This document shows positions 1 through 64,000 of a stretch of DNA of 64,000 nt, in pieces. The stretch's first letter is position 1. The number at the start of each line of letters is the position of its first letter. The notes under the pieces were generated by a model. The model did no database searches, was not told the DNA's origin, and saw nothing but the letters and a program-made list of their open reading frames with translations. Both the position numbers and the translations under genes were made by a program. Source of the stretch: Lingula anatina (taxonomy: Eukaryota; Animalia; Brachiopoda); contig CM120645.1 of assembly GCA_051362555.1 (NCBI GenBank), positions 868,001 to 932,000 on the forward strand, written 5' to 3'.

Positions 1-161
1 TGATCAGCGAGTCCATGGGATAGACAACAATTTTGAACACATTTTGAATTGAAAGCCAGTCCAACAAATTTTTCTTAAATGCCAGTCGAACTCCAGCAGC
101 CGTGTGTGTTTTTTAAAATTTATTTAGTTTTCAGCATGCCAGTGTTTTGATGGCATTCACA

Positions 162-270
162 TGTCACATCTAACACACTGTCACATCTAACACACTGTCA
201 CATCTAACACACTATCACACTTAACATGTTACATCTAACACATTGTCACATCTAACACATTGTCACATCT
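162..270. repeat. 17-bp minisatellite (tgtcacatctaacacac)n
   Basis: About 6 degenerate copies in the intron following srGAP exon 2. Confidence 0.85.
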
Positions 271-340
271 TGCCAACTATCACAACTAACACAATCCCCC
301 ACATATTATACTCTAACTCACACCACAAACCTCCTCTCAC

Positions 341-524
341 CTCTGTTTGTCAGCCTTGTGGCGTACCATCACTTGTTTCACCAGGCGGTCCAGATTTCGG
401 GAGTATTCCTGCTCCACCTCCGCCCTCTTCTTGAAAAAATCCTGTATCTCGGCCACCATGGCCATTTGGTTCTCCAGCCTCAAGTCCAGGCATTTTAACT
501 GTTCATTTAATTGCTGTCTGATAT
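341..524 (-). CDS. SRGAP: SLIT-ROBO Rho GAP (srGAP) coding exon 2, start of the F-BAR domain; the gene continues beyond the left edge
   Basis: CAG acceptor at 525-527 and GTGAG donor at 336-340. Translates (D)IRQQLNEQLKCLDLRLENQMAMVAEIQDFFKKRAEVEQEYSRNLDRLVKQVMVRHKADKQR, recognisably like the vertebrate srGAP N-terminus (EIRAQLxEQxKCLD...QDFFRKKAEIExxYSRNLEKL). Phase 1 matches exon 1. Confidence 0.9.
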
Positions 525-1941
525 CTGTAAGAAATACATAGCAATATGATATAATGATATCAATCTCATTTTTCTTTCTCTCTAATGGGAATCAGCTGGG
601 AATGCATTTGACACTTTATGAGGTCACATGAGACAAGAACACATCCTGACACCCTCCCCCCCCCCCCCCCCAGCCCTGCAACTGCTTTCTTTTTTCAATA
701 TCTGGACATACATCTATAGACTGAAATAAAAATTGCATGAAGGTTTTTTTTTTTTTTGGGGGGGGGGGGGGGGGGAGGGGGGAGGAATTACATCTAAATG
801 CATCATGTCAATATTCTACTTCTCGTATATTGTAAATCAATGGTCTTTCGTTTATTTATCATTTCATTATTTTTACTTTCAAATATCTTTAATTCTATCC
901 TGGGAGTAATCTAGACTTAACCACTCAAGACCTTCTCGTTGTCCTATCTGAATGAAAATCTATGATTAATTATCGATTTGTCGGTACAATTCACTGAGAG
1001 AAAAAAAAATATCAAAGCTTTAGTCAATTCTGAAAGTAAGAAGGAAGTTTGTGCCTAGATAGCAAAGAATAATTTTTTTCTAACACCACCTTCATGACTC
1101 ACTGTGTACAACGTAACTGTGGGAAAGCATATGAATTACATGGTTCAGTTGCATCAGAAATAGTATGTGACACCATAGACTATGATGTCATGGTATGTGA
1201 ACATCGTTTAGTTTTTTGGCCTAAAAAAGTTGAAATAGTTTGTTATCCTTCATGAAATGTGCACATGCTCTTCTCACCACTCAGTCCGTCTCTTTTTGTC
1301 TCCCCCTCTCTCTCTCTCTCTCGGAATGTGAATACATTACACAGTAGTAAATTAGACTAAACATATTCATGATGTGCTACATCTTAATTTCCATTTCTAT
1401 TCCACTGAAAGCCACAAATGTGCTCTTAGCTCTAACCACAAAAACATTTCTCAAACAAAGGGCCAATTCTAATGTCATTTAAATAATAAACTAATTGCAC
1501 ATCATATAAAGGTTGCCAAGCAGCTGTTATAGTTCAAGGTCTGCAATTTCAGACTCATTTCATCCACTTTCCAGATAGAAAACAAAAGGCCTGTTTCCAC
1601 TGTTCAAATTGGTGCAACCTTGGTTCGAACATGGACTGACACAACTTGGCAACAAGACTTGCGTTTAACTTGAAAAGGAACAGGTTCACTGCATTAACCT
1701 GCACAGAGATATTTATAGATACCAAAAAGTGACACACAAAATATGATCCTACAAAATGTAAAAATAATTTGTTTTAAACCACTACCATTATAAATCTTTT
1801 TTAAAAACCACTCCAGAGTTACTTTGCTAGTACACTGGTCTGTGATTTCTGGGTTTTAAGTTGTGACCAACTTTTGAGAAAAGGAATTAATATCATAAAA
1901 CTAGCCATAGGTTACTGTGAACAGAACATCTGGACACCTAC

Positions 1942-2017
1942 CTATCAACAGTGGCGTGTAAAATGTAAAATCCTCTTCTGAGAAAGTGCAGCGCCAGAGA
2001 AAACTTCCTCTTGGCAT
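1942..2017 (-). CDS. candidate alternative first coding exon of srGAP
   Basis: ATG-started MPRGSFLWRCTFSEEDFTFYTPLLI followed by G|GTAGGT, 76 nt, phase 1. Confidence 0.3.
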
Positions 2018-5000
2018 CCTGGCTTATTATTATTATTATTATATTTTTCAGAAAAAAAAACTCTAGCTTTACAATACTGTTAGTTTCAGTCCACTAGACA
2101 CTAATTCCAGGATAAAACCTTCAACAGTCTGACAAAGTTTTCCACAGATTATCTTAACAATCCAAATTCCACAGACATACACATCTCTCCATTCACATTT
2201 CATCAAATCTTGGCTCCAATTTGATAAAGTATCATAATCCGCACATGGACACTGTTTGTTTTGAGTAAGGATAATTCAGGTCAATAAAAGTGGTCCACAA
2301 TTTCTTCCTGGCGAGCTGGTTGTCCTTGTCAAAGTTTCCTCTCCTTGGTGTGCTGTCACTGTGTTCTTCACCCAGTTATGACATTATAACACCGCAGTTT
2401 CCCTTTACTTCAAAATAATTAGATTTCAGCGACTTCACACGAGTATCACACACATTTTGTACCCAGTATCTCACATTTTGTGCCGTTACTCCATTATTAT
2501 TACAGCGCGGGGACCTAATACACATAATCCTTTGTACAAATGACAGCAATTAAGTAACAGGGCGTGCAGGGCAATACAGCTCATATCCAGTCTCAAATAA
2601 CAGCTCCTGTATGTACTAGTATACATCTACTGGGACATCTATCAATATACCCAATGTGGCCTATATCATATGTGATTTTTTTGTCAAAAACATCAGCCAA
2701 GAAATAAACTGTTGAGCCACAGGTGTCTCTCCAGTGATCTTTCAGTGCATAAACATGCTTCATTCTTCCATAATTAAGTTGTTGTCTTTTTCCAACAGAT
2801 AAATCCAGATGGTTATATCTCTATTAAAGATTGGGAATGGCATATACTGCCTCTATAAAGTTGAACTGTTCTTTCCCACCTGTTAGAGAGGGAACAAGTC
2901 AAAGATAGTCCTCTCAGTGCCTCCGCCAGTAGGGAGTTAACAACCTAGCCCCTCTCTTTAACACCTTTGGTGGGATATACAGCTGGGATTTAGGGACACC
3001 GTTACATAATAACTCATTAAGTTTAACAGTACCCTTAATTGCCTTGTGTAATAATAGTCAGTCTTGATTAAAACCCCAGGTGAGTGATTCTTGAACACTG
3101 ACAGTTTCTTGATTTATGATCCTCAGGGTTATAGCTTAGATACAAGGTGTGAGAGTGACCTCCGACGGCAATGTGATCCAGGTACAGCATTCTTTCCAGG
3201 GAAAATAAAATCCACCACACTTGGAATACTCAAGAATAATTATCCTCTCTTGTCAAACCGTGATAAATGGAAAATAACTTTATTCAAAGTAATGCTTTAC
3301 CCTCTTGAAGTTATTCTGCAATATGTTAATAGTGAAGTCTGGGAACACTCTCTCAGACAGCTGAAGTACTTTTTTTCTTTTACTTTTCCAACTTCTTAAA
3401 TCCTGCCACTTGTCACTTAGGATGTTAAGCACATTACGGAATTTATTGTAAAAGCACTCTTGAATTGTTTTATAAATATTCTGCTAAGAACAGAGCAATA
3501 AACAACAAGGTCCATGCTGCGGAAAAATTCTACATAAATGATCTCTCCCTGTGGTGAGTCTTGTTGGGCATCCCTTTCCCCCTAATTTGTAGCGTTTTAA
3601 GTGGCCTATATATAGCCACACACATGATAGGTTATATACAAATCCATGGGCTTCTCTCTCTCAGGTTATTACACTTCTAACAAAACCAGAGGCTGAAACT
3701 GTTCAATCTTTTTTTTTTTTTGCCTAGTTCAGCCTTGGTACTTTTGTTCTTGAAAAGAAAAAAGCACTGAAATCTCTCATGGCATATACAGAACAGCCGA
3801 CAGAACAACCCAATCTTAGCTGTCCCTGATTTCTTAAGTAAGTCTCCTGCCTTAAAATGTCACTTGAGAGATTTGAAGTCCAAGTCACAAACTACAGACA
3901 TGCTTGCTGCGATGTTTCCAGAACTGTCACCAGCAATTTCTGTCTCCTATGTAGACCTTATGTCGTAGCACCGACTTCTAAAACAGCACAGTGCTGTGAA
4001 TCTCCACTATAACCTTTCCTCATCTAAAGGTCCTGTTGATGTAAACTTTAGTCCACCTCCTTTTCTTTCATCACTAACAAACTTTAACTAACTTGGATGT
4101 TCTCCAAACTGTGCCAAGCACTCTGTCACCCCCAATGGAGTGGTCTGCCACTCTCACCCCCTCTGGTGGGAAAAAAAAACTGTCGCAAAAGGGAAATTAT
4201 AACAACTGCCAAGTGACACTACAAGGAAAAATATAAATTTCTATTTTGTCCTAAGCTTTGGCTCAAAAATCCATGTTAGAATACTTTTCTGCATCCTGTT
4301 TAGAATACTATTCAGCATCCTGTTTTCCAGTTCTGAGTTAAATTTTTTCACTGTTTTAATCCTTTTGTCTTGGGCAATATGAGTGCAACAGAACCATAAA
4401 CTTTTGATGAGCCCAGTGTCCCCAAAAAGTCAACAAGTCACCAGTGTCTCCAACATTAAGTATAATTCAGTGAGCGTTGAGCGACCAGCTGACAGCATAT
4501 TTCACTGACCACAAACAAAGTTTAAAAAGTTTTTCAATATCTCAGTCACACTATTTTCTCTTCTCTTCTGAACTTCACTCCACACTCAGAGCACGTCCAA
4601 TTCACCGACAGCTGCAAGAACTTGTATCTGTCAGTAACACAACACAGAGATATTCACAGAGCTCCAAAACTGCTGCAAACAAGTGTCCATGAAAAGAAAA
4701 GTGTGAGTATGAAGATCACAACTCTACCACCGACTACAACTCCCAGCAAACTGTCTACAAGTGCAATGATCAGTTACAGACTGATACGCGTTAACCCGAA
4801 ACCATTTTTCCCCTGTTAAGTACATTCATAAAAGGAGTTAACTAAATTGCATTGGTAGATTACAAGTCGATCTGTGATCCCGTTGTGTAATTTCCACTGA
4901 TGTCATTTGTCACGTATTCTGGAGCACACTTCTCCCTTTGTTACTCTGGACAGCCTCTACACTGTTACTGTTACGCTGAATACATTAAGATACAATGGAT

Positions 5001-8000
5001 GCCAAATGTCACACTAACAGACTTAAACAGTTATCATTTAACTCGCTGATACCAGTAAGTTGATTTCAACATGTTAAAAATTGCTTCCAGGTAGAGTTTA
5101 ATGCCATCATGAAAGTGGAGCTAGGTGAGTTCCACAATGAAGGGGACAACTTTGTCAAGTGTATGATAAAATGGGAGGGGGGGGGGTGTCTTTGGTACTT
5201 TCTTTGAACACTGGAGGCACGTTTTCATATTAAGCTAAAAATACTTTCTTATAACTTCATGTTAATCGCAAGTCCACATGGTTTACACTCTAGCACCCAA
5301 GTGTCAAGGGAAAAACCCTTCCACAGTCCTGCAGTTATATGCCATAGGCATGGCTGTCTCCATGGTTACACATAAACTGTCTAGAAATCACTGGTGAACA
5401 GTGAATGCACCTCTGCCTTGGATGACAAGTGAACCCTCTGGGTTTTTACTGCATTGAAAAATATTTCTCAAGGTTCAATTGCTGCCTGTCCTATAGATAA
5501 AGCATCCCAATCCTGCTTTTCTTCACTGCCTTGTGCCTCCGTTAAAATCCCTTCCACATGTGACACTTGTTTTTTTCACAACAGGACTGTCACCCCACAG
5601 TGACACTTGCCATTAACACGGAAAAACTCTGCCTTGCTTGTGAGAGAGCTGCAGAATCAACAGGCAGTTGTCTAAAGCTTCCAAAAAGCAGTGTGTGTCA
5701 CAGTATTGTATGACAAAAAAACTTCTCAATTCTCACACCTCTTTATCATAGCACTTGTTGGAAAGCTATCAAGTCCCGATTTCTTCACCCCCCTGTTGCT
5801 GGGATGGGATGTGAGGTATTTCCTTCTCTGAAGGTCCGTTTTTTCCAGAGCCACGAAGAGATTGTTTTCACTTGATAGTCACATATATATTTCTCTGATT
5901 AATTCTCTGCACATTTCTGTACTGCTCAGTAAGAATACTTGTACAAAACTTCAGCTATCATCACCCATGCAGATGGACTCTGATGGCAAGTAGTTTGTCC
6001 CCACAATACAGATCTACTTGTATAAAGTTTGACCGTGGGATCTCACTGCCCAGACAAGCAGGCAGACTGGCGTGTGTGTTTCTTTCCCCACTCTCTCTCT
6101 CCTCTTATAATCCATACATTCATAAGTTCGCAGCTGTCGCTCCCTGGACGGTGTTTGAATTGAATGCAAAGGTCCAGTGAATCATGATCAACATATCTTG
6201 ATCCATACATCGCCTCTAGGAACGTGTGGTTCAGAAATGGGGGAAGGAGTATTGAATTTCTGAATTTTTTTTTTTTTTTTTTTTTTTTTGACAGCATTTT
6301 TGGATTGGTGCTGAGATGTAGTGGCTTATTACAGGGGTATAAGAAGTATATTATCACTATATAATTATGTAACATAATATTAGATTCCATTTTATATGAA
6401 ATAAGTGTAATCATAATATCAAAAAGTTAACAAAGACTCTCTTATTGCTACATATTGGCAGTTTTAAAGCAATCTAAAGGTTATTTTTTTATCCCTTCCT
6501 CCCCTCTCGGTAAGTTGACTACTGGTATGTCCCTGGTTTTGAAGGAACATTGAATGTCATATTCTAACGCCTGTCAGGCATTCCACAAAGACCACTACAT
6601 ATCTGTCACCAGAGTTGACATCACCCTGCTAGCACCTCTGGCATCTCACTAAGCCTGTCTCCCGGTCATCTGTCTTCACCCCTGACAAACTTGGACAATT
6701 TATCAAGTCATTTGTCATTGAAAACAGCTCCCAGTAATTAACTGACTGTGGTTTCATTCACATTGTTTTAGGAGTATTTCTTGTTTCAGAACCAAGCAAT
6801 TTCTCGGCTGAAATATGCCAAATGAGAACAGACTGCAAAATATCATACATTAGGCGTATGTAGTGCTCCTATTTTGTTCTCCTTCATTTTGTGATTGTTT
6901 CTATTCATAACGCAGGAACTCATTAGTCAGAGGACCTAAGTATACCTGTTGCTAGTTCAACTTCATTTCCCTGCTTAATGGAAAATGAATGGCATGAATC
7001 ACATGATGTCAATTTGTATTTTTGGTGTCCTTAGTACAATCAAAACTCCGTACTAGATTATAAGTCTGTAGAAAATATTAGATATAAGTTGAGATATATA
7101 TATAAACTTTTCATATTTTTCTTTGTGATGAGGACAATGCATTGCCTGTTTTAAAAACCGTGCTATTTGTAAAGTTAATACACTAATCTCAGCCACAGCA
7201 CTGTTTGCAATATGAACATCAACGGCTAAAAAAATTCACTCTTGTTTTCTCCCCTCCTGCTTCAATTATAAGGCCTATTCACCAACACATGGCTCTGTCA
7301 TTACAATAAATGTCTGTCATCAATCAACAGCAGCATTTCTGTGTTACTTTACAAACCTTCTCACACATACTAGTACACTGGAGTGCTCGGCTCTAAGAAA
7401 GAACCCAAAGACGAGAGAAGTTTGCATGCACGCACATACATTTAAAAGCAAGAATGCTTTATCATGCAATATGATAAATCGTTTTGACTTACTTGTACTA
7501 TTTTATTCTATTTTGGATAAGTTGTAAGTTATTGTTGGTTCGTTGGTCTCAAGTATTTCCCTTCAGATAATTTTGCTTCAACAATTGGCAATTTTGTTCA
7601 AAAATTTAGATATATACATGCATGCAAACCCGCACGTGTATGAGTCATTTACACAAAATATATAACAAGCTATCACTCCCAAAAAAGTCCTAAACCCATA
7701 AGAGTTCTAAAAAAAGTTCTAAATTGAAAACATAAATAGTGGTTTGCCTTTGATTCTGCTGCATACCACTGTTCAATCTCAATATAGGAAAATAAAGTGA
7801 AAGTGGTTCAATTTGTCCTGCAGTGAAATCCGATAAAGTCTTTGAAGGCAACACACTGGGGCAGCTGTCCACAGAAAATAAGACAATACCGCTTCAAAGA
7901 GACTGGGGTTAAACAGATAATATGTGCAGAAAGGGGTTAAGTTCAGGACAAAAAGGGGGGTGGGGTTCATCAAATTATGATATGTAGAAAAATTGAGTGA

Positions 8001-8517
8001 AATCAAATCAAGCACACAATGAAGCACATACTGATCACTTTACCCCTCCCCCCCAATTCTCAATCTCCCATACATGTACTCCCTATTTAACTCAGTATTT
8101 TATCTCCTGTCCTCAATACCATTTGCTTTCATAAGCTCTCCCCCCCCCCACACACAAACATAAACTCCTTCACCAAATCCATCTATTTCTTACACACACC
8201 CACACAAACACCAAAACACACACATCTATGACCCTGAATATTCTCTCTATTCCCCCCCCCCCCCAAGGACACACTCCATATTAAAACGCACACACACACA
8301 CACCTATATCCCTATATATATATATTCTTCCCCCCCCCTCCCCCCCCCCCCCCCCCCCCCCCCCAAATCAATAATTCCCATCTTAGCATTAAGTACACAT
8401 TTGTCTATATCCCAGTAGTTAACAACAAACATGGACATTAAGGAGCTGATCATTGACTGGCTGTGATGGGGCTGCCAATAATACAGAACTCACTGTCCAC
8501 TGAACCACTCATACATT

Positions 8518-8673
8518 GGCTGCTTTCACAACAGTGGACTAACTAGTCCGTGGGCCAAATTAGGTAACCGACAAAAAAGCTTGCCCTCTAATCTGCTAAT
8601 GGACACTGAATAGATTCCCCGTGGGGAAGTATTTGACCCGTGGACTAGTTAGTCCGCAGTTCTGAATGTGGTC
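8518..8673. mobile_element. MITE family B copy
   Basis: Inverted arms ggactaactagtcc / ggactagttagtcc and termini GGCTGC.TTCACAAC / GTTCTGAATGTG, shared with 50048-50251. Confidence 0.7.
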
Positions 8674-10648
8674 AATGAAGCCTTGTGTGTGTCAGACATA
8701 TGTAGTGGCTGTAAAAACCCTATCCATCATATAACCCAGTCTACATACAGCAAGGAACAGGGTTTTATGGCACTCTTTAAATATTTCTTATGATAGTATA
8801 TTAGAATCATGTTCATGTGGACTGCCTGTCTATTCAAATCACCCAATATTTTAAAAAGCCCTATAGTACTCTAAAAATAAGTTTTTTTCCTATCATACTT
8901 TTTTCCTCTTTTTTTACAAGTACCTCAATGTTCCAAATCTTGGAAACATAATATTATGATATGAGGTAATAATGAGGGGGTACAGGATAAAATGAAGGAT
9001 ATCATGAAGAACCATTCCGTTCCATTTTTTCCCTTGAGTGAACACACCTAGGCCCTCACCTCTCCAGGGAAGTACACATGTCAGGATTGAACACGGGTCA
9101 GTTTCACCCAGTGTAAATAATAAACAGACATCTTCACCTGGTAGTACTAGTACTTCAGCCTGGTATGCCACTACTGCTGGCTGTAGAACCAAGGTGCAGG
9201 TACCCTATGTAGGTGTATAGTCTACAACTATATGTATAAAACACAACCTGCTGGACTGCTAGAAAGGACTATTTTGCTATATACCTTTAAATACCTCCAA
9301 TGACACACATACATGCATGTGCGCACACTCATACACACACACACACACACAAGAAAAAAAAACATGATGAAAACTTTTTAAAACGTTGGATGCTTGGATC
9401 GACAGTAATGGTAAATTTCCAGGCCAAAGAACTGCAAGCCCAAAATGGAAGAGCTTCACTGAAACCAACTGAACACAATTTTGTAGCTTCTTAATTTAAG
9501 TTGTATTGGTCTTGGCTGATAGGACTGCCACCATGCCTCATATATCTGACATATTCTTACCTTTCAAGTCACTCCATCCCATTTCCCTTTCTCTCTCTCT
9601 CTCTCTCTCTCTCCCCCCACACACACACTTTCATTTTCTTATCAATTTCTTTCTCTTTAACTTCAAGCTACATTTTCCTACCCTCCGTCCTTCTCTCCCC
9701 TTCATTTCTCTGCACACTGTTATCATGGTTCCTGACAAATTCCTGACTAACTAACCACATAAAGTAGAGGAAGAACTGAGGAAGGCTATCTAGGAGATAA
9801 TCTACAGCCTAGAGAACATCATGGTTAGCCAGACTCAGTTAGCCTGCTACTTACCTTTCATCTATCTCTGGTTTACTACGACAACCTTTGCACCTAAAGT
9901 TTATCGCATTCATCTTGTGTGGGAGAATGTGCGTGCATGCACACTTTTATGCCTGTGTGCCTTTTCTGCTTTTCATTTCTTTTATACATGATACATGATT
10001 TTACTGAATGGTGTAACTTACCAAAACAGCCATTCCATATTATGTTTCTGACATGTTTCTGAGCACAAGTATTTATAGCAAGAGTGTCAGAAAAAAAAAT
10101 GGCAAAAAAAAAAAACAATAAAATAAATAAATAATAATAACAATAAAATTATACCAAAAAATTACAATAAAGACATCAATAAAACAAGAGGCCAATATTC
10201 ATCTGTTGACCTATTAATCAACATATCTGTTCACCACAATCATCAGGTTGACATTATGACTATGGTGCATGTCTACATTATAATCTGATGTGAGTGAGCT
10301 ATTAGAGCTAGACTACATTCCACAGGATTAAGTCATTAAGTTCTGTGGTCAATGACAGCACTGTTATAGGGACCATTCCCAGATCCTATCATACTAACTG
10401 TGGATCAATCTATCTACTAGTATTCTCGCTAATTAAATTGCAATCAACTTAAGCAGCTTAGATGTCTGCCATGTCTACTGACGCTGTAAGGGGGGGTAAT
10501 TAATTGACCCCACTTTAATGACTGGTTTTAGATGTCTATATCATATGTACAGGTGATCTGACTTGATGAGTGCATTAAGTTGCAGGGGGGGGGGGGGAGA
10601 GCATCCAGATAAATTTGCAACAAAATCTTTCATTTAGCAAACTCTGAT

Positions 10649-10777
<129 letters not shown>

Positions 10778-11065
10778 CACAATGCATAGTTAAGGCAAGT
10801 AATATAAGATCTGGCTGACTGTAGCTTCCTAAGTTACAGTGCTAAGAGTGTCTCCCTACATTTACCAACACACAACTAGAGCCGATACTGCAAACATTGG
10901 GTTAATAACAACAAACGCTCTCAGCAGTCATTGCATGAAAATTCGACCTTGCTGACAAACTGCACACAAAGTACTCTAGCCAGACGGTCAAATAATGTCC
11001 AGTCTAATCCTTGGCTATGTCCACTGACATGACTGGACGTCACTTAATGGCATGTTTACACTTTC

Positions 11066-11284
11066 ACCCCATTTCCATAGATTTTTAGATCGATCTATCC
11101 CTGTGGGGAGTCTCACTAGATTACTGTCAGCTTGGCCGGCTTAAGCTCCTGTCCTGCCTACTAAAAGCTGTAAGGGGGTAATTAACTATGGTGCCCGCTC
11201 GGCTGACTGCAATTTAGCCTGAACCCCCAGGGAGTTAGGTAGATCTAAAACTTAATCTCGATCTAAATCTCTGGGAAAGCACCC
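11066..11284 (+). mobile_element. MITE family A copy (PIF/Harbinger-like)
   Basis: Near-identical to 62369-62593 (ccccatttccatagatttttagatcgatcta...gggagtctcactagattac...aaatctctgggaaa). Confidence 0.8.
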
Positions 11285-12433
11285 TTTGTCATATGAGATC
11301 AGTATGTTCTAACATGGTACAAAAGGAAAATGGGTTGGTGAATTTCTTTACTACATGTGTAGTACAGTGTCGTGTGTGCAAACATATGAGAGAAGGAGAA
11401 GGAGTGGTCCCATCTCTGGTATATTCAAACCCCATACATAATATATTCATGTCTTCCTGACTCTAACCACTCTAGTTTAAATCCTGCTTCAGTTAAAAGA
11501 GATATAATTTTGTGTCGAGAGAAAAAATGTAGGAAGAAATCACCCAGTGCACTGAGGACTGATATATGGAGCAGCTTAAATGGGAAAACTACTAATAGTA
11601 TTAAATTAGCCAGAGAGACACTATTTCTAAGAACTGCTGATCAACATTTATGATACAAACTAATGTGACTTATTCATGAATGAAAATCTATAGCACAGTC
11701 GGACTACAGAATGCCCAACTCAAGCATCTAGACAAAGGTTAATCCTACCATCACCAGATTAAATCAGTGGAAAAGACCAGCACTGGGCATTAGATGAAAT
11801 GTTTCTTAAGTAAAAATCTATAACGTACCAGTGGTACCAAATCTAAACAATATAAAGATAACACACACAAACACAAACATACACATAGACACGCACGCAC
11901 GCACACACACACGCAGGCATCATATTATAACTAAGACACATAATGAATTTGTCTTTAACAAGATTTCAATACATGCAAATGAAATCAACATTTATCATCT
12001 TCCCTGAACCAGCCCTAAGTAAAAATCTATACTCTGAAATTCACAGGCTCTCTCCTCGTCCAAGAGAAACCGCAGGAAGAATATTGTCATCGTTATGGAG
12101 GAATCAATATTTGCCCCTTACAATTAGAAGGTCTGGAGATAATGAAGAGGTGTTGTAGTGTTCCACAGAGTTGGTGGCTGGATAGGAGATCAGAGAGAAC
12201 TGTGGCTGGCTGAGCAGTGACGATTTGGAACACACTGAACCATGTGTAGATTAGAAAGAGCACATGTCATTGTAATATATGCCTTCAGTGCTTGGTGAAC
12301 TTACTAGCACTGTTGTTATTATTATGTAATTCAGACACAAACAAGCCTAATGCAGAGTTGTGAATTTGAAAGAATGGGAAACTCTAAATCTATGGAATAT
12401 ATAACATATTTTAGTCACAGTTCATAAGTTGGG

Positions 12434-12527
<94 letters not shown>

Positions 12528-14688
12528 ATATGGACTGCAGTGGTCACTGGGTCAGTTATGTGATGTATTGATTATGTAAACAAACAGATGGACATCATTA
12601 TTTCCATGTCAAAGTCTTCAGCTGTCAAATACTAACTGGAGGATATAAATATGTCAGAGTTTGAAATATTAGCAAACAGATAAGCACTGGATTCATCTTA
12701 CACCATTCAAAAACATACATACAGCAAATAAACTAAAATGGATCATGTTCATTCAACAGTTTTCCCAATCATCCTATTGATGAACCCCCCCACCATTTCT
12801 CCTTGGTACATTGTACTCAATCATAAGAACAGATATATATTTTGAAGAGACTGAATGAAAAACATCTAATCTTATTTGACAAGTATCAATATCTGTGTTA
12901 AAGCCACAATGGTATATCTACCAATGGTAAGTTATAATGTATGAATCAAAACTACATTTCAGTATAATGTGTCTTACATGAGCAAGCACTTCTTTATTAA
13001 AATAAATAAATATTCACCCATAATAATGTAATGAGTCTGTATTCTAAACATTTGACAAAAAGTTATCCAAAATGATTCTACAAATTAACCACTTCCAGAC
13101 TACCAGACAGATAATAACCACAGTAAAAAACCCATTTTTCCCCATCAATATTTATTTGCCATTTGATCAAATCTCCATTCAGCATTTCATCAGCAAATTT
13201 ACCTCATCAGTACTGGTTTTGAGGGGGAATGATAAGCTCTCTTGGGTATTGAACTTAGGATAAAGGTGACTGGATGAAAATGGCAATTTTCATCAAACAT
13301 TCTAATTACCCAGGCTTTGAATAAATAAAGACTGACTGTCAGAGCTACACTTAGATAAGTAGCAAAATAAAACAAATGTTTTTCACATAACCTACATACC
13401 ATTATGCTGACACGAGTCAGCTATCATCATATGACAAATGTCATAAATAATAAATTTGAAGTGAACAAGTCAAAAAGTGTACGGTACTTAATAAGAGTTT
13501 TCAAGCAGACTATATTTATTTTTATAACTAATTTAACAGTAACTGAAACTAAATAATTTTAGTGATGAAATCAATGTTCTTAGAAACAATACATTTCTTA
13601 CCTTCCTAACAAAATGTCTCTATGAGAAATTTGTAAAAACTATCAAGTTTGTTTGAAAACATTGCTACCTCTTTGCACATATTAAGTGGTTTGTTTCTAA
13701 ATGTATCAACATAACTGTCTATTATAAAAAAGTGTTTGTGCATACGTGTACCGTGTAAGCATGTGCATGCATGCATTAAGGACCAATGTTGCATATTCAA
13801 TTGTACTCCAAACCCTAGACATCGTTTCAGTTAAACACGAGTACTGAAGCAGAAAAATGATGATAATCTAAACATCCATGCTCTGTCAATAATACCTGTT
13901 TGTTTCTTCCAGTTCTGTACAAAGAGGCAGGTTTATTAATGAAGTAGATCTATATTTGACCACAACTAACTCTTTGTATTAAATAAGCAGTCCTTGTATA
14001 TATCTTAAATCTCAAAACATCTTCATTATAAGAGACATGAACAGGGACACAGGCCTCCGACATAAATCAATGCCTAAGTGACAGAGCTATTTTCATGTCT
14101 AAAAAAGAGGGTTTTTAATCAATAAACATAAGCAGATGTCGCATACAGCAAGCAAATATGTTTGAATTAATCAGTGTAGAAATTGTGTAACAGTATCACC
14201 TTAATGGTTTCATTTTTAGTTTAATTATAAAGCAGAGAATTAACATGAATTCTAGACAACACAGAAAAAAGTGCCAGCATGAAAATTCTCGTGCTCCTAA
14301 AGCAAGCCATACAGGCTAAATCGATAACCAGTTCAAATGTAATACTTCATCACCAGACAGACTGATCACTGGTGTAATTGACGATTTTCGAGGAACAAAA
14401 CAGAGCTGTACATAAATCATCTCATTTGTCTCTTTGCCATTCAACGTATACAAGTACTAAACACACCAGCGAAGGCGATACAGACTGACGACATCCATTA
14501 TATATGTGTCATATACACATATGCCTGTACAATGACACTGACAGTTGTTCATGCATGACGCTATTAGACACCTACAGTGTAGTTTACCATATAAAAGAGG
14601 AAAACATGCCTGAAACCATGACCACTTAATCCACATCTCAGACACCTCCAGATATTCCTATGATGGAAAAAAAACAACACACACTTAC

Positions 14689-14794
14689 GTGTGGCGAGGT
14701 CTTGTTTTTGTGTGCGAGTGCGTTTGGACACGCGTAGGGACGTGTTGCGCGCGAGTCCCTTAGGCCTGCTAATTTCGATGCTACCACCCTCCAT
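14689..14794 (-). CDS. candidate alternative first coding exon of srGAP
   Basis: ATG-started MEGGSIEISRPKGLARNTSLRVSKRTRTQKQDLAT followed by C|GTAAGT, 106 nt, phase 1 (in frame with exon 2); locally CpG-rich. Confidence 0.5.
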
Positions 14795-15473
14795 CTTCCC
14801 TGCTGCTATCCTATCACCTCCACTCTGTGGACAATACACACAAAGCAGCCTGAAGGGTGGTCAGTGAAATCTTCAGGGAGAGACGGAGGAAAAGCAGCAG
14901 TCTTATTTTGAATTTTGATGCCTTCGCCACTTTTGTTGTCCTTTTATTATCTTCAGCAATATTTCAGTAGACTGCAAGGTTTAATTCTCCTAATTGTTAT
15001 TAATGTTTTAGCAGATATTAAAATAGTTAATACATCCAAAGGAGACAAGCACTACTTTTAAAACAATTATTCCAAGTGATAAGAATCAATTTTCATTCAT
15101 TTTGCTCTTACTCAAACTCAGCATCAACAAACTTTATCCATCTTAATCACATTTATTTATTTCACATTTCTTATCCATTATTTATAACCAAGTGAGCAAT
15201 CAGCCTGTGCATTATCTTCCCCTCTCCCTCTCCCCCTGATCTCTGTGGTCACCCCCATGTTGCACTATGAAAGTTCAGTGATGTGAGACAGCAAACTGGC
15301 AGCTGGTCCACAGAACAACAAAGGGAGAGGCAGATGGAAATGACAGGTGCAAGGTGGAAAGCAAACAAGACCTTTCAAAGAGTATTACTTCACACTGGCA
15401 AAGAGATGAATGAATCACTGGCAGATTGACTTGCATTTGACGGCTGCATTTTTTCTCAGTTATGTAAGCATGA

Positions 15474-15525
<52 letters not shown>

Positions 15526-17628
15526 GGGGGGGGGTAAATGAGATTATCAATCAACAAATAAGTTTAGTATCTTGCACCCCCCCCCACCTTCTATAAATAT
15601 GTTTTATGATAACAAAAATGGAAATAAAATTCCAATTCTTGTTTCAGAGTGAATGAAAGGAGCTGAAAATAATGCGAGAAGCTAATTAAATTCGCCTGAC
15701 AACCTTTGCAAATATGTTTAATATTGTTTGATAATACTTACCCCACAACTACCCTACCATTTTCACATTTTCCTATATTATCCATGATTTTTCTTTCTTT
15801 TTTTCTAATGTTTAAGCTGTCCTATTTTTATATTTTAATCTTAGATAGTAATATAACTTCTGGTGTGTGTGTGTGTGCATGTGCGTGTGTGTGCGTACGT
15901 GCGTGTGTTATAAATGTGATGGCTGAATATTGAACCTTATCTTTTTTAATTATCTGCATCTTATCACAAGTATTCAAAGAAAACAGCAGTAACTGATACA
16001 CAGCATATGCCGGATTTCCTACAACACTAATCATTTTTGCTAAATCTCTTTCCGATTCCACCTTCCGTTAAAAATTTTTATTTCTTTAATCTTAAAGTAC
16101 GGATGACAATTAATATGTAAAACATTTGGGTCTAATTCTTGCGCCTGGTGTTTATAATCAACAAGGAAACTGATATGATAAGCTATTTCCTGGTGTAAGG
16201 TACTTGCTCAATAAATTTGAGTAACATGAATTCAGGGTTATTTCTTCAAAATTGTTTATGTAATTAGTGAATTCAAAATCTGGCTGGCTAGCTTTATGTC
16301 AGACAGTCCATTATTGTGGGAATCTAAAAATGATAATTATTGGAAAAAGTGAAGGAATAAGAAAACGGTATAGTGTTTGAAGATTCTAAGCCATTACCAT
16401 ATATTCAAGTAATGTAAAGTGTACAAGGCAGGTGTCATACTAAGTTCCTTCAACACAAATTATATAAAATAGGTGTAACTCTTGCCAAATAGAATCAAGA
16501 TAAGACATATCACATAAGCAATATAAATAGATAATTAAAAGCCTTGCCAACAGGGATGTATTGAAAATGCACAGAATATCCAGGCTCTTAAGCAGGGATG
16601 GTTTGGTGGGGTTCCGGAAAATTTCTGCTCAGAATCTAAATGACAACTATGTTTAATGCCATTTCTCAAAGTGGGTCAATTAAAACAATAAAAATGTCCA
16701 GTTTTTCAGAAAAAAAGCCCCTCCCCTCTATCCACCCTCTGGACACAAACCTGATATAAAAGGTAAAATAAAAATGTGCTTGTGACACTGTATCATACTT
16801 CCTTCTTAGACGCAGAGAGTACGCCGTCCAGTGTAAAAAGGCCTTTAGACAGTAAACTTTATAGGTGTGACTCTTGCTTAAATAGAAACTAAATAGGCTA
16901 TAACATTGGAATGATGACGCATCTTAATACAAGTGACAACACACAGATAGAAAACTAAGCATCTTAACTGCAGGATTTGACATTGTGCGACCATGGCAAC
17001 CGCGGTGATAATGTACCAACGATAGACGAGTTTAACTTTCCCATCCCACAGCGGTAGATTCCAGGTATATGGAGGGAATCATAAATAACAGCACCCAGCT
17101 GAATACAATATCATTCACTCCGCCAGCTATGAACTATGGTACATTACCAGGGCCCCTCACTAAATCAAACCATTTCACAACACAGCGATAAGAGCAAACG
17201 GTTGAAGTATTTGCATCGTAATTTTTTATAAAGACTTCTATTCTGCTTCACTGAAAGAAAATCATCTGTTTTGTACCAAATAAAAAAGAAGAATGTTTCA
17301 ATATCATATTTCACCAACAAGAGGGCTTAGGAAGACCTCAAGGTTGCTGACAGCCAGTGGATATTGCATCTCTAATAAAAATCATAACCAATTTCTCCAT
17401 TAACGCAAAGGTCACTGACATTAGAGGCACTCTGAAGTTGAAATACATGCACTCGCCTGCCTGTACACAGGCATAATGGAATCACATTAGCCAGAAAATT
17501 GGGTTTGATACTAAAAAGCACTTGGTATTTAGCTGTTAAATGTGCAATAAAAGCAGGCTCAGTTGGACTGAAAAGTTAGATATGTATTTTGCAGTGAAAA
17601 ATATATTATTTAAGCTACTGAGTAAAGC

Positions 17629-17660
<32 letters not shown>

Positions 17661-18075
17661 ATGGAGCCAGCCAAGCTTGGGTCCCACTGTTCTTTGTTCT
17701 ATAACATAAAGCTTAGCATGTGCAGAGAACAACCAATAAAGAAAAGACCAGGAACGCTGCATATCAATCATAGTGCTGAAACTCAAGCTGGTACGGAGTG
17801 ATGAAATTGATGTATTTCCTTTGTATAGAGGAGAAAAAAAATAAAACTCGTGGGATGTGAACTAGGTCAACTAAATAAGTTATAATGTTACGTATTTCCC
17901 GTATAAGTGGGTTACAGGCTTTCTTGTGATGTTAAAAAACAGGAAGGCTTTCTCGTCACATAAATGTGTACATGTATTTCAGCACAAGTTACTGCCATTT
18001 CTGCTATAAGTCTTATCCCAATTCTTAAGCTGCAATGCTCACAATTTTGAAAAGAAACAGTGTACAGTATGCTCA

Positions 18076-18122
<47 letters not shown>

Positions 18123-18298
18123 TTTTTTAAAATAATAAAAAGGGTATCTCCCTTATGTAGCATATACATCAGCAATGTATTCAGTGATTCTTTCCCCATC
18201 CAGAGCAAGTAAAATATAGACACAATGCCTTTGAAGGTCTAATTTCTCTACCACCCCCTGCCCAATATCCCCACCCTTAGATATGGTACACAACTTAA

Positions 18299-19895
18299 GG
18301 GGTCTAGGATATTAAAAATACGTCTAAAACTCGATTTTTAGTTTTTTATACGTTAGAAATAATCAATTTTGTATCTAATACTCAATTAAGTTATATTTGT
18401 GAAACACGGACTAAAAATAAACATTTGGACGAGTTTTTCTACCTGTCCTGACTGGTACGGGTGGCAGGCTTTAGGCTCCGCCTCCATTGTCAAGCACCGT
18501 TACTATGGTGAGGCGGGGCAGGAATGGTTGTCTAACTTCTCAAGCTGTTACGCGTGCCCTGGCAGCTCATAAGTCTTACGTCAGCTAAGCAGAACACAGT
18601 TATATAAACAGTCATGGGAAGAAAGAAAGTCGTGAGAAAACGGATGAGCGAGGAAAGCAAGAGAATTTTGAAAGAGAGTGTACGATATATTAAATTTTCT
18701 CCTATAGCGTCTAAATCACGTCTAGGTAAAGACTCGAGATCACACTTGAACTGCTGAGTATTCGTACAACGTCTGGGGTTGTCAGAAAAAAAATCGTTAG
18801 GCAATCATTTTATGCACAATAAAGATTGTAATAGCAAGCAAGTTTTTTAGTAATATTGCCACCCAAAACATTATCAAATTCGCATATTACGGTCTTGGCA
18901 CTCTGTGGCATCATGGCATATGCGTACCCACATTCGGCCATTTCTCGGAGTAAATCTTGCTTTGCTTTCTCAATTTTCGCGTCTTGGCGTGTAGAGCGGC
19001 GTCCACGCACGACGGGTGGCAAATTTCCTCTGCTGGCACACCAAGTGATCCTCTTTTTGTTTGTAAGCGCTTCCTTAGACACTTCCTAGACAGTGCACAG
19101 ACTCCTACTGCGTCAGGCACAATTATGATTAATTACGTCAGTGAAACGAGAGAAGGTAGACCTACTCAGCTGTCAATCATTTCTCAGCGAAGAGCGGCTT
19201 TCGTGGTACGAATAAGTTTGCGTACAAAAGTAAGATTTTCTGGCATCTAGATAGAAACAAACAACCCAATTTTAACACGTAATGGTGTATAGACCTTCCC
19301 GATCAACAAGATGATAACAGGTAAGGTGGAGGTGCAATTATTTTGCTTAAATAGCCCAATTACCTGAGCAAAATGGTTTAGGAGCGATTTCTCAGCTTTG
19401 AAGATTGATAACATAGTCTAAACTTCAATACCCATACCTCATTCTGTAACTGTCAGATTGACATGAAATTTGATGTGTCTCTGTTTCAGTATAATATCTA
19501 GTCGACTGAGTCTTGGTTTTTGGATTGACCTTTTATTTTTGAAGTTATTAATACTGAAATTGGAAGGTCCATATATATTTCGTAAAATTCACGTTTTATC
19601 AAAATAAAATCAAAAGCAAAAATAAAAAGAGAAAATCCTGACAGAGATCACTGGAGTTTGTGCTAACTTTTAGATAGCTATTTCAATCGTATTAATAGGG
19701 CTTTTTGTTTAAGAGAAATTCTTGATTAAAAAAAGGACAATTTTAGCCTCAAAACGCTGATATTACGTCACTCGTGTTACACTGTGACTACAAACTTTGA
19801 AAAATTGTTTGGCTTGCCAGACCTTATCTTTAAGTTAATAGGAAATTTCATTAGCTGCATTAGTTTTGGAGTTTTTTGTTAATATCCAAGATCCC
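18299..19895. mobile_element. 1.6-kb Kolobok-like DNA transposon (non-autonomous or degenerate)
   Basis: TTAA on both flanks (18295-18298, 19896-19899). Imperfect TIRs GGGGTCTAGGATATTAA / TTAATATCCAAGATCCC with purine-starting termini. CpG-rich interior with short ORFs. Confidence 0.75.
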
Positions 19896-21928
19896 TTAAC
19901 AACTTTTCTGGTATCTGGAACCTAGACATTTTATTGTACACATACACTCCAGTACCTACTTTTGTACCTTCTCATCTAATTAGTATTATGAACCTTATGC
20001 AATTATTTTTTTTTTCAGTCCAAAGTCCACTAGTCCAAAGAACTTTTATTCCAAAAGCCCATTTTTTTGCTTAATTAGTTGTAAAATGAATACACGTACA
20101 AAATGCTAAAGATACCTGCTGCCATTCTCCAGATATTTTCAACATTGTGCATTTCCTCTCTGAGCGTTTATTGCAATTATTTAACAATTTCAAATACTTC
20201 ACTACCCTAAACACTTGAATTTTTCAAATGTTATCTTTTCTGCTTTTCATAAAAATATACGTATAATCATGGGTTTACTACTATTTATAAATTTTTTCAG
20301 GTACTGCCAGCAAAAGATAAAAACTTAGGAAATTCCACTTGTTACTTTTGTTCAAAACTGTAGAGTGATTACCGTAACACTTTTGGTATTTGGTATCTTC
20401 AAAGGTTCAGGAAACAGGGCAGAAGTTTCAAGATGCTTCCACTTGTTACTTTTCTAAGAAGGTTACGAGGCCAGATTCTGGTTATCTCATCTGCGGGCCA
20501 CACTTATCCAACACCTTCAAAGATTAGCACAAGAGGAAGAAACCAACAGAGCGCACCTCATAGTTGAACTCTGAAGACAGGTTACATCAACATTTTCATC
20601 CTAATCTCAGAAAATAATTACACTTTTGTTATTTTGTTTACCCTGTTTGCTGCTGATCCTGAGGGGAAGTGTGTCTTATTAGAGTTTTTCCTGTTTCTGA
20701 TTATTCTCTCTGGGTCTGTCAGGTGTTTCAATACAATTCTTAATTATGGCCAGCTAACTCTACAGATTTCAACTGTAATATTGCAGTTTCAAAGCAAAGG
20801 GGTTGTGTTTGAAAACCTACTCAGTGTTCAAATGTGCACCAGAAACTTTGAGAAAATAAGAAAGTGCAAGTTATTGTGGTGGACTTTTTGTTTCCCATTT
20901 GCATACATAGGCTTATAGAGAAACATGGTTAAAAAGATATTTATCAATTTATATACCTGGCTAAATGTAAAAAATTACACAGAAATGTCAGATTATTTCC
21001 TCTTTAAAACTACTTGAAGAGACAAATATGGCAATGGATGCATTTTCTTTCTACAACCTTCTTGATGTTGCTCCCTTCTTAAAGATCAACTCAAGTTAGG
21101 GAAATAAAAAATAATTCAAAAGACAATGGACTGCTTGATCATTAACATGTTACCATGTATGCATTACTAATTAGCACTTACTTGAGGACTCTATCTTATC
21201 AATACACCACTCAAAGATAATGCTGTGTCTGCTTCTATTGTTGTGCCTGTGACTTATTAAAAACAGTGTTGCTATTGTTAAGACCACTTTACAAAGACAA
21301 ATATAAATACAAGGCCAAATGACAACTTAAAGACATTAATACCTGAAAACAACATAATATTTAAGCCAAAAGTAATGCGATAAAATATGAATATATTGTG
21401 CACCTGCTGATAAATAAATGATGACCCCCATGGTTTTACCCATCAAGCACATAGAGGGCAACTTACAAAGAGTATTGTTAGGCGCTCCACTCAAGTATGG
21501 ATAAAATTGGACCTAAATGATGAGTCACAATTCTGCATTCAGAGCGATGATAAAGACCATCAACATCATAAGAACCTATATAATGGGGAGGGGCTTATTT
21601 TGATTTGATAAAAAACGACCAAGTTAAATAAATTCGTGAGGCAGGAATGCAATACATTGATAACGAATGAATGAAAATGATAAAAATAATAAACGAAGTC
21701 TGCTATATAATACTGAAAATAACCGTCGATTTTACATAACAATACACTTTTGCTTTCACAAAATATACATGGTTAATGTTCTCAGACAAGAAAGTGGTGA
21801 AACTGCCGTAAGAAAGCTACATGACATCGAGGTTATAACAGTAATACAGCGGTGTGTTGATAAAAGATAAGACACCCCAATCTTCAACTTCAAAGCGGAA
21901 GGGATAAATTCAACACGAAAGATCTTAC

Positions 21929-21995
21929 CTTTAACGTGCGTCTCCACGCCAAACATCATTTCCTTCTCTTTCTTCAGTCTCTTATCCATTGCCAT
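21929..21995 (-). CDS. SRGAP: srGAP coding exon 1 (canonical N-terminus)
   Basis: ATG at 21993-21995, MAMDKRLKKEKEMMFGVETHVK followed by G|GTAAG (67 nt, phase 1). Resembles vertebrate srGAP KFKKDKEIIAEYDTQVKE and splices in frame to 341-524. Confidence 0.85.
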
Positions 21996-22430
21996 GATTG
22001 GAATCCAGACCACCGTCTATCAATGTTTTCTACGAAGACTTCATTTCTTTTGGATAGAAGATCGTGATTTCCAAGTCAGGAAGCCAGAGAGTGGAAGTCT
22101 TTTGATTTGGGAGGAAGATCATTGACATCACCTGGCCGCAATGCATCATGGGTGTGACGTCAGATTTAAAGGTCCATTTTGTTTTAAATCTTTCCATAAC
22201 TACAACCAATCATATCAGCCGTTACAACAGCTCATCCAATCAGAACTCTCGTAGGATTTGAATGCTGAAACGAAAATACACTAAACACGGAAGCAGACGT
22301 TCTAGAAACACAGAAGAAGAGAATTATTTTGTGGAATTTGCTCTTTTTGGTGGATGAGGATTGCCTGAATAGGAGAGTGGTGTAGTTTTATTACCCATAC
22401 ACCGTTTTAGCGTTTCACAAGGAGGAAAAA
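21996..22430. promoter_or_regulatory. bidirectional srGAP/FAM72 promoter and 5' UTRs
   Basis: 435 bp between divergent ATGs. Full CRE TGACGTCA at 22155-22162, CCAAT at 22206-22210 and 22236-22240, TTTGAA (CHR-like) at 22257-22262. Confidence 0.75.
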
Positions 22431-24308
<1,878 letters not shown>

Positions 24309-26653
24309 GACAGGAAGTCCAGGAAAATGCTACAGTTGAGATGTGGTGATTGCTCTATGTGCCAGTGCCTGCTGTGAGATGTGTTCAACTGCAGACTCCA
24401 ATATTACAATATTCCAAGGAGAAATTCAGTGGGGTCTTTGGGATAACAGACCCCTCCCCCCTGCCTCTTCCACCTCCTCTCTGATTGCTGAAGCTGAATA
24501 TGTTTTTTCTTTTGCAATGTGATCAAATGCATGGAAGCTTTGTTTGAATGTGATCATAAGTTGTGAGAGTGTGAGAGAAACATAAATGTAGATCTATATA
24601 TAATAAAGTAAGCCTTGTGAATTGAATGTCCATCTTGTGTGATATGATGCCACATGTATCTGTATTCATAAAGACAGTCAGACAGCAAGGCTGTTATAAT
24701 CATTAAAATTTGCGTTGACTCTCCCAGTGCCTTGAAAAGAGAGGGTGTGAACAAGATTATTAAAATTGCTGATGTCCTGACTTTGTTGGTTGGCATTATG
24801 TAAAGTGTTAAAATTGCTGATGTCCTGCCTTTTTGGTTGGCATTATGTAAAGTATGTGTTACAGTTTTGCTAGTGTTATGCAATATGTTTGTCTTTAAAA
24901 TAAGATGCAATGCTGCCACAGCTTGGTTCATGTTTTCCTGTATTTTACAATGCATACAAAGCAAGGCGCAGTGGTTGTAGAAATAGAAGTTGATATTTAT
25001 GTCACAAAGGTGCTGTTGAAGCAGTTGTCAAATTAGCTTTCATCCAGACTCACCTGTCAAATTAATCAGAATGGAAAATAGGTCTCATGTTGTTTTTAGA
25101 ACAGTCCTGCCTTCTTGAACTAAAGGCTGCTGTAACAACAGAAAAATCGGAGGAAGTGGTGGAAAGATTTTCTGTGCATTTATTCTAAAGTGGCTACTCA
25201 ATAACCTCTGTATTTATGTGATGACTCTTTGTTTTGAGTACACCACAAGCTTCTTGTTGATGAGGTGTATGAGACCAGCAGTGTAACCTCATTACTTTAA
25301 TGCTCTTTGTTTCTTTTGTTAAGGATACATCTTTATTTGTCATGAACTAAGGAGTTTGGGGCAAATGAAGAGCACAGAAAATGACTGTGCATTTTGCCTT
25401 TTGGCTGTCATACAATTTATTTTTATATATTTAAAAAATATAAATAAAATAACAAAGTGTATGAAGTAATTTTAATAGAATGTTTTCTGCAGTTGTAAAG
25501 AGAAAAATGTATTTACAATATTGTTGAAATATACTTTTCCTTGAGACGGGTGTGTTGTGTTTATGTTGTCCACAGGTCTGATTATTTAAGTCTGGGGTAC
25601 TTATCACTTTTATCACATATAAATTTTATCACCTATTGTTTTATCATATATCACTTTCATTTTCAAGATTTTTGGTCAGTCATTGATAGCAACGTATGTG
25701 GGTTCCTATGTAACCCAATTTGCCAAGACAACTGTAACTATAGTGTTGTTGAATGGGATTTATACCCAGACATGATTTTGGGGTTATGAGAAACAAATTT
25801 TTAAAAATGGCTCTGTGCCCTACCACCAGGATTTTGGGGGCTACTTTAGATCGGAAAATTACCAAAAATTATTGATTCTCATAAAATTTCAGTGCTTGGT
25901 AAGTGGATAGTTTACTCTACTACATGTACATTGTCAAAATTTAAGATGATTAAGAAAAAGCCAAATGCCAAAATTTCCTGCAATCATTTGAATATTAACC
26001 AAACAGTCGTAGAGCATGTTGATAGATTTTCCAGATGTTATGAAATTGCTAACAGGTACAATGTTTTCATTATTTTACAATAAAAAGTCTTCCAAGTGTA
26101 TTTTAAGTCCAGGGCCAGTTTACACTAATTGTTTCCACATCTCTACTAAGAAGCTATGCATTAACCCGACAAGATAATATAGATACAATATTTTATTGAC
26201 AAAAAACATCACACACAGATGTGTTGGCTTCAAACAAATTAATAATTTACAGAATTAACATTTCCCCATTACTTATCTTACAATGAATAATATATATCAC
26301 CTCCATGTTGCTACTGTGTCATTTCTCCAGATATACTGCTGACCTTCATACACTTCTACTAAGTTTTATTTGTACTAAGCGTCTTCTCTACTCTTTTCTA
26401 ATCAACTGGGCCCCCCAATGAATCCACTGTGAACAAAAATAAATAATAAATAAATAAATAAAATAAAAAACTGACAGCTATAAACTGTCATACTGATTAC
26501 ACCAATCAACAATTTCCGTATTCACCGAATTCTTAAAAGAAAAAAGGGCTTTTTTATGCCCATATTTGATCCAAGTGCTATGCTTGAGAAACAGCAAATA
26601 AATTTTGATGTATAGTAGACCTTTTTTAACTAAAAAGAGCATTTCTCCCAACT

Positions 26654-26699
<46 letters not shown>

Positions 26700-28954
26700 T
26701 GTCTATATGATAGGCCTTGCATATGTTTTCATCTGGTATCCTGTAAGATGCACATATATCTCATAATCACATTATTTGGACATAGGCACTTAGGAGCCTT
26801 GCATACATATAACATATTCTTTACATATATGTATGATATTTTATAGAACAATAAACTGTCAAACATTTGCCATATATTGAGATAGCAATGCAAGCACATG
26901 GAGCTTTTCAAGAAAAAAACAAAAAAAAACAAAAACAAATTAAAGAGTTGTCAACTTTACTTATTTGTGAGTATTCTACGCATGTTTTAACTATGAAAAT
27001 GTTCTCTATCTCTCAGTATACAAAGAAAGTCCCATTTCTACTCATTTAAACAGCCGACTCATCTGACTACTGATACAGTCACAATTATGATACTGCATTT
27101 ATTTGGAATGTGACTCAATAAATGAATTATATACATTTTATTGTTCTGTTTGTTATCTGTTTCATCTCATACTTCACAATAAATTTTGAATTAAAACAAT
27201 TAACATTTCCTGAAAAAAAAAAAAAAAACTTAAAGAGTTTCTAATTTTTCAGATATATATTTTGGAAATCTACATATTTTTCATGATCAAATGTTGGCAA
27301 CCCTGCAAGTACGTGGAATACCAGTACACAAGTCAGTGAATTAGAAACACTGATATTCTCATAATTTTTACAGGATGCTTGACAGTATTACCTCGATTTT
27401 CAACTTAAATTTTCAAGTCACCATCTTGTTACATACTGTTGGTTATTCAGCCTTCACTTGTTGGGCTAAAACAAATGAAAACCTAATACTTTGCTTGTTA
27501 AACTGGTACAGTAATTACCTAAAATATTCATACATCACACTTTTGTTTTTCAAAAGGTTCATCACTTCTAAACCCTTACAAATTTGTCCCTCAAGACAAC
27601 CACCTATCTTTTCAAAAACATAAAATCACAGTTTTTAAGTATTACTAATTAAGTATTTTAGGGGTAAATGACTAATTCATGGTGTTTGAATTCAAAGAGT
27701 AATTACCGTACCAAGACAGACTGGCCTAACATGTCAAATTCAATGTACAAAATGTGCAGGTATTTTTTACATGTATCTCTTCACCATCAGCTTTACACTG
27801 TTTTTATACATCATCTTATTTGTACATAATATCAGAAATCTAGAGAGTCACTTTTTAAATGACCAATGGCCATTGGCCCCTTACTGACCACACCCTCATT
27901 ATCTCTCCTGTCCAACAAGATTTTTGGCAGAACTTAAAATTATTTTGCTGTTAAATAAAACCCAGACAGTGATTATTTGAAATCTCTACAGTGCTGCCAC
28001 CTGCAATGTTAATAGCTACTGACTCCACACCAAATGTCAGTAAAATTGAATCTGAGCTGAATTTTGGTAAAACTGTTCAGCTGCAGGTCATGGTTTCTGC
28101 TCTGAGGCAGTAGATTCTGAACCCTCACGTCCTGAAGCACCTTAGGCTGGGTCCAGGAGGCTATTAGAGTTATTGGAACAGACTGGGTATGGTAGTTTGA
28201 ACTGGATATAACCACTATAAGAGCCAGGACCGCATCTGATTCCTTGAGAGTAACAGAACCAACACAGACTGTATCAAAGACAGACATGATTTTGGGTTGG
28301 AAGAAAAAAGTAGAAAGAAATGGCTCTATGATCTTCCCATTTGAGGGCCCTGGGGCCCCTTTCAAATATTCGATTTGAATTGGAAGAAAATCATGTTTGC
28401 AAAGAGCACCTAATCAGATGATATCTTTGCACAACTACCAGTAATTGCCTTCTTTTTGTGCTATAAATCAGAATGAGAAATCCAACGTGTACTTATATAC
28501 AGCTTTTAGTGTTGTGCTATTAATTTAGACAAATGGAATGGTTCTGGTAACGAGCCAGGAATGCCAAGGGCCAGCCTGGCATTAAAACAGTGTGATCACC
28601 AGAATTTGTGTAAACAGTCCACCAGGTCAGTACTATCCAGGGTCAGGTCCATACAGCAATTGTTCAATATTGATCGTGATTTCAGTCACTCCAGCTCCAC
28701 GTTTTTTAAACAGTTAACACCACAGCAGTTTTTGAGAAGCAAAGCCTTGAACCTTACACGCATACATGCTTGTGTGTAGCTTTTCTTCTCGTAAGCCAGA
28801 TCTACGTGGCAACCACGTGCGCTTCACGCACATGCATATGGCAAACACCTGACTGATCTGACTGATCGTTATAATAGTTTGTATTTGAAACAGACATCAC
28901 ACAGACACCGTAAGAAGGGGGTGAGTAGATAACGCAGGCCTTGTGTGTTAACTC

Positions 28955-31900
28955 CTATAGATTGGTGCTCAACAGTTTATGCAAAGCTTTACTGTTTGGT
29001 GCCATGTGGGCCGCGGGGGAGATCTTAAACCGTTCCAAGATGGCCTTCAGCTGCGGCTCAACATCTCCCAACAGAGGGCGCTTGTTCTGGTCACCTGCCC
29101 AACACGCTTGCATCAGTTCCCAGCATTCCTCATCAAAATGGGGGAGCTTTTCTGGGCGCATGCCTGAAATGAGATGGTATGGAGGTGATTTATTATCATC
29201 AAATGAAAATTAATTAACAAAATACATATTATCTGGTCTTGAGGGACATCACACAGTTCTTCCTAACACTCACAGAAGTTTATTTTCATTGACACGCTAC
29301 AGCAGAAATAATCACCATCAGAACAATCAATAGTCGTTTTTCATAATTTGAGCAGAAAATGACACTTTTGTTTTCATGAGTATTAATGAGAAATGCTTTC
29401 CAATAACTCTAAAAGCAATTTACATTGCTTAATGGCCCCAAACTAAAAAGCGAACAGTTCATAAAATGGCCACAAAAAGTGGAAAGAAACAGGCATTTAT
29501 CTACCATCAATTGTGGGTTATTGCAACATCAAAGGGTAATCAATCACCATGAGGTGACATCATTTTGACTTTCCCTTCTCCTTCTCTTTCATATAGGTAA
29601 ACGTAATATGATGTCAAACTATTCTCCATACATACTATTAAATATGGCTTCACAAAGCAACAGTCATTCATTCATTCATTCATTCATTCATTCATTCATT
29701 TATTTATTCAGTCATCCATTGGTTTATTTATTTATTTATGAAACAACCAAATGCTCTACCATACCTTTCGTACAAATGAAAACGTGTGTCAAGAAATTTT
29801 ACTTTGACCGTTACCATGACTCTCCCTTTAATCTGAACAGTAAAGTTCCTGTTCTATTATTAATAGCAAAATGTAAACTGTCTGTAAAGTTTTAAGTAAT
29901 CTAAGACGGAAAAATAATTTGATACCTAATGTAATCTGAATACAGCAATCATAACAAAGCAAAATTCCTATCAGGGCACCAAGGAAATAAGAAATAGTGT
30001 GACTTGATTCATAACTCTTACCTAAAAAAATTTAGAAAAAAAAAAAAAAGATGAAATATTAAAAGGAAAATAATAAAAGGAAAAAGTAGGTCTTGGATAC
30101 ATAAGCCACTGATCTGACCTTTGCTGTAAATAAAACTTGGCAGGAACTAGGAAATTACTGTCAACACTCAAAGATAGCCCTAAGTTTGGCAACTTGGTGT
30201 AAAATGAAGCGAGATTTCAAGGGATTTACACCCCATTTCCATAGATTAGATCGACCTACTTTAGATCGACCTAACTCCCTGGGGGTTCACGCTAAATAGC
30301 TGTCAGCCGGGCGGACAGGAAAGTTAATTAGCCCCTTACAGCTTGAAGTTTGCGGGACGGACATTTAAGTCGGATTATCTGAAAGTAATCTAGTGAGACT
30401 CCCCACGGGGATAGATCGATCTAAAATCTATGGGAATAGAGCCTTAGAGCAGTATGAGGCCAGCAAAAATGGCTGACTAGAGTGTGGTGCAGCAAGAAAT
30501 AAAAGCTGACAGAACTTTTCCACAGGCAGTTTCCTGTTTGTTTTCTCTTTTGTTGTTAATTGCATTTATCAGGTTTTGCATCTTTTATTTTATTTTGCTT
30601 TTTAAAGACAATATTCATGGTGTAAACAGTTTCACCCTTATTGCTTAAAAGTTAACCCCACCTCAAGCGAAATCTCGCACATTTTCTAATCTCTTATGAC
30701 ATCACACAGAGTTGACAGCCTCGTTTTGAGACCATCTCGGATGATTTCCAGTGTCCCTCAGACCACTGGCTAACCTCACACTGACACTGTAAACCACTTC
30801 AACCATAAAAACACCCATGAAATGAGTGATGGCACTGGATGCCACATATTGTGTGTTGTTACCACTGAACCTATTTACTCATCTCAAATGTCTTTATAGA
30901 TAACGGGAATGATGTAAATAAGACTCCTGATTGGTCAACAGCAGTCTTACAAGGAAGGAATGAGCTAGGTACCATAAGCTAATTGATCATAGATGAAAAG
31001 ACTGTGTGATCCAAATACCTTCAGAGGAATTTTACATTAAACTTCAGCCTTCACATATGAATAAGTTAGACAAAATATTAAGTGTCGAAAAGAAGGAAAG
31101 TGTAAGAAAAACAATATAATTGGTTTTCTAAAGGCTATAAATCAGGATTTTAAAAATGGATAAAAACAGCTACAAGGATATGTTGACATGAATACCCTCA
31201 TTTAATCATATCCATCTATTAAAAAAGGGGTCTTAATAACAGGCTAACTTGTAAACATATATCAAACTGTTTTGCGACATAAGAGCACTTTCGAAACCAG
31301 ATCACTAAGCTGAGCTGATTGGTTGATACAAAAAAGAAGGAAGATAACATAAATCTATAAATACCTATCCAAATTGCTACTCCAGTAAATATTATGATTC
31401 ATTTTCAAAGTACATAAGCACTTCAACTCTATCCTACTGACACCTTTTATCAGTCAGAAGTGATAACCACTAAAAGATTTCAACGGATCTTTGTCTGTAA
31501 TCAGAGAGAGCGGCCCAGTATAGCAGCGTTGAGGAGATAAGAAGCAACACAACTTTGTCTGCACACAGTTCTGGGGGCCATTTTGCATATTGGATGATGG
31601 TCATCTATTGGTCATCTTGAAATTAGTGATCAATATATATTATAGAATATAATACAAAACAGAATAGCTGAAGATAACCTAGAGAGTTTGACATTGAACA
31701 TGTAAGTACAAGGTACAAATAGCAGGGGGCAAATACCAGTCAGATTATTGATCAGTAACATAATAAGATTGTTAATCTGTCATCAGTTTTTCTGTTATTA
31801 AAGGGATAATAACTCTTCGTTTCGGCCAAAAAATGAATTTTCCTGAAGTAAACAACAATTTTCCCATACTCACCAATGGTTAATGAATCCATTTTTACAT

Positions 31901-34014
31901 TCAAAGTAAGTCCCTGGTTTTTTTTCTAAAAAGTTAATTTTTTTGTTAAAATCTCTTAAGAGATTTTAACAGAGTATAGCCATCAATGGAGGTCACGTGG
32001 TCTGAAGACAAGCTCAGATATCAGAATAATAGCTATAGCTGCCATTTTTGTGTTAAAACAGTATATATTATATTTCTATGAGTTATTCACAAATGTTTTA
32101 ATGTGCAATATAGATCTCATACGAAAAGTTATTATCCCTTTAAGCAATATTTTAGTTAAACATTTTGTAAATAAATATCTTTTGTATATTGAAGAATAGT
32201 TTTAAAAGCAGATCCTATTTTTATTTTTTCACTCCAATACTGATTTCATAACAAAATAGGTATTTAGGGTTTGTAAAATGTTTGTTTTACAAGGTCTACC
32301 CTAACTAACAATACACTGTTTTTCTCCCCAGGAGTATCACTATGAAATGTTCTCTGCTACTGCTGGTCATAGTCTGTACTCTACTGTCTCATACCACAGG
32401 GAAACCAAACCCAAAGTGTACCTATAAACCTGATGGTGACAACCAGTTGTCCATAGATGTCACCTGCAAGAACCTTGACCTTCCCAGGGGAGTCCAGTTA
32501 AGAGAAGTCCTGGGCGAGGTGGACATCGCTCACCTCACTGTCACTCACTCCAACATCCAGCTCCTATCAGCAGATCTGTTCACAAAACTGGCAACCACCT
32601 TGGAAACACTTACAATAAGACACTGTGCAGACCTTACCACCATTGAAAATAACACATTTGTTGAGTTTGGTGCCTTAAAATCTCTCGACTTGTCAAAGAA
32701 TAACATCAGTATCACCCTGGATGGGGAAGAATTCCGCAGCCTGAAAAACTCGCCATTAGAGTCAATTGACCTCAGCGGGAATGCCATCTCGCTTCTTCCA
32801 TCTCAAATGTTCCGTGGTTTGAATGCTTTAGAAAATATCGATTTGTCCAATAGTAAAATATCACAGATACAAGACACAGTGTTTGATCACCTTATCAACC
32901 TAAAATCACTCGACCTGTCACACAACCAGATTGCACAAGTTGGCACCAACATCAACGGTTTCCCTTTTAGCTGGAACCAGCGCCTGCAACTCCTAGACCT
33001 CTCCTACAACAAGATGGCGGCTGTGCAAGTTGGTATTTCCATCCAGCAAAGCCTGACCACTCTAAACCTCAGCCACAATGAAATATCCAGCTTCAATCGC
33101 AAACCGTTTACTGTTCCACCAATGTTACAGCCGTTACAGTTCATGGACAACCTCAAGGACCTCGACCTGTCCCATAACAATCTTACCGACCTTCCTCTGG
33201 ATATTTTCTATCAGCCAGTAAATACGTTGTTTGTAAAAGACTTTGGGATATCATCTACAAGCAAAGTGGCAGTCAATCTGGCTGGGAACCCATTGCACTG
33301 TGACTGTGGATTTTATACATTTTGGGAATTTCTGCAAAGTGCAGAATGTCGACTGAAATTCAGCTTTAAGAATGGTGTTTGTGATCAGCCAATGGGAGTG
33401 AAGGGTGTAAAAGCAGCAGCAGTTGACATGACTCATTGCGCACCAAAAACAGGACAGTCCGTCAAAGTGAACTAAAAACTTTTTATAACTATGTTTTGCC
33501 TGAAGGCCCGTTAGATCATATCAGGTTCTGAGCTTATAGTTAGTAACAGAAGATTTTATGTACAAAGAATAAGCACATCACGAGAGATCTCACTGAGGCA
33601 AAATCATATCTGCTGCTTGTAATTTTATGTACACAGAGCTTTATATTTAAATGAAATAAGACTTTTAGCAAAATCTGCAAATCTCACCAAACAGGTGAAT
33701 TGTCTGTTAAAAGAGGGAAAAATCACAGAAAACATGTATTAAAAGTTTATCAATTCAGAGTATATAAAAAGATTACAATATAACTTTAAAAATTTAGTGA
33801 AATATTTGAGCAAAATAAAATAGTTTAAATCACAAAACCCTTTTTTTCTGTTTGTTATACCTTCAATTATACACTTAATGTTGCATTGTCCATCAATTAT
33901 GTTAAACACTGGTCCCCCCACCATAAAAAAAGATTAGAGTGAAAGACCAATTTGTTTCCTCATAAATTCCACTATTATGAATTTTACATGGAATCTTCCA
34001 TCTATTTCACTTAA

Positions 34015-34106
<92 letters not shown>

Positions 34107-37100
34107 AAGACTTTTTCTTTTCCATTTTTTAAAATAAACCAGGGGGCAGCGCCCTTATCCTTTTCATCACCCCACCTCTGGTAACACTCCCATGTAGCCA
34201 CTCAAACACATGATGATACCAGGAAATAGGACTGGCTCCCATTCAGCCAGCTCTCACAGAGCACTACAACCATGGACAATGTCAGAGTTATTGGATAACA
34301 ACCTGGAGATCAGAAATCATAATCTGTATGTTTAGGGATAGGCTGAGGTGGGGTGGGGGATAGGGAAGTCATGCCTGTACATGGGTAAAATCTTTACCTC
34401 TCTCTCTCTCTCTATACACAAACAAGCAGATGTAGGGACCATTCCCACATGTATTTGAATCGGTCTAACTCCCTGGGGAGTCTCACTAAATTTCTATTAA
34501 TTTAACTGGCTTAAATGTTTATCACGCCTAGTAAAACTGTTAGGGGGTAATTATCTTTACCCACTAGCCGATTAGGTAGGCGTGACAGACATTTAAGCTG
34601 GTATGTTGACAGCAATTTGGTGAGACTCCCCAGGGAGTTATAGCGATCCAGATGGATCGATCTAGGCATGGGAACCCAGTCATATACATACAAATCCCCA
34701 AACACATCACAATTTTTTTCATGTAAAACGAGGAGCTACATCACTAATCTTTTAAGCACACAGACATGATGTTACAGGTCTTAGTTTTGTAATCATTATC
34801 TGCTGGTGGCTTTATCTGAATAAGTAGAGTTACACAATTTCTATTTACCTTCTTGGATATGTATAAGGAAATATAAAATAGGGATCTGGGATACAGAGTG
34901 ATTACAGGGGCGGATTGAGGCCGTCTTCTAGGTCTTCCGGAAGACAGTCAGATTTTCAAGTTTACATTGATGGGTATCTGATTTTATATGTTGGAAGTCA
35001 AAAATGGAGGATGGATCAACAAAGATAATTTGGAAGACTGTCAAAAAATATCTGTGAATCCACACCTGTGATTGTATCTCCCCCCCCCCCCCCCCCGGCA
35101 CACCCTTCTCCAGGTACTATCTCCTAAAAAAAAAAAATTCCTTGTGGCAAATCATAAATGGACCTGTATCTTTTTAATAGCATTGTAATTACTTCCTTGT
35201 AGACATCATGAAGATTTAAATGTCTTCTGAAACAAACCATCTATTCATTTTAAATTTTAAAGGAAGATATCAGGAAAGTGAATATTTCATATATGATGAA
35301 ATTCTCTGATGGATCCTTATACTGGATATCAGAGGCCCAGCTGGCCTTGTCATGGAAAACAAACAAACAACAAATAACAACTAACAAGTAACAACTAACA
35401 TTTCATAATATTTGTCTGAGAAAAACTGATTCCAAAATAAATTAATAAATTAATGAAATGAAAAAGTTGTCCCAAACTATATAAGTGGGCTGCATTATCT
35501 CATGCAGACATTTGTAAAATGAATCACTATTTGCTAATACAAATACTAATCAATAACAACACACATCAGAAGAACTCTACACTACAGCTTGGCGCAATTC
35601 TAACAAAAGCTGTACAGTTCTCCAGGCACATCCCAACCAAGCCTGAGACATAAATTAGCAGAATATTAAGATTTTAACCTGCCTCCACTGCTACCTATAT
35701 TCTGTGAAAGTACATTAACACCAAGCACTTCAAATCAGGATATTAACCTGGCTAATTAGTATTTTTCCGTCACTTTAACATCGTTATCTCTTTTCAGACT
35801 GGCATTTTCTGCAATCAACAAACGTGGAAACGAACACACCTCTTTCCTGATACTAACAGATCAATTAAACCAAGGGGAATTCTTATTCTGTCCTTTATTT
35901 TTTACTTCTGTTTTTACATCACTTTATTTTAACCACACGGCACTGTTATCATAGCAACTTTTAGTTTATCTTTGACAATCTGATATTTTTTTTTACATTT
36001 TGGATTAAATTGGTTCTCTAAATCAACATTTCTGGTGTCTGAATCATCGTTACAGGATCTAGCTCTATCAGACTGAGCTGAACAACTGAACTGGTAAGCA
36101 GTGTATTTTACTTTAGTTTATACTTTCTTATTTCATCACCAAAAAGGCTTTTGTAAGAACGTCATAATGGGATGGATTTTTTTGTCACTGTAGTACACAA
36201 AAATCATTAGATTTTCACTTTGTAATAATTATAGTGATATATTTCTTATATAAAGCTCTTTAAACTACTATCTAATATCAACATACAGGAGTAGAAGGTC
36301 AATTTTCATATTGGCGCTGACTGCTTTACTGGGTTATTAATCACAGAGAGCAAGAACAATTACAACAAACGGAACTGAATGTCAAGACAGAGTAGAGTAT
36401 TGTAAACAAGTGAAGAGGGCGCTGTGCTGACCACAGCCAGGTAGTCCAAACAGGAAACAATCTTTATACTGGCTTAACATGCACTAGGTAGGCAGAACAT
36501 TACCAACTGTTAGAGACATTGGGGTTAAAGTAAGGAGATGTGCTACTTGAGTATAGACGGGCTTAGGATCCCGCTGACTAGGAATTACTGGTACATGAGG
36601 AATAATTATACAAGAGAAACCAGGTTTCAGTCAATATAGTCTAATAGTGAGTATTCAGAGGTTGAATAGTTCAAGAAGTTCAGACAAGTGACTAGGATGA
36701 ATTTGTTTAGAAAAGAAAAAACTTTGGGTGGAAAGTTTTTAACAAAAATTCTGTCTTGTAATTAGTTTGATAAAAAAAGTGCAAGGAGCACAAAGAAACT
36801 GAAAAGAAGAGAAAAAGTTAAAAGATATATATAAAATCTATTATTAGAAGTTGCCCTTCCGGAACAGGTCAACACTCCTTACAGGAAAATGAATACATTC
36901 GGTACAACTTAACTGCCATCACAACAAAGCATAACTGTACACAGCTAACAATATAGCTGTTTCGACTGCGTGTCTAAAAACTGTTACAGTTAAAAGTTGC
37001 TGTCTCATAGCATGCCTTCAGGTCATCAGTTATTTTCCATAAAACATATATAAATATTATGTAGACTTTTCAAGAGAGTGAGAGAGAGAGAGTGTGTGTG

Positions 37101-40100
37101 TGTGTGTGTTAATTTGTGCATACATCCTAAGGCTTCCATATATCACTGTCATGCCAGATAATAATAATATAACACAGAATATAAATATAAAAGAAACCAA
37201 CCAAAGTAAAAAGTAAAACATTGAAAGCAACTGCCACAGGTACTTAATGACCTACTAAGCTAAGTGATGCATATATATACCTACTAGTATAGCTATTTAC
37301 AAGATGATTTGCCTACTCTATGCCATATAAAAGAGTCAAAGTTTTTAAAGGACAAAAGCAGTTACTACAGGTATTGTAACAGTTACTACAGGTATTGTAA
37401 CAGTCAGTAATAACTGGAGTACCATCCTGTTATCTGTACCTGGATATCCTGTTGTTGGACATCCTGTTGTTGGACATCCGGTTCTTATCTCTCCTTGTGT
37501 AATAATTATATCAATCCAGACTACTGTCTTTACTGAAGAAGGCTGGGCCAGAAGTTAGGCCATAGTTTGGGCTACAATTTTGTTCCAAATTTTGGGGCTA
37601 AAATAACTCGATCTGTGAGATCGACCTACCCATGCAGTAAGGCATAAGGTGAGTAAAATATCAGAATGCATGGGCATCAGATCTTTTAAGACAAGTTGTT
37701 TGCCGCATCATTTTTATAAAGAGGAAAAGTTTTTTTGTATGATAAAGTAGGTATTGACGTGTTGAAATATATGACAGGAGGCGGGTGACTTAAGCCACAC
37801 AAGGAGATGGCAACACACTTGAGACCTAAACCGGTTCAGGTTTATCTTCCGTGTCTAAACACACCTTTAGCGAGAGGAAACAATGACAAGAATTTAGCTG
37901 TAAGGTGAGGGTACAGTAGTGCCAAGACCACAATGTAGACATTTCAAGACCAAAGCAGTCACCCTGAACTTCTATGTGGAAGTCATTATAGTGCTAATAT
38001 ATGTCACCTTGATTTATTTAAAACTATATATTACTCATTTGTACGCATGGTTTCAAAACTGGGTGAAAACCAAGGGGTTTGGGCTTGTCCTTTTATATTG
38101 TGGGTGAGTTTTCTATTGGCCGGGTCAAAAACCACAATGTTTTGATAAAATAGTCCACAGAATGGGTGGGTGAAAGCAATCCCTAGTGTTGTGTTAATGT
38201 CAGTCATAAGACAGCAGGGTGGAAACAGAGAGAGAGAGAAAAATGATTGTTGTGATAAACAATGAGGTGAGTGAAGAGCATATTGCACTTGCTATATAAC
38301 ATATCTTAATTGTACTTAAGTTTTTTGCCATATCATTTTCTCTGAAGGTAAAAAGGATTATTTATGTCTCCTCCATCCCAGTGTACCCCAAATTTTCATA
38401 GTCCCATGCATAACAAGAGAGAAGGGAACAAAGAATATCGATTGTTCAAGATTTGGCCAAACAAGGTTGCTTTTATTATATAACCCCATTTGTTTGATGA
38501 AGCTAGGTGGGTGTTTAATTGCTGGTTAAAATATATCAGTGAAAGAAAGCAAACATTATTTTACAATTAAGAGCTTTTACGTTTACACTCTTCTGTATAT
38601 ATTCACGTTAGTTTTTTACACAACCATACATCCATCTACAACCCAATTTAGGTCAACTTCCATCAATTTCCTCCATCCATCAATTGTAGTGTGTAAAGAG
38701 TGTGAAGTGGTTTCCTAAGCCATCAACTATACATATCTGCAGTAAATGGTGCTACGTGTTGACATTATTGCTCATAAGGAGACAGAAAATCACTTTTTTC
38801 TTAAACCTTTTTTATTGCTCTGGATTAGACCTGACTTCATGCACCATATGGCACCCGGGGCCTATTCAACTCAAATACCTAAGGGCTCATTCCCAATGTA
38901 TTTACTGTATGTAGATCTAGCCAACTACACTGGGACTCTCGTTGAATAAAATCAGACCAACAATTTAACATTCCTCCCAACATTGAATAAAATACAGAAA
39001 AGCTGGTAATTATTACGAGTATGTTTGAGACAAGAGGAGGCGTGCAAATCTGTTATCTGACTGCATTGTTTTCAACTTGTCACTTAAAGACTGACACCCT
39101 TTTATAATTTTTCTTCAGACTTGTCCAGCATTTTAAATTCTAATTTCCTGGTGAGGGCTTATCAGTCATCCCTTAACCCTCGCCTACCTAATTACTTGTA
39201 ACCTAATAAAAAGAAATAAAGAGACATTAAAAACAGGTTTATTAAACTGAAAAACTTTTTGAAATTTGAAATTCTCTTAAAACCAGCTATCATAATAGGC
39301 CATAATGGATATGGCCAAGGTGGGCTATACCAAAATAAATCAACTCCAATTTTAGTGGAAACACGTCTTTAGCAGAGTGCTTGCATCATCCAGAAATGCT
39401 GTGATGGTTTTTTACCATTCAGTGCAAGTTTACCTCCGTATCTTAGAGTTTCCTTACCATTTATTGACAGTGTTTGTACACATCCATATCTTTTACATTG
39501 TGATTACATTGTAATTCATGTTTTATCCTTTTCTATATTCACTGGTAAGTACTATGCATAAAATGGAAATCGAGGATTTTTTTTTCTTCTTTTTATACTC
39601 CTTAGTGCTATAAAATTTTATAATCTATTTCAGACAGCCAGTTCTCTGGGGGGCTTTTGAGGACATCATACCACCAGATATTGTGGCAAGCAAATGACCG
39701 AGTAGTAAGAATTTGGCAACAGAACAGACAGACTCATGAGGGCCTGAAAAGGACGTCTGTTTGGCACTAGAGATATGCAAATTATCATTACTGAAAGCAG
39801 GAAGTCAGTTTATAAACATTCTAAAATGCATATGTTAAGACTATTAAGTGAGGCAACATGTGCTGAATACTACAAGACTCATTGGCATTTGAACCTGGAT
39901 ACTGTAACCAGTTTTCTCTCCCTTCCAGGAATGGTATATGGTGAGGTTCTGAGAGCTCTGATTGAAAGAAAACTGAGCTGCACAATTCTACTGCAAATTT
40001 AAAGACACTGGAACTTTATAAGCAAACTGCATATAAACATAACACACCCAGAAATGAGTTCTATCATTCCCATTGCTGTGATAGCTGTATTCCTGCTGCT

Positions 40101-43100
40101 GAAAATACAATCTTGTGCTGGAGTATCCCATGTAAGTGACAACTGTCCCGCTGGCTGTGAGTGCACAGGTGTTGAGAAAACGGGATGGATAAACCAACTG
40201 AGCTGTGCAAAGCTCAATATTTTCAACGCCTCTATACAAGACAACAGAATACTACAGGTCGACTGCAGAAAATCACAAAATTTCCATTTTTTCGGAGATA
40301 TGTTTCAGCCTTACGTTTCCACGCTGGTTCCCCTCGTGTCAGGTTTGCACTTGAAGTTTTGCTCACTTCGAGGCATCGCACCAGAAGCTTTGTTTTCTTC
40401 ATTGCAGACACTAATTCTTGAGGCAATTTCAGATACTGAACTTCAAGATGGAATTCTTGACGAATTAAGTCAGTTAAACCTGGAAGCTGTTGAAATAAGG
40501 AGAACTAGACTCCAAAGTTTAACAAGAAGACTTCTTCGAGGCCTTAAACAGGTCAAATCACTGACTGTTTCTGGGAACCCTCAGTTGACATCAGTTCAGG
40601 ATCACTTTCTTGAAGGATTTTACAGCCTTTCCTCACTAAGCCTCACAGACAATGCCCTTGTTTCCATAACCAATCATACCTTGAGCGGACTCCGTAACCT
40701 GCACATTCTTGACCTCAGCTGGAATCGTCTTCGGACAATACCAGGTGGCATTTTCAGAAATCTCACCAGCTTGACACGAGTAGACCTCAGTCACAACTTT
40801 CTCAGTAAAATTGAGGATGGTACATTTGAATATCGAATCGACTTACTACGTCTGGACCTCAGCCATAATTTGCTGGCCAAAGTGGGTGATAAAGAAGAGC
40901 ATCCATTTGCCTGGAATCAGTTCCTGACGTACTTGGATCTGTCATATAACAAATACCAACGAATCCAGAGTGGTATCTCCTATTTACAATCGCTCCAGTA
41001 CCTTGATCTATCCCATAATTCCATTAGTGGGTTGGAGCTCGGATTCCAAGATTCCACCAGTGGAATGTGGGTCGGTAATGCACTAGAAAACATGCCAAGT
41101 TTGCACACGCTGAAACTTTCTCACAACCAGATGCCTTCCATAGACTTCGCCTTCTTTCACAGACTGGTGGACCTTCCGCCTGCCCTTGAAGACTTTGATC
41201 CAGACTTTGCTATAGGTCCGTCCAAGGGGCATGTTCTTACTATATACATAGGCAACAACCCTATGCACTGTGACTGCCTTCTCTATGATTTCCTGAGTTT
41301 TATCCAAAAAAACAGTCACGCTAATGATAATCTGAGGTTCTATTACGAAAACAGCTTAAAGTGTCACGGTCCTCCTTCTCTAAATGGTACGGACCTTGCT
41401 GCAGTGGACGCCAAAAATCTGGTTTGTCCTGTCAGTGATGGAAATACTGCTTGCAGCACCATCTATAGGAGATATGATGATGCAACGATCACAAACTGCT
41501 CGTGGCAGGGTCTCATTCACATGTCTCAGAAAATTGACCAGAACACGACCATTCTGGATGTCAGTAATAACTATCTGGAGACCATCCCTGACATGTCTGA
41601 GACAATGTACAGAGAAGTTTATCTGGATAATAACTCTATTTCTACTTTCCCTACCTCACAGGTACTTCCACACAACTTGACTACACTATCTCTGAGATAC
41701 AATTCCATTCAGACCATTTCCACCAGACAAACTGAGAAAGATTTGATGCTGAATGATCTTTATCTCGGTGGGAACCCTTGGCACTGTGACTGCTCTGCAA
41801 AAGGTATCAAACACTGGCTTTTGAACAATTCCAATATCATCAAAGACCTTGACGACATCACGTGTGTTTCAGGTGAGCCAGGAACTCTGGGAAAATCAAT
41901 AAAAAATGTCCCAGATAACAATTTTGGCTGCCCCATCGAAAAGGCAGATATTGCTGCCATTGTTGGAGGTCTCGTTGGCAGTTTTGTGGTCATCATCGCC
42001 TGTATGCTTCTTCTCTACAAATGCAATCTCAAGGTCAGAATATGGCTATACTACAAATTTCGTTTTCGATTTTTCTCCAAATCAGATAAACAAGATTCTG
42101 ACAAAATCTACGATGCTTTCATTTCGTACAGCAGCCTGGATGAGAAATATGTCGTGCAAACTCTTGTGCCTGGGCTGGAAAATCAAACTCCGCCTTTCAA
42201 AGTCTGCGTCCACTACAAACATTTCATCCCAGGCGCGTCTATTGCAGAATCTATCGTGGAGGCTGTAGAGAACAGCAAGCGTACAATCATGCTTCTTTCT
42301 CAGAACTTCATCCACAGTGAGTGGTGCACTTACGAGTTTAAGACGGCCCACCATCAAGTTTTGAAAGACCGCAGCAACCATCTTATTGTGGTTGTATTGG
42401 GTGATATTCCCAGTGACCTTGACTCTGACCTTAAACTTTATCTGTCTACAAACACATACCTGAGAGCAGACGACAGCTGGTTTTGGGAAAAACTATTGTA
42501 CGCCATGCCAAAATTAGAAAATGGTCGAGAGAGACATGGACATGGACACAACCATGAACACTGCCCAGCCTCCCCCGGGGGAACTCCCGACACACCTTTC
42601 ATTACATTGCAATCATCAAATTCAGCAGACATCACTTCATCAGAACAACTGCTGTCAACCAATCAGCAACAATCATCGCAATCTGAAGGTGTTTCATCTT
42701 GTGCAGAATCAGCACCTGCCATCACAGACCTGTCTTCAGAGCTCAGAGAGATTTCCCCATGCTGATGTGATTATATCAACTCGTACCAAATTCATAACAA
42801 ATTTACTTTTCTCATATCATTCAAATTAAACTTTATATCAATTTATTTCCATTCAGACATTCCTCAATCTGTTACAATACAGATATCATTCAATATTTTC
42901 AGATAAGCAGATCTACATATTTTACTTAGAGAAGTAGTTTTGTAGAAGTTGTATAATTTTGTTTGAAAAAATGGTGGGTCAATAAACTCAGTTATTAATA
43001 TGTATCTCAATATGTTAGTTTTCTATGGATTCTGTCTTACAGTCACACATTATAAAATTAGAGACTTGTTTTTCTATATGCATACACATCATTCAGACTG

Positions 43101-46100
43101 TCACCTGATAACCAATGTTGTCACCAATCTCAAATCTTGCAGAGTGCATTTGTTGTCACGTGGTATTACCTGAAACTCATATGTTCAACGAAACTTAAAC
43201 ATAACGTAAAAACTGTCCCCAAGACAAGCCTGCTAGTGCTGCCACCTACCTTTCTTCACAGACATCCACAGCTGGTCCTTACTCGTACACTGCTCAAATG
43301 CAAACGGCAGTCGGACATGTCCCGCACAGACGTACCAGAACAAGATCCCAAAGGCGTAGACATCCACACTGTTATCGTACCTCCCACTGAAGAGTTCAGG
43401 CGCCATGTGGATAGGCGTTCCTACGATACTTCCACTCATCATAGCCTCAGGTTTACAGAAACCCAGGTCTGTGATTTTACCTCGATTCTGTTTGTCCATC
43501 TGAAATAAAGGCCACAATTAGATAACAGCACTTGTATATAAGCCAAAAGGTTGGTATTACTTGACACCAGCCTACAATACATGTTCCTAGGGATAAAATA
43601 TAATTTACTGCACCACTTAGATAGGGTAGAACTTGGTGATAAAGGTTAGTTGGCAGAAACATCTATAATTTCTATTTTTACTTTATTAAGGTCTAACATG
43701 CATTTTATCCCTTTATTTCTTTCTTGGTGTCTAATTGTGTTAGGTGAGATAAGATGTCTTACCAGCACATTCTTCAGTTTGATGTCTCTGTGGACAAGTC
43801 CCTGACTGTGGAGAAACCTCATCCCTTCTACAACATCTATGGCTACCTGTAACCTGAAACACAAAATCATTGTAATAATTTATTATCTGTGGAGAAACCT
43901 CATCCCTTCTACAACATCTATAGCTACCTGTAGCCTGAAACACAATATCATTGTAATAATTTATTATCTGTGGAGAAACCTCATCCCTTCTACTACATCT
44001 ACGGCTACCTGTAACCTGAAACACAATATCTTTATAACATTACTGTCTTAATGACTGTTATATATTGTAATGGCCAAGTAACATCCTAACAAGTGTTAAA
44101 AGGAACAACCGATATCCATCCTGTATCCATAATACCCATACCCATCCTTCCCATCATACTCATATCCATCATATTCACCATACTCATACTGACATACACA
44201 TCATACCTATACCAAACCATATCCACAAACCTATACCCACATATCCATCAAATCATACCTATTAATTCCAATCATACCTATACCAACCACACCCATCATC
44301 CCCACATCCCCTTACCTGCTCTGCCAGTCCAGTCCAGTCTTAATGGCAGCATACAGATCTCTGTGCATTCTATCCATAATGAGGTAGACAGCGGGAGAGG
44401 AGCCCCCGCCATAACTGTAGTCAATCACTGAGCCACGTAAACCGGCTACACGAGGGTGCTCTGGGACATTTCTGTGGACAAAAAAAAATAAATGAAAATA
44501 AAAAAAATAAGATCATGATTTCTCTACATCAGGTTTTTTCTTTAATTTCTTCTCTTCTTAAATTTATCTTATTTATCTATTTTTCATTTATTTATTTTTT
44601 CAATCTTGCTTTTTCTAAGTATCTGTATCTTGGCAGTAACACACCTACTCAAAACTGCTCCATAATTTTTTCCATAATAATAACAACAACAATATGTAAA
44701 TCCTACTTTGTATAGAAAAACTCCAGCGCCAGATCATTCCAGTGTTTCTCGTCAGGTGGCACCACTGACTTGATGGCACAGTTGTGGATTCCGGCCCAGT
44801 TCTCGCAGGAGTACACCACACCATACTGACCTCGGCCAATCTCACGACCTAGCTGAGGCATGCCTGGAATGATAGGATGTGGATATTGTCACGCTTATAT
44901 ATAATATTTAACGAGAAAGACTCCAAGACTCATGTTTGGGGTTCTAAATGGCCATCATATCAATATAGGTACACTTTTATTATCATCTGATTTGCCAATA
45001 TTACACAACCATAAATAAACTGATCATGACGTAATGAACATGACAGATATGAAGTAGAGATGTTAAAAAGATGTGAAAACTTTCATGTCTGTCATCATGT
45101 ATATCATAATTGCATGTTCCTATAGACATTACCCAAAGATCAATGTTTTGAAACATTCTGGATTTGTTAGTCTGAGTTTTAAATATCCATATGTGCCAGC
45201 TTATCATACATTCTTGTCAGCAGAATCTAACTGATGTTTTAAAATTATCTATGTTACAAGGTTCTTATAACTTCCTCACATGGCTTTCTTTGTAACCACA
45301 AAATCTAGATGACTAAATCTTTGTTTCTGATTGGTGCTGATAAGATGCACAGATGGAGATTAGAAAATGAAGCTAAGGATAGAATACACACCTGCCTTAA
45401 ACTCACCAAATGAGATAAAATCCTTCATTGATATACTTTCAAGGGCTAGTTTAGCAACTTTTGGAGCGTGGATCTTCCTCACTTTCAGTCGCTGTTCCTC
45501 TGTCTTCTCCAGTCTCCCAGAATGCTTTGCTTCAAGCTGTTTAAGGGCAGCAGAGAACTGCTCGTGGGAGTTCTTGAGCCGCTCCTTGAATTGTGCACAG
45601 ATGCTTTTGGCAAGTCTGAAATAAAGTGAATTTTTTTCATGTTAATAAGTGCCATAAAAATAAAACATTCATATAAAATGATAAATGTTCATAATAAGAT
45701 CACAGCATGTTACTTGTTGGTTTAGCAGTTGTAAAAAATTTAAGTAATGGCCCCTTTACACTGGACGGCTTCCTTTCTGCGTCCAGCAGTACGGCCCCAT
45801 TTGAGAGTTAAAAATTTTTAATACTTTACTTGGCGACAACTGGCCGATCATTGAGCATTCATTCTGATACAAAATCAATGCTCTTGCCTCCTTATTTAGA
45901 CCACAGTGATGCCAAATTTCATGGTCGCAGTAAGGACGTAGAGAGGACGCCGTCCAGTGTAAAGGGGGTAAAACTATATTTGCTTTGAGTGTCACAACTA
46001 TGTTACTCTGATAGTTTTCATCAATTTAAAATTGACATTTTGTTTCCTTTTTCAACTACTTTGCTGATCAGACCACAAAATTCAGTATTTATCTTCCTAT

Positions 46101-49100
46101 ATTTGAAACTAAACTTTTCTTGGAGTAATCATGCCTTTTGATAAATATGAGCAATGACTGAAACCTGTGACTAAAGTGATGCATGACTAAGAAAACAAAC
46201 AGACAGACATTACAAATTGTAAGGTCTTAAACTGTAAGATCACAGTGTTTTGCTCTATGAATTTGAAGGTGTTCACATAATATAAAATATGTCATACAAG
46301 GTAATTCACAACAGATGCTGCTAAGATCAGCAGCAAAGGGGGAGGGGGGGGGGGAGAAATAGGGAAAAACATTAATGCCACAAAAAGTGTGACAAAACTG
46401 GAAAATAATTATCTATTACAAAAATTTTCTCGGTTGGTTGAAGGTGGTCATGTGTTTGTGGAGGGGAGGGAGGGGGCAGACTTTTTTTAACAATTACCAT
46501 ATAAAAACTATGATCAGAGAGAAGGATATAAACCTTGACATGTAGAAACCAATTAGGACGTGGTTTGTCACATGGCTTTTGAATTGGTAAAGGCTCTGAT
46601 TACTTCTTAATTTGATATATTTCATAGTCCAGGGAATACAAAGGAACACAAAAAAGTCTTACTTCAGAAAACATATGATGGATAAGAAACTGAAGTTGTG
46701 TTTATTTGACTGGGGGTGAAGGATCACAAACAAATAACTGTATTTATATAGGTTGCCAGGCTAAGACTGTCAGGGCCAGTTCCACAAAAAATTAAAGACC
46801 GAATTTGGTCTGTACTACTATTCAGAACAAACCTGTCATATTCTGCTAAAATGGATGTTACCATTGATCCAAAGCAGTGTCCATTTCTTTCTCAGTATAA
46901 AACAGGTGAAATATTTGATCACACTGGACAATTACTGCAATCAATCTTGAGACAAACAGACTAAGATTTGGGTCTTAAAACGTTAGACCAATTTTGAGTC
47001 TAAATTCCCCTGTGAAAACATGCAATGAACTCAGATATTCAAAACATGATGACAGGACCTTTAATAAAATGACTGGGTCCTGTTTATTGTGGATAACATA
47101 CCTGAACAGCTTAGAGTCATCACTGTAAGTAGAGTTCACAGTAAACATTATCAGAAATTGTTTTGGGGGTTTACTTCTCAGACAAGTAGGGGAAAAGGGG
47201 AAAGAAGAAAGGGTTTGATCAAATTCTTTTTGAAGTGCATCTTCACAAAGAAGTTCGTGTTGTTTTGCAATCTTAGCTAAGCCCTATTTTCTTTTGTGAA
47301 ACTGGGACAAGGCAGAGAGAGAGAGACTCTTTTTCTTTCAATGTTTACACATAATCTCACTTCCTGTTACGTATTCATCTTACCTCACTGGAGCAGCATT
47401 CCTGAAAACATTGCTCTTTTAGTTTCAACTCTTAATACATACAAAGATCTCAGCAGACACAAGGCTTTGGGGTTATTGTTAATAGAATAAAAGTAATTCA
47501 GTAGAGTGGGTAACTGTGTTACGTGGGACTCTGTATATAATAAAACTGACTACTATCAACAGAGTAAGTGAGAGACATGTATCTTGAAGAAATATCTCCA
47601 AAACAAGAACACATTCTAGAAATAAGAAGAGATTTAAAAGATTGAACAAGAATATATATCATTTGTCTGAAAATTAGAGTGTTGCAAAGCTAATTAAGTA
47701 TTCATAAACTTAAAATAAAATACATAATCCAAAAAATGATAAAAGTAACACTATCAACCTCATCATAACTGAGGCTTCAGATTCTTTTCATATTATGCCA
47801 CGACCTAGGATTACCTTGACCTCAATCTTTTGACCTTGACCTTACCTTGCTTCACTAAGGCTTTTGATCATGTCCTGAGCCATCTTTTTCCTCCAATTCT
47901 CGTCGACTCTTGGTGGTGTCTTCCAGGGCATGGACTGAATGAGCTGAAGAAATAACAAGGCAGCAAAGCTGTCAAATGTACAGGCAAAAAGCAGAAAACA
48001 AAGAAAAATTAAAAAGAATGCTCAACAGTTTCAATTGCCCGTAGTTATGTTTACCCTAAGTTTTGTGCCAGCTATTACACAGGTGATTTTGTCAATTCAA
48101 CCTAAAAAGGCTCTATCCTTAAAGGTACATACGAACCGAGCAGCGGTGGAGCGTGGATTCCCAGTAACACATGTAAACCACTTCTACTAGATTCTTATAT
48201 GACTAAAATAAATTCGACATGCCAAGGGATAAACTGAATAGATCACTCGATCAGCCATGAAAGACCTTTAGACTGCTCCTTTCTTTAAATTTGTGGTTGT
48301 AAATTTAACCTACTTTCGTGACCTACTTTCCTGCCCCTTTGACATACAGCTTAGAATGCCAGCAGAAAAATCCATTCAAACATCATTTTCGGGTAAAATT
48401 AAACAATGCATTTTGGTAATTCTCTTAGTTATACTACTTGGAACTATATGCTGGCATTTGGTTGGTTTTTGTGACAAAAAATGGACTTTGTATGCATCTT
48501 TAAACTTGAAAGATCTTTTTTTCTCTAATTCTTATTCTATTTTTCATTTTTTTTTTATTCGTAACTTTAAATGAACTTGGTTTAGGGCAGTTGTATTGTA
48601 CTGGTCAAGAAAACTAGTATGTTCAATTTCTACAGCTCACAAATGTTAAAGGGTTCAAAGAATAAATCAATCTTGACATATCGTTCCATTTACTACTAGC
48701 TATCCAACCTGTTTCATCTTCTCTAGAAGTATTCTGACAAAGGAGGAGCTGGTTCTGATTGTGATTTCCACCTGGTACGCTGCATTGATGATCTGAAGAA
48801 TACAGCATGAGGTGCATTGAATAATAACATATCTAATCTGCATGAACATATGAAGGCAGTATCTCTCTCTCTCTCTCTCTCTGAGTGTGTGTGTGTGTGT
48901 GTGTGCGTGTGTGTGCATGTGCGTGCCTGTGTACGCACTATAGTATGTGTGTGTATATATATATATGCGTGTGCACCCTACAAATCAATACAATACAATA
49001 CAATACAATACAATACAATACACCAGTGGTCTATATAAATAACATGAAAAGGGCAGACTTCAACTTGCCTAAGCATGACATGAACAACCAACATACTGTA

Positions 49101-50899
49101 CATCTATGTAAGCAAGCACTCTACACTGCCATCTTCACTGGGATTGTAATAATTCATAAATCTCAACATCCACTTTTAAACCACAATATTACTCTAATAT
49201 GGTAAATGAAATATTATGCTGATTATCTAACAGGAAAGACATTGTGAATATCTTGGACCAATACTTATATATATTTAGGAGGACTGCTTATTCTATTAAC
49301 TTATTTTGAACATAAGTTCAGACCAATTTTCTAGTGATAGCTGTATTGTGATATTCTGTATGCCTGCATGTCTAGTTATCATTTTACCTGCTTGAGTGCC
49401 TCTGTTGTTGAAGCATGTTCATTGTTGTCCCTGTCAGCCTTCTCTAAACTCTCCAAACACCTGGTGAGTGTCCCTGAAATAATTATATATACATTTTTCT
49501 CACTTTGAATGCAATAAAACTGTGTGGCAAATGTTTGGAATGAAATCACTTGCTCTAATTTATTTTGTGGTTAAAACAAACTTTATCTGACCATAAAACC
49601 CACTATACAACTGTGACTTTAAGTAGATATATTTTGTATGGGTAAAAAAAGTAATTTATTTCCAAAGAGACTACACACATTTTTCATCTGTGACACAAGA
49701 TGCGTCATCATAAAAACATGTATAGTTTAATTCAGAAACAATTCATATTTTAATCACCATCAAACAAGAGACAATTAAAAACCAAATTCACCATGTATGT
49801 TTCACTCTACTGAAATAACCTTCACCTAATCACTATATGATACTCAGATTGTCTAAATATTTAAAACATGGAACATGGTGACAGTTAAGGCCAAGCACGG
49901 ATTATATCTATGGTCTTGCCATCCTGTAGGCCATCACAGGACTTCTGATGACAGGCACTTACTCCCTGTAGATCTGTATCATGAGACTTATGATTTATTA
50001 CTCATGACCTGCGTATATAGAGTACAGTAATATCCTCTTCACACCAAGGCTGCATTCACAACCAAGTTAATCCAAGGACTAACTAGTCCATGGATCAAAT
50101 ATGGCGTGCACTTGACAATGGATTCCCACCTCCAATGCATGCCGTCCAGCAGGAGAAGAGCAATTAAATCTTACCATGCTTTTAAGTGGATCACAACATA
50201 TTTGATCCAGCGACTACTTAGTCCGCGGATCAACTGGTTCTGAATGTGCCCCAAGTAGAACACTAATTAGGATCAGTCCATTTTAGAGAGATTGGCAATT
50301 AACTTAACGGCCTGGCTATTAGGGTAAGAGTCACCTAAACTACATGTAACAGGCAGCTCTTTGAAAACATAGACCACGTTAAATATATGTTGAGTTTATT
50401 GCACGTCAGTTTTGCCCCTAGTTAACAAGTGTCTTACACAGGTAAGTGTCAGGGAAGAGTTTAATTTAGGGTGGAGGGAGGTGAAAAAAAGTTTGCTGAT
50501 GTTGGGTCACCTTGGTTGCCACTCACCAGCCAGCCTATTGCAAAGGTTGTTCATCAGTCACCATGATCAAAACAGCACCAGTTCTAACACAACAGTGGCA
50601 AAGGACCCAACCACTTCGTAGTGGACAGCCCATTGAAGACAACAAAATAAATGGCAGAACAAAAATAAAACAGTAGAAAAATGACAAAAGAGCAAATGTG
50701 TTAAGAGACACAAGGCCTAAGCTATACCTGTATAACTGTCTCGTAGTATGTCCACAGATTCTACCAGTTTGCCCGCGATGGCGTTATTCAGGGCTCCAAG
50801 CAGCAGCTCTTCTACCTGCCCCGTGCAGATTTTCAGGTCCCGCGCTGTACGAATCTCTGCGGAATCACTGATGTCTACCCCTGAATATATACACACATG

Positions 50900-50950
<51 letters not shown>

Positions 50951-53900
50951 ATAGTTAAACATTTCTTATATGTAATTAATTGCATATATTACATGTACTG
51001 ATTCATTAGTATTTCATAAGTCAATGCATACATAAATCAATGTAATTCAATTCAAGAAATAAAATTCCTCTAGCTGCAGATTAGATGACACAGCAAATGC
51101 TTCTGGAGGCTAAAAGAGTGACTCAAAAATCTGTAACCCTCAAGCTGATTTCAAAGTTATACAATTCCTAAACTGCTATCATTAGAAAAATCAAAGACCA
51201 CGAGGCCAAATACGCTCAGCTTTCTCTTAGACTACAGATTTATCTACAAGGCCTTATGCTTTATTTCCCATGGTGCAGTAATAGATAAGATTGAGGGAGA
51301 TTTCAAAACGGTCATGTGACAGGGTGACTAACCTGTGATTGTGCACCCATTGACCCCAAGGTCAAGAATTTCTATGAGAACAACACACTATAATATAAAT
51401 GTATTGGTCCATGTAGTTTATGAAAAGTAGCAACAACTTTTTTGTTTTAAAAGTTATGTAAAACCCATTTAATTAGACCATTCCTGATTTAACTTGGATT
51501 CAAGTAGATTAAAATTAATGTCTAAAAGTTCGGACCAATTTCAGTTCAAAAGTTCTTTAGGGCAGTAGGCTCAAGGTCAAGGTCAAGGTCAAACCTAAGA
51601 TGCCCAGCATTGATGGTGCAACATTTTCTGAGCTCTTGTCAGCATACAATATATATCACCAGCTGCTGAAGATCCTACACATTGCCTTCAGCAAGGGCAA
51701 TACTGCCATTTAGTGAAAAAGAAAGTCCGAAAATATGGCCTAATGTCCAAACCTTACTCCTCCTCCCCCTCAATCTTCTCTACATACACACACATTTTTA
51801 TTGCACACTTGCATGGACCTCAAGAATGACAGCAGAAATCTGCCAGAAGTTGAAAAAATCTCTTCCCTGCTATACACTACTTTATTTGAAATATGCCACA
51901 GTGCACTATTTTGCTACTACCTCAGATTGAGTGAAAGTTGGTAATTTGGATAAAACTGATAAAATAAGTCAGAGGTTCAGTGCCATAGCATTGTCTGGCC
52001 TAGATATCACATGTCATATATCTATATATATATATATATAAACAGTATCTGAATAATATCTCAGCTGAGAGTAAACAGTTGACAGTGTAAATAAGTAAAC
52101 ATACAGAGTCTTTAGATGACTGAAGGTAATACAGGTACTATCATAGAGACAGCACTGCTTATAAAATCTACAGAGTACACCAAGAGTTCAGACCAATGTC
52201 ATGGGAAAATGGTAATGAAATATGGTATAAAAATAAAATAAAGAAATGTTTTTAAAATATAAGGAGACCTGGATTCAGCTGAAACTGTACTGATGTATTT
52301 CCCTCCTGATAAACTGTTTATCCTGAAAATTTCAGCAAAATTTGCAATAAAACATTTGAGGTACCTTGGCCACTTACAAACAAACAAGCAGACACTGATG
52401 ACAATACAACCTCCTTCATATCAATTGGCAGAGGAAATTACAACAACCTTTTAAAACCAGACAGTCAAAATATATTGGCCCAATACATGATGAGACTGTC
52501 TGTGTTTGGCAGTTAATTTCCTATTCAGGCTAGAATCAGCAAGGAAGGGATGATGCTTATTGATTTCAACAAGAATGCAAAACCAACTGAAGGATGTTCA
52601 ACCCAAATGTCCAAATCAACTTAGAAAAATCCACTCTAAAGTCAACTGAGACAAAGTTCTTTTTTGGTACCTGTGAACTTCTGGGAACAGTTTCATCACC
52701 CTTATAGAAATTTCCTATAAGACCAGATAAAATTCCTATATGATCCTACAGACTCCTGTACAGTCCCACAGGAATCCTAGAGAAGATTTCCGTGAGGGCA
52801 ACTGGGACAAGAGGTTTTTCCTGAGGAAAGCAACCATTTTCACCACTGTCAACACAGAAATATCAGAGACAAAAAATAGGTATCTACTGTTTAGGAAACA
52901 CTACCTACAGAACACCTGACATGAGAATAAAACTTTTATCTACAATGAATAGTGTCATCTATAAGATACCCCTATTCATTGTTGATAAAGCTGGGTCCAG
53001 AAAGTTCAATCTTTCAACAGGCAGGTAAGCTGACACTGTTTTATTGTTTTTAAAATCTGCATGAAAGCAATGTTTGAAAATGCCTCCAAACCTCCACAGC
53101 CACATCTGTGATTCAAACTCTAAGGTCAAAAGACAATGTTCATATGAATCAGTGGTGTAATCTGGTTCACAAAACTCCATCTTGAATCAGTATAGAGGTG
53201 ATAGAATTCGAACTAGAAGGCCAAAATACAATGGTCAATTATCTATAATTATATGTAAGTCTATGTTTGACCCTGACCCTTACCAACAGTTCTGACCATG
53301 TGTACTGACGTACTGGCTCAATTCAACATCATATTCAAAACATAGAGATCAAATCCATGCCTGTCAGAATCTGAAATTTGATTCTCGCAGAAAGTATTAT
53401 CCAAGAGATGTTCTGGCACCTTGCTTAAGTGCACAGTCAAAAGACAACAGTTAAATAACTGTTATTATAGAGCTTGGACACTCTATTTTACACCAGAAAA
53501 GAGACAAAAAACAGGCTGAATGTAGTTTTCTAACCCTCCTTCATTATTACAGCGCATTCAGGACCTTTATGTCAAACTCATCAGTTCTAAAATGTTCATT
53601 ATCACTGTGTGAATTCAATTTGATAGTTGAGCATGTTAAAAGACACCCAACACACCTTAGCTTATATAGCAAGAACATAGCAATATCAATACCTATGAAA
53701 TCATATTCTGCAGCTTTCGCTACCAATTTTTCCTTCATGTCCTGAACTGTCTCTGCGATGATCGTCTTTATCTCGTCCTGCTTCTTCATGGCAATGTCCA
53801 TAAGTGAGTTGTATAACTCACACTCCTTTTCACGCGCAAACTCCAATCTGCGCGGTGTCACCATCATGTCTCTCTGCATGTCAAACGCCGTCATGATAAT

Positions 53901-56900
53901 CATTTTCAAGCAGCGTCCATGTATTTGGTTCATCACCCCGGCAACGGCCACTAACATCTGCCGTAGTACACGCTGAGTGTATTGCACTAACGAAGGCGTA
54001 AACTGATCAAAGTTCTCCAACAATTCGCTCTCCATGATAACGTGCTCTCCTGAGCCACTAGATGTGGACGAGCTCAGGGTTTGGAGCACCTGTTCTGTGG
54101 ACGTTGGAAGCATACTAAGGAAACCTATATCACAAAGTTGCTGGAAAAGATTCAGTCCTATCTTGTATTCAGCAGAGTTTCTCTTGGAATTACGTTTACT
54201 GTTACTGTTACGGTAATCATTGGTTGGGCCGACGCCATTTACCCTACTTGGTCCATCCGTCAGGTCCAGGGGGAGCGGCGGTGGTACCCGGACAAAGAAT
54301 ACAGGCAGTTCCGGTTCTGCTTCATGCAATTCCTTCAGCTCTTCTAGATCCTGAAAACAAAGAACATTTTCATTATAAAATACTAATGCTAATTTACATT
54401 CAATGAAGAAATCTTCATTGCCGTTCACACCGAGTTCCTATGGACAATGTCAAAGCCATATGCTTCAGCTCATACATTGCAGTTGCACTCAATTGCACTC
54501 AGCAAGAATCCCCACCAGGTTGGATCCATCTACCTTCATTGTGAACTCATCCATATTTGCTTAATGCCAGTGGAAACAACCACTTCCTCTTCTTAAAGAA
54601 AATATATTTCAAATCAGTTCTGTCATTACTTGCAAGTTAATGATTGACACAAGTGTATTACAATGACCCAGACAACTTGTGTCATCTGTGAGACAAGTAT
54701 GGTCCATAAACTCACTAAACAAAATGTCAGTGATATCTTATATCAACTCAACTGAAGTTCTTGTTCACTAGGAGTTTCTTTGGACTTGTAAGTTACAAAT
54801 ACTGCAAGAGTAACGGGAGCTACAGGACTGAAATCCTTGCCAGTGTTTTTCATTGGCAAGTGATCTTATAGCTTCAATAAATTCATAACTGGGAAAAAGT
54901 GATTTTTTGAGATGGGTCATTTTGGACTAGTTTATAAAGTGTGTGGTTTGCCTGGTTACCAACAAGGCACTCAACATAGCTATCCTGTCAATCTGATTGC
55001 AGACCCCTTGGAGTTGGATCCATCTAGGTAGAGAGATAATTTCATAGGGAATGAGCCCTTAGGTATGACATATACAAAAGTGTGACAATGAACTCAGGGG
55101 AAAACACAAGGGCTACCTCCCCATGCTCCATACCGCCAGAGGCACATCAAATAACAAAACAATAAATAAAATTCTGTGATGTACCCCTATTCACAACTTT
55201 GCCATAAGGATTATCACGCAGTATCTTTAAAACATAGGTTTCCTATCCCTGAAATATGACATGTTATCTTCCCCATTACATCACTTCTAACTTTAGGCTA
55301 TCAGTGGCTGCTATCTCTCCTATATCACAGTGTATGCCATGCTGAACCCCAGATAACACACTGCTTCTGGCACACTGTTCACAACTCTACACCCGCTCCT
55401 GGCTATCAGAACTGTTCTAAATTAATCACTACTATCATTATTACTCAATTATTAACATGTTAGTATTAATCATAGTAGCAGTTCACATCTAAAACTGTAT
55501 AATTATATTTGTGAGCCCCCCAATACATTGTCTCCATGTTTGCACTAAGTTTACATGGAAAATTGCAGTTACAGTCATATTATGAGGACATCTTAATTTC
55601 AGATAATGCATGCTAATGAAATATTACACGTGTTTTGGAAAAGATGTCCAGTTGATAAGCACGTGTCTGTGTATGACAGCATTCCCAACAAAGTTGATCC
55701 GTGGACTAACTAGTCTCCCTATCAAATATGGCATGCACTTGACAATGGATTCCCATCTCCAACGCACACCCTCCCAGCAGCTCGGCATGTTTTCAAGTGG
55801 ATGGCGCCATATTTGATCCGTGGATCAGTTAGTCCAAGGATCAACTTGTTCTGAGTGCTCCGTATGTATGTGCATATGCAAATGCCTGTGCATGTTTATA
55901 TGTCTGAACATGTGTATGCTAATATCAGGGCTTGAAACTAACTTTTATCGATACTGGCCCGAGATATCGGTAAATATTGCAAGGGTTATTTTGCACATGG
56001 CATTTTACTTGCTCTTTGGGCCAGTGACCCCAGTGATTCAATGGCCCTAGGTTGGTTTTCAGTGGCCCAGGGCCAGTGGGCCACCCTTAATGTCAAGCCC
56101 TGAATATGTGTGTGTATCTACCTTCTCTGTCAGCTGATCAGCACCAATAGCATACATCACAATAGGTAAGACATCTTCCTTGTACAAAGCCACCATTTCA
56201 CTGAGAGAGGCTGAACAGTTGGTCGGGGATAAAATCACCTGAACGTCATCCTTCAGCACGTTATGTTTGAGGTTCACCTCTAAGCAAGGCAGAGTTCCCA
56301 CCGGTTCCCTGGCCTCAGAATCACGCAGTACTAAATCCTGACTGGGGATTGTTCGCCATGAATGATAATTGTCAGTTAAATTATCTACAAGTTCGTAACT
56401 CCCTGGTATCGATCGACTGATAGTTCTTTGTTCACCGTATTTGAATCGTGCCATCCGCCATTTTGTGTCAAAGTCTTCATCGTCAATAGGAGGCAGCACT
56501 GTTTGGTTAAATACTTCATTAACTACGCTAGCTTTTGCGTAGCAAGTTTGGCCAAGGATGATAAAACATGGCGGGTCACTTAAAACGTGCTCCAATTCCC
56601 CGCGTTCCTCAGCAAGGATCTCGGCAACAACGGTTTGTTCTAAAAACATAAGAAACTCATGTTAAAAGACCTTTCAGAATATCATTGTATAACTTCAACC
56701 TTGACTTACATACACGTACAAATCTATTAAATTCTGTATAAAAAACTCTCTGCTATAATTTATTTATGCTTTTACCATGACACAAATAGCATCTAAATTG
56801 TGGTACAATTTTGTTGACCAGTACCCACATTAAATTTCTTATCAAAAATTTTAAGTTGGGTGGGAGGCGGCGAGTAGGGCTAGATGAGGTGTCATTTTCC

Positions 56901-57720
56901 CCTCAATATCATAATAATAATTATTATCATTATAATAATATTTATTTACAGTGTAAAATCCATTTACAATGCTCATTAGACTTTACAAGGGTAAATTAAC
57001 AGAATAACATGAATAAGACCAATCCATAGATAAACAGCTAAAATATTAAGGTAATAAACAGTTCATTGGAACACAATGGAAAAGAGACAGACATAAATCT
57101 CCCCCAGAGATGTCCACCTACACCAGGTTGTAATGATCACTATCTCTGTCACATATCTCTGCCACATGTTGACTGGCTGACTAAGTGACCCATGATTGGA
57201 ACTTACCCTGTGCCACTTTTATATCATAAATAAACAAAGGACACATACATTTGGAGTGTACAGAAGTCAAAGCAGACAGTCTACGCAAACATAGAACAGA
57301 TTTTTTTCCCAGGTATCATCATCTTCTAAGTATCAGATAAAAATTTACCTTTCAAAAACAAATTACAGATATCTTTTCTTGTCTAACCAGTTCCGCATGG
57401 GGAAAGTGTTCTAAGAGAATACCAAGAGTACAGAAACAAACGTTACTTGATTGAAATATAAAAATTCCTAAAAAGTCTTTCATATGGGAATGGAAATACT
57501 TAACAACATTAATCATTGTTTGTTGCTGGATAACATGGAAATATGTTCTTACTTCCTCCATCAAACGTGGCCGAGTTTATTTCTTAGTGGAGAAAATATC
57601 CCTAAAATTTTGTCATAAATTTTGGTTGAATTTTCAGGATAGAAAGAAGGTGATTACAATCACAGCTGAGCCCAGCTCTCCTTATCAGGGTGTTTTCATG
57701 CCAACAAAATCAGCAGCAGC

Positions 57721-57785
<65 letters not shown>

Positions 57786-58642
57786 CATTATATGCTTAAA
57801 CAGTACCTCAACACTATATACTTAGGCTTGCTATCCAACAAATTTTGTCTTTTTTTATTATTATCTTAACCTGTGTAATTTCTTACTTTCAACTTTTTGT
57901 TTTCCTGTGTTATTGTGCAGTCAAAATAAATCACTTTGTTACCCTCTATTTAAACAGTCCAAAACCCACAGTATGACAAATATGATTTGCGAGTTCTTAT
58001 TCTGGATAAAATTAGTCACTGCTATGCAAAACTGACAGCTTTCTTTTTTATTTTTTCCTTCTTTATTTTTCATTGTTTTGACAATGAAAACAAGACTGAC
58101 TGTAAAGAATGAAAGCATGAAATGAAACTTCCTGTTTCAAGTTGTTTTGAAAAGTTTTATGCATGGCAGATGCAACTTGCACTTTTAGTTTACTTCCTTT
58201 TCTTTTTTTTTCTCTTAAATTGTGAAAAAAAAACTGGGTCAAACTTTTCTATTTCCTGCTTGATGAATCATAAAATATTGTACTTGACCCTCTCTGACGC
58301 ATGAAAAAAAATCTACTTTGACTAGCACAGTCTTTTAAATCCAAATCTATGCTCCAGTCCGATTTGCTCTCAATATAAGACGGCTTCAACACTAATTTTT
58401 CTGACATGGAACAACAACCGATTTCTGTCAACAAAACAAGAGTCACCACAAACACAGGCAACATTGCCGGGTCTTTTTATCACGGGACTTTGACAGTTTC
58501 CGTTCTTACCTTGGTCGAAGTTCCCACACGTATTGATGTCTTTAAACATACTTTCCGTCTCTGACAGCACACCCCTGAGCCTGTGGGCGTTTTTCACGAA
58601 GTTGTGCACTTCGTGCGCCAAACTCTGTTGATGCACAGCCAT
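28955..58642 (-). CDS. DSTYK: Dual serine/threonine and tyrosine protein kinase (dusty kinase/RIPK5), about 933 aa, 13 exons
   Basis: Exons 58510-58642, 56122-56639, 53693-54350, 50728-50880, 49388-49473, 48709-48792, 47846-47943, 45407-45615, 44707-44863, 44316-44471, 43763-43853, 43250-43499, 28955-29163. All are GT-AG with consistent phases and total 2802 nt. DSTYK-typical motifs: [80 protein letters not shown]. Confidence 0.95.
30229..30443 (-). mobile_element. MITE family A copy (inverted)
   Basis: Interior is the reverse complement of the family A interior. TTA on both flanks. TIRs TTTCCATAGATT / AATCTATGGGAA. Confidence 0.8.
31802..32139. mobile_element. Kolobok-like MITE upstream of the secreted LRR coding exon
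   Basis: TTAA flanks (31798-31801, 32140-32143). TIR AGGGATAATAACTCTTCGT / ACGAAAAGTTATTATCCCT with 1 mismatch. Perfect 28-bp palindrome at 31944-31971. Confidence 0.75.
32342..33475 (+). CDS. secreted leucine-rich-repeat protein (signal peptide + LRRs + LRRCT; no TM or TIR), Toll-ectodomain-like
   Basis: 377-aa single-exon ORF with a hydrophobic signal peptide ([20 protein letters not shown]), repeated LxxLDLSxNxI units and an NPLHCDC...C..P...C cap followed by a stop. Acceptor tttctccccag ends at 32331, 10 nt before the ATG. Lies in DSTYK intron 12 on the opposite strand. Confidence 0.9.
   Translation: MKCSLLLLVIVCTLLSHTTGKPNPKCTYKPDGDNQLSIDVTCKNLDLPRGVQLREVLGEVDIAHLTVTHSNIQLLSADLFTKLATTLETLTIRHCADLTTIENNTFVEFGALKSLDLSKNNISITLDGEEFRSLKNSPLESIDLSGNAISLLPSQMFRGLNALENIDLSNSKISQIQDTVFDHLINLKSLDLSHNQIAQVGTNINGFPFSWNQRLQLLDLSYNKMAAVQVGISIQQSLTTLNLSHNEISSFNRKPFTVPPMLQPLQFMDNLKDLDLSHNNLTDLPLDIFYQPVNTLFVKDFGISSTSKVAVNLAGNPLHCDCGFYTFWEFLQSAECRLKFSFKNGVCDQPMGVKGVKAAAVDMTHCAPKTGQSVKVN
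34435..34677. mobile_element. diverged relative of MITE family A
   Basis: Shares ctaactccctggggagtctcac, its inverse gtgagactccccagggagtta, and gatcgatcta. A more decayed copy lies at about 10369-10545. Confidence 0.6.
34905..35068. mobile_element. probable hAT-like MITE
   Basis: CAGGGGCGGATT / AATCCACACCTG imperfect TIR; flanks TGATTA / TGATTG. Confidence 0.5.
40054..42765 (+). CDS. Toll-like receptor, multiple-cysteine-cluster (protostome Toll-type), 903 aa
   Basis: Single-exon ORF: signal peptide, LRRNT (CPAGCEC), LRR array, LRRCT (NPMHCDC...CHGP...CP), second N-cap and short LRR block, second LRRCT (NPWHCDC), TM helix [23 protein letters not shown], and a TIR domain ([14 protein letters not shown] loop, [13 protein letters not shown]). 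AATAAA at 42981. Lies in DSTYK intron 12 on the opposite strand. Confidence 0.95.
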   Translation: MSSIIPIAVIAVFLLLKIQSCAGVSHVSDNCPAGCECTGVEKTGWINQLSCAKLNIFNASIQDNRILQVDCRKSQNFHFFGDMFQPYVSTLVPLVSGLHLKFCSLRGIAPEALFSSLQTLILEAISDTELQDGILDELSQLNLEAVEIRRTRLQSLTRRLLRGLKQVKSLTVSGNPQLTSVQDHFLEGFYSLSSLSLTDNALVSITNHTLSGLRNLHILDLSWNRLRTIPGGIFRNLTSLTRVDLSHNFLSKIEDGTFEYRIDLLRLDLSHNLLAKVGDKEEHPFAWNQFLTYLDLSYNKYQRIQSGISYLQSLQYLDLSHNSISGLELGFQDSTSGMWVGNALENMPSLHTLKLSHNQMPSIDFAFFHRLVDLPPALEDFDPDFAIGPSKGHVLTIYIGNNPMHCDCLLYDFLSFIQKNSHANDNLRFYYENSLKCHGPPSLNGTDLAAVDAKNLVCPVSDGNTACSTIYRRYDDATITNCSWQGLIHMSQKIDQNTTILDVSNNYLETIPDMSETMYREVYLDNNSISTFPTSQVLPHNLTTLSLRYNSIQTISTRQTEKDLMLNDLYLGGNPWHCDCSAKGIKHWLLNNSNIIKDLDDITCVSGEPGTLGKSIKNVPDNNFGCPIEKADIAAIVGGLVGSFVVIIACMLLLYKCNLKVRIWLYYKFRFRFFSKSDKQDSDKIYDAFISYSSLDEKYVVQTLVPGLENQTPPFKVCVHYKHFIPGASIAESIVEAVENSKRTIMLLSQNFIHSEWCTYEFKTAHHQVLKDRSNHLIVVVLGDIPSDLDSDLKLYLSTNTYLRADDSWFWEKLLYAMPKLENGRERHGHGHNHEHCPASPGGTPDTPFITLQSSNSADITSSEQLLSTNQQQSSQSEGVSSCAESAPAITDLSSELREISPC
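43806..44029 (-). repeat. 81-bp tandem repeat x about 2.8 spanning the DSTYK exon 11 acceptor
   Basis: tgtggagaaacctcatcccttctac...ctgaaacaca starts at 43807, 43888 and 43969. Confidence 0.95.
45749..45969. mobile_element. MITE with about 19-bp TIR
   Basis: CCCCTTTACACTGGACGGC / GCCGTCCAGTGTAAAGGGG. A solitary right end of the same family lies at about 16810-16843. Confidence 0.75.
48123..48267. mobile_element. possible short Kolobok-like MITE
   Basis: TTAA|AGGT...ACCT|TTAG with a CpG-richer interior; TIR is very short. Confidence 0.3.
50048..50251. mobile_element. MITE family B copy (3-bp TSD, Harbinger-like)
   Basis: CAA on both flanks and long imperfect TIRs. Interior (caaatatggc..gcacttgacaatgg.attccca) is shared with 55676-55861. 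Confidence 0.75.
55676..55861. mobile_element. MITE family B copy
   Basis: aagttgatccgtggactaactagt ... agttagtccaaggatcaactt inverted arms; similar to 50048-50251. Confidence 0.7.
55926..56102. mobile_element. hAT-like MITE, 5-bp TSD
   Basis: TIR CAGGGCTTGA / TCAAGCCCTG with AATAT on both flanks; 19 bp from the edge of DSTYK exon 2. Confidence 0.75.
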
Positions 58643-58889
58643 TTCGTTTCCTTCTCTACATTGCCAGTGACCGAGAACCGGAAGTATCGGAAAAGAGCAG
58701 ACACCTCCGAGGCCACTTCCTAGAGATGTTGCGATTGGTTAATTTAGGGTAATATAAAATTACGCCCTTCAAATTGCACTTTGTGCAACAAATATGCTTA
58801 TTTGATAGAATTTCAAAATAATTTGAATAAAAATCGCCTTATCTTTTGTTAATTTCCTAGCATTCGTTTTCTTCTGAGAAAGAATGAAG
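58643..58889. promoter_or_regulatory. DSTYK promoter, probably bidirectional
   Basis: ETS/GABP-type ACCGGAAGT at 58677-58685, CACTTCC at 58714-58720, ATTGG at 58734-58738. A plus-strand donor AAG|GTATGT at 58889/58890 may end a non-coding first exon of the next gene. Confidence 0.5.
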
Positions 58890-59591
58890 GTATGTTGTAA
58901 ATATAGTTGTATTTTATTCCCGACTTTGATCTCCGTTACCTGCGTGTCTTGTGTCAATATCGTTAAGAGGAAGGAAGAAGATGGGAGCTTTTGCTGTTCA
59001 TTTAAATCTGTGCCATGGTATTGAGCAAAAATGTGAGTATGTGTGATGTAAAGTTTGAGAAAAGGTGATTGTGTAACAAGAAATTATATATGTAAGACGA
59101 AAAAGGATGCAATTTACCTTTGGCTGTCCGACACGTTTACTGTATATATCTCCCATTGTAGTTGTACCCATATCATCAACCCAAAAGTTCCACCTAAAAT
59201 GCGTTATGCAGCGGGATACAGGGCAATACACTAGCAAAAATTAATCCGGTTGCAAATAAACACAGGAAATTGTCATTCCCAAGGAAATAGGGTGGTATGA
59301 AAGCAGAATAATACTAGGTAATAAATATCATAGTTATTCAATTGATACAACTTAACAAATTGGTGCTATTTGTTTGTCGGGTCATCCACCATATTGCCAG
59401 GCAGAGCCACCCACCGACTTAGCAGACGACCCAGAAATAAGCAAGTCTTGCTGATTTATTCAGTTGCACAATGTCAATGTGCCATCCCCATGCACTGTGA
59501 GCAGAGACTCAGTGTATAGATCAACCCTGGCAAATTAGTGATGAACTATTCTATGTATTATGCTCATATTTAACTATTTATGTAATTATGA

Positions 59592-59960
59592 CAGACATGC
59601 TGAAAACTTTTCAGAGTGGCCAGACATTTGGACTGGCAGTAGTGAACAATTTGCCAGACCAAATGGATTTTTGTCGGACCGAAAATTACCCTATTCGTTT
59701 GAGACAGATACTACCAGTACGATTAGGTAGCTTACTTTGTTTGTGAATGTGATAGGTTTGAAATGGAAGGGAAAAAAACGCTTTGTGTTTTATGTAATTT
59801 TATTAGGGAAGTACATGTATGTCAAATGATGAGTCGTAATTTAAAAGTGTGGCTCTTAAAACTCTTGTCGGTCCTTTGGACCGACCACGTCCAATTTTTG
59901 ACTGGTCCAGACAAATTTTCCCGGTCATGACCGATCGGACAGACAGTTTCAGCATGTCTG
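59592..59960. mobile_element. hAT-like non-autonomous element, 6-bp TSD
   Basis: Perfect 14-bp TIR CAGACATGCTGAAA / TTTCAGCATGTCTG with TTATGA on both flanks; subterminal GGAC/CAGAC motifs. Confidence 0.8.
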
Positions 59961-60116
59961 TTATGATGTTCATATATATATATATATATATATATGTTTA
60001 TTTATTGATACATTGATATAGTTAGTTGTGATGTCCATGATTGTACCTTTTGCATGAGGTGTGTATCAATAAAGAATCTGAGTCTGTACTATTTGTCATA
60101 GTGGCACTAACTGTTT

Positions 60117-60253
60117 GGGGCGGTAGCATTAGTCCGAAGGTTCATTGGTCCGAATGTTCTCTATGGAACCTTTGGACCAATTAACCCTTGATTAAAAAAA
60201 AACGATGAAGATGTTACTATTTTTTGGACCAATGAACCTTTTGAGTCGCCCCA
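60117..60253. mobile_element. short inverted-repeat element
   Basis: GGGGCG...CGCCCC ends with internal AAGGTTCATTGGTCC / GGACCAATGAACCTT inverted arms; no clear TSD. Confidence 0.5.
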
Positions 60254-60765
60254 CCTGGTTACTACTAGTACTACCATCATTTAGACAGATGGTTCATCAG
60301 TTTTACTTTCTTTTTAACTAAGTAGCCCTCCACTGCTTTGGAAAGAAGTTGGTTTGATGTATATGCACATTTTTGACATTTATTAAAATTTTTTGGAAGG
60401 CAAAGATGCATTTATTTCTGACGTAAATCCAGATCATCCTGTAGATTTTTTAGTACTTTGTAGCACTTTCCAGCTCACCAGGCAGTTATGTTATGTACGA
60501 CACTTTAGAAAGTCAACATTTTGATTCAAATTACTGGAAATTTACCATTATACGTCATAGGCTTTATTTTAACTCAGGCAGATTCTTTATCTGCACAGAC
60601 CTTGTTCTTTAAGGTTCATAGCACAGTTGTTCAAATTTCAAATTGTATACTTAGGTAGATAAGAAAATGGGGTATTGGGATCGGGAATTCTTTTGTGCCT
60701 AAACTTCATATGTCCTTATCTTTCAGTAAACATATCATGAAGTGAAGAAGACAAAACCAGCAGCC

Positions 60766-63523
60766 ATGTTTTCCCTCAGGCGTGCGATAATACGAAACTT
60801 TGGGGGTAGGTTGAATTGAATAGAAAAAAACACACACTTCAGTGCTAACACAATTGATAGCCTAAAGCGGTTGAACTGAATTGTAAAAATAAGTGTAATA
60901 AGCTACAATTATGGTAAGAAATATAGTGTTCACTTAGTCCAAAGTTACTTCCTGATAACCTGTCTTTCAATGATTGTGACCAATGTATTATGTTCAACTA
61001 AAAAAAAGTCTATACAGGTATTTGTAATAAATGCTAAGATGTCTGACAGACACTGAAGCATGGACGTTATATTTTATTATATCGTTTCATATCATTTTGT
61101 ATCACATTATATTATATTATATTATATTATATTATATTATATTATATTATATTATATTATATTATATTATATTATATTATATTATATTATATTATATTAC
61201 GTTATATTCAGGATGGAAGTATTTTATCATGTGGATCGTGGCGCTCTCAGTGGCTATCTACCTCATTGACAGCTATTTGATGCCAAGCAGACCCGTCTCC
61301 AAGCTACTGAAAGGTAAGATGGCTTAATTGGTCATTATATGTATTTTTTTGTTTATTTATCTATATTTATTTTTATATGATTATTATGTTTTTAGATCAA
61401 ATAATTGTCTAGAAAATGACATTTAACCATGAAAGATTTGAATTTGAAAGCTCTTCTATTCTTTCCTAAATGCTTTGTGAATAATTACCTGCTGTGGAAG
61501 TGCTTTCTTTTGATTTATAGTGGATAAGGGTGTTGAATATACTGGAAAGTAGAAAAAGATAATGAAATTTTGAATTATTTCTTCTTTTTTTTATCAGACA
61601 ATGGAAGATATACTGTGTTTTTCTAAATTTCCAAAATCAGCATTAAGATATGTATATATTTGATAGTTATTCATTATGACTGGTAGTTTGCTTATACAAG
61701 AATGTTGAAGAGAGTTAGGATAATACCATGAAAAATATCAATAAATTGTCCCCAATGGGAGATGTTCATAGATTTTCTGTGTTTATGTGCAGCGTGAGTG
61801 ACAGGGTTGTTGACATATTTGATGCGTGCAGTGTTTGCCTCTTAGGAAAATTAGTTGCTGAACCGAAAGTTCAGCCATCTTGAGAAGTAGCTGGTCGAAT
61901 GTCTGCCGGGTGGGAAAACTTCTCAGCCCGTTCTGAAAGTTTTCAGCCCCAGGCAGACGGTCCAGCCTTAATTTCTAACACTGGATGCGTGTCACACACC
62001 TAACAATGCACTGAACTTGCTGTAGAAACATAGGAAGTAAAAGAGTAAACTTCAGTGTTAGGAGACTTCCACGGATTAATGCAGTTAATTTGATGACCCA
62101 AAAGGTTTTATAAATAAGGCTCTGCTTTCAGTCAAATTAGGTCATGAGTACTAGTACTAACTTTGTATGTAGAATCATTCCTTACTTGTAAATTCATTTG
62201 CAGAAAAATAAGTTTAAGAAAATACAAAAAAAAAAAGAAAAAAAATACCTAAGATGATCATTGTGGTATAAATATCGTAAAAGAAAATTTGTTACTTGAA
62301 AATTATGAAGTCTAATAATTACAAGTTTCATAGTCTATCTTAGCAGGTTGGAAGATAGGGATGTCTAAGACCCCATTTCCATAGATTTTAGATCGATCTA
62401 CCCCTGTGGGGAGTCTCACTAGATTACTGTCAGCTTAGCCGGCTTAAGCGTCTGTCCCGCCTACTGAAACATGTAAGGGGGTAATTAACTATGGTGCGTG
62501 CTCGGCTGACTGCAATTTAGCTTGAACCCCCAGGGAGTTAGGTCGATCTAAATCTTAATCTTTAGATCGATGTAAATCTCTGGGAAAACACCCTAACTGT
62601 TAAGAGACCAGGTTATTAGTAGCATGGGCTCTGGGTGGTGTAACAGACAGATAAGAATGTCTTTCTGTGGTGAGCTTATCATAATTAGATAAATATATAA
62701 TACTGTTAAACATATATATATATATAACACAGTTAGCAGTAGGTGAGACAACAAAGGGATTAGATTGTCCTACTTTGGTGAGGCAATCAGATCACGCTGT
62801 TTGTTGGGGTCATAAGTGGAAAGTTAAGCAGTTCCATCTTGAATGGAAATTGGCCTTTACAGCATGCAGTGACCTGTTCAGACAAATCTATTTTGGACTG
62901 AAATTAAGCCTTACCTACTGGTATGTATTAGAAGACTAAGTTAATTTGATCCTGGTCTGAATTCATACATACAGCTCAAAGACAGAAAGCCTACTGGCAA
63001 TATATACTGTGTACTGAATAGTTTGTAGTTTTTTGTTTTTTAGTTCTTGGCAAGTGTCTGATTAGTTTTGATTTACAAATGTTAGAAAAACAAAGTCCAC
63101 ATAATGGTATTTGAATAGGTTTCAAACATGCGAAATTAGAAAGTATTATTTTGCAGCTGTTTGACCTTTTTCACAAATCTTGTTGTCTCAGGAGACTCTC
63201 CTGGTTGTATTTTGAATACAGCTGGTAGATTCAATAAAAGACCAAGGGAACAAAAGTGAATTAATCAATAATGAATTTTGCTTAGTAAAAAATTCCCAGA
63301 AGTCCCATTTTGTCCAGTTCTTTAGAACAGCAACACTAGCAGAATTTGAGACGCTTCTTATTTTTCAGATGCTTCTTTTTCACTAACTATAAATCTCATG
63401 AGTTTTTGCTGCTTTTAATTTCAGATGCTTCCGCCACTCCTGGCACTGTGCATGTGTTGAAAACGGGGGCCGCCCCCTTACAAAGTGTCCCCACTGCTGT
63501 CCTTAAAGTAGACAAACCCAAAG
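60766..63523 (+). CDS. 5' exons of an unidentified probable type II membrane protein; continues beyond the window
   Basis: Exons 60766-60805 (G|GTAGGT), 61212-61313 (AAG|GTAAGA) and 63425 to about 63523 join in phase: MFSLRRAIIRNFGGWKYFIMWIVALSVAIYLIDSYLMPSRPVSKLLKDASATPGTVHVLKTGAAPLQSVPTAVLKVDKPK. This reads as a short basic tail, one hydrophobic helix and a P/T/S-rich stem. The end of the third exon is uncertain (possible GC donor). Confidence 0.55.
61104..61199. repeat. (ATATT)n pentanucleotide microsatellite
   Basis: Pure run ending just before the acceptor at 61211. Others: (TAA)n at 18077-18121 and 57721-57783, (AAAT)n at 50901-50952, poly-A at 26656-26697. Confidence 0.95.
61829..61983. 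mobile_element. hAT-like MITE, 8-bp TSD
   Basis: CAGTGTT / AACACTG termini with an exact GATGCGTG duplication; internal ctgaa...ttcagcc repeats. Confidence 0.8.
62369..62593 (+). mobile_element. MITE family A copy
   Basis: TAA target duplication (62366-62368, 62594-62596) and imperfect TIRs containing TAGATCGATCTA. Confidence 0.85.
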
Positions 63524-64000
63524 GCAAATATCACGTTTTATTGTCATGCATGTTCTCTTCTTTTTATCTGGGCTTATTTTAACAAACTATCATCAGAGGA
63601 TGTGCTGAAAATCGGTTTTATTTGCTACTTAATAGATTTAGATTCTATTTGAAATTTTTGAATAGAAACAGCAAATTTTATATATTTTGTAAAATAACAA
63701 CATGGGGCAATGCAGAAATCTTTTTTTTTTTTAATTATTAACATGCAAGTTGGGCATAAAAATATCATATATTTATATATTGTTAAAAGAAATATACAAA
63801 GATGTACTTGCTCAGTGATGTTTAGCATTGGCCTGTGATTTTACCATAAAAAAAGGAAATGAAATGATATAAAAAAGATGAATTATTTAAATGACGATTA
63901 GTATAAATACTGAATTAAATGTCAAAATAAGCTCAGGTTTTGCATTTTAATACAAATAACCTCTAATTTCTTCCAGCTCTGCTGTCTGTTATTGATCTAC

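Follow-up and report, generated by a model that had tools for sequence, protein, structure and literature searches.

A putative soluble paralog of the outer LRR module of the Toll receptor Lan-TLRalpha2, encoded beside it in Lingula anatina

Introduction

RP105/CD180 is a TIR-less relative of the TLRs that modulates TLR signaling; it retains a TM segment and acts together with MD-1. The teleost TLR5S is a different arrangement, being a separate gene that was duplicated from a membrane TLR and has neither TM segment nor TIR domain (PMC12816324, PMC9857387). It derives from a vertebrate single-cluster TLR, has flagellin as its ligand, and has a demonstrated amplifying effect, in that it amplifies TLR5M signaling in teleosts (PMC9857387). 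Gene-encoded soluble TLR5 has been reported from teleosts and lamprey, and a 2026 study failed to find a convincing case in Ciona (PMC12816324). For insect Tolls, excerpts on Aedes Toll5A describe a ligand bound on the concave side of the first LRRs, with the dimer contacts made by later LRRs together with the hinge (PMC9427763).

In the brachiopod Lingula anatina, Lan-TLRalpha2 is listed as a P-type, clade alpha multiple-cysteine-cluster (mcc) TLR in supplementary file 3 of Orus-Alcalde et al. (PMC8609888). That survey counted only proteins combining LRR, TM, and TIR and set "LRR-only" proteins aside, and no mention of a short neighbor of Lan-TLRalpha2 was found in its excerpted text. A literature search found no description of the gene pair considered here; Gerdol et al. 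(2018), on Lingula immunity, may mention it, and in the excerpted part of PMC4199593 soluble TLR appears only in a reference title.

Here, a 64,000-nucleotide stretch of L. anatina DNA (GCA_051362555.1, contig CM120645.1, positions 868,001 to 932,000; hereafter, the window) was analyzed. It followed an original prediction, made from the sequence alone, that a Toll receptor in the window is paired with a secreted copy of its own N-terminal ectodomain module, as a candidate decoy or co-receptor.

Gene models at the locus

Two LRR genes lie in tandem on the + strand with 6.6 kb between them; their positions and orientation are those originally given, and the protein segments quoted in support of their likeness are present in the translations. 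The downstream gene is a single 903-aa ORF (40054..42765, +) comprising an LRR ectodomain, one TM segment, and a TIR domain (Pfam LRR_8 and TIR; hydropathy). An N-terminal LRR module (~40123-41427, +) is followed by a second LRR module (~41452-41931, +), the TM segment (~41956-42024, +; a hydrophobic stretch near aa 635-657), and the TIR domain (from 42109, +; Pfam). Its two cysteine clusters, Cys406/408/437/458 and Cys578/580/604/626, place it among the mccTLRs, and 868 of its 903 residues are identical to those of the RefSeq L. anatina "protein toll." By sequence, the ORF is an allele of Lan-TLRalpha2 as entered in the PMC8609888 supplement.

The upstream gene begins with a first exon (31403..31701, +, start approximate) that holds the 5′ UTR and the AT of a split start codon; it is delimited by RNA depth in runs X4 and X7 and by the joint 31701>32332, and the start of a molecule at 31402-31403 is seen in X7. 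A GT-AG intron of 630 bp (31702..32331, +), defined by joint reads, separates it from the coding part of exon 2 (32332..33475, +; ORF and RNA), which encodes an LRR protein free of TM and TIR. The 3′ UTR (33476..33810, +) has a depth of 130-144 in X4, where the molecule ends at 33810 and depth is ~0 past 33897. A multi-copy element lies inside the intron, at ~31798-32144. The predicted protein length of 377 aa is correct from the second ATG (32342), but splicing supplies an in-frame upstream ATG, split by the intron, and the mRNA thus encodes 381 aa, as does RefSeq XP_013412991.1.

This short protein consists of LRRs, a hydrophobic N-terminus, and a four-cysteine LRRCT cap (Cys320, 322, 347, and 366; 33284..33439, +). 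A signal peptide is predicted at ~aa 1-20 (32342..32401, +), where hydrophobic windows exceed 1.5 and the structural model has a helix at residues 2-18. The ORF stops 11 residues past the last LRRCT cysteine, bearing out the clean C-terminal boundary that had been proposed. There is no TM segment, TIR domain, or GPI-type tail; a hydropathy scan found no hydrophobic window beyond the N-terminus, the highest 19-aa value near the C-terminus being 0.39. These features suggest that the protein is secreted. Of the two analogs that the original prediction had named, TLR5S is apt and RP105 poor; the RP105/CD180 type, which requires a TM anchor, was rejected as a model for a protein that has none.

An AlphaFold model of the short protein is an LRR solenoid (mean pLDDT 71, pTM 0.75; last 35 residues of low confidence). 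Foldseek with this model returned Toll structures at ranks 4-6 and generic LRR proteins also among the top matches; neither it nor PDB sequence searches, whose matches are generic LRR proteins, can separate Toll from other LRR proteins.

The two LRR genes lie within a GT-AG intron of 14,086 bp (29164..43249, minus strand) belonging to a protein kinase gene. Loose RNA read ends at 43249 (four reads in X1 and three in X3) match 29135-29162, and the flanking kinase exons, joined in frame, match consecutive parts of PF07714 (profile 137-199 and 216-257). Read-end joins and consecutive profile matches together indicate that the short gene and the TLR are both antisense inside one kinase intron. The analysis itself identifies the host gene only as a kinase; we take it to resemble DSTYK.

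Expression, variation, and selection

Four of nine listed RNA runs were read (X1, X3, X4, and X7), from three studies; X4 is stranded, and X7 reads are divergent, mostly 90-95% alike to the window. Reads were aligned to each gene separately, such that a joint between the genes would appear only as loose ends, and the joints, loose ends, and variants considered are the best-supported ones. The joint 31701>32332 is carried by 88 reads in X4, and the equivalent joint by 229 in X7. The short gene is a gene in its own right, having a first exon, a splice joint, and a 3′ terminus of its own, and its abundant spliced mRNA in X4 and X7 disposes of the concern that the ORF might be untranscribed. No splice joint of the TLR is among the joints listed, at low TLR read depth.

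Mean CDS depth was 248 for the short gene and 5.8 for the TLR in X4 (ratio 43), and 330 and 11, respectively, in X7 (ratio 30). In X1 and X3, depth on each strand was under 2 for the short gene, and in the TLR region it did not exceed ~4, mostly antisense; the nesting in the kinase intron probably accounts for such antisense reads. Thus, across these four runs, both genes are read in X4 and X7 and are near background in X1 and X3. Splicing of the short ORF onto TM/TIR exons had been named as an outcome that would contradict the original prediction; since TIR-region depth in X4 is as low as 7-13, against ~248 for the short CDS, a joined isoform can make up at most ~5% of X4 transcripts.

The 25 X7 differences listed for the short CDS divide into 11 synonymous and 14 nonsynonymous ones, giving a dN/dS of 0.37-0.56. 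These values lie below the figure near 1 that would have told against a maintained gene, with p from 0.015 to 0.11 depending on the assumed transition bias, which makes them weak evidence. For the TLR, 34 differences (19 synonymous, 15 not) give a dN/dS of 0.23-0.34. One base is missing at 32656 in 44 of 304 X7 reads, possibly a frameshifted allele or copy. Between the window and RefSeq, 31 of 609 residues differ in the TLR ectodomain, none of 193 in TM plus TIR, and 3 of 377 in the short protein; the disparity between the TLR ectodomain and the short protein argues against tight co-evolution of the two.

These data bear on a skeptical account, largely refuted and in our view highly improbable, in which the short ORF belongs to a duplicate in decay, is one exon of some longer transcript, or results from misassembly. 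This account finds some encouragement in the dN/dS test (p up to 0.11), in the minor 1-base deletion in X7, and in the fact that joints and loose ends were drawn from the best 15 of 43 and the best 24 of 843. Against it stand the occurrence of the same protein in RefSeq, where its contig and that of the TLR are both given as 344,705 bases long, an abundant spliced mRNA with its own 3′ end, and a same-length relative, P0004, at 41% identity. The proposal of an old partial paralog kept intact is supported, with the gene transcribed and its ORF stopping shortly past a four-cysteine LRRCT.

Relationship of the short protein to the TLR

BLASTP aligned aa 57-362 of the short protein with aa 138-452 of the TLR (108/320 identities, 34%; E 2e-46), at 157 bits versus at most 92.8 among 336 other LRR proteins (mean 68.7, sd 8.2). 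Identity at non-consensus positions over the whole HSP gave a z of only 0.9, and a fixed-window test was added because the whole-HSP test compares local matches of unequal length. Against the 336 LRR proteins, the fixed-window score reached z 8.6 for aa 187-251, 7.6 for aa 187-366, and 4.8 for aa 264-366, compared with 1.9 for aa 57-186, where non-consensus identity had z -1.0. Judged by these scores, specific kinship is confined to the C-terminal half, from the PF[S/A]WNQ block to the LRRCT, and the N-terminal half resembles the TLR no more than generic LRRs do. The likeness beyond the LRR consensus that the original prediction had cited is thus specific in aa 187-366 but not in aa 57-186. 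The description of the short protein as a copy of the TLR N-terminal module fits the 34% match over 320 aa, except that ~80 residues following the TLR N-cap are absent from it.

In the C-terminal half (aa 186-368), identity to the TLR is 41%, versus 34% overall. A family-specific block at aa 187-251 (32900..33094, +), with its PF[S/A]WNQ insertion, is common to the short protein, the TLR, and P0004. All six family sequences carry the motif PF.WN, which is absent from the 467 other stored proteins; across the 25 Lingula TLR rows, of which the first ~360 residues each were visible, PFAWN is confined to Lan-TLRalpha2. At the DNA level, comparison of the two genes left only short chance-like matches, the best of 31 bp.

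Two trees were built, neither of which included the near-identical alleles P0003, P0243, and P0244. The whole-module tree (39 rows) did not recover the family group, which would require three changes, with two long-branch intruders and a careful search that was incomplete. In the tree of the irregular half (26 rows, quick method), the TLR joined the short protein and P0004 as TLR + (short, P0004), with SH-aLRT values of 84 and 93. The possibility that the short protein groups with unrelated LRR proteins is thus countered by the irregular-half clade (SH-aLRT 84), although not by the whole-module tree. Of the proteins sampled, the one most closely related to the short protein is the ectodomain of a membrane TLR. 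It is likely, from these comparisons, that the short gene is a paralog of the TLR outer LRR module that arose by an old, local, partial duplication; nesting of both genes in one kinase intron would fit a local duplication at the nested site.

RefSeq automatically names the 99% identical XP_013412991.1 "phospholipase A2 inhibitor." LRR-type phospholipase A2 inhibitors and LRG1-like proteins resemble the short protein in size, signal peptide, and LRR solenoid; the name appears to reflect this generic LRR likeness, and the specific kinship detected is with the TLR. The short protein might nonetheless be an independent secreted pattern-recognition, opsonin, or matrix LRR protein, its adjacency to the TLR recording origin only. 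Its identity to the TLR of only 34% and its generic N-terminal half would suit such a protein, as would an RNA depth 30-43-fold above that of the TLR and the differing polymorphism levels of the two genes; its nearest Atlas clusters, which serve as leads only, consist of secreted LRR proteins of a generic kind, among them "leucine rich immune protein (coil-less)." A tie to the receptor is suggested, however, by the irregular C-terminal block and the LRRCT held in common with the TLR, and by the runs in which the two genes are read, or stay near background, being the same (n=4), and we consider full independence possible but somewhat doubtful.

Distribution of the family and direction of the duplication

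P0004 is a protein of 382 aa that is 41% identical to the short protein (E 6e-56) and scores 358 against it, compared with 262 for the TLR. It has a hydrophobic N-terminus, a TLR-like CPxxCxC N-cap, the PF[S/A]WNQ motif, and four LRRCT cysteines, and its C-terminal end point is that of the short protein. P0004 is likely an ortholog of the short protein in another species, and the short form is therefore probably old.

A profile search of 1.84 billion representatives yielded no further family member above ~101 bits, with long repeat proteins crowding the best 150 matches and relatives below about that score liable to escape. Rescoring by the single best stretch placed the six family sequences, by construction, at 288-327 bits, and the protein that came next at 65. 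An ortholog of TLRalpha2 in other species, which could root the tree, was not found in this search. Word-index searches for longer relatives yielded chaoptin-like and other generic LRR proteins; the insensitivity of one of them is evident from the absence of the Lingula TLR itself from its best 120.

This distribution bears on the direction of the duplication, for which we tentatively favor a passage from the TLR to the short form. In the reversed order, a secreted LRR gene would have been duplicated and its copy would have replaced the N-terminal module of a Toll, giving rise to TLRalpha2, a course of events compatible with any function of the short protein. The short form is indeed present in two records and the TLR form in one species only, and the motif was found in no other TLR among the rows searched. 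Because the mcc layout is ancient and widespread (PMC8609888, as excerpted), truncation is the simpler path, and with searches crowded by long repeat proteins the absence of the TLR form elsewhere is not demonstrable; the reversed order is accordingly judged unlikely.

Discussion

The short gene is best explained as a separately encoded, soluble Toll ectodomain that is predicted to be secreted. Like TLR5S, it would be a putative soluble receptor, but its counterpart is the first module alone of a multiple-cysteine-cluster Toll, to which it is 34% identical. In terms of Drosophila Toll and Aedes Toll5A, the short protein corresponds to the first module of an mcc Toll, although the insect module is longer and binds Spaetzle.

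Functionally, the short protein may capture a ligand and hand it over to the membrane-bound Lan-TLRalpha2, or it may form a pair with that receptor. We assign a probability of roughly 0.4 to this ligand-catching partnership, in view of the amplification of signaling by teleost TLR5S together with the better-kept late half of the short protein. By position only, that C-terminal half would correspond to the part of Toll5A, late LRRs plus hinge, through which the receptor makes its dimer contacts. A late half that was kept while the early half drifted argues mildly against a decoy for the same ligand and in favor of a partner whose receptor-facing surface has been retained. Whether the ligand itself is shared is doubtful, because the N-terminal LRRs are generic and ~80 TLR residues are missing.

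A decoy would act differently, the excess secreted form soaking up the TLR ligand or blocking receptor dimers and thereby damping signaling. The large mRNA excess over the TLR and the want of TM and TIR are what such a role would call for; PMC12816324 lists soluble or decoy TLRs with a modulating effect on vertebrate responses, and the surface through which Toll5A receptors contact each other overlaps with the ligand site (PMC9427763). A decoy would, however, be expected to conserve its ligand face, whereas conservation here is weaker in the N-terminal half, and TLR5S, the known separately encoded case, amplifies (PMC9857387). We consider damping an improbable role for the short protein.

If the partner reading applies, a two-component Toll may have evolved independently in an invertebrate: an mccTLR that is scarce in the membrane, and a separately encoded, abundant soluble version of its first module, which would capture ligand and deliver it to the receptor or pair with the receptor. 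The two would have been kept in tandem in a kinase intron, with the soluble form already in place before Lingula and the source of P0004 diverged. This wider scenario is put forward tentatively and with considerable doubt.

Gene-encoded soluble TLRs are known in kind; what is new here is the derivation from an invertebrate multiple-cysteine-cluster Toll. In this invertebrate case, relatedness in sequence, gene linkage, and expression all stand behind the proposed soluble TLR. The case also bears on how ligands reach spiralian Tolls, no Spaetzle ortholog having been detected in the nemertean Lineus (PMC9835746). An abundant soluble paralog would be a handy bait for the ligand of such a Toll, and it would allow a direct test of decoy versus co-receptor function.

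Genomic context of the LRR genes

The LRR protein gene without TM or TIR (the short gene, +) and the Toll-like receptor gene Lan-TLRalpha2 (TLR, +) are both nested antisense inside a 14-kb intron (29164-43249, -) of a protein kinase gene, the remaining exons of which appear to extend to at least ~56600 in the window. The host gene appears DSTYK-like. Elsewhere in the window, an F-BAR (FCH) exon (343-591, -) and a PF14976 exon (23274-23366, +) lie on opposite strands. In vertebrates, SRGAP2 and FAM72 form a similar divergent pair, located near DSTYK on human 1q32. This likeness hints at an old microsynteny. A 58-bp unit is repeated in six tandem copies at 23366-23715, the array starting where the PF14976 coding exon ends.

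Two multi-copy elements, one at 30226-30437 and the other within the intron of the short gene (31798-32144), show deep RNA coverage and numerous loose ends in all four RNA-seq runs. RNA reads also contain opposite-strand joints at both elements, suggestive of terminal inverted repeats in each.

Sequence variation at the locus

Run X7 carries the same species label, and most of its reads over 29750-43500 match the window at only 90-95%, which suggests that they come from a divergent population or a cryptic species. A one-base deletion at position 32656 is carried by 44 of 304 reads of this run, and an in-frame insertion of CTG at position 32353 by 176 of 298; these variants may represent alleles or a second copy in the X7 population.

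The window TLR (40054-42765) differs from the RefSeq allele ('protein toll') at 35 residues: namely, 31 in the ectodomain, four in the tail, and none in the TM or TIR. These differences are concentrated at aa 150-174 and 553-609, a clustering that could stem from balancing or diversifying selection.
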